Shown one piece after another: positions 1 to 33,233 of a stretch of DNA of 33,233 nucleotides; within the stretch, counting starts at the first letter, position 1; each line of letters begins with the position of its first letter. This DNA comes from Planctomycetota bacterium (lineage in GTDB: Bacteria > Planctomycetota > Phycisphaerae > UBA1845): assembly GCA_022563615.1 (NCBI GenBank), contig JADFMZ010000001.1, positions 1 to 33,233 of the forward strand, read 5' to 3'. The notes beneath the pieces were generated by a model. The model was not told where the DNA came from. It searched no databases and was given only the letters and a program-made list of their open reading frames with translations. Made by a program: the position numbers and the translations under genes.

Positions 1-107
1 TCAAACGCTTCCCCATTGCTTTCGGGACCGGATTTCATTATCAATCTATTCCCACGGCATGGCGCGATCAGTAGGGCTGGGCTCAAGGGGACTCCTGCGA
101 TTCGTCC

Positions 108-2000
108 TTGACAACAAGCGTCGGCCGGGATGCGTTAAGAGGTAAAGCTTTGTCGCAACGATATGACATCATCGTCATCGGCGGCGGTCATGCGGGGGTG
201 GAGGCGGCCTGGGCGGCGTCGAGACTCGCAGCGCGAACGGCGCTGGTGACGATGCAATATGAGGCCATCGGACGCATGTCCTGCAACCCCGCCATCGGCG
301 GGCTCGGCAAGGGGCACATGGTCCGCGAGATCGACGCCCTCGGCGGATTGATGGGCCTGGCCACCGATCGCGCCGGTATCCAGTTCCGAATGCTCAATCG
401 ATCGAAAGGGCCAGCCGTCTGGGCGCCGCGTGCCCAGTGCGATCGCAAGGCGTATCCCAAGGCCGTCCAAACGCTCCTGGCGTCAGCGACGCACTTGGAT
501 GTCGTGGAAGGCTTGATCGAAACGATCGTCACCCAAGAACGGTCGGGCGAGGGGGCGGCCAAGCGCGTATGCGGCGTGCTCCTCAAGGACGGGCGACGGC
601 TCCATGCCGACGTCGTGATCCTGACGACGGGCACGTTCCTTCGGGCGTTGATGCATTGCGGCCCACAACAATCCGAAGGCGGGCGGGTCGGTGAGCCCAG
701 CGCGGTCGGATTGAGCGCCTGCCTCAAGGCGCTGGGGTTTACACTAGGACGACTCAAAACCGGTACGCCGCCGCGCGTTCATCGAGACACGGTTGATTTC
801 GAGCAATGCGAAGTTCAACCGGGCGACGACGTGCCGATCCCGTTTTCAGCCATGACCGACGCAATCACCCAACCGCAGGTCAATTGCTGGATAACATGGA
901 CCAATGCCCGCGTTCATGAACCGATCCGAGCCAACCTGCATCGCGCGCCGATGTATTCGGGACAAATCCAATCACGGGGACCACGATACTGCCCCAGCAT
1001 CGAGGACAAGATCGTTCGCTTTGCCGACAAGCCAAGGCACCAGATCTTTCTGGAGCCGGAAGGAACGGACGATGAACGCATCTACTGCAACGGCATCAGC
1101 ACGTCGCTGCCGCAGGATGTGCAGGACGCCTTCCTCCGCGAAGTGCCAGGCTTGCAACACGCGAAGATTCTGCAATACGGCTACGCGGTCGAGTACGATT
1201 TCGTACCCACTCACCAGACCCGGCTATCCCTGGAAACCAAGCTCGTAAGCGGGCTGTTCCTCGCCGGGCAGATCAACGGGACGAGCGGCTACGAGGAAGC
1301 CGCCGGACAGGGCGTCATTGCCGGCATCAACGCCGTGCGATCCCTGCAACCCGGTACGGAACCGTTCACGCTTGGCCGGGATCAAGCCTACCTCGGCGTG
1401 ATGATCGACGACATTATCACTCGACCACCGCCTGAGCCCTATCGCATGTTCACCTCGCGGGCCGAATACCGGCTCCTACTTCGCTCGGACAACGCCGACG
1501 AACGCCTGACCCCGATCGGCCGCGAACTGGGCCTCGTGGATGACGCACGGTGGAAGCGATTCTCGGCGAAGGATCGATCTCTTACGACGATTCGCCAGCT
1601 TTGCAGGAAAAACCGGTTCGAGGGCGTCGAAATGGAAACATGGTTGCGACGCCCCGACGTGAAGTTGGCTGCCCTTGCCGAAGTCCTCGCCCGGATCACC
1701 CCTCAAACCTTTTGCGCCGATGCCGTCCGCCAGGTGCTCGTCGAGGCGAAATACAGCGGGTACGTGGATCGCCAAGCCAAGCAAATTGAGCGGTTCCGCC
1801 GCCTTGAGTCCCTGGCGATCCCCTTGGGGACCGACTACGGCGTCATGACCGGTCTGCGTCACGAAGCACGGGAACGGTTGGGGCAAGTCGCACCTGCCAC
1901 GCTCGGGCAGGCCTCTCGCATCAGCGGCATCAGCCCGGCTGACATTACGACATTGTGGATCTACCTCACCGGACGTCGCGCCACTCGGACCTCGGCTTGA
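108..2000 (+). CDS. mnmG: tRNA uridine 5-carboxymethylaminomethyl modification enzyme MnmG (GidA)
   Basis: 630-aa ORF with the N-terminal FAD Rossmann motif DIIVIGGGHAGVEAA and conserved MnmG blocks (SCNPAIGG, GPRYCPSIEDK, FLAGQINGTSGYEEAA). Length is typical of the family. The start may be TTG 108 or TTG 150. Confidence 0.95.
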   Translation: MTTSVGRDALRGKALSQRYDIIVIGGGHAGVEAAWAASRLAARTALVTMQYEAIGRMSCNPAIGGLGKGHMVREIDALGGLMGLATDRAGIQFRMLNRSKGPAVWAPRAQCDRKAYPKAVQTLLASATHLDVVEGLIETIVTQERSGEGAAKRVCGVLLKDGRRLHADVVILTTGTFLRALMHCGPQQSEGGRVGEPSAVGLSACLKALGFTLGRLKTGTPPRVHRDTVDFEQCEVQPGDDVPIPFSAMTDAITQPQVNCWITWTNARVHEPIRANLHRAPMYSGQIQSRGPRYCPSIEDKIVRFADKPRHQIFLEPEGTDDERIYCNGISTSLPQDVQDAFLREVPGLQHAKILQYGYAVEYDFVPTHQTRLSLETKLVSGLFLAGQINGTSGYEEAAGQGVIAGINAVRSLQPGTEPFTLGRDQAYLGVMIDDIITRPPPEPYRMFTSRAEYRLLLRSDNADERLTPIGRELGLVDDARWKRFSAKDRSLTTIRQLCRKNRFEGVEMETWLRRPDVKLAALAEVLARITPQTFCADAVRQVLVEAKYSGYVDRQAKQIERFRRLESLAIPLGTDYGVMTGLRHEARERLGQVAPATLGQASRISGISPADITTLWIYLTGRRATRTSA

Positions 2001-2196
2001 AGGAATCCGCCGTCCTGAAATAACGGGACTTCATCGCTTGCAGGCAACTCGTCGGTCCATTCGTTACAGTGCCCCTTGCAGATTTTTTCGTTGACGCCGG
2101 ATGCTGCAATGTGTATCGTATAGGAAACATGGGGAACCTGGACAATATGCGTCGGGTTGGAATCCTCGGTTCGGGCAACATATATGGTCCAAGCGA

Positions 2197-2787
2197 ATGA
2201 ACGTCATGTCGGATATTCGAAACAAGTCGGTATTCACCACCGGTGAGGTGGCGCAGATCTGCAGGGTGAGCCAGCAGACGGTCATCCGCTGCTTCGACAG
2301 CGGACGGCTACAGGGATTCCGCGTTCCCGGATCGCGATTCCGGCGCATCCCGCGCGCTTCTCTGGTCACGTTCATGAAGACGAACCAGATCCCGCTCGAC
2401 AAACTTGAGACCGGTAGGAAGCGGGTTCTTGTTGTGGATGACGACGAAGCCATCGTGGAGATGTTTACCGAGCTGCTGGCGCGTCACGGCCAATTTGAGG
2501 TCAAGACCGCCCGAACCGGCTACGACGCCGGAATCCTTACCGAGCAGTTCAGGCCCGATGTCATCCTGCTGGATTTCAAGCTGCCCGACATCAATGGAAA
2601 CGTCGTATGCCGTACCATTCGAAGCAACCCGAACTACGAACACATACACATTATCGTCATCAGCGGCGTTGCAGATCCGGATGAGGTCAAGGAGTTGTTA
2701 GCGGCGGGGGCCAACGAATTCATACGCAAGCCGTTTGATATCAACGCCGTGATTTCACGCATCGCCGAAGCGGTCAAGGTCGCGTAG
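2197..2787 (+). CDS. Response regulator with N-terminal excisionase/MerR-like HTH and C-terminal receiver domain
   Basis: The segment VFTTGEVAQICRVSQQTVIRCFDSGRLQGFRVPGSRFRRIP resembles the excisionase-family HTH. It is followed by a canonical receiver (VLVVDDDE, ILLDFKLPDING, VISG, RKPF). I prefer ATG 2197 over the ORF-track start 2101. Confidence 0.85.
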   Translation: MNVMSDIRNKSVFTTGEVAQICRVSQQTVIRCFDSGRLQGFRVPGSRFRRIPRASLVTFMKTNQIPLDKLETGRKRVLVVDDDEAIVEMFTELLARHGQFEVKTARTGYDAGILTEQFRPDVILLDFKLPDINGNVVCRTIRSNPNYEHIHIIVISGVADPDEVKELLAAGANEFIRKPFDINAVISRIAEAVKVA

Positions 2788-2901
2788 TACTCCATTAGAT
2801 TTCATTGTACAGGTTGGGCACGGCTCCGACAGTGCGAGGCTCCCGGCGAGCCGTAACTGGGGGAAAACGCAGAGGTCACCTTTGCGCTGCCTTACTGCTT
2901 G

Positions 2902-2977
2902 GAACCTATCCCAATAAGTGTGGCACGGGTTTGCAACCCGTGCGTTTCACCGGCTCAGCAGGAGCTTCGCCCTCCCG
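2902..2977 (+). repeat. Intergenic modular palindromic repeat, copy A (first module plus the gagcttcgccctcccg module)
   Basis: gaacctatcccaataagtgtggcacgggtttgcaacccgtgcgtttcaccggct is near-identical to the reverse complement of 9944-10044 and to 23291-23345. It contains the hairpin gcacgggtt-tgc-aacccgtgc. The tail gagcttcgccctcccg (2962-2977) recurs at 6058-6073. Confidence 0.7.
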
Positions 2978-3001
2978 CTGGATCATCCGGAGCGGATTTC
3001 G

Positions 3002-5311
3002 ATGAGACCCCTGGCCACCATGGAAACGACCCTTGCAGAGGTTCGACCTCCCCGCGCGGCGCGTGAGGCGCCGGTGCCGGTCCGCGTGGGATTAATCCTG
3101 CACCATCTGGACCAACTTCCGACCCTGCCGGCCGTGGCCGCTCGACTGTTGGAGCTGACCGGATCGAATGATTCCTGCGCCCAAGACGTGATTGAGATTG
3201 TCGAGTCCGATCCGTCGCTCACGGCGGCTGTTCTGCGTTTGGTGCGCCGGGCGGATCTGGGAGTCAGTGACCGCACCATGACCGTACACCGTGCGGTGGT
3301 GCTGTTGGGATTCACGGTCATACGCAACCTGGTGCTGTCAATTTACGTCTTCGACACGCTGAGTCAGCGTGAAAAATCTGCATCGGTCCACCGGGAGGGA
3401 ATTCGGAAGCACAGTTTAGCGGTTGCCTGCGTGGCGGACATGCTGGCTGGGCACATCGGTCCGCCGATGGTCGCCGGCGAGGCGTTTGTTTGCGGCCTGT
3501 TGCATGACATCGGCAAAATCGCGTTGGATGCCTGCCTACCCAAGAGCTACCTCCGCGTCATCGAACGTGTGGATCGGGAACGCGCCTGTATCTGCGACGT
3601 CGAGCAGGAATTGTTCGGCTTGGACCATACGGTAGCGGGGCGGAGATTGGCCGCACGATGGAAGCTTTCCGATCCCATCCTGGAATGCATCTGGCTGCAC
3701 CACCAAAGCGCGAATGCACTCGTAGATAGCGTGGCCCATCCGCAACTTGTACGCACCGTGCATTTGGCGGACAGCCTGGTGCGAATGCACGGTATCGGCT
3801 ACTCCGGATACCCGATCATCAACGACGTCGATGAACTTCTCACGGAGCTGGGTCTAGGTGAAGAGGTTCCGGTAGAGGTGATGGCCCGGCTTCCGGAACG
3901 CATCAAGCCGTTCATCGATATCCAAAACCCGCAAGATTCGTCCACCGACCCATGCTCGTGGCAGTCGCTCACCAACGTGAATCGCCAGCTCGGCCAGATC
4001 AACACGAAGCTGCGTGAGCGAAATCGCGACCTGGAACTCCGCTCGGAGATTTTCGAAACATTGCACCGATTTACCCATCGATGCTCTCGGGAGGACGGCG
4101 TCGGAGACGTCTGTGCCGCAGCGGCGGAGGCCATCCGAGCGATGGTCGATGCCCAATGCGCCGTCGCCTTCGCGGGAGATCCGTCGCAACCGTTCGTGCA
4201 CGTTGGGGTCTCGAACAACAGCGACCCGCAAGCTGGCCTAATACCGCAACCGCTGGTGGACGTCATCGACTTGGGTAGCCCTCTGGAAGTGGAGGGCCTG
4301 CTTGAAGGCGCGTCGGTGGGCCAACTGGCCCCCGCTTCCGAGCATTGCGAGCCGATCTGGCAACAATGCGGCCCCAAGTCCAGTGAAGGCCGGTTATGGA
4401 TGCTGCCGATCGCATGCGAGCCCGGTTGGATCAGCGCGGTCCTGTTCAATGATTGTGACGACTCCGTCCGGCGGTTTCTATCCGCCCGGGTGGAGTGCGA
4501 GGCTTTGACGTCCTCCGTCCGCCTGGCGCTGTCGTCGGCCAATACCCGCGTGGCGTCGGAGCGGATGAACCAGGAGCTACTGGACTCCAATCGTCGAGTG
4601 CGTGCGGCCCAACAGTCCCTGGTGCGCACCCATTCCATCGCCATGATTGCGGAAATGGCTTCAGGCGCGGCCCACGAGATGAATAACCCACTCGCCGTCA
4701 TCTCCGGGCGAGCGCAGCTCATGCTCGCGCAATACGAGGATCCGGAACTGGCGCGATCGCTGCGCATCATTGTCGAGCAGACCCAACGGGCGTCGGGGAT
4801 CGTGAACGACCTGATGGGATTTGCCAAGCCCGCACCGCCCCAATCCCTCGTACAAACTCTCTATGACATGTTGGACATGCTCTGCCAGCATTGGCGGACC
4901 ACCTTCAAGCTGACGGAGCACCAACTGATGCTCTCCGTCAACGACCCGCGCGTCACCGTCTACGCGGATCTGGATCAACTTCGGGAGATCCTCACGGCGC
5001 TGGTGACCAACGCGGTGGAGGCCACCTCCGGCGAAACCACCCGGCTACAGGTCAACTCGCCCTCCTCCCTTTCCGATGAAACTGTCCGGATTGTGATACG
5101 CGACAACGGTGTGGGCATGACCCGCGATGTCTTGGAGCACGCTCTGGACCCGCTCTTCTCCAGCCGACCCGCCGGACGGGGGCGGGGCCTGGGTCTGTCA
5201 CGTGCTTACCGGCTTGCGGAAATCAACGGCGGACGTCTGTGGCTCGAATCAACACCCGGCCAGGGCACGACGGTAACTCTCGAGCTACCGGTCCGCGCAC
5301 CGCAAGACTGA
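3002..5311 (+). CDS. Sensor histidine kinase with N-terminal HDOD domain and central GAF-like region
   Basis: HDOD-like N-terminus (LPTLPAVAARLLEL, DPSLTAAVLRLV, LLHDIGK). A central GAF-like region runs roughly from EIFETLHRF to WISAVLFND. The HisKA H-box is AAHEMNNPLAVISG, and the HATPase_c boxes are LVTNAVEA, RDNGVGM and GRGLGLS. I chose ATG 3002 because ORF-track residues encoded by 2918-3001 are translated repeat DNA. Confidence 0.85.
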   Translation: MRPLATMETTLAEVRPPRAAREAPVPVRVGLILHHLDQLPTLPAVAARLLELTGSNDSCAQDVIEIVESDPSLTAAVLRLVRRADLGVSDRTMTVHRAVVLLGFTVIRNLVLSIYVFDTLSQREKSASVHREGIRKHSLAVACVADMLAGHIGPPMVAGEAFVCGLLHDIGKIALDACLPKSYLRVIERVDRERACICDVEQELFGLDHTVAGRRLAARWKLSDPILECIWLHHQSANALVDSVAHPQLVRTVHLADSLVRMHGIGYSGYPIINDVDELLTELGLGEEVPVEVMARLPERIKPFIDIQNPQDSSTDPCSWQSLTNVNRQLGQINTKLRERNRDLELRSEIFETLHRFTHRCSREDGVGDVCAAAAEAIRAMVDAQCAVAFAGDPSQPFVHVGVSNNSDPQAGLIPQPLVDVIDLGSPLEVEGLLEGASVGQLAPASEHCEPIWQQCGPKSSEGRLWMLPIACEPGWISAVLFNDCDDSVRRFLSARVECEALTSSVRLALSSANTRVASERMNQELLDSNRRVRAAQQSLVRTHSIAMIAEMASGAAHEMNNPLAVISGRAQLMLAQYEDPELARSLRIIVEQTQRASGIVNDLMGFAKPAPPQSLVQTLYDMLDMLCQHWRTTFKLTEHQLMLSVNDPRVTVYADLDQLREILTALVTNAVEATSGETTRLQVNSPSSLSDETVRIVIRDNGVGMTRDVLEHALDPLFSSRPAGRGRGLGLSRAYRLAEINGGRLWLESTPGQGTTVTLELPVRAPQD

Positions 5312-5504
5312 CTTCAACATCCCAGTGCCGATCGCCCCGCAATCCTTTGTTCGGGGACGAAACTCCGTTCGACCGCCGATGCACTTCGGCTCAAACCCGG
5401 TTCGCATTCTGTAAGAATCCAATTTGCGAGTTGGCGGGCGTTTGGGGAAGGCAGTACGCCTTTTGCACGTTGACGAAGCACCGTTACAAGTCGGATAGGC
5501 CCAA

Positions 5505-6041
5505 GTGAACCCAATGCCGCAAAAAATCCTCGTCGTCGAGCCGGAACCGGAGATCGTGGAAATCCTCGTGGCTTCCCTGTCGCGACGCGTGCACGCCAGG
5601 ATTACATGCGTGGCTGACGCACAGGCATGCCTGGATAGTGAACTCCTTGAGCCGCACGACCTGATCATCACGGAGCTCGAGCTTGGCGATTCCGACGGGC
5701 TGCGACTGGCGCGGGAGCTGATGTCGCTCGGCTCCCGGCCGATCATCCTTCTGGCGGACCACGCAACCTGTTCCGAGACGATCGAGGCAATGCGCCTGGG
5801 GATTCGAGACGTTTTTCGCAAGCCCTTTCCCGTGGACGAACTGTTGGATTCCGTAGATCGACTGGTTCGCGCCCAAGTGGAAACCCGCCGGCGCGCCGCC
5901 AGGTATCACCGCATGCGCGAACTGGTGCGCCATGTCGTTCGCGAACGCCGCAGCCTGAATCGACGGGTCGAACTTGTCTGCCGGGATCTCGTCGGCGCCC
6001 ATCGCCGACTGGTCCGCCGCGTGACCGGGACTCAGGGTTAA
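5505..6041 (+). CDS. Atypical (pseudo-)receiver domain protein with Arg-rich helical C-terminus
   Basis: The fold pattern is CheY-like (KILVVEPEPE, DLIITELELGDSDG, IILLADH, VFRKPF), but the phospho-acceptor Asp position is Glu and the acidic pocket and Thr/Ser positions are substituted. The start is GTG 5505 or ATG 5514. Confidence 0.75.
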   Translation: MNPMPQKILVVEPEPEIVEILVASLSRRVHARITCVADAQACLDSELLEPHDLIITELELGDSDGLRLARELMSLGSRPIILLADHATCSETIEAMRLGIRDVFRKPFPVDELLDSVDRLVRAQVETRRRAARYHRMRELVRHVVRERRSLNRRVELVCRDLVGAHRRLVRRVTGTQG

Positions 6042-6057
6042 GCCCCCCGGACAGTAA

Positions 6058-6073
6058 GAGCTTCGCCCTCCCG
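6058..6073. repeat. Short repeat module gagcttcgccctcccg shared with 2962-2977
   Basis: Exact 16-nt identity with 2962-2977. Both copies are intergenic, and this one lies just after the stop of the preceding gene. Confidence 0.4.
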
Positions 6074-6308
6074 GAACAACCCCTCAGTTCAAGTTTGACG
6101 GAGCACAAAGAAAAAGACTGCTCTCGCTTGAATCGGTTAGCTCGTCCGGATACGATGGCATAGAAGGGAAACTCAGGGATATAGGCCTAGCGAACTATTG
6201 CTCGCTGGATCTGGGATTTGCCCTGGGGGATTAGCATTTGGTCTTTCACAGTTGGCCGGGATCCAACCGTTTGAAGGCGGGTTCCCGAGCAAGCGACGGG
6301 AGCCCATC

Positions 6309-7289
6309 ATGTTGGCACTTCACACGAAATTGGCTGTAGGAGCATCGTGTATAGTAGTATGTACGTGCACGGCTGCTGCATCGGCTGCCTCGTTCTCTCT
6401 CAAAGCTGTGAGTATTAACGGCACTCCGATCCCACCGTCGAGCTATGTGGCGGCGTATCCCGAGGACATAATCGAATGCGAGATCTTCGTATCCGATTGG
6501 GGCACCGAGTCCTTTTGCGGCGACTCAAGCGACAACGTCAGTGATCGTTGCATTTCCGATGACGACTGTGAGAACGGCCAATGCGACGAATTCCGTGTCC
6601 GGGGCTACCAGGCGGACGTCGCCTTGACACCTGCCGAAGCGACGGGCACGCGCGAACTGCTCAACATGCCGTCGGTCGCAACGTTGGTTGCAGAAGGCGC
6701 CGGCTCATACGCCGACGTACTCCAATCTGATTTCTGGCGGCCGCAGCGCTTTTGCAGCCGTGCGATCCCCTGCCCGCTCGGCTACCATTGTCTCTTCTTT
6801 CCGCGCCTTTTGGCCCAGCGAATGTCACGTTTGGGGGTGTGTCGCTCCGATGGTCTTTCGGACAATCCGGTCGCCCTATCATACATCGATATTACGAGAC
6901 CGGACTTCATCTTAAGGGGCGTGCGGGAATTCATTGTGGCCGTTGACACACACGATCCCGTCCGTTTCCTAGGTCTCACATTCTACACTGAAGACGCCGT
7001 TTGGGATAGGGGCCTGCCCCTCTATCTGGGAACACTTTTCGTCAAGGCGGGCCAAGTTGGTGGGAACGAGATGGATCCGTGCGGACCGAGGGAGCTTTCG
7101 TTTGCCCCATACCCCGACGACCCTTGTATCGGCAGCGCCTTGATGGGTCAGTGGGAAACCGACGAGTTCCTGCTGATTTGCGAGCCTCATCTCGAATCCC
7201 TTACCATCGAGATTCTGTGCCCGCAACTGGATGGACCGAGCCGTAGCAGAACGAGCGTCCGAAAGAAAACTACGCTGTCGGGACGTTAG
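6309..7289 (+). CDS. Hypothetical secreted Cys-rich protein
   Basis: ATG 6309 gives a signal-peptide-like N-terminus (MLALHTKLAVGASCIVVCTCTAAASAAS). There are many Cys residues and an acidic Cys-rich stretch (CGDSSDNVSDRCISDDDCENGQCDE). I recognise no family. The region looks somewhat A/T-richer than its flanks. Confidence 0.6.
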   Translation: MLALHTKLAVGASCIVVCTCTAAASAASFSLKAVSINGTPIPPSSYVAAYPEDIIECEIFVSDWGTESFCGDSSDNVSDRCISDDDCENGQCDEFRVRGYQADVALTPAEATGTRELLNMPSVATLVAEGAGSYADVLQSDFWRPQRFCSRAIPCPLGYHCLFFPRLLAQRMSRLGVCRSDGLSDNPVALSYIDITRPDFILRGVREFIVAVDTHDPVRFLGLTFYTEDAVWDRGLPLYLGTLFVKAGQVGGNEMDPCGPRELSFAPYPDDPCIGSALMGQWETDEFLLICEPHLESLTIEILCPQLDGPSRSRTSVRKKTTLSGR

Positions 7290-7498
7290 CTTCATCCGTC
7301 CGCGAGTACGACGCCCCGCATGTATCGAATCATGTTGTTCCGACGGTAGCCGAAATACTCGCCCAAGGTGGCGGCATCGGTCATCACAGCCGTCGAAATC
7401 CTAAGACTCGCCGACCGAACGTCGCGCCTCAGATAGCGTTCAGCCCAATGTCTAGCACCCTGGCAAGTCGATGTTGGATGCAACGCGGCGCAAATCGC

Positions 7499-7936
7499 CT
7501 ACCGCCACAATATCAGGAGCAGATCAAATAGGATCACGGCCGTCAGGAAGATTGCAATTCGTAGGGCCAGGATGGTTTTTCGGGACGAAGGTTTCAGCAG
7601 GCGCAGGGCGTTACGCCTCGCCGTCGCATTGCCGTGGATCATGGCTTGGTCGCGGCACGATTCCAACAATCGACTGGCCTGATGGACGGAAAGTCCCATT
7701 TCGACCGCGCAGCGTTCGATTTGGCGGCGCCGAGCGGGCGTGAGCCGACCGGCGCTAAGCTCATCCGCAACCAGCCGACGAAGGATTTCCTGAACGCCGA
7801 TAAGCGGCACGAACGCAGGCAGGTCGCCGCCAACTTGATCCGATGATGTAGCCCTCGCGTCTCTTGCACGGGGTGCGTGCATGGCCTTCCCCTCCCCTCT
7901 CAACCCAATCCTAGGCCCGGCAATCGGGGCAGGCAC
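7499..7936 (-). CDS. Hypothetical C-terminally membrane-anchored protein
   Basis: 145-aa ORF with a single C-terminal hydrophobic segment (ILALRIAIFLTAVILFDLLLILW). An alternative ATG lies 18 codons downstream of the ORF-track start. I recognise no family. Confidence 0.45.
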   Translation of the reverse strand: MPAPIAGPRIGLRGEGKAMHAPRARDARATSSDQVGGDLPAFVPLIGVQEILRRLVADELSAGRLTPARRRQIERCAVEMGLSVHQASRLLESCRDQAMIHGNATARRNALRLLKPSSRKTILALRIAIFLTAVILFDLLLILWR

Positions 7937-8375
7937 CGTAGCGCGCCGATCTTCATCGTGGGCGGCTCTGACGTGATCCCGCGATCCCTTTTACCGGCCT
8001 CGGAAGCGTTGGATCGTCTGATAAGGCGACGTTGTCGATGGAAAGCGACGGCGCATGCGCGGTTCTGATGACGCTTCCCATCAGACGGGTTGCAACACAA
8101 GAGTTCCGCATGATGAACGGGACATCCTGACTATCGCGAAGGTATGGCTGACTCGGAAAAGATGGTGTGCCATGCGTTACAGCGTTCTCATTGATTGTGT
8201 ATGGCCATTTCGGGAAAATATCGCGGAAAAAACGGTCGTCGGACCGCCACAGAAAAATAGAGCTTGCTCTGGTATGGATCAGGGTTCTGACGCATGATCT
8301 AGCCGGTTCGAGTTCAGGGTGATGTGTCCCATTCGGCCGGCAGCATCCGGCCACAGCCGTTGCGTGGATCATTCA

Positions 8376-9944
8376 ATGCGTCAGCGAAGCAGGTTGGTTG
8401 CCAACTCGCTAGTCAACGTGCTGGCCCGCCTGGTTACGGTGGCGACGCGGTTTCTCATCGTGCCGTTTGCCATTGGGGTTCTTGGCCGCAACCACTACGG
8501 CGTATGGGTCATTGTGGGGCAATTATTCGCCTATACGCGAATCCTGGACATGGGTCTGCGGTCGGCTGTATCCAGGCAGGTGTCGATCTCACTAGCGCGC
8601 GGCACAAACGGCGAACTGAACCGACAGGTCAACACGGCGGCCGGCTACTACCTCGGCGTCGGCGTCCTCATTGCGGTGCTGACCGTAATCGTCAGCCTGT
8701 TTTTCCCCCAATGGTTTGATGTTGATCTGGAATTGCACTCCTCTGCGCGGATCATGATCCTGTGCTCGGGATTCGCGCTGGCCTGTTCGATCCCCCTGAA
8801 CGCCTACGGCGCGGTGGTTGCGGGGCTCCAGCGGTATGACGTTCTGTCCGGCACACAAATCCTCGCCGACCTGCTTCAGCTTGCGCTGATCCTGTTGATC
8901 CTCCAGCGGGTCGATGTCGGAACGGGGTTGATCGTGCTGGCGCTGGCAGGCGGGGCGGCTTCCCTGTGCGGCGGAATCCTGCGCACCCTGGCTGCGCTTC
9001 GCCTCTGCCCACAGGTAACGTTTGCGCCCTGGCGAGTCGACCGATCTCTGCTCGGCGGGCTGATTTCGTTCGGCGTCAATAGCGTCGTGTACATGATGTC
9101 GGCCACGGTTGGGATGCACCTGGCCCAAATCCTGGTCGGTGGCTTGATGAGCAAGGCTGAGGCGACCGATCTGAACGTAGTTGGACTCTTGCTCATAACC
9201 GGTCATTCCTTCATCGTCGCTTTCAGTATCAGCGCCCGGGTCGTCGCCAGTAAATACGATGCCCGAGGCGACGACATGATGCTCAGACGATTGCTGCTGC
9301 GCTCGACTCGTTATTGCGGGCTGGTGACGGTGGCCGGTGTGATTGTGCTCTGGCTGTTCTCCGGTGCGCTGCTGAGACTGTGGATCGGGGATCAATATCA
9401 GGATGCTCAAGGGGCGGCCTCCCTGGAACGAATGACGGCCGCTTGCCGAGTTCTGACCGTCGGCTACGGGTTGTTCTGGCTTCTACTGCCGGCGTACAAT
9501 GTACTCAACGGCATGGGGCGCCATGCGTTTCCCGCCTTGCTGGCTTTGATCGCGGGGTTGTCCTCCATGGCGCTTGTGGTGGTGCTCACCTCAACTCATG
9601 GTGCAACCATTGATCGAGTTGTGTGGGGGTTGGTTCTGCCGATGATTCCCGTGTGGGGCCTGATCATGCCGTGGTATTGCTGCCGGGTCACGGGTCAGCC
9701 GATCGGCCCCTTTGTGTGGCACACCCTTGGAGTGCCGGTGCTGGCCTGCCTTCCGGTTGGTGTGGTTGCGTTTCTGTGGAACCATTATTCACCGGCGTCG
9801 ACGTGGTTGGCCTTGATAGGCCAACTGGCGGGCTGTGGATTGATTCTTCTGCCGATCGTGTGGTTTGCGGTGCTGATGCCGAACGATCGGTTGGGTATGA
9901 TCGAATGGACCCGAAACTTGTTTCGCCGACCCATGGGAACGTAG
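8376..9944 (+). CDS. Polysaccharide/oligosaccharide flippase (Wzx-like, MOP superfamily)
   Basis: Polytopic membrane protein with about a dozen or more hydrophobic segments. The N-terminus is typical of polysaccharide biosynthesis flippases (SLVNVLARLVTVATRFLIVPFAIGVLGRNHYGVWVIV). I prefer ATG 8376. Confidence 0.85.
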   Translation: MRQRSRLVANSLVNVLARLVTVATRFLIVPFAIGVLGRNHYGVWVIVGQLFAYTRILDMGLRSAVSRQVSISLARGTNGELNRQVNTAAGYYLGVGVLIAVLTVIVSLFFPQWFDVDLELHSSARIMILCSGFALACSIPLNAYGAVVAGLQRYDVLSGTQILADLLQLALILLILQRVDVGTGLIVLALAGGAASLCGGILRTLAALRLCPQVTFAPWRVDRSLLGGLISFGVNSVVYMMSATVGMHLAQILVGGLMSKAEATDLNVVGLLLITGHSFIVAFSISARVVASKYDARGDDMMLRRLLLRSTRYCGLVTVAGVIVLWLFSGALLRLWIGDQYQDAQGAASLERMTAACRVLTVGYGLFWLLLPAYNVLNGMGRHAFPALLALIAGLSSMALVVVLTSTHGATIDRVVWGLVLPMIPVWGLIMPWYCCRVTGQPIGPFVWHTLGVPVLACLPVGVVAFLWNHYSPASTWLALIGQLAGCGLILLPIVWFAVLMPNDRLGMIEWTRNLFRRPMGT

Positions 9945-10044
9945 AGCCTATCCCATTAACCCTTGTGGCACCGGTTTTCAACCGGTGATCAACCGGTGAA
10001 ACGCACGGGTTACAAACCCGTGCCACACTTTTTGGGATAGGTTC
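9944..10044 (-). repeat. Intergenic modular palindromic repeat, copy B (full length, MITE-like)
   Basis: About 100 nt starting at the flippase stop codon. It has terminal inverted repeats cctatccca / tgggatagg and two internal hairpin modules (caccggtt-ttc-aaccggtg and gcacgggtt-aca-aacccgtgc). Its reverse complement aligns with copies A and C. Confidence 0.75.
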
Positions 10045-10152
10045 TTGACGGGAGCCGGGCACTGCGGCTGATCCTGGCGTGAAATCCGCCGGTGGAAGGC
10101 GCGAGTCCGTTCGTCTTGTTCCTGACCAATAGATGATTGCGGAGAATGCAAA

Positions 10153-11070
10153 GTGGCAAGGCCGGCGGTCATCCGAAAAGGATCCATCCCCAAGGCGCCC
10201 TTCTGGACACGTTTGCGCCGACGGTCTCAGCGCGCCTGGTCCGAGTTCCGACTCCAGCGGGTCAAGGCACGCTACCGTCGTGGCATCGGCGCGGTCCAAG
10301 AGAAAACCGTCGCCTTTGTCCTGGGTTGTCAGCGGTCGGGTACGAATATGGTGCTTAGGACTCTTGGCTTATCGTTGGACGTGGACCCGGTGGAAGAAAG
10401 CGACCAGCGATGCTTTCGAGACGGTCGAATCATGGACCGGCAAACTCGCAACGCGCTCATCGCACAGAGCACAGCCAGGTGCGTCATCTTCAAGCCTATT
10501 TGCGACTCGCACCGGGCGGTGGAGCTGTTCGCAGAGCACGCCGGCAGCAAGGCGGTTTGGGTCTATCGGCGCTATTCGGACGTTGCCAATTCCGCCGTTC
10601 GATACTGGGCAGACCAGATGCAAACGTTCATAGAAGACTTACTTCAGGGTGGGGGCGACTGGGGAGTCGCACAGTGGAATCGTGAAAGGGTGACGGATGC
10701 GTGCATCGCAAGGATGAAAGAGGCCGCCGGCGACGGTCTGGACCCACACGGCGGTGCAGCCCTGTTCTGGTACATGCGAAACCGTACGTTCTTCGACCAG
10801 GAGCTGAAGCACTGTCCATCCATGGCGTTATTACGCTATGAGCACGCCGTTACGGAATCAGCGCGGGAGTTCGAGCGGTTGTGCCGATTTCTCGATGTTC
10901 GTTTTGAGCCAGCCATGGTGGACAGGGTGTTCCCCACGTCTCTTGGCAAGCATCCCCGCCCGCCCATCAGTCGGCCCGTGGAGCGGCTTTGCGATGAGAT
11001 GATGGAGCAATTGGACACCGCCCGCGCCTCCATGGCAAACTCGCCGGCGGTAGCGCCGAAGGAAGGGTAA
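10153..11070 (+). CDS. Sulfotransferase family protein
   Basis: PAPS 5-prime-phosphosulfate-binding loop FVLGCQRSGTNMV and a 3-prime-phosphate-binding-like motif VYRRYSDVANSAV. The size is typical of bacterial sulfotransferases. The GTG start at 10153 is uncertain. Confidence 0.75.
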   Translation: MARPAVIRKGSIPKAPFWTRLRRRSQRAWSEFRLQRVKARYRRGIGAVQEKTVAFVLGCQRSGTNMVLRTLGLSLDVDPVEESDQRCFRDGRIMDRQTRNALIAQSTARCVIFKPICDSHRAVELFAEHAGSKAVWVYRRYSDVANSAVRYWADQMQTFIEDLLQGGGDWGVAQWNRERVTDACIARMKEAAGDGLDPHGGAALFWYMRNRTFFDQELKHCPSMALLRYEHAVTESAREFERLCRFLDVRFEPAMVDRVFPTSLGKHPRPPISRPVERLCDEMMEQLDTARASMANSPAVAPKEG

Positions 11071-11072
11071 CG

Positions 11073-12092
11073 ATGATTCGACGGATGGTCGGCCTGGCAA
11101 TGATCGCATGGATGTCATGGACTGTCATCGGCGCAGCAGCCTGCGCGGGTGGAGAAGCTTTGGCCGAGCAGCCCCTCGTGGAGCCCCGGTCGGCGGCTGG
11201 CGGATCAGGCTCGACGCCGGCCATGCGCCATGGCGATCCCTCGATCTTTCAAGCCAAGGACGACCTTCGCATTCTGTACATGCTGTTGAGGCTTCGCAAG
11301 GACACGATTCAGGACGATATGAGAATCGTAAACGCCTTGCGCCAGGCCGACTGGTTTACCCACGTCTTTCTCGTCGTCCTGTCGTGGCAGGAGCGCCCGG
11401 ATGCCCCACGAAACCCTATCGTAAAGCATGCGTTGACCATTTGCCGCGAACGGGGAATCAAGGTGATCTGGGGGCGCTGGCTCTGGGTGGCGTGGCCGTC
11501 GGACAAACTCGAAGCGCCGATGCCGGTCGCCGACAGCCATTTCGATTCCGCTTACTACGCGACGGCGATCGCCACGCTGAAAGCAGAAGCCCGTAGCCTG
11601 GGCGCAGTCGGCACGTTCCTGGATGCGGAGCCTTATGGGCACTGCGCGCAAAAGCCGACGCTCAAGTTCAAGAAGCTCGATGACGACGATCGGCGGCGCA
11701 TTCAATCGGCGGTGGCCAGGGCTGTTGCCAATGTCGGTCCGGTGGATTTTATCTATCCAACCAGCTCCGCGCGCGCGTCCCACTACGCCTGGCCCCTGGC
11801 GGGGCTTGGGCGCCTGCGATGCGACTCCAAAACCTATTACTCGACACAACCCGACCAGGTTCCGAAGATTAGATCACCAGAAGGATACGAGCACCGCATG
11901 AATTTGTGGGGCTGCAATGTCGGGCTGGGACGACCACAGGATCATATGAAAGGACAGCGAAAGTTGACGATCAAGGACGTCAAGTCTTTGGACCTGTCTC
12001 TAATCCGCAAGCGTTTCCCTCACTGTAAGGGTGTATGGGTCTACGCCGACACCTCGATCCTGGCTAAGGTGGTGGAAGCCTTCAAGAATTGA
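11073..12092 (+). CDS. Hypothetical secreted protein, probably glycan-related by context
   Basis: The ATG lies 2 nt after the sulfotransferase stop. The N-terminus is signal-like (MVGLAMIAWMSWTVIGAAACAG). I recognise no family. Confidence 0.65.
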   Translation: MIRRMVGLAMIAWMSWTVIGAAACAGGEALAEQPLVEPRSAAGGSGSTPAMRHGDPSIFQAKDDLRILYMLLRLRKDTIQDDMRIVNALRQADWFTHVFLVVLSWQERPDAPRNPIVKHALTICRERGIKVIWGRWLWVAWPSDKLEAPMPVADSHFDSAYYATAIATLKAEARSLGAVGTFLDAEPYGHCAQKPTLKFKKLDDDDRRRIQSAVARAVANVGPVDFIYPTSSARASHYAWPLAGLGRLRCDSKTYYSTQPDQVPKIRSPEGYEHRMNLWGCNVGLGRPQDHMKGQRKLTIKDVKSLDLSLIRKRFPHCKGVWVYADTSILAKVVEAFKN

Positions 12093-12153
12093 CACGACCC
12101 ACCGCAGGCGCGGATCGGCGCGCGGGCCATTCGCTGTCAGAGCAAACCGGGAA

Positions 12154-13416
12154 TTGAGATTGCAAACCGCCAAACCAACCATCTGTTTTCTTGTAGGAGG
12201 ATGGGAGGGTGGAGGCGCAGCCTTTTCCACACTCCAACTGATTCGGGGAATCGATCGCCGGAAGTATCAGGTCAAAGTCGTATCCTGTGGAGACGGCCCC
12301 TACACCGCTCGCCTGGCCGCCGATCAGTCGTGCGACGTTTTGAATACCGGATGGCCGCCGCAGATGCGCCGTCAGGTCGCCACCGATGTGGAGCCGGTTC
12401 CGCTGGGATACCTGAAACTCCTCAAATGGATTCCCAAGACCGTCTTGGCGCTGAACCGATACCTGCGCACCCATTGCATCGATGTGGTGCACACGAACTA
12501 CTACCATTATCACATGGTCGCCGGCCTCGCCTGTAGATGGACCGGTCGAAAATGCGTGTGGCATTGGCGATTGCCGTTGGAACAATCTCCCAAACTGGAT
12601 CATAACAGCGGCTATGACCGAAACTCGGAAGTACGGCCCGATCGACGCTGGGCGCTGCTATCGAAACTGCGCTGGCTTGTCCACAAGTCTACCGCAAGTT
12701 TCGTGTGGTCCATCGCCAATAGCCGCAGCACAGCCGACAGCATCCGATCGGTCGTGGGCGATCAGATCACCATCATCTATAACGGTATTCCTATCGAGCC
12801 GGCGCCGGATGACCGCCCTCGGCTGCGCCCGATCCTCGGCCTGGGCGACGACACCAGGATTGTCGGGCTGGTCGGTTCGATGCAGCCGCGCAAGGGGCAT
12901 CTCTACTTTCTGGAAGCAGCCGCTCGAATCTGCCCGCGCAACCCTGATGTGCACTTCGTGTATATCGGTGGACAAACGGCGGCTGGGGAGCAGCCCTACA
13001 ACGATTTTCTACTGGCTAAACGGTCGGAGCTGGGACTCAACGATCGTGTTCATTTCATGGGGTCACGGCCCGACGCCGCTTTGCTGACAGCCGACTTCGA
13101 TATTGCCACCGTTTGCAGCCTGCCGCCCGGCGAGGGTTTCGGCCTGGTCATCGTGGAAGCCATGGCCCATTCCGTTCCGGTCATTTCCAGCAATGTGGGC
13201 GCCGCAACAGAAATCCTGATCGAGGGTAAGACCGGTCGCTTGATTCCACCAGCAGATTCGGAGGCCCTGGCCCAGGCTATTGAAGACCTTTTAGGCGACG
13301 AACAACAACGGCGAGCTCTTGGAACAGCGGGATATTTGGAATGCAAGGAGAAGTTTGACATCCGGCGAACGGTGACGCAGGTCGAGGATCTATACCAACA
13401 GGTACTGGCGATGTAA
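12154..13416 (+). CDS. Glycosyltransferase family 4 (GT-B, Glycos_transf_1)
   Basis: C-terminal GT4 signature (GSMQPRKGHLYFLEAA, GEGFGLVIVEAMAHSVPVISSNVGAATEILIEGKTGRLIP). The ORF track starts at 12031, inside the previous gene. TTG 12154 or 12160, just before ICFLVGGWEGGG, is more plausible. Confidence 0.88.
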   Translation: MRLQTAKPTICFLVGGWEGGGAAFSTLQLIRGIDRRKYQVKVVSCGDGPYTARLAADQSCDVLNTGWPPQMRRQVATDVEPVPLGYLKLLKWIPKTVLALNRYLRTHCIDVVHTNYYHYHMVAGLACRWTGRKCVWHWRLPLEQSPKLDHNSGYDRNSEVRPDRRWALLSKLRWLVHKSTASFVWSIANSRSTADSIRSVVGDQITIIYNGIPIEPAPDDRPRLRPILGLGDDTRIVGLVGSMQPRKGHLYFLEAAARICPRNPDVHFVYIGGQTAAGEQPYNDFLLAKRSELGLNDRVHFMGSRPDAALLTADFDIATVCSLPPGEGFGLVIVEAMAHSVPVISSNVGAATEILIEGKTGRLIPPADSEALAQAIEDLLGDEQQRRALGTAGYLECKEKFDIRRTVTQVEDLYQQVLAM

Positions 13417-13634
13417 TCCCGCTCCGAAAAACCATCCGAGCCTCGTCCATCAAGTCATTGACCCAACCTTTCCTCCTACGCCTACACGGCTTTCCATGGG
13501 CGTGCGTTTCGCGCATCTCACGCCCGGAACGGGTATTATGGCCCAGTACGGGTATCATCATCTGGAACGGGCAGGATGCATAAGCGCCGGGAATGGAACT
13601 CGACGCCGGCTGGAATCTTTAAACAAGCACGATC

Positions 13635-14846
13635 ATGTGGGAACCCCATTGCAAGCCTCGCCTGCGCCCGCTGGAGCCTTTTCGCGTGCCCGACGATGGA
13701 AACGGCGCGCAAGTCGGCCTGCGCGATCCAAGCCGGCTCTCGAATGTCGTGTTGACGCTTTCCCAGGCGGCCCTGCACCTCCTGTCCATGATGGATGGCG
13801 AGCGCACCTGTGAGGATATCCGGCGCACCTTTCTGGCGACGTTCGGGCAAACGCTGGCTGAGGAAACTCTCCAATCCATGCTGGAGCATCTGGAGCAGGC
13901 GCACTTTCTCGAAGGCCCGACCTTCGAGTCCTACTATCAATCACTGACCGATCCCTTTCGCCGGGGCGGCGTTCGTAAGATGCCCCACGCGGCGCAGCTC
14001 GGCATCTCCGAAGATTCGAGCGGGTACTTCGACGACATGCTGAAAGATTCTCGGCGGCAGTCGCCGGGTGGGCAGGTTAAGGGTGTGATCGCTCCGCATT
14101 TGGACTATCCGCGCGGCCGGCCCTGCTATGCAGAGGCCTATGGCGCATTACGAACCCGCGACGCGCCGGATCGGGTGGTGATCCTAGGCACCAATCATTT
14201 CGGTCGAGCAAGCTCGGTCGTAGCCACCGGTTGCAGCTTTGAAACGCCGCTGGGCATCACCAGAACGGACCAGGACTTCCTCGAAAGCGTCGAGAAGAGC
14301 TGCGGTGATCTTCGGCGATATGAGTTGGATCATCTTCACGAACACTCCATCGAGCTGCAGGTCGCCTGGCTTCAACACCTGTTCGGGTCCGAACGGTTCG
14401 AGATGGTCGCGTTTCTCTGCCCGGACCCCTGCGGCCCGACGGGAACGGCGCCCAGCGAAGACGGCGGCGTCGATTTGCGAGATTTCGCCCGCACCCTTGG
14501 AACCCTCATCCGGTCGGATGAGCGGGACACGCTGTTGATCGCCGGTGCGGACCTGAGTCATGTCGGCGCGGCGTTCGGTGATGATCGGCCGCTGGATACC
14601 GGCTACTTGGGCGCGGTGCGAATCCGGGACGAGGAGGCTCTGGCCCGAATCGCCGAGAACGACCCCGACGCCTTTCTTCAGGGCCTAACCGAGCATGACA
14701 ACGACACGCGAATCTGCAGCGCAGGGTGCATTCTTGTCCTCAGGATCGCGCTGCCCGAAGCCGACGCGACCATCCTGCGGTATCATCAAGCCGTGGATGA
14801 ATCGTCGCAGACGTGTGTCACCTGCGCCGCCGTCGCGTTCACGTAA
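13635..14846 (+). CDS. Memo-like protein (AmmeMemoRadiSam system protein B family) with PqqD-like N-terminal extension
   Basis: Memo-family blocks are present (VIAPHLDYPRG, VVILGTNHFG, HEHSIELQVAWLQ, LIAGADLSHVG). The N-terminal 120 or so residues (VVLTLSQAALHLLSMMDGERTCEDIRRTFLATFGQTLAEETLQSMLEHLEQAHFLE) follow the PqqD/RRE winged-helix pattern. Confidence 0.85.
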   Translation: MWEPHCKPRLRPLEPFRVPDDGNGAQVGLRDPSRLSNVVLTLSQAALHLLSMMDGERTCEDIRRTFLATFGQTLAEETLQSMLEHLEQAHFLEGPTFESYYQSLTDPFRRGGVRKMPHAAQLGISEDSSGYFDDMLKDSRRQSPGGQVKGVIAPHLDYPRGRPCYAEAYGALRTRDAPDRVVILGTNHFGRASSVVATGCSFETPLGITRTDQDFLESVEKSCGDLRRYELDHLHEHSIELQVAWLQHLFGSERFEMVAFLCPDPCGPTGTAPSEDGGVDLRDFARTLGTLIRSDERDTLLIAGADLSHVGAAFGDDRPLDTGYLGAVRIRDEEALARIAENDPDAFLQGLTEHDNDTRICSAGCILVLRIALPEADATILRYHQAVDESSQTCVTCAAVAFT

Positions 14847-14855
14847 GTCCCGTAG

Positions 14856-14872
14856 GGTCCGCCGTGCGGACC
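14856..14872 (+). terminator. Hairpin downstream of the Memo-like gene (weak terminator candidate)
   Basis: ggtccgc-cgt-gcggacc forms a 7-bp stem 10 nt after the TAA stop. It is followed by atgttagttagtt, which is T-containing but not a clean U-tract. Confidence 0.3.
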
Positions 14873-14990
14873 ATGTTAGTTAGTTGGACCGTCTAGCAAG
14901 ACGTGTTTCGAATCGCCCACGACACTCTGAAGTTCGCGTAGGCTGAAGCCTGCGGATCAGGCGTAGCCACGCGGACCATCTTGCTTCGGC

Positions 14991-16052
14991 ATGAGCGAAC
15001 AAGGTCTATACCGAAGGATTATAGCCGGCCAAACCGGCGCTTGGTCGGCTCCGGTCCGGGCGCTGCTGCGCGCGGGGGAGTTGATCTACCGCACCGGCGT
15101 CGAGCGGCGCAATCGCCGCTATGATCGGCACGGTCCGCGATCCGTCCTGCCCGTTCCCGTCATCAGCGTGGGCAATCTTACCGTCGGGGGCACGGGAAAA
15201 ACTCCGTTGGTCATCGATCTGGTCCAACGCCTGGAACAAATGGGATTCAGCCCGGCCGTCGTGTCACGGGGTTACAAGTCGCCGGTGGACGAACCCAACG
15301 ACGAGGAGCGGCTCATACGCAAACGCTGCCCGAGTGTGGTCTACGCGGCGGATGCAGACCGTACCCGTGCGGCTGAGTGGGCCTGCGACACGCAGGGCGC
15401 GGACGTGATCGTTCTGGACGACGCCTTTCAGCACCGCCGCCTCGGGCGGACGCTGGACATCGTGCTGGTCGATGCCACCTGTCCGTTCGGATACAACCAT
15501 CTTTTGCCGCGAGGATTGTTGCGCGAGCCGCCATCTGGCTTGGCACGGGCGGGGCTGATCGTGTTGACCCGTTGCAGCCAGGTTTCCCCGGCTGAGCTAG
15601 ATCGCGTGGAGGCAAAGATCAGGAGACTTAACGGCGGCGCGCCGCTCATCCGGTGCGACCATCGCGTCACGGGCGTCGAACGATTGGACGGCAGGCCGGC
15701 GGACCAGGAGTTGGCGGGCAAGCGGGCGATCCTGCTGGCCGGCATCGCTCGCCCGTCCGCGTTTGAGGCCACGGTTTCCGCGATGGGCGTTCGCGTGGTC
15801 GGGCATCGGTGGTGGCCCGATCATCATCGCTATCGGTCGCGCGACGTTGATCGGCTGATGAAAACGGCGCGCTTCGCCCCGCACGACGTTTTGATCACGA
15901 CGGAGAAAGATGCCGTCAAGCTCGCGGACCTCGGCACGTTCGATCACGTGCCACTCTACGTCGTCAAGATCTCAATCGATTTTCTTCAGGACGGCTCTAC
16001 AATGATCCAGCATGTGCTGGACACGAAACTGCGGCCCAACGTGGCGAGCTGA
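14991..16052 (+). CDS. lpxK: Tetraacyldisaccharide 4-prime-kinase LpxK
   Basis: Diagnostic P-loop context VISVGNLTVGGTGKTPLVIDL followed by AVVSRGYK. Length is typical for LpxK. Confidence 0.92.
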   Translation: MSEQGLYRRIIAGQTGAWSAPVRALLRAGELIYRTGVERRNRRYDRHGPRSVLPVPVISVGNLTVGGTGKTPLVIDLVQRLEQMGFSPAVVSRGYKSPVDEPNDEERLIRKRCPSVVYAADADRTRAAEWACDTQGADVIVLDDAFQHRRLGRTLDIVLVDATCPFGYNHLLPRGLLREPPSGLARAGLIVLTRCSQVSPAELDRVEAKIRRLNGGAPLIRCDHRVTGVERLDGRPADQELAGKRAILLAGIARPSAFEATVSAMGVRVVGHRWWPDHHRYRSRDVDRLMKTARFAPHDVLITTEKDAVKLADLGTFDHVPLYVVKISIDFLQDGSTMIQHVLDTKLRPNVAS

Positions 16053-16070
16053 CCCTGGGGATTCAAACCG

Positions 16071-17261
16071 TTGGAATTGGATGTCCTGATTTTCGGCGGC
16101 GGCGGCGCCGGGCTGTGGCTTCTGGACGAACTCCATCGTCGCGGCTTCGGTGCGCTCTTGATGGAGCGCACCGCCCTGGGTACGGGCCAGACCATTGCCT
16201 GCCAGGGTATCCTGCATGGAGGCCTCAAGTACTCGTTGGCCGGCGCGCTGACCGATTCAGCCAAGGCGATTCGTAACCTGCCCGCGTTGTGGCGCCAATG
16301 CCTGCAAGGGGATCGCCCGCCCGACCTGACCCGAACCACCGTTCTCTCGCCGTGCTGCTATTTATGGCGCACGCAATCGGTAAAATCGAAGCTCGGAATC
16401 GTGGGCGCCCGCATCGGCCTGCAGTGCGGCGCCCACCGGGTCAGCGCCGAGAGCCGCCCGGCTGTCCTGGCGGCCTGTCCGGGCGATGTGTTCCGGGTGG
16501 ACGAACAGGTCATCGATGTAGCCTCCTTTCTACGGGATCTGGCCGACCAACATCGGGATCGTCTGCTCCAGATCAGCCCTGACCACGAGGTGACGTTTGA
16601 CCGGTCAAGCTGGGGCCGGATCGATCGGGTCCGGGTCACGGCGCCGGACCCATCCTCGGTATGGGAGCTTAGCCCTCGAACGATCGTGTTCACCGCCGGC
16701 GCCGGGAACGCCGAATTGCGGGAGCGGGCGGGTCTGTCGGCGGACGCCATGCAGCGCCGCCCGTTGCACATGGTTCTGGTTCGCGGAGAATTGCCCGACC
16801 TGTTCGGTCACTGCGTGGACGGCGCGAAAACACGGGTGACGATCACGTCGGCCCGGGACGGCGCCGGTCGCGTCGTCTGGCAGGTCGGCGGGCAGCTTTC
16901 CGAAACGGGCGTAGAGATGGAATCGTCAGCCTTGCTCGAATTCGCGAAACAGGAGTTGCGTGCCGTCTTGCCGGGTGTGAGCTTCGCCGATGCTGAGTGG
17001 TCCACCTACCGCATCGACCGGGCGGAAATGAAGACCGATCGGGGGCTTCGACCGGCGGGCGCCGTCCTGCAACAGGAGCGTTCCGTGATAACGGCCTGGC
17101 CTACAAAATTCGTACTGGTTCCGGAACTGGCGCGAATGATTGCCGATCTCCTGCCAGAACCAAGCATAGGCAGCGGGCAACCCCCGACCATTCCGGACGA
17201 TTGGCCTAGACCGGATGTTGCCTTACCTCCATGGGAGGCCCCAGGGCAATGGCGCGAATAG
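16071..17261 (+). CDS. FAD-dependent oxidoreductase (DAO/GlpD-like N-terminus)
   Basis: DVLIFGGGGAGLWLLDEL dinucleotide-binding motif followed by GTGQTIACQGILHGGLKY, which resembles the GlpD/DAO family. The start is TTG. Confidence 0.8.
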   Translation: MELDVLIFGGGGAGLWLLDELHRRGFGALLMERTALGTGQTIACQGILHGGLKYSLAGALTDSAKAIRNLPALWRQCLQGDRPPDLTRTTVLSPCCYLWRTQSVKSKLGIVGARIGLQCGAHRVSAESRPAVLAACPGDVFRVDEQVIDVASFLRDLADQHRDRLLQISPDHEVTFDRSSWGRIDRVRVTAPDPSSVWELSPRTIVFTAGAGNAELRERAGLSADAMQRRPLHMVLVRGELPDLFGHCVDGAKTRVTITSARDGAGRVVWQVGGQLSETGVEMESSALLEFAKQELRAVLPGVSFADAEWSTYRIDRAEMKTDRGLRPAGAVLQQERSVITAWPTKFVLVPELARMIADLLPEPSIGSGQPPTIPDDWPRPDVALPPWEAPGQWRE

Positions 17262-18040
17262 ACCTTGCACAATCGCCGATTGGATTCGGAGCCTTCAAAA
17301 TCGGACGCAACCAGGACGTCAAGTATCCCCAGCCTTTTGAGCTTCCCGACCTCCGCGAGGTCGAGGCCCTGCTCAACGGCCTGCTCGATCTGGGAATCCA
17401 CTACATCGACACCGCCCCGGCCTACGGCTTGAGCGAAGAGCGAATCGGCCAAACGATCGCCCATCGGCGGCGGGAATACCTGCTCTCGACCAAGGTCGGC
17501 GAGACCTTTGAGCGCGGGGTGTCCGCCTACGATTTCTCGCGGCGCGCCGTGCGCCAGAGCATTCACCGCAGTTTGAAACGACTGCGAACCGACCTGCTCG
17601 ACCTCGTGTTCATTCACGCCGGCCGGGACGATGTGACCATTCTCAAAGAAACAGACGTCGTGGCGACGCTGTGTGCGTTGCGCGACGAAGGTTGCATTCG
17701 CGCGATCGGGTTGTCGGGACACAGCGAGGCGGCGTTTCGCGCTTCCTTGGACTGGTCCGATGCCTTCATGCTGACCTATCATCCTGAGGATCGATCTTTG
17801 GAGCCTCTTATCGCTGAGGCCGCGCGGCGGGGTGTCTCAGTCATTGTCAAGAAGCCCCTGGCCTCCGGCACATTGAGCGCGGATCAGGCGATTCCCTTTG
17901 CCCTGCGAAATCCGGGCGTGGTGAGCGTCGTCGTGGGAAGTTTGAATCTCAGCCACATGCAGGAAAATCTGCGAAGCGCCGAACAAATCCGTCCGCGATC
18001 GGGAGACCCTAACCTGAAAACATCCCCGGGGGGCAGTTGA
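17249..18040 (+). CDS. Aldo/keto reductase family oxidoreductase
   Basis: AKR blocks are present (IHYIDTAPAYGLSEERIG, LLSTKVG, DLVFIHA, IRAIGLSGH). ATG 17249 overlaps the upstream stop by 13 nt. Confidence 0.88.
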   Translation: MARIDLAQSPIGFGAFKIGRNQDVKYPQPFELPDLREVEALLNGLLDLGIHYIDTAPAYGLSEERIGQTIAHRRREYLLSTKVGETFERGVSAYDFSRRAVRQSIHRSLKRLRTDLLDLVFIHAGRDDVTILKETDVVATLCALRDEGCIRAIGLSGHSEAAFRASLDWSDAFMLTYHPEDRSLEPLIAEAARRGVSVIVKKPLASGTLSADQAIPFALRNPGVVSVVVGSLNLSHMQENLRSAEQIRPRSGDPNLKTSPGGS

Positions 18041-18042
18041 CG

Positions 18043-18918
18043 ATGTCGCAACCCGCCGTCTTTCTCGATCGCGACGGAACAATCATTGACGATGTTGGCT
18101 ACCTCAACGATCCGGAGAAGGTTCGACTGCTTCCGGGGGCCGCCGACGCCATTCGACGGATGCGCAGTGCCGGCTATCGCGTAGTCATCATTTCCAACCA
18201 GTCGGGCATCGCCCGGGGTATGCTGGACGAACCGACCCTGGCCCAAATCCAGGCTCGACTAGAGGAACTCCTGGACCAGGACGGCGCCTCCCTCGACGGC
18301 GTTTACTATTGCCCCTACCTGGACGGGCCGGACGCCGTGGTCGAGGCCTATCGACGCAACAGCGAACTGCGGAAGCCGCGCCCGGGGATGTTGTTTCAGG
18401 CTGCCCGGGAGCTGAATCTCGACCTGAAGCGGTCGTGGATGATCGGCGATTCCACGTCCGACGTAGCCGCGGGTCATCGCGCCGGCTGTCGGACCATCCT
18501 GGTCCGATCGAATCGCGCGGACAGTGCGGAAGACGAACGCTCCGCGACCTGCACGGTTGACAACCTCGCCGAAGCCGCCGACGCTGTCCTGCGTATGATG
18601 ACCAGGAATCAGCAGAATCCGCCAGCGAAATTGGACGCCACAGCGCCCGAAGAACAGGCGCATCAGGATCAGGTTCTGCGCGCGCTCGATCGGATTCACG
18701 ACCAGCTCGAGCGCACCGATCGTCGGAATCGCCAGGCGGACTTTTCCGTGTTGCGCCTGTTCGGAGCCCTGCTTCAGATGTTCGCGCTGGTGGCGGCGCT
18801 GTGGGGCGTCGCAGCGCTGTTGAACGAGCAGAGCGCGCCCGCCACGGCACGACTGATGCTCGCCTGCTTTCTGCAACTCGCGTCGATCACCGCCCTGGCG
18901 GTTGATCGCTTCCGCTAA
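18043..18918 (+). CDS. gmhB: HAD-IIIA phosphatase, GmhB-like (D,D-heptose 1,7-bisphosphate phosphatase family), with a C-terminal membrane extension
   Basis: HAD motifs are present (VFLDRDGTI, ISNQSGIARG, RKPRPGML, MIGDSTSDVAAG). About 100 additional C-terminal residues carry two hydrophobic segments (LRLFGALLQMFALVAALWGVAALL, LMLACFLQLASITALAV). The symbol is tentative. Confidence 0.78.
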   Translation: MSQPAVFLDRDGTIIDDVGYLNDPEKVRLLPGAADAIRRMRSAGYRVVIISNQSGIARGMLDEPTLAQIQARLEELLDQDGASLDGVYYCPYLDGPDAVVEAYRRNSELRKPRPGMLFQAARELNLDLKRSWMIGDSTSDVAAGHRAGCRTILVRSNRADSAEDERSATCTVDNLAEAADAVLRMMTRNQQNPPAKLDATAPEEQAHQDQVLRALDRIHDQLERTDRRNRQADFSVLRLFGALLQMFALVAALWGVAALLNEQSAPATARLMLACFLQLASITALAVDRFR

Positions 18919-19008
18919 CGCATCCGACCGTGCCGCGCAGTGGCATCCCCCTCTGAACGGACCGATCCGCCGGATCCATCCCACCTAACGCCGTAACAAA
19001 ACCCATGC

Positions 19009-19040
19009 AAAAGCCCACGGGTGGTTTCCCGTGGGCTTTT
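19009..19040. terminator. Bidirectional rho-independent terminator between convergent genes
   Basis: aaaa-gcccacggg-tggttt-cccgtgggc-tttt. The GC-rich stem of 9-10 bp is flanked by an A-run and a T-run, so it can terminate both the gmhB-like (+) and HU (-) transcripts. Confidence 0.8.
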
Positions 19041-19120
19041 CGATCGAATGACTTGTCTTGCCAACACACAACGGCGCTCCACCGGAGCGAGCGCGCGTGT
19101 TGCGCGTGCGGTGCGAAGGT

Positions 19121-19465
19121 CTAGACCATCGTCTTTAGACCGCGCAGCGCGAGAACCTTCACGACGTTGCGGGCCGGCTTGGCCTTGAACATCATCTCCT
19201 CTTTCGTGAACGGGTTGATGCCCTTCCGGGCCTTGGTCGCCGGCTTGCGTACGACCTTGATTTTCATCAGGCCAGGAACGGTGAAATATCCCGGGCCGCT
19301 TCGCCCGAGATCTTTCTTGATCATACCCGCCAGATCATCGAACAGGAGACCCACTTGTTTACGGGTCATTTCGTTCGACTCCGCCAGCGCACCATAGACT
19401 TCAGCCTTGGTCCGTGCCTTTACCTTCCCCTTACTCTTCTTGCTCTTCGTGCTCTTCTTCGCCAT
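19121..19465 (-). CDS. hup: HU/IHF-family DNA-binding protein with lysine-rich N-terminal tail
   Basis: The core (TKAEVYGALAE, FTVPGLMKIKVVRKPATKARKGINPFTKEEMMFKAKPARNVVKV) matches the HU fold with its beta-arm. The N-terminus MAKKSTKSKKSKGKVKART is a basic tail. Confidence 0.92.
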   Translation of the reverse strand: MAKKSTKSKKSKGKVKARTKAEVYGALAESNEMTRKQVGLLFDDLAGMIKKDLGRSGPGYFTVPGLMKIKVVRKPATKARKGINPFTKEEMMFKAKPARNVVKVLALRGLKTMV

Positions 19466-19517
19466 CTATGCTTTCCTTTCCGAAAAATAAAGCCTTTCCT
19501 TGGCTCACTCGCGGAAG

Positions 19518-19546
19518 AATCTAAGGCCGCGCCCAATGAGAATCAA
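19518..19546 (-). promoter_or_regulatory. Putative sigma-70-like promoter for the HU gene
   Basis: On the minus strand, TTGATT is followed by 17 nt and then TAGATT, with an A/T-rich tract upstream. The HU start is about 55 nt downstream. Sequence-only prediction. Confidence 0.3.
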
Positions 19547-19732
19547 GTGTTTTCCACTCAAAAAATCATTTTTTCCTTTGCCTATAGAGGAAAACCGAAC
19601 GCCGTGCCGAATCCTCCCGCCGGGCGGACCGGTCACGCGAGCGTAGCGCGCCCCGGCTCGCGCTCATCGATTGGCTTGAGCGGACGCGATCGAACTCGGA
19701 TCAGCGCCATCGCATCACCCACGCCGGCCCCT

Positions 19733-20458
19733 TTATCCAGTGCTTTCCACGAGCAACGGGGAACGGCGGCGGCGGCGTTTCTTGACGCCGCCGGGCTTGG
19801 GCGGTGGCGGCAACCGGGGCCCGGCAGCCTCTGCCATCGGTATCGCATCGGCGACCGTCCTGGCCATCAAATCCGCATTGACCTCTTGCCAAAGCCCATC
19901 CGCCCGATTGAACACCCCGCCCGATACCATGATGTTCATCGTCGGGTTGACGCCCAGATCGCGTATCCTGTCCACCAGCTTGCGTACGCCCGGCACTCCG
20001 GCAGGACGGGTGCCGAAGATCAACAGCAGCTCCGGCCTGATCTGGCCCGCAAGACTCACAATCTCGTCATTAGGCACCCCACCGCCCAGAAAACAGACTT
20101 CCCAGCCCTGTGACTCGAACAAATCGGCGCACATCTGGGCGCCAAGCTCCTCCGGCTCTCCGTCCGCGCAGGCGATCAAGATCCTTTTCCCATTCCGCTG
20201 GGCGCAGGGGAGGCTGAGTTGGAGTTGGTCGGCAATCGTGCGGTTGATACGGGTGGCCATGTGCTCCAAGGCGATGTTGATTTGGTCCGCCCGATAAATC
20301 TTTTCAATCTGTTCCATCGCCGGCCAGAGAATCCGCGTGTAGAGGTCGGACGGCTGTTTGGCCTTGGCCAATGCGTCTTGGATGAACTTGCGGCAGGCGG
20401 GTCGGTCGCCAGACAACAGGAAGCTTACATACTGATCCATAGGGGACGGTGACGGCAT
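19733..20458 (-). CDS. B12-binding-domain-like protein (helical cap plus Rossmann-like domain) lacking the canonical His ligand
   Basis: An N-terminal four-helix cap-like region precedes the domain RILIACADGEPEELGAQMCADLFESQGWEVCFLGGGVP...MVSGGVF. This aligns with the DxHxxG B12-binding fold but reads GEPEELG at that motif. The C-terminus is a basic Pro/Arg tail. Confidence 0.75.
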   Translation of the reverse strand: MPSPSPMDQYVSFLLSGDRPACRKFIQDALAKAKQPSDLYTRILWPAMEQIEKIYRADQINIALEHMATRINRTIADQLQLSLPCAQRNGKRILIACADGEPEELGAQMCADLFESQGWEVCFLGGGVPNDEIVSLAGQIRPELLLIFGTRPAGVPGVRKLVDRIRDLGVNPTMNIMVSGGVFNRADGLWQEVNADLMARTVADAIPMAEAAGPRLPPPPKPGGVKKRRRRRSPLLVESTG

Positions 20459-20603
20459 GGCAATCGTTCCTTCGGCGCGCGAACGAAGCTCAGGAGTCCT
20501 GCGAGACAGGCCTCCTGCCCGATCCTGAGAACGATCCGCTACGCAGTCCTTTGGAAACCCAGGACTCCGTCCCGGAATGCGACAAACAACCTATCCAGCC
20601 TGA

Positions 20604-20636
20604 TATATTACCACGATAGTTAAAATAGGTAATATA
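20604..20636. promoter_or_regulatory. A/T-rich inverted repeat in the divergent intergenic region (operator and/or divergent -10 elements)
   Basis: tatattacc - 15 nt - ggtaatata sits in the most A/T-rich stretch of the window, between the minus-strand B12-like gene and plus-strand rnr. The minus-strand reading tggtaatat resembles an extended -10. Confidence 0.3.
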
Positions 20637-20947
20637 GCTAAACTGGTAAACCGCTTATCGACATGGAATCACAATTTCCTTGAGGCTTAGTCACCGTTTT
20701 TTCGGCGTGTTGATCGTCGTGCTTCATCAGCCCCGAGTAGGTCGCGCACCACTTCCGAAGCGACCCTCCATTCCGAAACGCTTTCGGGATTCTCATCTTC
20801 CCAGCGCAACGCCGAGGCCCGAGCCGGCTTCACTCATGAACATCGCGATGACATTCCCCATGGCTTCGAGCACGCCCATGTCGTGGCGCAAGGGCTGTCG
20901 ATCGGCACAGGCTTCTGTTGTAATCTCCAGTCCATCGGAGCCGCTTT

Positions 20948-23221
20948 ATGTCGTCGAACAACCTGTCTGAGCGCGTCCTGGGCTTCATCCAATCCAAGGG
21001 CTACGAACCGCAGACCGCGATCCAGTTAGCGGAGACCTTGAACATCGCCGAACACCATCAGGAAGACTTTCACCTTGCATGTAAGGCTTTGATGAAGTCC
21101 GGACAGGTCGCCCGAGGGCCGCGCAACGTCCTTACGCTTCCACCTCCGCCGGGAAAGATCATCGGCGTGTTTCGAGGCAATCTGCGCGGTTTCGGCTTCG
21201 TCATCCCGGATGTTCCGAACTCCCAGGGCGATCTCTACATACCTTCGGGGGCGACAAAGGGGGCGATGAACGGCGACGAGGTCAGCGCCAAGGTGATGAA
21301 GCGGGGCAAACGCGGCGGGAAAATGCTCTTCGAAGGTCGAATCATCACGATCCTCAAACATGGGCAAACGCAGGCTGTGGGGCAGCTACGGCGAAAGAAC
21401 GGGCAGTGGCTCGTCGTTCCGGACGGCAACCGCATCCACTTGCCGATCCAAGTCGGTGACGCCAACGCCAAAGGGGCCCGGGAGGGCGATCAGGTCGTGG
21501 TGGAGATCATTCGATACCCGACCGAGCGGACGGGAGCACGCGGCGCGATCGTCAAGGTTCTTGGTCGGCACGGCCGGCCGGGCGTCGATACGCTCAGCAT
21601 CATTGAGCAGTACAAACTGCCCGGCGCCTTCGACGAGGCTGTGTTGCAAGACGCCCGAGACGCAGCCGCCGGCTTCAACCCAGGAGAGGAAGCGCAATCG
21701 CGCGAAGTTCTGAACCACCTGACGATTATCACGATCGACCCGAACGACGCCGGAGATTTCGATGACGCGGTCTCGCTGGTGCAAAACGCGGAGGGAGTCG
21801 TTGAGCTGGGCGTACATATCGCGGACGTGGCGCACTTTGTTCGCGAAAACAGCCCGCTCGATCGGGAGGCGCGGGAACGATCCAACAGCGTCTATCTGCC
21901 CGGCACGGTGCTGCCGATGCTGCCGGAAATCCTTTCCAACGAGGTTTGTTCGCTCCAGGAACGTCAGCGCCGACTGACCAAAAGCGTGTTCATCCGGTAC
22001 GACCGACGGGGCCGGGTCAAGCAGGTCCGCCTGGCTAACACCATGATCCGATCCACGAAGCGACTGACCTATGAGCAGGCGACGCGGATTCTGGATGGCA
22101 AGCCGGGACGGACCAGCGCCAAGGTGGTCGCGTTACTCAAAGAGATGGAGAAACTGGCCCGGTTGATCCTAGCCAGACGACGGCGCGAGGGGATGCTGGA
22201 ACTGGAGTTGCCCCAAATCGATCCGGTCCACGACGAAGATGGAACCGTCATCGGCGTCGAACCGGCGGACACCGGCTTTTCCCACAAGATCATCGAAATG
22301 TTCATGCTCGAAGCCAACGAAGCGGTGGCCGGCGTGTTGCAGGCCCGAGGCGTTCCGTTCCTGCGCCGCATTCATGATGAACCCAGGGAGCCGTCAGGGA
22401 ACACGCTCCTGCAATTCCTTCGCGCGATGGGACATCCTCTTCCCTCCGCCCCGGACCGCTTTGCACTTCAGAAGCTGCTGGAGAAGGTCCGGGGCACGCC
22501 GGATGGCTTCAGCGTGCATCTGGCAGTCCTGCGATCGATGCAACAGGCGCAATACTCACCGCTTCAACTGGGCCACTACGCCCTGGCAAGTCGGCACTAC
22601 TGCCATTTCACATCGCCGATCCGACGGTATCCCGATCTGACCATCCATCGCCTGGTCGATTGGCACCTGAACGGGCGGATCGATGCGGAGAGCAAAGATC
22701 ATCATCGCTCGACTCGGGACGGGGCAGGCAATCCACCCAGCCAGGATGAACTTTTTGCGCTGGGCGCACAATGCAGCGCCAACGAACGGCGGGCCGAGGA
22801 GGCTGAAAGAGAACTGAAGCTGGTGTTGATGCTCCGCTGGCTCGCCCAACACACCGGCAAGGAATTTGACGGAATCGTGACCGGAGTAGCCAGCTTCGGC
22901 GTGTTCGTCCAGTTGAAAGAGGTTCTCATTGACGGCTTGCTTCGCCTGGAGCAGCTCTCGGGCAGCCGGTGGAAAATGGACGCGGCCCGTAGCACGGTCG
23001 TGGGCGGGCGCGGCGGGCCAGGGATCAAAGTGGGCGACCGCTTGCGCGTCGTCATCGTCAGGATCGATCTGCCGACCCGAAAGTTGGAACTTGCACTGGC
23101 AAGACCACAGACTGACCGGCGCGAGCGAAAGCACCCCTCGCACAGCCGGCCGCGCGGAGCGGGGAAGGCTCGTAGCAAGAAGATCCATCGCAAGGGTAAG
23201 AAGCGGCGTAGAAATCATTAA
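20948..23221 (+). CDS. rnr: Ribonuclease R
   Basis: 757 aa with cold-shock-like N-terminal domains, RNB catalytic motifs (ITIDPNDAGDFDDAVS, HYCHFTSPIRRYPDL), a C-terminal S1 domain (FDGIVTGVASFGVFVQL) and a Lys/Arg-rich tail. Confidence 0.95.
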   Translation: MSSNNLSERVLGFIQSKGYEPQTAIQLAETLNIAEHHQEDFHLACKALMKSGQVARGPRNVLTLPPPPGKIIGVFRGNLRGFGFVIPDVPNSQGDLYIPSGATKGAMNGDEVSAKVMKRGKRGGKMLFEGRIITILKHGQTQAVGQLRRKNGQWLVVPDGNRIHLPIQVGDANAKGAREGDQVVVEIIRYPTERTGARGAIVKVLGRHGRPGVDTLSIIEQYKLPGAFDEAVLQDARDAAAGFNPGEEAQSREVLNHLTIITIDPNDAGDFDDAVSLVQNAEGVVELGVHIADVAHFVRENSPLDREARERSNSVYLPGTVLPMLPEILSNEVCSLQERQRRLTKSVFIRYDRRGRVKQVRLANTMIRSTKRLTYEQATRILDGKPGRTSAKVVALLKEMEKLARLILARRRREGMLELELPQIDPVHDEDGTVIGVEPADTGFSHKIIEMFMLEANEAVAGVLQARGVPFLRRIHDEPREPSGNTLLQFLRAMGHPLPSAPDRFALQKLLEKVRGTPDGFSVHLAVLRSMQQAQYSPLQLGHYALASRHYCHFTSPIRRYPDLTIHRLVDWHLNGRIDAESKDHHRSTRDGAGNPPSQDELFALGAQCSANERRAEEAERELKLVLMLRWLAQHTGKEFDGIVTGVASFGVFVQLKEVLIDGLLRLEQLSGSRWKMDAARSTVVGGRGGPGIKVGDRLRVVIVRIDLPTRKLELALARPQTDRRERKHPSHSRPRGAGKARSKKIHRKGKKRRRNH

Positions 23222-23290
23222 CGGGCAAGGAGAACCTGCGCCGACTCTTTCAACGTGAACTCGTACGCCGCAGGACCGTGTGCTGACTGA

Positions 23291-23370
23291 GAGCCTATCC
23301 CAAGAAAAGTGTGGCACGGGTTTGCAACACGTGCGCTAACACCGGCTGAAAACCGGTGCCACAAGGGTTG
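23291..23370 (+). repeat. Intergenic modular palindromic repeat, copy C
   Basis: gagcctatcccaagaaaagtgtggcacgggtttgcaacacgtgcgctaacaccggctgaaaaccggtgccacaagggttg aligns along its length with the reverse complement of copy B. It lies about 70 nt after the rnr stop. Confidence 0.75.
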
Positions 23371-23491
23371 ATCGAACAAGTTCCAATGCTTCGCTGCATT
23401 CCTGGTGACTACGCGCCCCCTGCCGTTTCTTGACAATTCGAGCACCAACCGCGATCCTGCCATCGTGATCCTGCCGTGAGGAGCCTTGTGC

Positions 23492-24475
23492 ATGCGTGTA
23501 CTGTCCGGAATTCAATCCAATGGAAAGCTGCACCTGGGCAACTACCTCGGGGCGATGAAGCAACACATCAAGATGCAGGACGAGCACGAATGCTTCTTCT
23601 TCATCGCCAACTACCATTCGCTGACGACGGTTCAAGATGCCAAGCAACTGGCCGCATACACGCGCGACGTCGCCCTGGACTATCTGGCCGTGGGGCTGGA
23701 CCCAAACCGGGCCAATCTGTTTCGGCAAAGCGACGTCCCCGAAGTCACCGAGCTGGCGTGGATCCTTTCGACGGTTACGGGTAAGGGGCTGCTCGAGCGG
23801 GCGACTTCCTACAAAGACAAAACCGCCAAGGGTGTTTCCGCATCGATGGGGTTATTCTGCTATCCGGTTTTGATGGCCGCCGATATCCTGATCTATGGCA
23901 GCGACCTTGTGCCGGTCGGGCAGGATCAGGTTCAACACATCGAGATGGCCCAGGACATGGCGGGTTACTTCAACAACACGTTCGGCCGGGAAGTGCTCAA
24001 GCGCCCCGAAGCCAAGCTCAACGAAGCCATGATTGTTCCCGGCATCGACGGGCAGAAGATGTCCAAGAGCTATGGGAATACCATCAACCTGTTCGATCCG
24101 CCCAATGTGCTCCGAAAGCGTATCATGAGCATCAAGACGGACAGCACGCCGGTCGAATCTCCGAAAGACCCCGATCGCTGCAACGTGTTCGCTTTGTATC
24201 GGTTGATGGCCCAGCCTGACGAAGTCTCCGCGCTGGAGCGCCGCTATCGAGAGGGCGGCATGGGCTATGGAGAGGCTAAGAAGCTCCTGGCTCAGGCCGT
24301 CGATCGAGTGCTGGAGCCGGCGCGGCAGCGACGGGAGCAATTGGCCCGAAACCCGGATGATGTCGAAGACGTGCTTCGCACAGCAGCCGGACGGGCCCGC
24401 GCGATCGCGCAAGGCGTGATGGCCGACGTTCGGGACGCCTGCGGATTGGCAACACTGAAGGACACCCACCGTTGA
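23492..24475 (+). CDS. trpS: Tryptophan--tRNA ligase
   Basis: Class I aaRS signatures are present (GIQSNGKLHLGNYLG as the HIGH-type motif, KMSKS present). Length is typical. GAGGAG lies just upstream of ATG 23492. Confidence 0.95.
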   Translation: MRVLSGIQSNGKLHLGNYLGAMKQHIKMQDEHECFFFIANYHSLTTVQDAKQLAAYTRDVALDYLAVGLDPNRANLFRQSDVPEVTELAWILSTVTGKGLLERATSYKDKTAKGVSASMGLFCYPVLMAADILIYGSDLVPVGQDQVQHIEMAQDMAGYFNNTFGREVLKRPEAKLNEAMIVPGIDGQKMSKSYGNTINLFDPPNVLRKRIMSIKTDSTPVESPKDPDRCNVFALYRLMAQPDEVSALERRYREGGMGYGEAKKLLAQAVDRVLEPARQRREQLARNPDDVEDVLRTAAGRARAIAQGVMADVRDACGLATLKDTHR

Positions 24476-25506
24476 CCGAATCCCAGGACTATCGAGTCAG
24501 CCTTGACGTCTACAGCGGTCCGCTGGACCTGCTGCTGTTTCTGATCCAGCGGGATGAGATTGACGTCTACGATATCCCGATCTCGCGGATCACCAAGCAA
24601 TACGTTGAATATGTGGAGCTGCTGCATCTGATCGACCCGGAGGTCGTCAGCGAGTTTCTCGTTCTGGCGGCGACTTTGATGGAGATCAAGTCGCGGATGC
24701 TGCTTCCGAATCCTCCGCCGGACGAGACGGACGAGGAGATGATCGATCCGCGCCTCGAACTGGTGCGCCAACTCCTGGAATACAAACTGTTCAAAGACGC
24801 GGCCCACTCATTGGATGCGGCGGCGACTGAACGGGCGCTCAAGCATGCCCGCCTACCCGCAGCCGCGCCGATCACCGACGACGATATCGAGCTTGAAAAC
24901 CTGGACATCTGGGATCTGTTTGAGGCGTTCAACGGCCTGCTCAAGCAAATCGGCAAGGCCGGCGCAACCTATAAGATCGACGTCGATGACACGCCGGTGG
25001 AACTTCATGCCGACGACATCCTCGACTCGATCGACCGGGCCGGCGGCAAGCAGGCGTTTGAGGAAATCTTCTCGGGGCGCACCAAGGGGGAGATGATCGG
25101 GTTGTTTCTGGCTCTTCTGGAGCTGATCCGCCGGCATCGCATCCGAGTCGTGCAGGAGCGGGCGTTCGGGCCGATTCTGCTCTACCTGCTCGACCGGCGT
25201 CCCCTCGACCACGAAACGGATCTTGAGGAACAGAGCCCGCAGGATCAAGCGCCCGATGATGACACCCGCCGTGCAGAGGGGCTCGAAGAACCCAGCGACG
25301 ATGCAGGCCCTCCGGCCCGTCCCGAACGCGGCCAAGAGAATGACGACCAAGAACAAACGCATGAAGCGGGAGAATCCTCCAACGTGTTGTCGCCAAATGC
25401 CCCGAAGGCATTTGCGGGGGCGGCGTCTACGCACGGAGAGGACGATCCCGACCACGATGTTCCGGAGAATCCCCTATGCCCCCGAGCCAACGACTCGCTG
25501 AACTGA
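24472..25506 (+). CDS. scpA: Segregation and condensation protein A (ScpA) with acidic C-terminal extension
   Basis: The N-terminus LDVYSGPLDLLLFLIQRDEIDVYDIPISRITKQY is diagnostic for ScpA. The TTG start overlaps the trpS stop. The last 100 or so residues are Asp/Glu/Pro-rich. Confidence 0.88.
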   Translation: MTESQDYRVSLDVYSGPLDLLLFLIQRDEIDVYDIPISRITKQYVEYVELLHLIDPEVVSEFLVLAATLMEIKSRMLLPNPPPDETDEEMIDPRLELVRQLLEYKLFKDAAHSLDAAATERALKHARLPAAAPITDDDIELENLDIWDLFEAFNGLLKQIGKAGATYKIDVDDTPVELHADDILDSIDRAGGKQAFEEIFSGRTKGEMIGLFLALLELIRRHRIRVVQERAFGPILLYLLDRRPLDHETDLEEQSPQDQAPDDDTRRAEGLEEPSDDAGPPARPERGQENDDQEQTHEAGESSNVLSPNAPKAFAGAASTHGEDDPDHDVPENPLCPRANDSLN

Positions 25507-25940
25507 ACCTGACGCTCCCAAGCGTAGCGACTCCCGTCGGCAGCTATCTGCCCGCGCTGCAAAGCGGCCGACACATTTTCACCAGCGGCCAGCTTCCGCT
25601 CCGCGATGGAAAGGTCGTCTATACCGGCAAGGTGCCGCGCGACGTTTCCGTTGAGAAGGCTGCCGACGGCGCCGGCATGGCGGTGATGAACGCCCTTGCG
25701 GCCGTCGCCGGGGTGGCTGGTGGATTGGATGGCGTCGCACGGGTGGTTCGCCTTTGCGTGTACGTTAACAGCAGCCCCGGCTTTACCGAACAACCTAAAG
25801 TCGCCAACGGTGCGAGTGATTTGCTGGTGAAAATTTTCGGGGACGCCGGCCGGCACGCCCGCGCCGCCGTCGGTGTAGCCGAACTCCCCCTCGACGCGGC
25901 GGTCGAGCTGGAACTTATGGTTGAGGTCGTGGACCAATAG
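25476..25940 (+). CDS. RidA/YjgF-family protein
   Basis: YjgF-like pattern (PVGSYLPALQSGRHIFTSGQLP, AAVGVAELPLDAAVELELMVEV). It overlaps the scpA 3-prime end by 31 nt in another frame. Confidence 0.88.
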   Translation: MPPSQRLAELNLTLPSVATPVGSYLPALQSGRHIFTSGQLPLRDGKVVYTGKVPRDVSVEKAADGAGMAVMNALAAVAGVAGGLDGVARVVRLCVYVNSSPGFTEQPKVANGASDLLVKIFGDAGRHARAAVGVAELPLDAAVELELMVEVVDQ

Positions 25941-25954
25941 CGACACCTTCAGCT

Positions 25955-26794
25955 ATGTATTCCCGAAAACGACGATCACTCAACAACGTCTTCCTCGTGA
26001 TGCTCGCGGCCGTTGCCGTCATCCCCTGCACGACTGCACGCGCCGGGCCGATCAATACAGACGTTGCGATGACCCCCCGAAAGGGCGGCAGCATTCTTCG
26101 TCTGCAATACATTTATGGCGAAGCCAAAGGCCGCGGCGAGGTTGAGGAGATCCGCACCTCCAGGGTCAAGGCCACCTATGTATTCGGCCTCAAGAGCAAC
26201 CTTGCGCTCTTTCTGACGGAAACCTATGTGAACCGGAAGGTGGAGCGAATCACCCCTGAACGCGAACGTTTCGAGGACACTGAGGACGGCTTTGCCGACC
26301 TGACGTTCCTCGTCAAATATCGATTCTGGCAGGATGACCGCCGACCCGGAGAATCGCTCCGATGGGCCGTCCTGGGTGGGCTCAACATCCGAAGCGGCGA
26401 TTCGAAGTTCACCAGCGACAGTTACGATCCGATTCTCGGCACGGTGTTCACCTGGCCTCGGGATCGGGGCACGCTGAGCACGGACCTTGTCTACCAGTTC
26501 AACACGGGAGGTGGAGAATCGCGCCACGACGCCCTTCGCTATGACCTGGCCTACTCTTACCGGCTCACACCGGCTACCTACGAGCCAGGCCGCGCCTGGG
26601 AAATCAATGCCGTGGGGGAGCTCAACGGCCGCTACGTCACCGACGGGTCGCACGAAATCTTCCTGTCGCCCGGCTTGCAGTTCGTCACTCAACAATGGAT
26701 ATTCGAAACCTCCATCCAACTGCCCGTCCTTCAAGACCTTGACGGCCCCGAGACCGACTATCGAATCGTCGTCGGCCTTCGGTTTCAGTGGTAG
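25955..26794 (+). CDS. Outer-membrane beta-barrel protein (MetA-pathway/transporter-like)
   Basis: Signal peptide (VFLVMLAAVAVIPCTTARA), alternating amphipathic beta-strand pattern throughout, and a C-terminal VVGLRFQW ending in an aromatic residue, as in OMP barrels. Confidence 0.7.
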   Translation: MYSRKRRSLNNVFLVMLAAVAVIPCTTARAGPINTDVAMTPRKGGSILRLQYIYGEAKGRGEVEEIRTSRVKATYVFGLKSNLALFLTETYVNRKVERITPERERFEDTEDGFADLTFLVKYRFWQDDRRPGESLRWAVLGGLNIRSGDSKFTSDSYDPILGTVFTWPRDRGTLSTDLVYQFNTGGGESRHDALRYDLAYSYRLTPATYEPGRAWEINAVGELNGRYVTDGSHEIFLSPGLQFVTQQWIFETSIQLPVLQDLDGPETDYRIVVGLRFQW

Positions 26795-26939
26795 GGCTCC
26801 GCTCGCGAGCCCAGCCGGGAGTGAAACGCATGAACCGCAGCATCCGCAGCCTGTCGCCCTTCGTTGTTGTAATGGCATCCCTGTCTATGAAGTTGGCACG
26901 AGCGAACATTAGTCACGCTCGAAGCGCAGAAAGCTGTTC

Positions 26940-27773
26940 ATGAGTAAAGGCCGAATCATGGAAGATCGTCGAGCGAACCCGGCTTTTACCCTCATCGAGA
27001 TCCTCGTCGTTATCGCGATCATCGCGCTGCTCGTCGGGATTCTGGTTCCGGCTCTGTTCAGCGCCCGGCAGATCGCCAAGAAAGTAGTCTGTGGCACGCA
27101 TCTTCGCCAGCTCGGGGTGGCCACCGAACTGTACTACAACGAGAACAACTGTTATCCGCCACACAAGTGGAAGCTGCCGGATGGCTCGAACGACCGCTGG
27201 CCATCCGCCGTGGCGATCTTCCTGCGCTCCGAAGAGCTGCAGATATGTCCCTCGGTTCCTGAGTGGCGGGTTGGCCGAAACAACTCCTACGGGTTCAACT
27301 ACAAATACCTGGGAAGCCTTCGTCTGAACAAAAGCAGCCCGACCAGTCCATATGAGCGTTTTCCGGTCATTCGCGTTTCCTCGCCGGGAAAGACAATCGC
27401 CTACGCGGACAGCGACGGTACCGGTTGGGTAAAGCCCTATGATCCGAACGGCACGGACTTCGAAGCGATTGGGAATCACGCCTACACGCTTGATCCGACC
27501 TTCATTCCCATCTACTCATCGGAGACGATCAACAACGAAGGTGTGCAAGAGGCCTACGCATACCTCGACTATCGCACTTACATCTCGACACGGCACAAGG
27601 GCGGGTCCAACGTTGTGTGGGTGGATGGTCACGTTAGCGCGGTTTCACCGGGAGATGTCTATAAGGACAACCGTTTCTGGAACGGACTCGGCCGCGAAGA
27701 TCCGACGCGCGACCCACACGTCGGCACCCGCGTGGGGACGGGCGCATTTCGATTTCAGGATGAAATCGACTGA
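26940..27773 (+). CDS. Prepilin-type N-terminal cleavage/methylation domain protein (pseudopilin, H-x9-DG / DUF1559-like)
   Basis: The N-terminus NPAFTLIEILVVIAIIALLVGILVPAL is the type IV pilin-like methylation motif. The C-terminus HKGGSNVVWVDGHV fits the H-x9-DG motif common in PVC bacteria. Confidence 0.88.
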   Translation: MSKGRIMEDRRANPAFTLIEILVVIAIIALLVGILVPALFSARQIAKKVVCGTHLRQLGVATELYYNENNCYPPHKWKLPDGSNDRWPSAVAIFLRSEELQICPSVPEWRVGRNNSYGFNYKYLGSLRLNKSSPTSPYERFPVIRVSSPGKTIAYADSDGTGWVKPYDPNGTDFEAIGNHAYTLDPTFIPIYSSETINNEGVQEAYAYLDYRTYISTRHKGGSNVVWVDGHVSAVSPGDVYKDNRFWNGLGREDPTRDPHVGTRVGTGAFRFQDEID

Positions 27774-27896
27774 GCCCCTGCCATGAGCACCATGACGACC
27801 CTGCGCAGTGGCGCAGGTCGAGTCGTGAGGCTGAGGTACGACAGTCGCATCAGTGACACCGAACGTATCTACACGAAAAGAGGAGCCACAAGCCGA

Positions 27897-28640
27897 ATGA
27901 ACCTTATCGACGCCAGCCTGTCAGCTATCGCCCTTGCGACGGCGTTACTGCATACGAGTTCCTTCGCCGAGCCGCCGGGTGCCGGCGCATCGAAGGAAGA
28001 GCCATCGGCGCGAAAGCAAGTCGCCTTCCACGTCATCGGCCTGATGAAAACCCAGTCGGGCGCGACGTGACTGGGGTGACCGAACAAGGTCACGGAGTCC
28101 CTGGAAGGGACGCAGGCAACCAAGAGCATCACCTGGGATTACGCCAGGGATCGCGTGACGATTGGATACGATCCGAAGCGGATTTCGCCGGAGAAGCTCG
28201 CCAAGCTCATCACCGATCTGGGCTTCAAGGTAGAGGAGGTTGAGCCGCCGGGCGCAGGCACGGGCGCGGGTGCGAAGAAACACCAGCGCGTCAAAGCACC
28301 GATGCCGGACGACGCGCCGAAGTTTTTTCGCGAGGCCTTCGACAAGGCGCGTCGAGCGAATCATCCTATCGTGATTGATTTCTGGGCAAAGTGGTGCCCG
28401 CCTTGCCTCCAACTGAAGGAAGTCACCTTCCGCGATCCGAAAGTCGCCGGGCTCCTCGAAAAAGTTCAACTGATCTACGTCGATCTGGACCAATACCCGG
28501 CGCTCGGGAAGGCATACGGCGTCCAGGCCATACCGGATCTGTTTCTGGTGGACCGCCAGGGATGGATCGTGGACCGGCTTCAAGACTTCGAGCCGCCGGA
28601 TGCGTTCTTCGTTCGCCTTCGAAGACTGCTTGCGGAGTAA
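27897..28640 (+). CDS. Candidate selenoprotein: secreted HMA-like domain with a UxxU motif fused to a thioredoxin-fold domain (two in-frame TGA codons)
   Basis: ORF-track ORFs 27783..28070 and 28155..28640 share one frame. That frame is open from 27897 to TAA 28638-28640 except for TGA 28068-28070 and TGA 28077-28079. The translation has a signal-like N-terminus (MNLIDASLSAIALATALLHTSSFA). The next segment is KQVAFHVIGLMKTQSGAT-U-LG-U-PNKVTESLEGTQATKSITWDYARDRVTIGYDPKRISPEKLAKLITDLGFKVEEV, a beta-alpha-beta-beta-alpha-beta HMA-like pattern. A Gly/Ala/Pro linker and a thioredoxin fold follow (IVIDFWAKWCPPCLQLK, AIPDLFLVD). AGGAG lies about 11 nt upstream of ATG 27897. The alternative start GTG 28155 would fall inside a beta strand of the HMA-like domain. 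Confidence 0.55.
28076..28111 (+). promoter_or_regulatory. Candidate SECIS-like hairpins immediately downstream of / overlapping the two TGA codons
   Basis: Hairpin 1 is gtgacc (28076-28081), loop gaacaa, ggtcac (28088-28093). It contains the second TGA in its 5-prime arm. Hairpin 2 is gtccc (28097-28101), loop tggaa, gggac (28107-28111). Its G-containing loop starts about 23 nt after the second TGA. Neither has been tested against a SECIS model. Confidence 0.3.
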
Positions 28641-28789
28641 GAGGGTGTATAAAAAGGGTCATGACAAACAGAGCCGCGACCGTAAGGGAGCGGATTTCAT
28701 CCGCGAAACAGGACCGCGCCTTACGGACCCGAACGAGCTAGCCAAGTGGCTTGTAAAGCAGACGGCGCAGGATGAAAACGAGACGGGCT

Positions 28790-29011
28790 CTAAAGGTGGC
28801 TAACGAAATCCTCTATGGTCAATCCGGCATCACGAATCAGGCTTCTAAGTATTCCCCTGTCGAGTTCCTTGTGAAGGGGCACACACAAGTGCAATGGAAA
28901 CCCCTCTTTCTTCAATACTACATGACTACCGCGCTGCCTTTTTTTCTCAAATCCGGCGCGCCCAAACGCCTTTATCGCCTCAGCGCCGGATATTCGCGGA
29001 AGCTCAGGCAT
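28790..29011 (-). CDS. hicA: Type II toxin HicA family (mRNA interferase)
   Basis: 73 aa. The sequence ISGAEAIKAFGRAGFEKKRQRGSHVVLKKEG...LHKELDRGILRSLIRDAGL matches the HicA/YcfA dsRBD-like fold, including the conserved GSH. Confidence 0.88.
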   Translation of the reverse strand: MPELPRISGAEAIKAFGRAGFEKKRQRGSHVVLKKEGFPLHLCVPLHKELDRGILRSLIRDAGLTIEDFVSHL

Positions 29012-29327
29012 TCACAATAACCTGGTACGTTTCCTCGTCGGGGCGCTTGTTCGGTGCCTGCCTCCAGGGGATGGGCATTTTCTCTTCAACGTATGTCTCT
29101 AGAGTTAATTGTAACGCTTCGGCCACATCCTTTACCGCAGACGGGAAATCGGCTCCTTGGCCTACGACGCCGGGAAGCGTTGCGACATAAGCAACGTATC
29201 CGCTGTCTTCACCACGAGAGACGCGAATCTCGCAGCTATACCCGAGGGCCTCTGGCGGATTGGCGGTTCTCCAGCTTGGTTCCACCGGAATAATCGTTGC
29301 TCCGACGGTTTCTCGCGTCTCAATCAT
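29004..29327 (-). CDS. hicB: HicB-family antitoxin N-terminal-domain protein (no DNA-binding domain)
   Basis: 107 aa. The sequence YSCEIRVSRGEDSGYVAYVATLPGVVGQGADFPSAVKDVAEALQLTLETYVEEKMPIP is the HicB/UPF0150 partial RNase H-like fold. It overlaps hicA by 8 nt. AAGGAGG precedes its ATG, inside the 3-prime end of the upstream gene. Confidence 0.82.
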   Translation of the reverse strand: MIETRETVGATIIPVEPSWRTANPPEALGYSCEIRVSRGEDSGYVAYVATLPGVVGQGADFPSAVKDVAEALQLTLETYVEEKMPIPWRQAPNKRPDEETYQVIVNA

Positions 29328-29757
29328 TTGAACCCTCCTTACTCGGCAATTTGGCCACTTGGATGCGAACCGACCCGATCATCGTTTCATCGGTCCAACA
29401 CTCAAAGCTGTAAATACCCGCTCTTGGAAGAGGAAACGGTGGTATCTGGACGACGATATCCAGCGGCGTTAGCGGATCATTGCTTTGAATTCGCATCGGC
29501 TTGCTTTCCATCAGGATTTGGTTGTCGTGTAGGCTGACAAATCGCAATTGCAACACGACTTCACCGATAACGTCCACCAGCAGAATAAACGCAAAGGCTG
29601 AAAAGCTGGTTACACTTGGGAACCCAGAGCTAAAGATTTTGCTGAAAGTTCCGCAAATAATCCGCTTACCCGTCTGGTGATCGGTGTAAATGCGGTCAGC
29701 GAGAACTAGCGCTTGAAGAACCGGCAAGGAGTTTGATTTCTTCACGTCGCAACCCAA
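29320..29757 (-). CDS. Uncharacterised 145-aa protein translationally coupled to hicB
   Basis: The ORF overlaps the hicB start by 8 nt, and the hicB Shine-Dalgarno lies within its last codons. The sequence appears beta-rich (ALVLADRIYTDHQTGKRIICGTFSKIF, EVVLQLRFVSL, GIYSFECWTDETMIGSVRIQV). I recognise no catalytic motif. The start is TTG 29757 or GTG 29745. Confidence 0.65.
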   Translation of the reverse strand: MGCDVKKSNSLPVLQALVLADRIYTDHQTGKRIICGTFSKIFSSGFPSVTSFSAFAFILLVDVIGEVVLQLRFVSLHDNQILMESKPMRIQSNDPLTPLDIVVQIPPFPLPRAGIYSFECWTDETMIGSVRIQVAKLPSKEGSND

Positions 29758-29779
29758 TCTTGCCGTTTATGAAGAACCA

Positions 29780-30016
29780 TCACTCAGTCTTCGACTCTAA
29801 GCTCTTCCCATGGACGCTCTTTCTGATCCACTCCGGTGTAATCGTGGTGGCCTTTCGCTTTGCGCTTCTTAGGAGTGTGTTTCGCGCCCACGACGAAGTA
29901 CTCAGACCACTCGATCTGGCTGCAACGTCCAAGAGACGGCGATCTTCGCGTGTCATTCTGATCCTAAGCACGCTCGTCTTGCGCTCAACATCGGCTTTCC
30001 TTGGCCTGCCCATCAC
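29780..30016 (-). CDS. Ribbon-helix-helix (CopG/MobC/DUF1778-like) DNA-binding protein
   Basis: 78 aa. KTSVLRIRMTREDRRLLDVAARSSGLSTSSWARNTLLRSA fits the beta-strand plus two-helix RHH pattern. It is the first gene of the minus-strand cassette. The start is GTG 30016 or ATG 30013. Confidence 0.75.
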   Translation of the reverse strand: MMGRPRKADVERKTSVLRIRMTREDRRLLDVAARSSGLSTSSWARNTLLRSAKRKATTITPEWIRKSVHGKSLESKTE

Positions 30017-30019
30017 GCT

Positions 30020-30083
30020 TTATTGTAGCAACAAATTTCCCCAATAACAAGCCCGCCAGGCAGAGTTGTTGTGGCTACAATAA
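30020..30083. promoter_or_regulatory. Imperfect inverted repeat directly upstream of the RHH gene (candidate operator or leader hairpin)
   Basis: ttattgtagcaacaa (30020-30034) and ttgttgtggctacaataa (30066-30083) are inverted copies apart from a 2-3 nt insertion. About 30 nt separate them, and the repeat ends 4 nt from the RHH start codon. Confidence 0.35.
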
Positions 30084-30404
30084 CAGCCATGAAAAAACTA
30101 GGCGAAAACAAGCAAACGATGACCCTGAGCGGGTTGGATGAAGGAAACAACATCAAGGCCATGGCGACTCCGTAGCCTACCGATGGGTGCACCCGTGGCA
30201 CCGCCAGAAATGCACGCTTCGCTTGCGGACGTTCTGGCCGGCTTAAGACCGGTTGGCCTGCGGGAAAATATTTTCCGATACGCCGGCCAAGAACCACCTC
30301 TCCCCAAAAAACCGTTTCCCCTATTCAAAGTCTTGGCAGAGACTGCATAATGTGCATAAGACCAAGCTAGGGTTCTTTTCGGTTCGTTCTTTGAGGTATG
30401 TGCT

Positions 30405-32231
30405 TTGACAGACGCAATCCGGGCTTTTCGCAAACGAGGCTGGCGGCTTTGGACCCGGTTTCTTCGATCCGTTCGCGGCACGAACCTGAAGGACGACTAC
30501 TTCCTGATCGTGGTGTCGATCCTGATCGGGGTGGCCACCGGGCTGTCGGCACACTTCTTTTTTGATTTGATCGAATGGGTCAAAGAGCTTGGCTACGGCC
30601 ACGAAGGGCACGGCGGATTCTACACGGGCCGGGCCTGGATGCTGATCGTGCTGCCGGTCGTCGGCGCCCTGGCCGTCGGGCAAATCACGTACTTTCTCGC
30701 GCGAGAGGCGAAAGGACACGGCGTGCCCGAGGTGATGGACGCCCTGTACCGTCGTGGCGGCGTGATTCGCCCTCGGGTAGCGGCGGCCAAGGCTGTCGCC
30801 AGCGCCCTGACCATCGGGTCGGGTGGATCGGCGGGAACCGAGGGGCCCATCATCCAAATCGGCGCCGCCGTCGGAAGCGGTGTCGGACAACTGCTGCGCA
30901 TCCCCCCCCGTTCGATGAGCATCGTCGTGGCCTGCGGGGTTTCCGCCGGCATCGGCGCCATCTTCAACGCCCCAATCGCCGGCGTCCTGTTCGCTTTGGA
31001 AATCTTCCTGAAGGATTTTTCCTTTCGCACCTTCTCGCCCGTGGTGTTCAGCAGCGTCATCAGTTGTTCCATCATGCATTCCCTGCGCGAGGAGGATGTA
31101 GCCATCTTCGAGGTGGGCGCCCTGCGCGACGTGGGTTACATCTTCGCCACCGGCGAGCTGCCTCTGTTTCTGGTGTTGGGATTGGTATGCGCTCTGGCGT
31201 CGGTCTTGTTCATTCGAACCTTGTATTTCACTGAGGATCTCACGGACCGGATCAAGATCCCGGAGTACCTCAAACCTGCGCTCGGGGCGGCGGGGTTGGG
31301 ATTAGCCGGCGTCGCCTATGTTCTGGTAAACCGTTCGGAGGCAGTGCCGGCGTTCTACGGCAACGGGTATCCAGCCATCCAGGCGACCTTGGGACACGCC
31401 CTGATGCAGATGACGGTCGCCGGGCTGTTGGGATTGTTCCTGCTCAAGCTGCTGGCAACCTGTTTGACGCTCGGGACCGGGGGATCGGGCGGCGTTTTTG
31501 CGCCATCGCTGCTAATGGGCGCGACTCTGGGTGGAGCCTTTGGAATGTCGCTGACGCACGCGGGGATCATCGACCCATCCAGCACCAACGCCTACGCCCT
31601 GGTGGGCATGGCTGCGTTGGTCGCCGGAACGACGCACGCTCCGCTAACCGCCATCGTGATGCTGTATGAGATTACCCGCGAGCCGAAAGTGATTCTGCCC
31701 GTCATGCTCGCCGCCATCGTGGCGATGGCCGCCGCCCAGCTTCTCTGTCGGGACAGCATCTACACGTTGAAGCTGCGGCGTCGCGGCGTCCGAGTGGGCA
31801 CGGTGGCCGACCTCACGATTCTGCGGCGTATCAGCGTCGATGAAGTGGAGCGCCGGCCAGCGCCGTTTGTGCATCCCGAAGATCCGCTGCAAAGCTTGAT
31901 CGACGTTGCCGGGCAGACCGACGCCACCGATTTCGTCGTTGTGGACGAGCAAGGAGCCTACCTGGGGATAGTCACCGGCCGAGACATCCACACTGCGCTT
32001 CTGCAACCGGAGGCGGTCTCGCTGTTGGTGGTCAGTGAATTGATGCTTCCCGGCGTGCCGGCAGTCACCCTTCGAGATACGCTTGACCTGGTGCTCGATC
32101 GTTTTGCAAGAAGTCACATCGAATCGATGCCGATCGCCAGCTCCACCGACCGGACATGCATCATCGGCCTGATCACCCGCCAGGCTGTCATGGAACGATA
32201 CCACGAGGAGCTGGAGCGCCAGTCTGGGTAA
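30405..32231 (+). CDS. ClC-family chloride channel / H+-Cl- exchanger with C-terminal CBS pair
   Basis: ClC selectivity motifs are present (GHGVPEV, GSAGTEGP with the gating Glu, GGVFAPS). The membrane domain is polytopic, and two C-terminal CBS-like repeats follow (ILRRISVDEV..., VVSELMLPGVPAV...). The start is TTG. Confidence 0.92.
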   Translation: MTDAIRAFRKRGWRLWTRFLRSVRGTNLKDDYFLIVVSILIGVATGLSAHFFFDLIEWVKELGYGHEGHGGFYTGRAWMLIVLPVVGALAVGQITYFLAREAKGHGVPEVMDALYRRGGVIRPRVAAAKAVASALTIGSGGSAGTEGPIIQIGAAVGSGVGQLLRIPPRSMSIVVACGVSAGIGAIFNAPIAGVLFALEIFLKDFSFRTFSPVVFSSVISCSIMHSLREEDVAIFEVGALRDVGYIFATGELPLFLVLGLVCALASVLFIRTLYFTEDLTDRIKIPEYLKPALGAAGLGLAGVAYVLVNRSEAVPAFYGNGYPAIQATLGHALMQMTVAGLLGLFLLKLLATCLTLGTGGSGGVFAPSLLMGATLGGAFGMSLTHAGIIDPSSTNAYALVGMAALVAGTTHAPLTAIVMLYEITREPKVILPVMLAAIVAMAAAQLLCRDSIYTLKLRRRGVRVGTVADLTILRRISVDEVERRPAPFVHPEDPLQSLIDVAGQTDATDFVVVDEQGAYLGIVTGRDIHTALLQPEAVSLLVVSELMLPGVPAVTLRDTLDLVLDRFARSHIESMPIASSTDRTCIIGLITRQAVMERYHEELERQSG

Positions 32232-32524
32232 CGCGTAGATGCCCCATTCACCTCCATGTGCCGGCATCATCGGGTGCTCCATCTTCCCACGTCTCTCATT
32301 TGCGAGTCCAATAACTAGCGCGAAAATAACCTATCCGCCCAGGTTTTCCCATAGGCTGTTCTCGCGACAAAGCTTACGCGCAGGAGTCCGGGATTTCCCT
32401 TGTCGAGGTTGACCGATGGGAATGGGCTTGATCGCGCCAATCGAATCATTGATGATTCTCAACGCAACCCAAATCACCGTTCCACCCGAATTCAAAAAAA
32501 CTTGAGAATGTGGATAAGTTTTGT

Positions 32525-32554
32525 TTGACAGAGATGGTAACACTGAGGTAATAT
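32525..32554 (+). promoter_or_regulatory. Near-consensus sigma-70 promoter with A/T-rich upstream element
   Basis: TTGACA (32525-32530), an 18-nt spacer, then TAATAT (32549-32554). It is preceded by aattcaaaaaaacttgagaatgtggataagttttg. No plausible protein-coding gene lies downstream. Confidence 0.6.
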
Positions 32555-32560
32555 GCCGCC

Positions 32561-32798
32561 GAAGCGTGTCGGTGGGGTTGTATTCGGTTGACTGCCAGTG
32601 TAGTCGGCCGTCACCGAAACGGCTCGGTTTTCGAGCGGACATGAACAGGAGGTTCGTTCGCTTCGGCGTTCTGATAGCGCCGGGTGAACCCACGCCCGGC
32701 GGCGTCAGGCCAGCCGGGGAACCTCAGACCATTTGGGGGGGAAAGAACCCATCCGGCAACGTGCCTGCGAAAGCAGGTGCGAGGCCGGATGTTTTTTT
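32561..32798 (+). ncRNA. Candidate structured small RNA of unknown family (promoter-to-terminator unit of about 240 nt)
   Basis: The unit is bounded by the promoter above and an intrinsic terminator. It contains several GC-rich hairpins (gccgt-caccgaa-acggc, cgccggg...cccggcg, cgc-ttcg-gcg) and a G7 run. The overlapping ORFs have no protein-like features. The next gene is convergent, so this is not a 5-prime leader. Confidence 0.5.
32750..32798 (+). terminator. Rho-independent terminator
   Basis: The outer stem is catccggc / gccggatg. It encloses the inner hairpin cctgc-gaaa-gcagg and is followed by seven T (32792-32798). Confidence 0.75.
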
Positions 32799-32836
32799 GG
32801 GGCGAGCGCATTCGCACCGTTGGAAGCACGCCCCGT

Positions 32837-33233
32837 CTACGCAAGCCCCGCCAGCCGCTCAATCGTCTTGACCAACGCCTGCGTACCCTCCCGCCCCTCA
32901 CCGGCGGCCTGATTGGCTGTTAGAAGCTGTTGCACCAGCGATGTACCGGGAAGAGGAAGGGACCGCTCGAACGCAGCCGCCAACGCAATACGCAGGTCTT
33001 TCTGCTGAAGATCGACCATAAACATCGGCTCGAAGTCCCTCGAAAGCATCTTGGGGCCTAGATGCTCCAGCGCCCAGGAGCCGGCGGCGCCCTTCGACAC
33101 GGCTTGAAGCATCGTCTCGGGATCCAACCCCACTCGCCGGGCAAATGCAACGGCCTCGCTCACCCCAAGAGGTTCAATCCGCACAGGATCTGATTGCACA
33201 GCTTGGTGAGCTGCCCGTTTCCCACCGGTCCGC
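32837..33233 (-). CDS. 3-hydroxyisobutyrate/6-phosphogluconate dehydrogenase-family NAD-binding protein, C-terminal part (truncated by the window; apparent frameshift near 33163-33166)
   Basis: The C-terminal domain pattern is VSEAVAFARRVGLDPETMLQAVSKGAAGSWALE...KDLRIAL. The expected preceding helix GPVGNGQLTKLCNQILCGLNLLG is encoded in a different frame at 33163-33231. Confidence 0.7.
   Translation of the reverse strand, partial: RTGGKRAAHQAVQSDPVRIEPLGVSEAVAFARRVGLDPETMLQAVSKGAAGSWALEHLGPKMLSRDFEPMFMVDLQQKDLRIALAAAFERSLPLPGTSLVQQLLTANQAAGEGREGTQALVKTIERLAGLA

Follow-up and report, generated by a model that had tools for sequence, protein, structure and literature searches.

A predicted exported selenoprotein of Planctomycetota joining an HMA domain with a UxxU motif to a thioredoxin domain

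Results

Two reading frames parted by a pair of TGA codons

We analysed a 33,233-nucleotide stretch of planctomycetotal DNA (hereafter the window), in which two forward-strand open reading frames, 27783–28070 and 28155–28640, lie in one frame. The sole stops between them are TGA at 28068–28070 and TGA at 28077–28079, spaced by the 6 nt CTG GGG. We reproduced this layout, on which the original prediction was built, together with its read-through translation, ...GLMKTQSGAT-(TGA)-LG-(TGA)-PNKVTESLEGTQATKSITWDYARDRVTIGYDP..., and detected no further stops or frameshifts in the frame from 27897 to 28640. The gene likely starts at the ATG at 27897, since a GAGGAG motif stands 11 nt upstream and homologues have the same start position, in agreement with the coordinate proposed before.

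27880–27885, forward strand: putative Shine-Dalgarno-like GAGGAG, read from the sequence
27897–28640, forward strand: predicted coding sequence of the whole selenoprotein, with two Sec codons among its 247 codons and TAA as stop; homologues begin at the corresponding Met (MNRINASLSAFALATALL...)
27897–27968, forward strand: predicted signal peptide MNLIDASLSAIALATALLHTSSFA for export to the periplasm, assigned by eye; hydrophobic N-terminus kept in homologues
28017–28241, forward strand: HMA domain, aa 41–115, across both TGAs, from PF00403 and alignment to ATP7B, CopA and MerP domains
28068–28070, forward strand: TGA, proposed Sec58 and first UxxU ligand, on the first Cys of GMTCxxC
28077–28079, forward strand: TGA, proposed Sec61 and second UxxU ligand, on the second Cys
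28242–28316, forward strand: linker rich in Pro/Gly/Ala/Lys, its length and sequence varying among homologues
28317–28637, forward strand: thioredoxin-like domain with WCPPC (PF00085); W166 at 28392–28394, C167 at 28395–28397, C170 at 28404–28406, cis-Pro P213

The TGA codons fall on the metal-ligand cysteines of an HMA domain

With U written as C, the read-through protein matches the Pfam HMA model PF00403 over aa 54–111 (34.6 bits, cutoff 24.8). A phmmer search against the PDB, also with U as C, places both TGAs exactly on the CxxC columns of solved HMA domains, as the original prediction had proposed, aligning SGAT-C-LG-C-PNKV with KGMT-C-AS-C-VSNI of the ATP7B metal-binding domains. With both codons taken as Sec, the metal-ligand loop of the window protein reads S-G-A-T-U-L-G-U-P. 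Compared with the canonical GMTC motif, its stretch before the first TGA has about six residues more, a departure that had been raised earlier as a caveat, and in our alignment this long loop is invariant in the family at G48, K51 and S54-G55-A56-T57. The 75 nt after the second TGA are kept as protein and complete the HMA fold, suggesting that one HMA unit, probably with the β-α-β-β-α-β topology, spans both stops, as had been supposed.

The C-terminal part of the protein scores 46.6 bits against the Pfam thioredoxin model PF00085 (cutoff 23.5) and matches PDB thioredoxins with up to 54.8 bits. Among NCBIfam models it comes closest to TsoB, in the DsbD-like C-terminal end of that family (61.4 bits); DsbD itself scores 37 bits. 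C167, C170, P213 and W166 are invariant in a six-sequence alignment; in the wider family W166 is not universal, being Ser in two relatives (L103 and P0044).

Both TGA codons are conserved in a family of fused proteins

All 33 distinct sequences read as DNA, window included, carry TGA at both sites. Besides these, the arrangement is kept in one distant relative and in two homologues that run off their contigs, and protein identity ranges overall from 33 to 96%. The metagenome search pattern permitted TGA, TGC or TGT at both sites; 31 of its 32 matches were true family members, and TGA/TGA was found in 31 of 31, a sample chosen on the SGAT-x-xG-x-P..VT context, so that Cys forms with other context could be missed. 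Seven homologous loci (41–72% protein identity) were found via the C-terminal half alone. A relative with 33% identity (L123) also has UxxU, another (L121) has TGA/TGT, giving UxxC with a Sec/Cys pair at the second column, and a third (P0044) reads through with neither Sec nor Cys at the site, which has been lost. No full-length CxxC form was found within the family among homologues read as DNA. The checks that had been suggested on homologues thus came out in favour of the original prediction: TGA is kept at both columns, the two halves, HMA and WCPPC thioredoxin, are always fused, and a Cys/Sec column exists, with TGT at the second site in L121 and Cys at both columns in solved HMA structures. 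The same TGA pair in independent assemblies also excludes an assembly error.

These observations bear on whether the locus is a pseudogene, an HMA–thioredoxin gene silenced by a pair of nonsense mutations. The two in-frame stops and the split gene calls are what such a gene would present; however, the same two TGAs recur in 33 distinct sequences, down to about 33–40% identity, and other stops or frameshifts are absent. In addition, the minor-allele fractions for first, second and third codon positions are 0.08/0.05/0.31 before the TGAs and 0.20/0.23/0.37 beyond the hairpins described below, and this third-position bias on both sides implies that the flanks vary as coding sequence does. We therefore give inactivation next to no chance.

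Public annotations divide the gene differently, into what would be a small exported peptide, closed by the TGA, and a thioredoxin of the cytoplasm with GTG 28155 as its start: one homologue (P0014) is annotated as a 159-aa 'thioredoxin family protein', and 57-aa upstream ORFs are called. An exhaustive phmmer search with the fragment after the second TGA as query gave 30 cluster representatives with E<=1e-30, and almost all of these start just after the TGA pair. These entries are evidently truncated gene calls. Their called starts scatter over query positions 15–47, the window's GTG 'start' is replaced by the non-start codons GTC or GTA in 18 of 33 relatives, and the 75 nt between the second TGA and that GTG are those conserved as the remainder of the HMA domain, all of which makes two separate genes very improbable. 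The family is widespread, and gene callers split it in two.

A homologue with 65% identity is labelled Planctomycetes bacterium, and no relative was present among the viral contigs searched. Patterns drawn from the protein alignment, one of which required a Cys codon, brought up generic thioredoxins and no family member in genome contigs. Relatives carry up to four predicted Sec residues, in tandem HMA domains with UxxxU and UxxU; the N-terminal HMA domain of this tandem clade scores 77.2 bits against NF041115 (cutoff 95) and 68 bits against MerP. Some relatives add an SPT-U-xx-C thioredoxin-fold-like module or a PDZ domain.

A conserved, co-varying hairpin lies downstream of both TGA codons

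Two RNA hairpins can be drawn at and just beyond the TGA pair.

28076–28093, forward strand: hairpin 1, GUGACC-GAACAA-GGUCAC, -9.1 kcal/mol, with the second UGA inside its stem
28097–28111, forward strand: hairpin 2, GUCCCU-GGA-AGGGAC, best bSECIS candidate, with three compensatory pairs, wholly outside the search pattern

The five inner stem pairs of hairpin 1 are near-invariant and its outermost G-C pair is present in 23 of 33 sequences, part of the stem having been fixed by the metagenome search pattern. Position 28088 is G in 33/33 although six different amino acids are encoded there. No covariation was seen in hairpin 1, which is apparently also under RNA-level selection. As a SECIS element for the first UGA it is unlikely: its loop starts 11 nt after that UGA, where at least 16 nt are required, and the second UGA lies within its stem.

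Hairpin 2 has a 6-bp stem and a loop of GGA (or UGGAA) with G as the first loop base, starting 32 nt after the first UGA and 23 nt after the second. Its stem shows compensatory changes from GC to AU, from UA to GU (seven sequences) and from CG to UA, a level of covariation reached by none of 500 shuffles. Synonymous sites are frozen over the hairpins, with CTG in 33/33, GGG in 32/33 and GTC in 31/33 sequences. Published bSECIS rules call for a loop of 3–9 nt, a stem of at least 4 bp, G in the first two loop positions, a distance of 16–37 nt from the UGA and a minimum free energy (MFE) of -7.5 kcal/mol or below (PMC13188914). Hairpin 2 agrees with them in loop, G and spacing for both UGAs, and is marginal in MFE alone (-7.4 kcal/mol by itself, just short of the rule; -8.9 with flanking pairs). 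A bSECIS-like stem-loop, conserved and co-varying, is thus present downstream of the TGAs, where the original prediction had advised looking for one. Rfam gave no SECIS or other credible match, either in a gathering scan of the whole window or in a permissive scan of 27900–28300. The two-hairpin layout also follows the UxxxU motif of the tandem clade.

UGA remains a stop codon in the window

Of the 23 window genes with Pfam support that were checked, 10 terminate in TGA, and no other true stop is as frequent in the window. The codon has thus kept its usual meaning, as had been argued from neighbouring genes. Other TGA-split ORFs in the window are background of the kind expected at high GC; in the candidate at 8295, the upstream part does not resemble protein. 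Neither selA, selB, selD nor tRNA-Sec was found across the 33-kb window and 39 related loci. For some Planctomycetes, a complete set of Sec machinery has been described (PMC4807772).

That machinery was seen at none of these loci would suit a read-through of UGA that involves no selenium, in which a suppressor tRNA or a near-cognate one (for Trp, Cys or Arg) would decode the codon, perhaps with help from the hairpins. Against this, the two UGAs occupy precisely the columns of the metal-ligand Cys residues, one relative has UxxC, a hairpin that conforms to the bSECIS consensus follows downstream, HMA UxxU selenoproteins form a recognised NCBIfam family, and TGA is otherwise the most frequent true stop in the window. 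We regard selenium-free decoding as having only a slim chance, and the two in-frame TGAs are almost certainly read as selenocysteine.

Many relatives of the gene lie beside mer genes

Upstream of the selenoprotein gene, two further features are relevant.

25955–26794, forward strand: outer-membrane protein, PF13557 (Phenol_MetA_deg), conserved upstream neighbour
26940–27773, forward strand: DUF1559/prepilin-type gene, between the outer-membrane gene and the selenoprotein gene

In L105, L108, L099/L110, L004, L114 and L117, too, the selenoprotein gene follows closely on a PF13557 gene. L004, L006 and L008 lie in the assemblies GCA_022572845.1, GCA_054038375.1 and GCA_044233465.1. DUF1559 genes are typical of Planctomycetes; the one in the window is an insertion and no part of the system, being missing from that place in L004 and L105. 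MerT-HMA genes adjoin the selenoprotein gene in L003, L095, L100, L102, L113, L118 and L089/L112. MerA lies directly upstream in L100 (508.7 bits, NCBIfam cutoff 454.45), and in L006 the upstream sequence encodes the C-terminal end of a MerA. This linkage makes Hg(II), or else some other soft metal, the probable ligand. The 33-kb window has no mer genes, so that the metal assignment is borrowed from other clades. It also has no DsbD/CcdA-type membrane partner; a DsbD_2 gene lies near L003.

Discussion

Our analysis suggests, with a probability of roughly 0.8, that 27897–28640 is one gene for an exported 247-residue selenoprotein with the order signal peptide–HMA(UxxU)–linker–thioredoxin(WCPPC), a soft-metal site and hairpin-directed Sec insertion. 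Much the same protein had been put forward in the original prediction, in preference to a pseudogene or two genes, and the conserved TGA pair, the fusion and the hairpin all support it.

The unbroken gene, the kept TGAs and their place on the CxxC columns, the co-varying hairpin and the mer linkage of relatives are observations; Sec insertion, export, the identity of the metal and electron flow between the domains are what we infer, as follows. Both UGAs would be recoded as Sec under the direction of RNA structure just downstream, with hairpin 2 as an element fitting the bacterial SECIS consensus for both, so that two Sec residues would replace the metal-ligand Cys pair of the HMA domain. In the periplasm, the two selenolates may bind a soft metal, most likely Hg(II), ranked so on account of the mer-gene neighbours of relatives, with Cu(I) as an alternative. 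The fused thioredoxin would keep the UxxU reduced or re-reduce its diselenide, enabling metal binding and handover. A thioredoxin dithiol may be a thermodynamically poor reductant of a diselenide. In relatives, the metal could be passed on to a MerT-type importer; in the window clade, the PF13557 outer-membrane protein encoded next to the gene is a possible recipient.

A true selenoprotein could also serve a different purpose, with the UxxU/HMA part as a redox relay or Se/S carrier whose diselenide is cycled by the thioredoxin, making the whole a periplasmic oxidoreductase. The fusion to a thioredoxin with an intact CxxC, the additional SPT-U-xx-C or PDZ modules of some relatives and the lack of mer genes in the window clade are consistent with this. 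We nevertheless consider it unlikely, though a minor prospect worth keeping in mind, as the fold and the position of the motif are those of metal-binding HMA domains, many relatives stand beside MerT-HMA or MerA genes, and the tandem-clade N-terminal HMA domain resembles the UxxU metal-binding family (77 bits) and MerP (68 bits).

If soft-metal binding is the function, a bis-selenolate HMA site should bind Hg(II) or Cu(I) far tighter than the bis-thiolate sites of MerP or CopZ, and, through the mer-gene neighbours, a selenium–mercury link in marine and sediment Planctomycetota becomes directly testable. Two UGAs 6 nt apart with two conserved hairpins would offer a compact natural system for studying how adjacent Sec codons are served by one or two SECIS elements. 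For annotation, dozens of public sequences are called as a 57–95-aa orphan plus a 'thioredoxin family protein', and the Sec reading would restore a single exported metal-handling protein.

More tentatively, and at somewhat less than even odds, we propose an undescribed exported HMA(UxxU)–thioredoxin family that is always Sec-containing as sampled, acts as a self-re-reducing trap for Hg(II) or other soft metals, reaches up to four Sec residues, uses a two-hairpin element for close UGAs, and is linked to an uncatalogued SPT-U-xx-C family and to mer genes. The combination of HMA(UxxU) with thioredoxin is covered by no model of NCBIfam (release 20.0) and no review table checked. Still, the architecture has more precedent than was expected earlier: the UxxU HMA domain itself is already catalogued as NF041115 and in a review table of selenoproteins, and a survey of the GOS ocean metagenome predicted Sec in a 'Mercuric transport protein MerP' (PMC2398784).

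Among known systems, NF041115 (UxxU_metal_bind) is the best HMA-type NCBIfam match of the window protein and likewise has an HMA fold with both ligand Cys residues replaced by Sec. It is, however, a stand-alone domain of about 74 aa, and the window protein, at 31.7 bits against a 95-bit cutoff, is not a member, differing in its signal peptide, its fused thioredoxin and six additional loop residues ahead of the first Sec. MerP (TIGR02052) and MerTP (NF033556) are likewise periplasmic HMA proteins with a two-ligand soft-metal site, and relatives of the window gene have merT/merA genes nearby. The window protein reaches only 30.3 bits against MerTP (cutoff 180), carries a thioredoxin domain and has no mer genes within 33 kb, and TIGR02052 (cutoff 92.55) is absent from its NCBIfam matches. 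The MerT/CopZ fusion-like selenoprotein NF045683 also places Sec in an HMA/mer-type metal-handling protein; it is membrane-bound via MerT, has a different Sec motif, does not match the window protein and matched only neighbouring MerTP genes of related loci, below cutoff. The TsoB rhodanese/DsbD fusion-like selenoprotein (NF045694) resembles only the C-terminal thioredoxin-like part, its 61.4 bits standing against a cutoff of 805, so that the window protein is not a member.

SelL, described by Shchedrina et al. in 2007, is reportedly a eukaryotic thioredoxin-fold selenoprotein with a UxxU diselenide in its active site. It would share with the window protein two Sec residues three apart and capable of forming a diselenide; in the window protein, the UxxU lies in the HMA site and the thioredoxin keeps its CxxC. 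The DsbD gamma domain and TlpA (acting on ScoI) are periplasmic thioredoxin-like reductases that keep metallochaperone cysteines reduced. The proposed likeness is the keeping of a metal site reduced in an oxidising compartment, whereas the window protein would hold reductase and metal site in one polypeptide, with selenols as the predicted ligands.

An in-frame TGA pair within an HMA-thioredoxin gene

The open reading frames at 27783..28070 and 28155..28640 of the window, read directly from the sequence, share one frame. Between them it is interrupted only by TGA 28068-70 and TGA 28077-79, which flank the spacer CTG GGG. Translation runs smoothly across both codons (...VAFHVIGLMKTQSGAT*LG*PNKVTESLEGTQATKSITWDYARDRVTIGYDPKRISPEKLAKLITDLGFKVEEV..., with * for each TGA), exactly the layout described in the original prediction. 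With both stops written as Cys, Pfam detects HMA at 34.6 bits (cutoff 24.8) and, C-terminal to it, thioredoxin at 46.6 bits (cutoff 23.5). A phmmer search against solved structures paired SGAT-C-LG-C-PNKV with KGMT-C-AS-C-VSNI from the metal-binding domains of ATP7B, with weaker alignments to CopA, CopZ, MerP and MerA domains; this places both TGAs exactly on the CxxC columns, where they had been predicted to lie. The gene probably starts at ATG 27897, which has GAGGAG 11 nt upstream, yields a hydrophobic, signal-peptide-like N-terminus, and is equivalent to the position at which homologues begin. Throughout the family the thioredoxin CxxC pair and cis-Pro are kept (invariant in a six-sequence alignment), and the preceding Trp is usual, not universal (Ser in locus L103 and protein record P0044). 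The nearest named relatives of this domain in NCBIfam are DsbD-type periplasmic domains.

An out-of-frame ORF (MTGVTEQGH..., +1 frame, 28067-28243) begins inside the TGA region. In at least one public protein record (P0167, MNGVTEQGH...) the corresponding ORF supplies the annotated start, a further annotation artefact of unrecognised Sec codons.

The TGA pair is conserved in homologues

The original prediction had raised the question of whether homologues carry Cys or TGA at these columns. Protein searches with the read-through sequence found 24 homologues, none full-length and all called as C-terminal fragments of 159-203 residues (~65% of the query); one, 65% identical, is labelled as a Planctomycetes bacterium. 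DNA was examined for seven of them (41-72% protein identity), and at all seven loci the frame runs on upstream through two TGAs in the context SGAT-TGA-(L/M)-G-TGA-P. A metagenome scan with the pattern GGNGCNACNTGHNTGGGNTGHCCN7GTNAC, allowing TGA, TGC or TGT at both sites, gave 32 matches, of which 31 are genuine HMA-thioredoxin family members, all TGA/TGA; the other, L098, was rejected as a chance match without homology. These 31 were chosen on site-flanking residues, a bias from which the protein-based searches are free. An exhaustive phmmer search with the fragment 3' of the second TGA yielded 30 cluster representatives with E<=1e-30. Almost all of them start only a few residues from the TGA pair, which marks them as truncated gene calls. 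No full-length CxxC form occurred among the protein-search, phmmer and pattern-selected metagenome relatives.

Three informative cases outside that pattern were traced to DNA. L121 (P0066) reads TGA-ATG-GGA-TGT, predicting a Sec/Cys pair (UxxC, U-M-G-C) with the change at the second column. L122 (P0044) has two HMA domains, the first with U-x-x-x-U and the second read through with KAGIILGEGP, both ligands being lost, neither Sec nor Cys. L123, ~33% identical to the window protein, keeps SGAT-U-FG-U-P. Directly upstream of its UxxU gene lies an ordinary Cys-type HMA gene (2-262, +, GMTCAGC), so Cys-type and Sec-type HMA proteins coexist in one locus.

Both flanks of the TGA pair are translated

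Among 33 distinct 120-nt segments, variation at codon positions 1/2/3 is 0.08/0.05/0.31 in the ten codons 5' of the first TGA and 0.20/0.23/0.37 in the codons 3' of the hairpins described below. Since it falls mostly at the third position, both flanks are translated. In 18 of 33 relatives GTC or GTA stands in place of GTG 28155, the window's sole downstream start, and no internal start is conserved across the segments, which, with the rest of this evidence, excludes two separate genes. Of 23 window genes with Pfam support that were checked, 10 terminate in TGA, mnmG, lpxK, trpS and scpA among them; the codon is thus not reassigned, as originally argued, and a variant genetic code is excluded. 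TGA conservation, coding-type flanks and stop usage together exclude a pseudogene, and the comparative evidence taken together likewise excludes an assembly error at the TGA pair.

A covarying hairpin follows both UGAs

Two hairpins lie at and beyond the second UGA:

28076-28093 (+), hairpin 1: GUGACC-GAACAA-GGUCAC, -9.1 kcal/mol, second UGA within the stem
28097-28111 (+), hairpin 2: GUCCCU-GGA-AGGGAC, -7.4 kcal/mol alone, -8.9 kcal/mol with flanking pairs

Synonymous sites are frozen across this stretch (Leu as CTG in 33/33, Gly as GGG in 32/33, Val as GTC in 31/33), and base 28088 is G in 33/33, though the codon there specifies six different amino acids. Hairpin 2 lies wholly outside the metagenome search pattern. 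Three of its pairs have changed on both sides (GC to AU, UA to GU in seven sequences, and CG to UA), with L123 supplying G-C where the others have UA or GU. Pairing holds in 95.5% of cells, compared with 33-50% when partners are slid, and the observed covariation was matched in 0 of 500 shuffles. The bSECIS consensus has a loop of 3-9 nt, a stem of >=4 bp, a G in the first two loop positions, a UGA-to-loop distance of 16-37 nt and an MFE of <= -7.5 kcal/mol (PMC13188914). The best candidate for the element sought 3' of the TGAs is hairpin 2, which suits both UGAs in its loop, its G and its spacing (32 and 23 nt), its energy being marginal against that threshold when folded alone. Hairpin 1 is unlikely to be the bSECIS of the first UGA, being too near (11 nt against the 16-nt minimum); its stem is without covariation, and part of it was fixed by the search pattern. 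Rfam gave no matching model in a whole-window gathering scan or a permissive scan of 27900-28300.

The kept TGA pair, the coding flanks and covarying hairpin 2 support the single HMA(UxxU)-thioredoxin selenoprotein first proposed, and we put the probability of a true selenoprotein gene with two Sec codons at about 90%. Complete Sec machinery sets are present in some Planctomycetes (PMC4807772), and the window has a planctomycetal look, given its DUF1559 gene and the 65%-identical homologue labelled as Planctomycetes.

Gene neighbourhood

The window gene is flanked as follows:

25955-26794 (+), PF13557 outer-membrane protein gene, upstream
26940-27773 (+), prepilin-type DUF1559 gene, upstream, inserted before the window gene
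28790-30016 (-), HicA toxin/HicB-like antitoxin pair, DUF6941 gene and NikA-like mobilisation-protein fragment, immediately downstream
Downstream, ClC channel gene

The HicA/HicB, DUF6941 and NikA-like patch suggests a small mobile or accessory region. Members of the window's clade (L105, L108, L099/L110, L004, L114, L117) share the PF13557 gene as immediate neighbour of the family gene. Relative to L004 and L105, an insert of ~1.07 kb (26793-27858), carrying the DUF1559 gene, separates these two genes in the window. An L105-like start of the selenoprotein gene persists upstream of the insert as a remnant (~26830-26885, MNRSIRSLSPFVVVMASLS), and the signal peptide of the working gene resembles that of L004.

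No selenium or mercury genes lie within the 33-kb window. In other clades, the family gene adjoins mercury genes: L100 has the order MerT-HMA, MerA, family gene, its MerA scoring 508.7 on NCBIfam TIGR02053 (cutoff 454.45); in L006 a C-terminal MerA fragment lies directly upstream; and MerT-HMA genes adjoin in L003, L095, L102, L113, L118 and L089/L112. RND/TolC efflux genes are nearby in L003 and L095.

Related forms and a second candidate family

A tandem clade (L091, L092, L100, L102, L111, L113, L122) has two HMA domains before the thioredoxin domain, the first with GMT-U-x-x-G-U (three residues between Sec codons, UxxxU) and the second with SGAT-U-x-G-U, giving four in-frame TGAs, except that the second HMA of L122 lacks both. 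Two hairpins, in which compensatory changes can be seen, also come after the U-x-x-x-U of the first HMA; by the spacing rule, each UGA there would have a hairpin of its own. This N-terminal HMA scores 77 bits against NF041115, NCBI's UxxU_metal_bind model, below its 95-bit cutoff.

L089 and L112 (same sequence) and P0036 carry a PDZ domain as a C-terminal extension, followed by ...KKVMVGLSGAET-TGA-TGA-PSTRFESGAL... and ~100 more plausible in-frame codons; the TGA-TGA marks a double stop or else encodes a U-U dipeptide within another thioredoxin-like module. This form matches the NF041199 Trx7/PDZ (seleno)protein model weakly (35.9 bits against 300).

A candidate second selenoprotein family, absent from the window, is encoded beside HMA(UxxU)-thioredoxin genes or in fusion with them, with the conserved motif ...PLRDxFNxxKxKxRF(I/V)A(I/L)LSPT-TGA-(G/P)(G/A)-C-V.GARAV...IVWIPML..DN...DDPRV:

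L003 ~780-1640 (+)
L094 ~862-1470 (-)
L007 625-1350 and ~2080-2607 (+)

It is fused C-terminally in L119, P0025 and P0039, and is partial in L107, L115 and L116. Its UxxC motif sits in an apparently thioredoxin-type fold; the U-to-C read-through matched no Pfam or NCBIfam model.

Proposed function and relation to known selenoproteins

Given the mer-gene neighbours in other clades, the kept CxxC and cis-Pro, and the DsbD-type relatives, the best-supported mechanism, to which we give even odds, is an Hg/Cu trap with a built-in reductase. An exported MerP/CopZ-like binder would use its two selenolates to hold Hg(II), or Cu(I), and the fused thioredoxin domain would keep both Sec residues reduced against the oxidising conditions of the periplasm; we infer that the protein is exported, which metal it binds and that electrons pass between its domains.

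HMA selenoproteins are already known, not new. NCBIfam catalogues an HMA-type UxxU family (NF041115, 'UxxU_metal_bind, metal-binding (seleno)protein') and has a model for a MerT/CopZ fusion-like selenoprotein (NF045683), and the GOS ocean metagenome study lists a Sec-containing 'Mercuric transport protein MerP' (PMC2398784). Against NF041115 the window protein scores 31.7 bits, below cutoff; that family is a 74-aa stand-alone domain, whereas the window protein is not stand-alone and its metal loop is longer. Neither the window protein nor any of three related full-length forms reaches the cutoff of any NCBIfam release 20.0 model. HMA-thioredoxin fusions are missing from a selenoprotein review table, and the deep-Sep paper names none. 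The window protein is a new architecture and clade within the known HMA selenoproteins, neither an NF041115 member nor categorically new. Selenocysteine in metal proteins of the HMA/mer type is a recognised theme; the window protein extends it and brings to it a sizeable unannotated family with a tractable double-UGA recoding element.

Follow-up and report, generated by a model that had tools for sequence, protein, structure and literature searches.

The window analysed here, a stretch of 33,233 nucleotides from a Planctomycetota bacterium (contig JADFMZ010000001.1), carries on its minus strand a compact cassette encoding a ribbon-helix-helix (RHH) protein, a protein of 145 aa belonging to the family DUF6941, a HicB antitoxin and a HicA toxin (Table 1). 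The first-pass annotation of this DNA had claimed four packed or overlapping genes, and all four open reading frames lie where it placed them. The RHH gene is separated by 22 nt from the 145-aa reading frame, which overlaps hicB by 8 nt (ATGATTGA), and hicB in turn overlaps hicA by 8 nt (ATGCCTGA); such tight spacing or overlap between the cassette genes is kept across loci. Alternative start codons are present in two of the genes, an ATG at 30013 that lines up with the start of all RHH homologues, and a GTG at 29745 that is the start used in P0001, the closest homologue of the DUF6941 protein. The G+C content of the cassette is 0.47-0.55, compared with approximately 0.60 in the flanks, where the window encodes a thioredoxin and a ClC channel.

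Table 1. Genes and sequence features of the four-gene cassette and its promoter region
Feature	Position	Strand	Description
RHH gene	29780-30016	minus	77-78 aa; start GTG; PF21983; predicted operon autorepressor
DUF6941 protein, 145 aa	29320-29757	minus	start TTG; PF22091; all-beta sandwich; accessory cassette component
hicB, 107 aa	29004-29327	minus	antitoxin core (partial RNase H fold), without DNA-binding domain
HicB N-terminal extension, approximately residues 1-31	29235-29327	minus	W19 nearly invariant; candidate partner-binding segment
hicA, 73 aa	28790-29011	minus	toxin, RNA interferase family; PF07927; G-S-H motif intact
Distal operator-like 12-mer TTGTGGCTACAA (plus-strand reading)	30069-30080	.	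near-palindromic TTGT-N4-ACAA; exact match to TTGTNGCNACAA
-35 hexamer TTGTTA	30045-30050	minus	promoter scan; G(C/T)TTG core conserved in 8 loci
Proximal operator-like 12-mer TTGTAGCAACAA	30023-30034	.	overlaps spacer and -10 box
-10 hexamer TACAAT	30022-30027	minus	ends 5-8 nt before RHH start codon

HicA proteins form a family of RNA-cleaving toxins, which the core of HicB neutralises by direct binding. The HicA of the cassette matches the dsRBD-like family PF07927 at 62 bits (cut-off 27) and PHROG 353, 'toxin', at 1.4e-9, and its catalytic-histidine motif reads RGSHVVL in the window, with the SH invariant in 31 cassette HicAs. Searched as a single sequence, the cassette HicB scores 20.9 bits with PF15919, short of the Pfam threshold of 27; PHROG 497, 'HicB-like', is matched at 6.5e-10. 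When 30 cassette HicBs are combined into a profile, the solved HicB 6g1c is matched at 1.9e-10, together with 6g1n, 6u0i and 6hpb. The beta-beta-beta-alpha-beta order of HicB is seen in an AF2 model of the homologue from locus L067. This HicB had been described in the first-pass annotation as consisting of the N-terminal domain only. It does lack the DNA-binding domain, like the other DUF6941-linked HicBs, and no HTH, RHH or Phd domain was found in the cassette HicB, but the description fails at the N-terminus, where approximately 30 extra residues precede the canonical core; solved HicBs align from profile position 32 onward only. The missing DNA-binding domain is not unusual in itself, as short HicBs without one make up the commonest HicB class, the regulation of which has been called an open question and no member of which has been tested experimentally (Gerdes 2024, PMC10865869). 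In the N-terminal extension, W19 is present in at least 90% of an alignment of 30 HicBs, and the AF2 model of the L067 homologue predicts disorder for this segment (pLDDT 46-54). Across 401 Planctomycetota genomes, N-extended HicBs were preceded by DUF6941 in 3 of 3 cases and core-only HicBs in 0 of 27, a correlation that falls within one HicB clade, so that the cases are not independent. A second hicBA pair in the same genome as the cassette encodes a plain HicB of 70 aa, without the extension and without DUF6941.

The order RHH-DUF6941-HicB-HicA was found identically at eight independent loci in Phycisphaerae-type Planctomycetota, with flanks that differ in each (including SAICAR synthase/GH10, IS1-like/ACT, IS1-like/VWA and PDH-E1/radical SAM), and this conservation of gene order at independent loci means that the arrangement is not due to chance. 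A DUF6941-HicB-HicA triad without the RHH gene was found at 23 further loci across Planctomycetota, giving 31 cassettes in all, and, for the 145-aa protein, each of the four homologues examined on long contigs has hicB-hicA after it. The neighbourhood survey that the first-pass annotation had proposed therefore reveals recurrent linkage of both the 145-aa homologues and the RHH gene to hicAB, and its suggestion of a three- or four-part system in place of a classical pair is supported by the existence of both units. As the triads have no RHH gene, the triad can be regarded as the core to which the RHH gene and operator were added, and RHH cannot account for the presence of DUF6941. The RHH-bearing clade is monophyletic (support 100/99) and lies inside the triad-bearing DUF6941 subfamily; judged from this tree, RHH is a lineage-specific addition, and RHH and operator together are a single gain in one clade. 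The four genes are best read as one mobile operon, a multi-component form of the Class 2 HicBA module. When the ClC channel gene was traced in 20 relatives (57-68% identity), synteny proved not to be conserved, and the search revealed no empty site and no cassette at that position. The four-gene layout of HicBA, RHH and DUF6941 is not described in the literature searched, including papers on 'three-component' and 'tripartite' HicA systems.

The RHH protein matches PF21983 (NikA-like RHH) at 31.1 bits (cut-off 27), gives weak profile matches to AtaR/TacA-type RHH antitoxins and to NikA (E 0.03-0.08), and also weakly resembles the RelB and VapB antitoxin models; its NCBIfam matches are weak RHH matches only. 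Identity to 10 homologues is 51-77%, with 23 invariant positions, and the C-terminal tail is conserved, with T57 and W62 invariant. The reading frame shows a coding signature, with mean pairwise differences of 16, 9 and 33 of 55 at codon positions 1, 2 and 3. RHH homologues were found only at the head of these cassettes. Word-based protein searches, which are blind to distant contexts, returned near relatives only (four for RHH and five for HicB). The cassette RHH shares an N-terminal ribbon-helix-helix motif with NikA/MobA- and TacA/AtaR-type proteins (PF21983; PDB 2ba3 and 6ajm), but its match to them is marginal, its C-terminal tail is unrelated and no GNAT toxin is encoded nearby. A NikA-like relaxosome context (relaxase, oriT) was also sought, and no mobilisation genes were present in the window or related loci, nor any match in the plasmid collection. 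The weak likeness to RHH antitoxins (TacA/AtaR, RelB and VapB), and a C-terminal tail like that of toxin-binding antitoxins, would fit a cassette made of two independent pairs, an RHH antitoxin with DUF6941 as its toxin, followed by an ordinary hicBA. This is barely credible given that the RHH gene is never found beside a solo DUF6941 gene, that in most genomes nothing resembling an antitoxin lies next to DUF6941, as would hardly be expected of a toxin, and that 23 loci link DUF6941 to hicBA with no RHH gene; two adjacent independent modules were dropped as an explanation after the neighbourhood and HMM surveys.

Upstream of the RHH gene, a promoter scan identified a sigma-70-like promoter (TTGTTA-17 nt-TACAAT with a TG extension, 9 of 12 matches). 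All eight four-gene loci have a conserved promoter of this kind and two palindromic 12-mers of the form TTGTNGCNACAA, 45-46 nt apart (46 nt in the window and 45-46 nt in L004, L006 and L042), and in an alignment of the eight upstream regions conserved blocks are confined to the promoter and the two 12-mers. The distance from the -10 box to the RHH start codon is kept in 8 of 8 loci. The exact 12-mer pattern is absent from the 96 other loci fetched, including all triad and solo loci. The RHH gene is always accompanied by two palindromes that bracket or overlap the promoter, an arrangement that autorepression in trans would require, and this strict co-occurrence and conservation suggest that RHH autorepresses the operon in trans. 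The proposal of the first-pass annotation that RHH supplies a DNA-binding function in trans thereby gains support at the level of sequence. As the -10 box ends so close to the RHH start codon, the operon mRNA probably has little or no leader, its transcription start being predicted from the position of the promoter.

The 145-aa protein is a full-length match to DUF6941 (PF22091), at 58.4 bits against a cut-off of 27 and over profile positions 1-125, and has 63 homologues; no paper mentioning the family was found in the literature searched. Its AF2 model (pLDDT 91.4) is an all-beta sandwich of 10 strands. A PDB fold search with this model returned weak, generic beta-sandwich likeness (TM 0.35-0.5) to UNC119/PDE6D/RhoGDI and the Wzt carbohydrate-binding domain, and a function for DUF6941 drawn from likeness at this generic level was rejected as unsupported. 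No similarity to SecB or known chaperones was detected in Pfam, NCBIfam or the PDB fold search. DUF6941 genes are mostly solo (61 of the 99 loci in the tree), 53% of the sampled Planctomycetota genomes carry one, and a search for recurrent neighbours of the solo genes found none beyond close kin; the family clearly has a role outside toxin-antitoxin modules. The cassette proteins form a distinct subfamily, separated from the general solo DUF6941 proteins by a branch with support of 100/98.

The widespread solo occurrence of DUF6941 without conserved neighbours, the presence of two solo paralogues in the same genome as the cassette, and the interspersion of solos with triads in the tree are all compatible with DUF6941 being a passenger with a housekeeping function, behind which a regulator-less hicBA inserted and whose promoter it borrows. 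However, the cassette moves between unrelated sites as a unit with its translational coupling conserved, and linked HicBs have a specific extension that is absent from unlinked HicBs. In addition, DUF6941 and HicB co-diverge, with r = 0.75 for pairwise divergence, compared with r = 0.57 for HicB and HicA, and 0 of 2000 permutations as high. These features make a passenger very unlikely. DUF6941 as a physical bridge from the C-terminal tail of RHH to the N-extension of HicB would rebuild a classical HicB non-covalently and tie occupancy of the operator to the ratio of toxin and antitoxin. The RHH tail (T57, W62) and the HicB extension (W19) indeed both lie beyond the folded cores as short conserved stretches that contain a Trp, and the order RHH-DUF6941-HicB puts DUF6941 between its two would-be partners. 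Such bridging is nonetheless quite unlikely, as the 23 triads combine DUF6941 with an extended HicB and have neither RHH nor operator motif, so that bridging to RHH cannot be what DUF6941 did ancestrally or does in general. Structure prediction lends bridging no support.

DUF6941 could alternatively serve, not as a stabiliser, but as a sensor or trigger whose ligand, whether a protein of an invading phage, a small molecule or a lipid, causes HicB to be released or destabilised on binding, within an abortive-infection-type module repressed by RHH. Phage defence has been put forward as the main function of HicA modules (PMC10865869), and this would suit a cassette that is mobile and patchy (3 of 401 sampled Planctomycetota genomes) and a DUF6941 fold with good matches among uncharacterised phage proteins (TM 0.72-0.82) and weak likeness to the ligand-pocket sandwiches UNC119 and PDE6D. 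We consider a sensor unlikely, as PADLOC gave zero matches for all four proteins, no defence-island neighbours were present at annotated loci, and the cassette was not found in phages or plasmids by tblastn, nor in a scan of IMG/VR; moreover, a sensor alone leaves the N-extension of HicB unexplained.

We therefore prefer an explanation in which the cassette is one mobile operon, RHH its autorepressor and DUF6941 a partner of HicB, and taken as a whole we regard this as evenly poised between right and wrong. The core of HicB, as its homology indicates, would neutralise the HicA toxin by direct binding. RHH, encoded first, would bind as dimers to the two palindromes and, given their position beside and across the -35/-10 promoter, would repress the whole, probably leaderless, transcript, thereby supplying in trans an autoregulation that is beyond the capacity of this HicB. 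DUF6941 would be a beta-sandwich binding module, whose translation immediately precedes, and is coupled to, that of HicB; it may act on the Trp-containing N-extension, predicted to be disordered, and so control the folding, stability or availability of HicB. In this role DUF6941 may assist the extended HicB much as the SecB-like chaperone of toxin-antitoxin-chaperone (TAC) systems assists an antitoxin with a chaperone-addiction (ChAD) extension, the analogy being one of function. HicA would then be set free if DUF6941 were lost or titrated away. Of the proposed steps this last one is the least certain. A partnership of DUF6941 with HicB is favoured by the co-divergence of the two proteins, by the triads without RHH and by the confinement of the extension to linked HicBs. 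Against it stand the lack of similarity to known chaperones, the prevalence of solo DUF6941 genes and an AF2 model of the DUF6941-HicB fusion at L067, which arises from a natural in-frame stop read-through; this model reached a pTM of 0.59, with low confidence in the linker and extension, and showed no confident interface between the two proteins. More tentatively, and with somewhat less conviction than doubt, we suggest that DUF6941 represents a novel class of accessory proteins, distinct from SecB and dedicated to antitoxins, that gates toxin release via the HicB extension, and that one Phycisphaerae lineage has also captured an omega-like RHH repressor and a two-site operator to form a four-component type II operon with regulation, neutralisation and gating on separate polypeptides.

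The omega-epsilon-zeta and paaR-paaA-parE systems have three components; a separate small repressor heads the operon, omega itself being an RHH protein, and the antitoxin is not known to carry a DNA-binding domain. The cassette is like omega-epsilon-zeta in that its RHH gene heads the operon and has repeated, operator-like sites in its own promoter region, but it differs from both systems in its toxin and antitoxin families and in the presence of the DUF6941 protein, as they are not known to have such a fourth protein. Among HicBA modules, those of Class 2 are bicistronic, with the order hicB-hicA and HicBs of 63-103 codons (Gerdes 2024, mBio 15:e03293-23, PMC10865869). The cassette shares with Class 2 a hicB followed by an overlapping hicA, a small HicB without a recognisable DNA-binding domain, and a HicA of approximately 70 aa with the catalytic histidine. 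In contrast to Class 2, however, the pair here makes up the last two genes of a four-gene operon rather than a two-component module, HicB has an N-extension of approximately 30 aa, and RHH, DUF6941 and the operator-like promoter belong to the unit; nothing like the cassette appears among the 14 HicAB classes of Gerdes 2024 (PMC10865869). The cassette would be a natural and compact answer, in one lineage, to how short HicBs are regulated, consisting of a detached, predicted RHH repressor and a well-delimited operator/promoter of approximately 60 bp.

TAC systems, of which HigB1-HigA1-SecB(TA) of M. tuberculosis and HicAB-SecB(TA) of Methylomonas methanica are examples (Bordes et al. 2016, PMC5105189), resemble the cassette in having a dedicated third protein for a type II pair, including pairs of the HicAB type, and in that solo and dedicated versions of this protein exist. 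The antitoxin in both cases has an extra, variable and Trp-containing extension that is disordered, in the cassette by prediction, and in TAC it is Trp residues of the disordered antitoxin extension that mediate chaperone binding (PMC5105189). The third protein of the cassette is, however, an all-beta DUF6941 sandwich where that of TAC is SecB, the accessory gene lies upstream rather than downstream, and the extension is N-terminal whereas the ChAD is C-terminal, so that the resemblance of the extension to the ChAD is functional only. DUF6941 is widespread, occurring in approximately half of the sampled Planctomycetota genomes, and its cassette context points to the HicB N-extension as its partner. 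If DUF6941 is indeed an antitoxin-specific chaperone or gate, the TAC principle would reach beyond SecB.

The four minus-strand open reading frames lie exactly where the first-pass annotation had placed them, and three of their products have a clear Pfam family: HicA for the protein of 73 aa (PF07927, 62 bits against a cut-off of 27), DUF6941 for that of 145 aa (PF22091, 58.4 bits against 27, over the whole profile length) and a NikA-like ribbon-helix-helix (RHH) family for that of 78 aa (PF21983, 31.1 bits against 27). The fourth, of 107 aa, scored under the Pfam cut-off for HicB_lk_antitox (20.9 against 27) and matched PHROG 497, 'HicB-like', at 6.5e-10, while a profile built from 30 cassette HicBs matched the solved HicB structures 6g1c, 6g1n/6g26, 6u0i and 6hpb (2e-10 to 2.5e-8). 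The source of the window is a fragmented MAG, 81% complete, and the G+C content of the cassette is 0.47-0.55 against about 0.60 in its flanks. Directly downstream of hicA, on the opposite strand, a gene at 27897-28640 codes for a fusion of HMA-like and thioredoxin parts, and its reading frame contains two TGA codons.

Features of the RHH-DUF6941-HicB-HicA cassette and its upstream region
Feature	Position or spacing	Strand	Detail or source
RHH gene (78 aa)	29780-30016	minus	GTG start; ATG at 30013 lines up with the starts of all homologues
RHH / 145-aa ORF spacing	22-nt gap	minus	
145-aa ORF (DUF6941)	29320-29757	minus	TTG start; GTG at 29745 is the start of the closest homologue
145-aa ORF / 107-aa ORF junction	8-nt overlap	minus	ATGATTGA
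107-aa ORF (HicB)	29004-29327	minus	
107-aa ORF / 73-aa ORF junction	8-nt overlap	minus	ATGCCTGA
73-aa ORF (HicA)	28790-29011	minus	
Predicted promoter	30050-30022	minus	TTGTTA-17 nt-TACAAT, TG extension; independent promoter scan
Near-palindrome TTGTNGCNACAA, proximal	30023-30034		8-locus alignment
Near-palindrome TTGTNGCNACAA, distal	30069-30080		8-locus alignment

In a large protein collection the 145-aa protein has 63 homologues of 48-93% identity. Four of those on long contigs (57-74% identity) were looked up, and behind each come a HicB-like gene (109-117 aa) and a hicA (67-74 aa) with the same overlaps as in the window, while an RHH gene of 60-69% identity stands immediately before it (tblastn, phmmer); the flanks differ from locus to locus (SAICAR synthase/GH10; IS1-like/ACT; IS1-like/VWA; PDH-E1/radical SAM). 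Public gene callers annotate the RHH gene neither there nor in the fetched loci L004-L011 (for example L004: 3760-3993), and annotation in general probably misses small RHH genes heading cassettes of this kind. The reading frame of the RHH gene nevertheless shows the pattern that purifying selection leaves: pairs of sequences differ on average by 16, 9 and 33 out of 55 at codon positions 1, 2 and 3. Scanning one genome per GTDB species gave three more four-gene loci (L042, Phycisphaerae; L043, Phycisphaera; L044, Phycisphaerales), making eight independent ones in total, and 23 triads of DUF6941, HicB and HicA with no HMM-detectable RHH, from Planctomycetia, Pirellulales, Thermoguttaceae and others. 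Together these loci, from Phycisphaerae, Phycisphaerales and other Planctomycetota, bear out the linkage of the 145-aa gene to hicBA that had been suggested from the window alone, and their comparison shows the cassette, as far as sequence can tell, to be one conserved mobile unit. In several related loci (L006/L007, 2809-3726; L008, 2952-3695; L009, 991-1770) the cassette is adjoined at its RHH end by a divergent gene whose product, of 247-305 aa, gives a faint signal of an IS1-type DDE transposase; this gene may be a vehicle for the mobility of the cassette. At a further locus from a Pirellulales MAG (L054: 2902-3895), the ORF that overlaps DUF6941 and comes after it encodes a HicB-like protein of 154 aa whose C-terminal tail is long, and HicA was not detected; the triad here may have decayed or been remodelled.

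DUF6941 itself is common, being present in 213 of the 401 sampled Planctomycetota genomes (a count covering the genomes searched), and the neighbourhood survey found no recurrent neighbour for it in general; linkage to hicBA is therefore a trait of one DUF6941 subfamily. The window's own genome carries two further DUF6941 paralogues without hicBA, on contigs C424 (L001: 1351-1800) and C296 (L003: 1-321), with 23-28% identity to the cassette copy; their neighbours are unrelated, and one of the two copies sits at the end of its contig. In a maximum-likelihood tree of 99 DUF6941 proteins, which is rough, having few columns and many partly covered rows, and in which the two branches cited here are starred, the four-gene loci form a single clade (100/99) nested within a subfamily that mixes triads, solo copies and cut contigs, while a deep branch (100/98) splits off 'general' DUF6941 proteins, every one of them solo. 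On this tree the RHH gene is a single later addition to the DUF6941-hicBA linkage. Across 30 cassettes the pairwise divergences of DUF6941 and HicB correlate (r = 0.75) no less strongly than those of HicB and HicA (0.57), values reached by none of 2000 permutations, and the correlations persist without the four-gene clade; DUF6941, HicB and HicA have thus been inherited as one unit. That DUF6941 is a mere passenger beside hicBA appears improbable, and that RHH and DUF6941 constitute a separate toxin-antitoxin pair is highly improbable.

The RHH protein has just four relatives, all of cassette type, in a collection of 5.8 billion proteins. Among 11 sequences 23 positions are invariant, including T57 and W62 in a tail past the RHH fold, and the solved structures that resemble it do so only marginally (AtaR/TacA-type RHH antitoxins, E 0.03; NikA, E 0.08). 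Alignment of the 200 nt before the RHH start in the eight four-gene loci revealed just two conserved blocks, GTTATTGTAGCYACAA and, 45-46 nt downstream and ending 5-8 nt ahead of the start codon, TTTTGTNGCTACANTAA. Both contain the near-palindrome TTGTNGCNACAA, whose two copies in the window are its sole exact matches in 33 kb, and the inverted repeat noticed upstream of the RHH gene in the first-pass annotation is thereby confirmed by conservation. Given the position of the predicted promoter, the proximal palindrome overlaps both its -10 box and its spacer; the distal copy is found immediately upstream of the -35 box. The -10 box stands at a short and constant distance from the start codon, which suggests an mRNA with little or no leader. 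Beyond the distal palindrome, about 320 nt of lower G+C (30085-30404) without a convincing gene precede a divergent ClC channel gene, at which a plus-strand promoter-like site (30324-30351) is directed. Among the 105 loci fetched the exact palindrome pattern is restricted to four-gene loci, so that by comparison the conserved putative promoter with its two palindromes is confined to RHH-bearing loci. Palindromes over and around a promoter are the classical layout of an autorepressed toxin-antitoxin operon, and omega is known as a detached RHH repressor of epsilon-zeta. Probably the palindromes are bound by an RHH dimer, which keeps the operon repressed; it would so take the part played in classical HicB by the C-terminal HTH or RHH domain, and in epsilon-zeta by omega.

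HicA is an RNA-cleaving toxin which the HicB core neutralises by direct binding. The HicA of the cassette keeps the G-S-H motif, of which SH is invariant in 31 of 31 cassette HicAs, and by this comparison is intact. Cassette HicBs (100-117 aa) all lack a DNA-binding domain, as had been observed for the window's copy; its description as an N-terminal domain only did not hold, since about 30 further N-terminal residues precede the core, an extension common to cassette HicBs, with a nearly invariant Trp (W19, window numbering). Solved HicBs align just from position 32 of the cassette-HicB profile. This profile found about 600 HicB-like matches in 173 of the 401 genomes, and among the best 30 matches DUF6941 preceded three of three HicBs with an extension and none of 27 core-only ones, the three being members of the clade that defined the profile, and so reflecting a clade property rather than three independent events. 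As an internal control, contig C336 of the window's own genome (L106: 1471-1901, minus) carries a plain Class-2 hicBA module of overlapping genes, with a 70-aa HicB without extension and a 75-aa HicA, and neither DUF6941 nor RHH nearby. The co-occurrence of extension and DUF6941 had no exception in the loci examined, and comparison thus shows the conserved, predicted disordered extension to be restricted to DUF6941-linked loci.

We tentatively propose, by analogy, that DUF6941 acts on this extension and so governs the folding, stability or availability of HicB. In toxin-antitoxin-chaperone (TAC) systems, of which HicAB types exist, the chaperone SecB(TA) acts on the ChAD extension of the antitoxin, and Trp residues of this variable segment help to bind it (PMC5105189). 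An AlphaFold2 model of DUF6941 (36 sequences; pLDDT 91.4, pTM 0.83) is an all-beta sandwich of ten strands, for which the PDB offered only generic sandwiches (UNC119, PDE6-delta, RhoGDI and the Wzt carbohydrate-binding domain; TM 0.35-0.5, RMSD 6-9 A). Among predicted viral structures, uncharacterised phage proteins as large as DUF6941 matched it well (TM 0.72-0.82); the BFVD entries A0A2P1JU14 (Anoxybacillus phage A403) and A0A2H4JCJ7, 134-138 aa long, are close to it in fold at just 15-17% sequence identity. DUF6941 had no PADLOC, NCBIfam or meaningful PHROG match and no mention in the literature searched, and a role as sensor or trigger within a defence module seems rather unlikely. Less likely still is that it bridges the RHH tail to HicB, a role weakened by the 23 triads that lack RHH. 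At locus L067 hicB lies in the same frame as DUF6941, and reading through the DUF6941 stop codon would give a natural DUF6941-HicB fusion. A single-chain model of this fusion has both domains above pLDDT 90, with the HicB order beta-beta-beta-alpha-beta, a linker and extension at pLDDT 46-54 and a pTM of 0.59; a weak test, from few paired rows and without PAE, it shows no confident interface and at most leans against a rigid DUF6941-HicB complex.

Among known systems, hicBA modules whose small HicB has no DNA-binding domain form Class 2; the commonest classes are 1 and 2, on which no experimental study has been made and whose regulation is raised as a question, and in none of the 14 classes does an RHH or DUF6941 protein accompany the pair (Gerdes 2024, PMC10865869). 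The hicBA half of the cassette has the defining features of Class 2, except that the cassette is not bicistronic. To TAC systems it may be alike in the outline of its working, but it differs in every structural feature that defines them: the third protein, SecB, is absent, the HicB extension is N-terminal where that of TAC antitoxins is C-terminal, and, unlike in TAC, the accessory gene lies upstream. With omega-epsilon-zeta it would have a detached RHH repressor in common, although the toxin and antitoxin families differ. Neither the four-gene form nor the triad was found described in the literature searched. As an example of a HicBA system with several components, the cassette is well defined and testable, and its predicted operator is clean.
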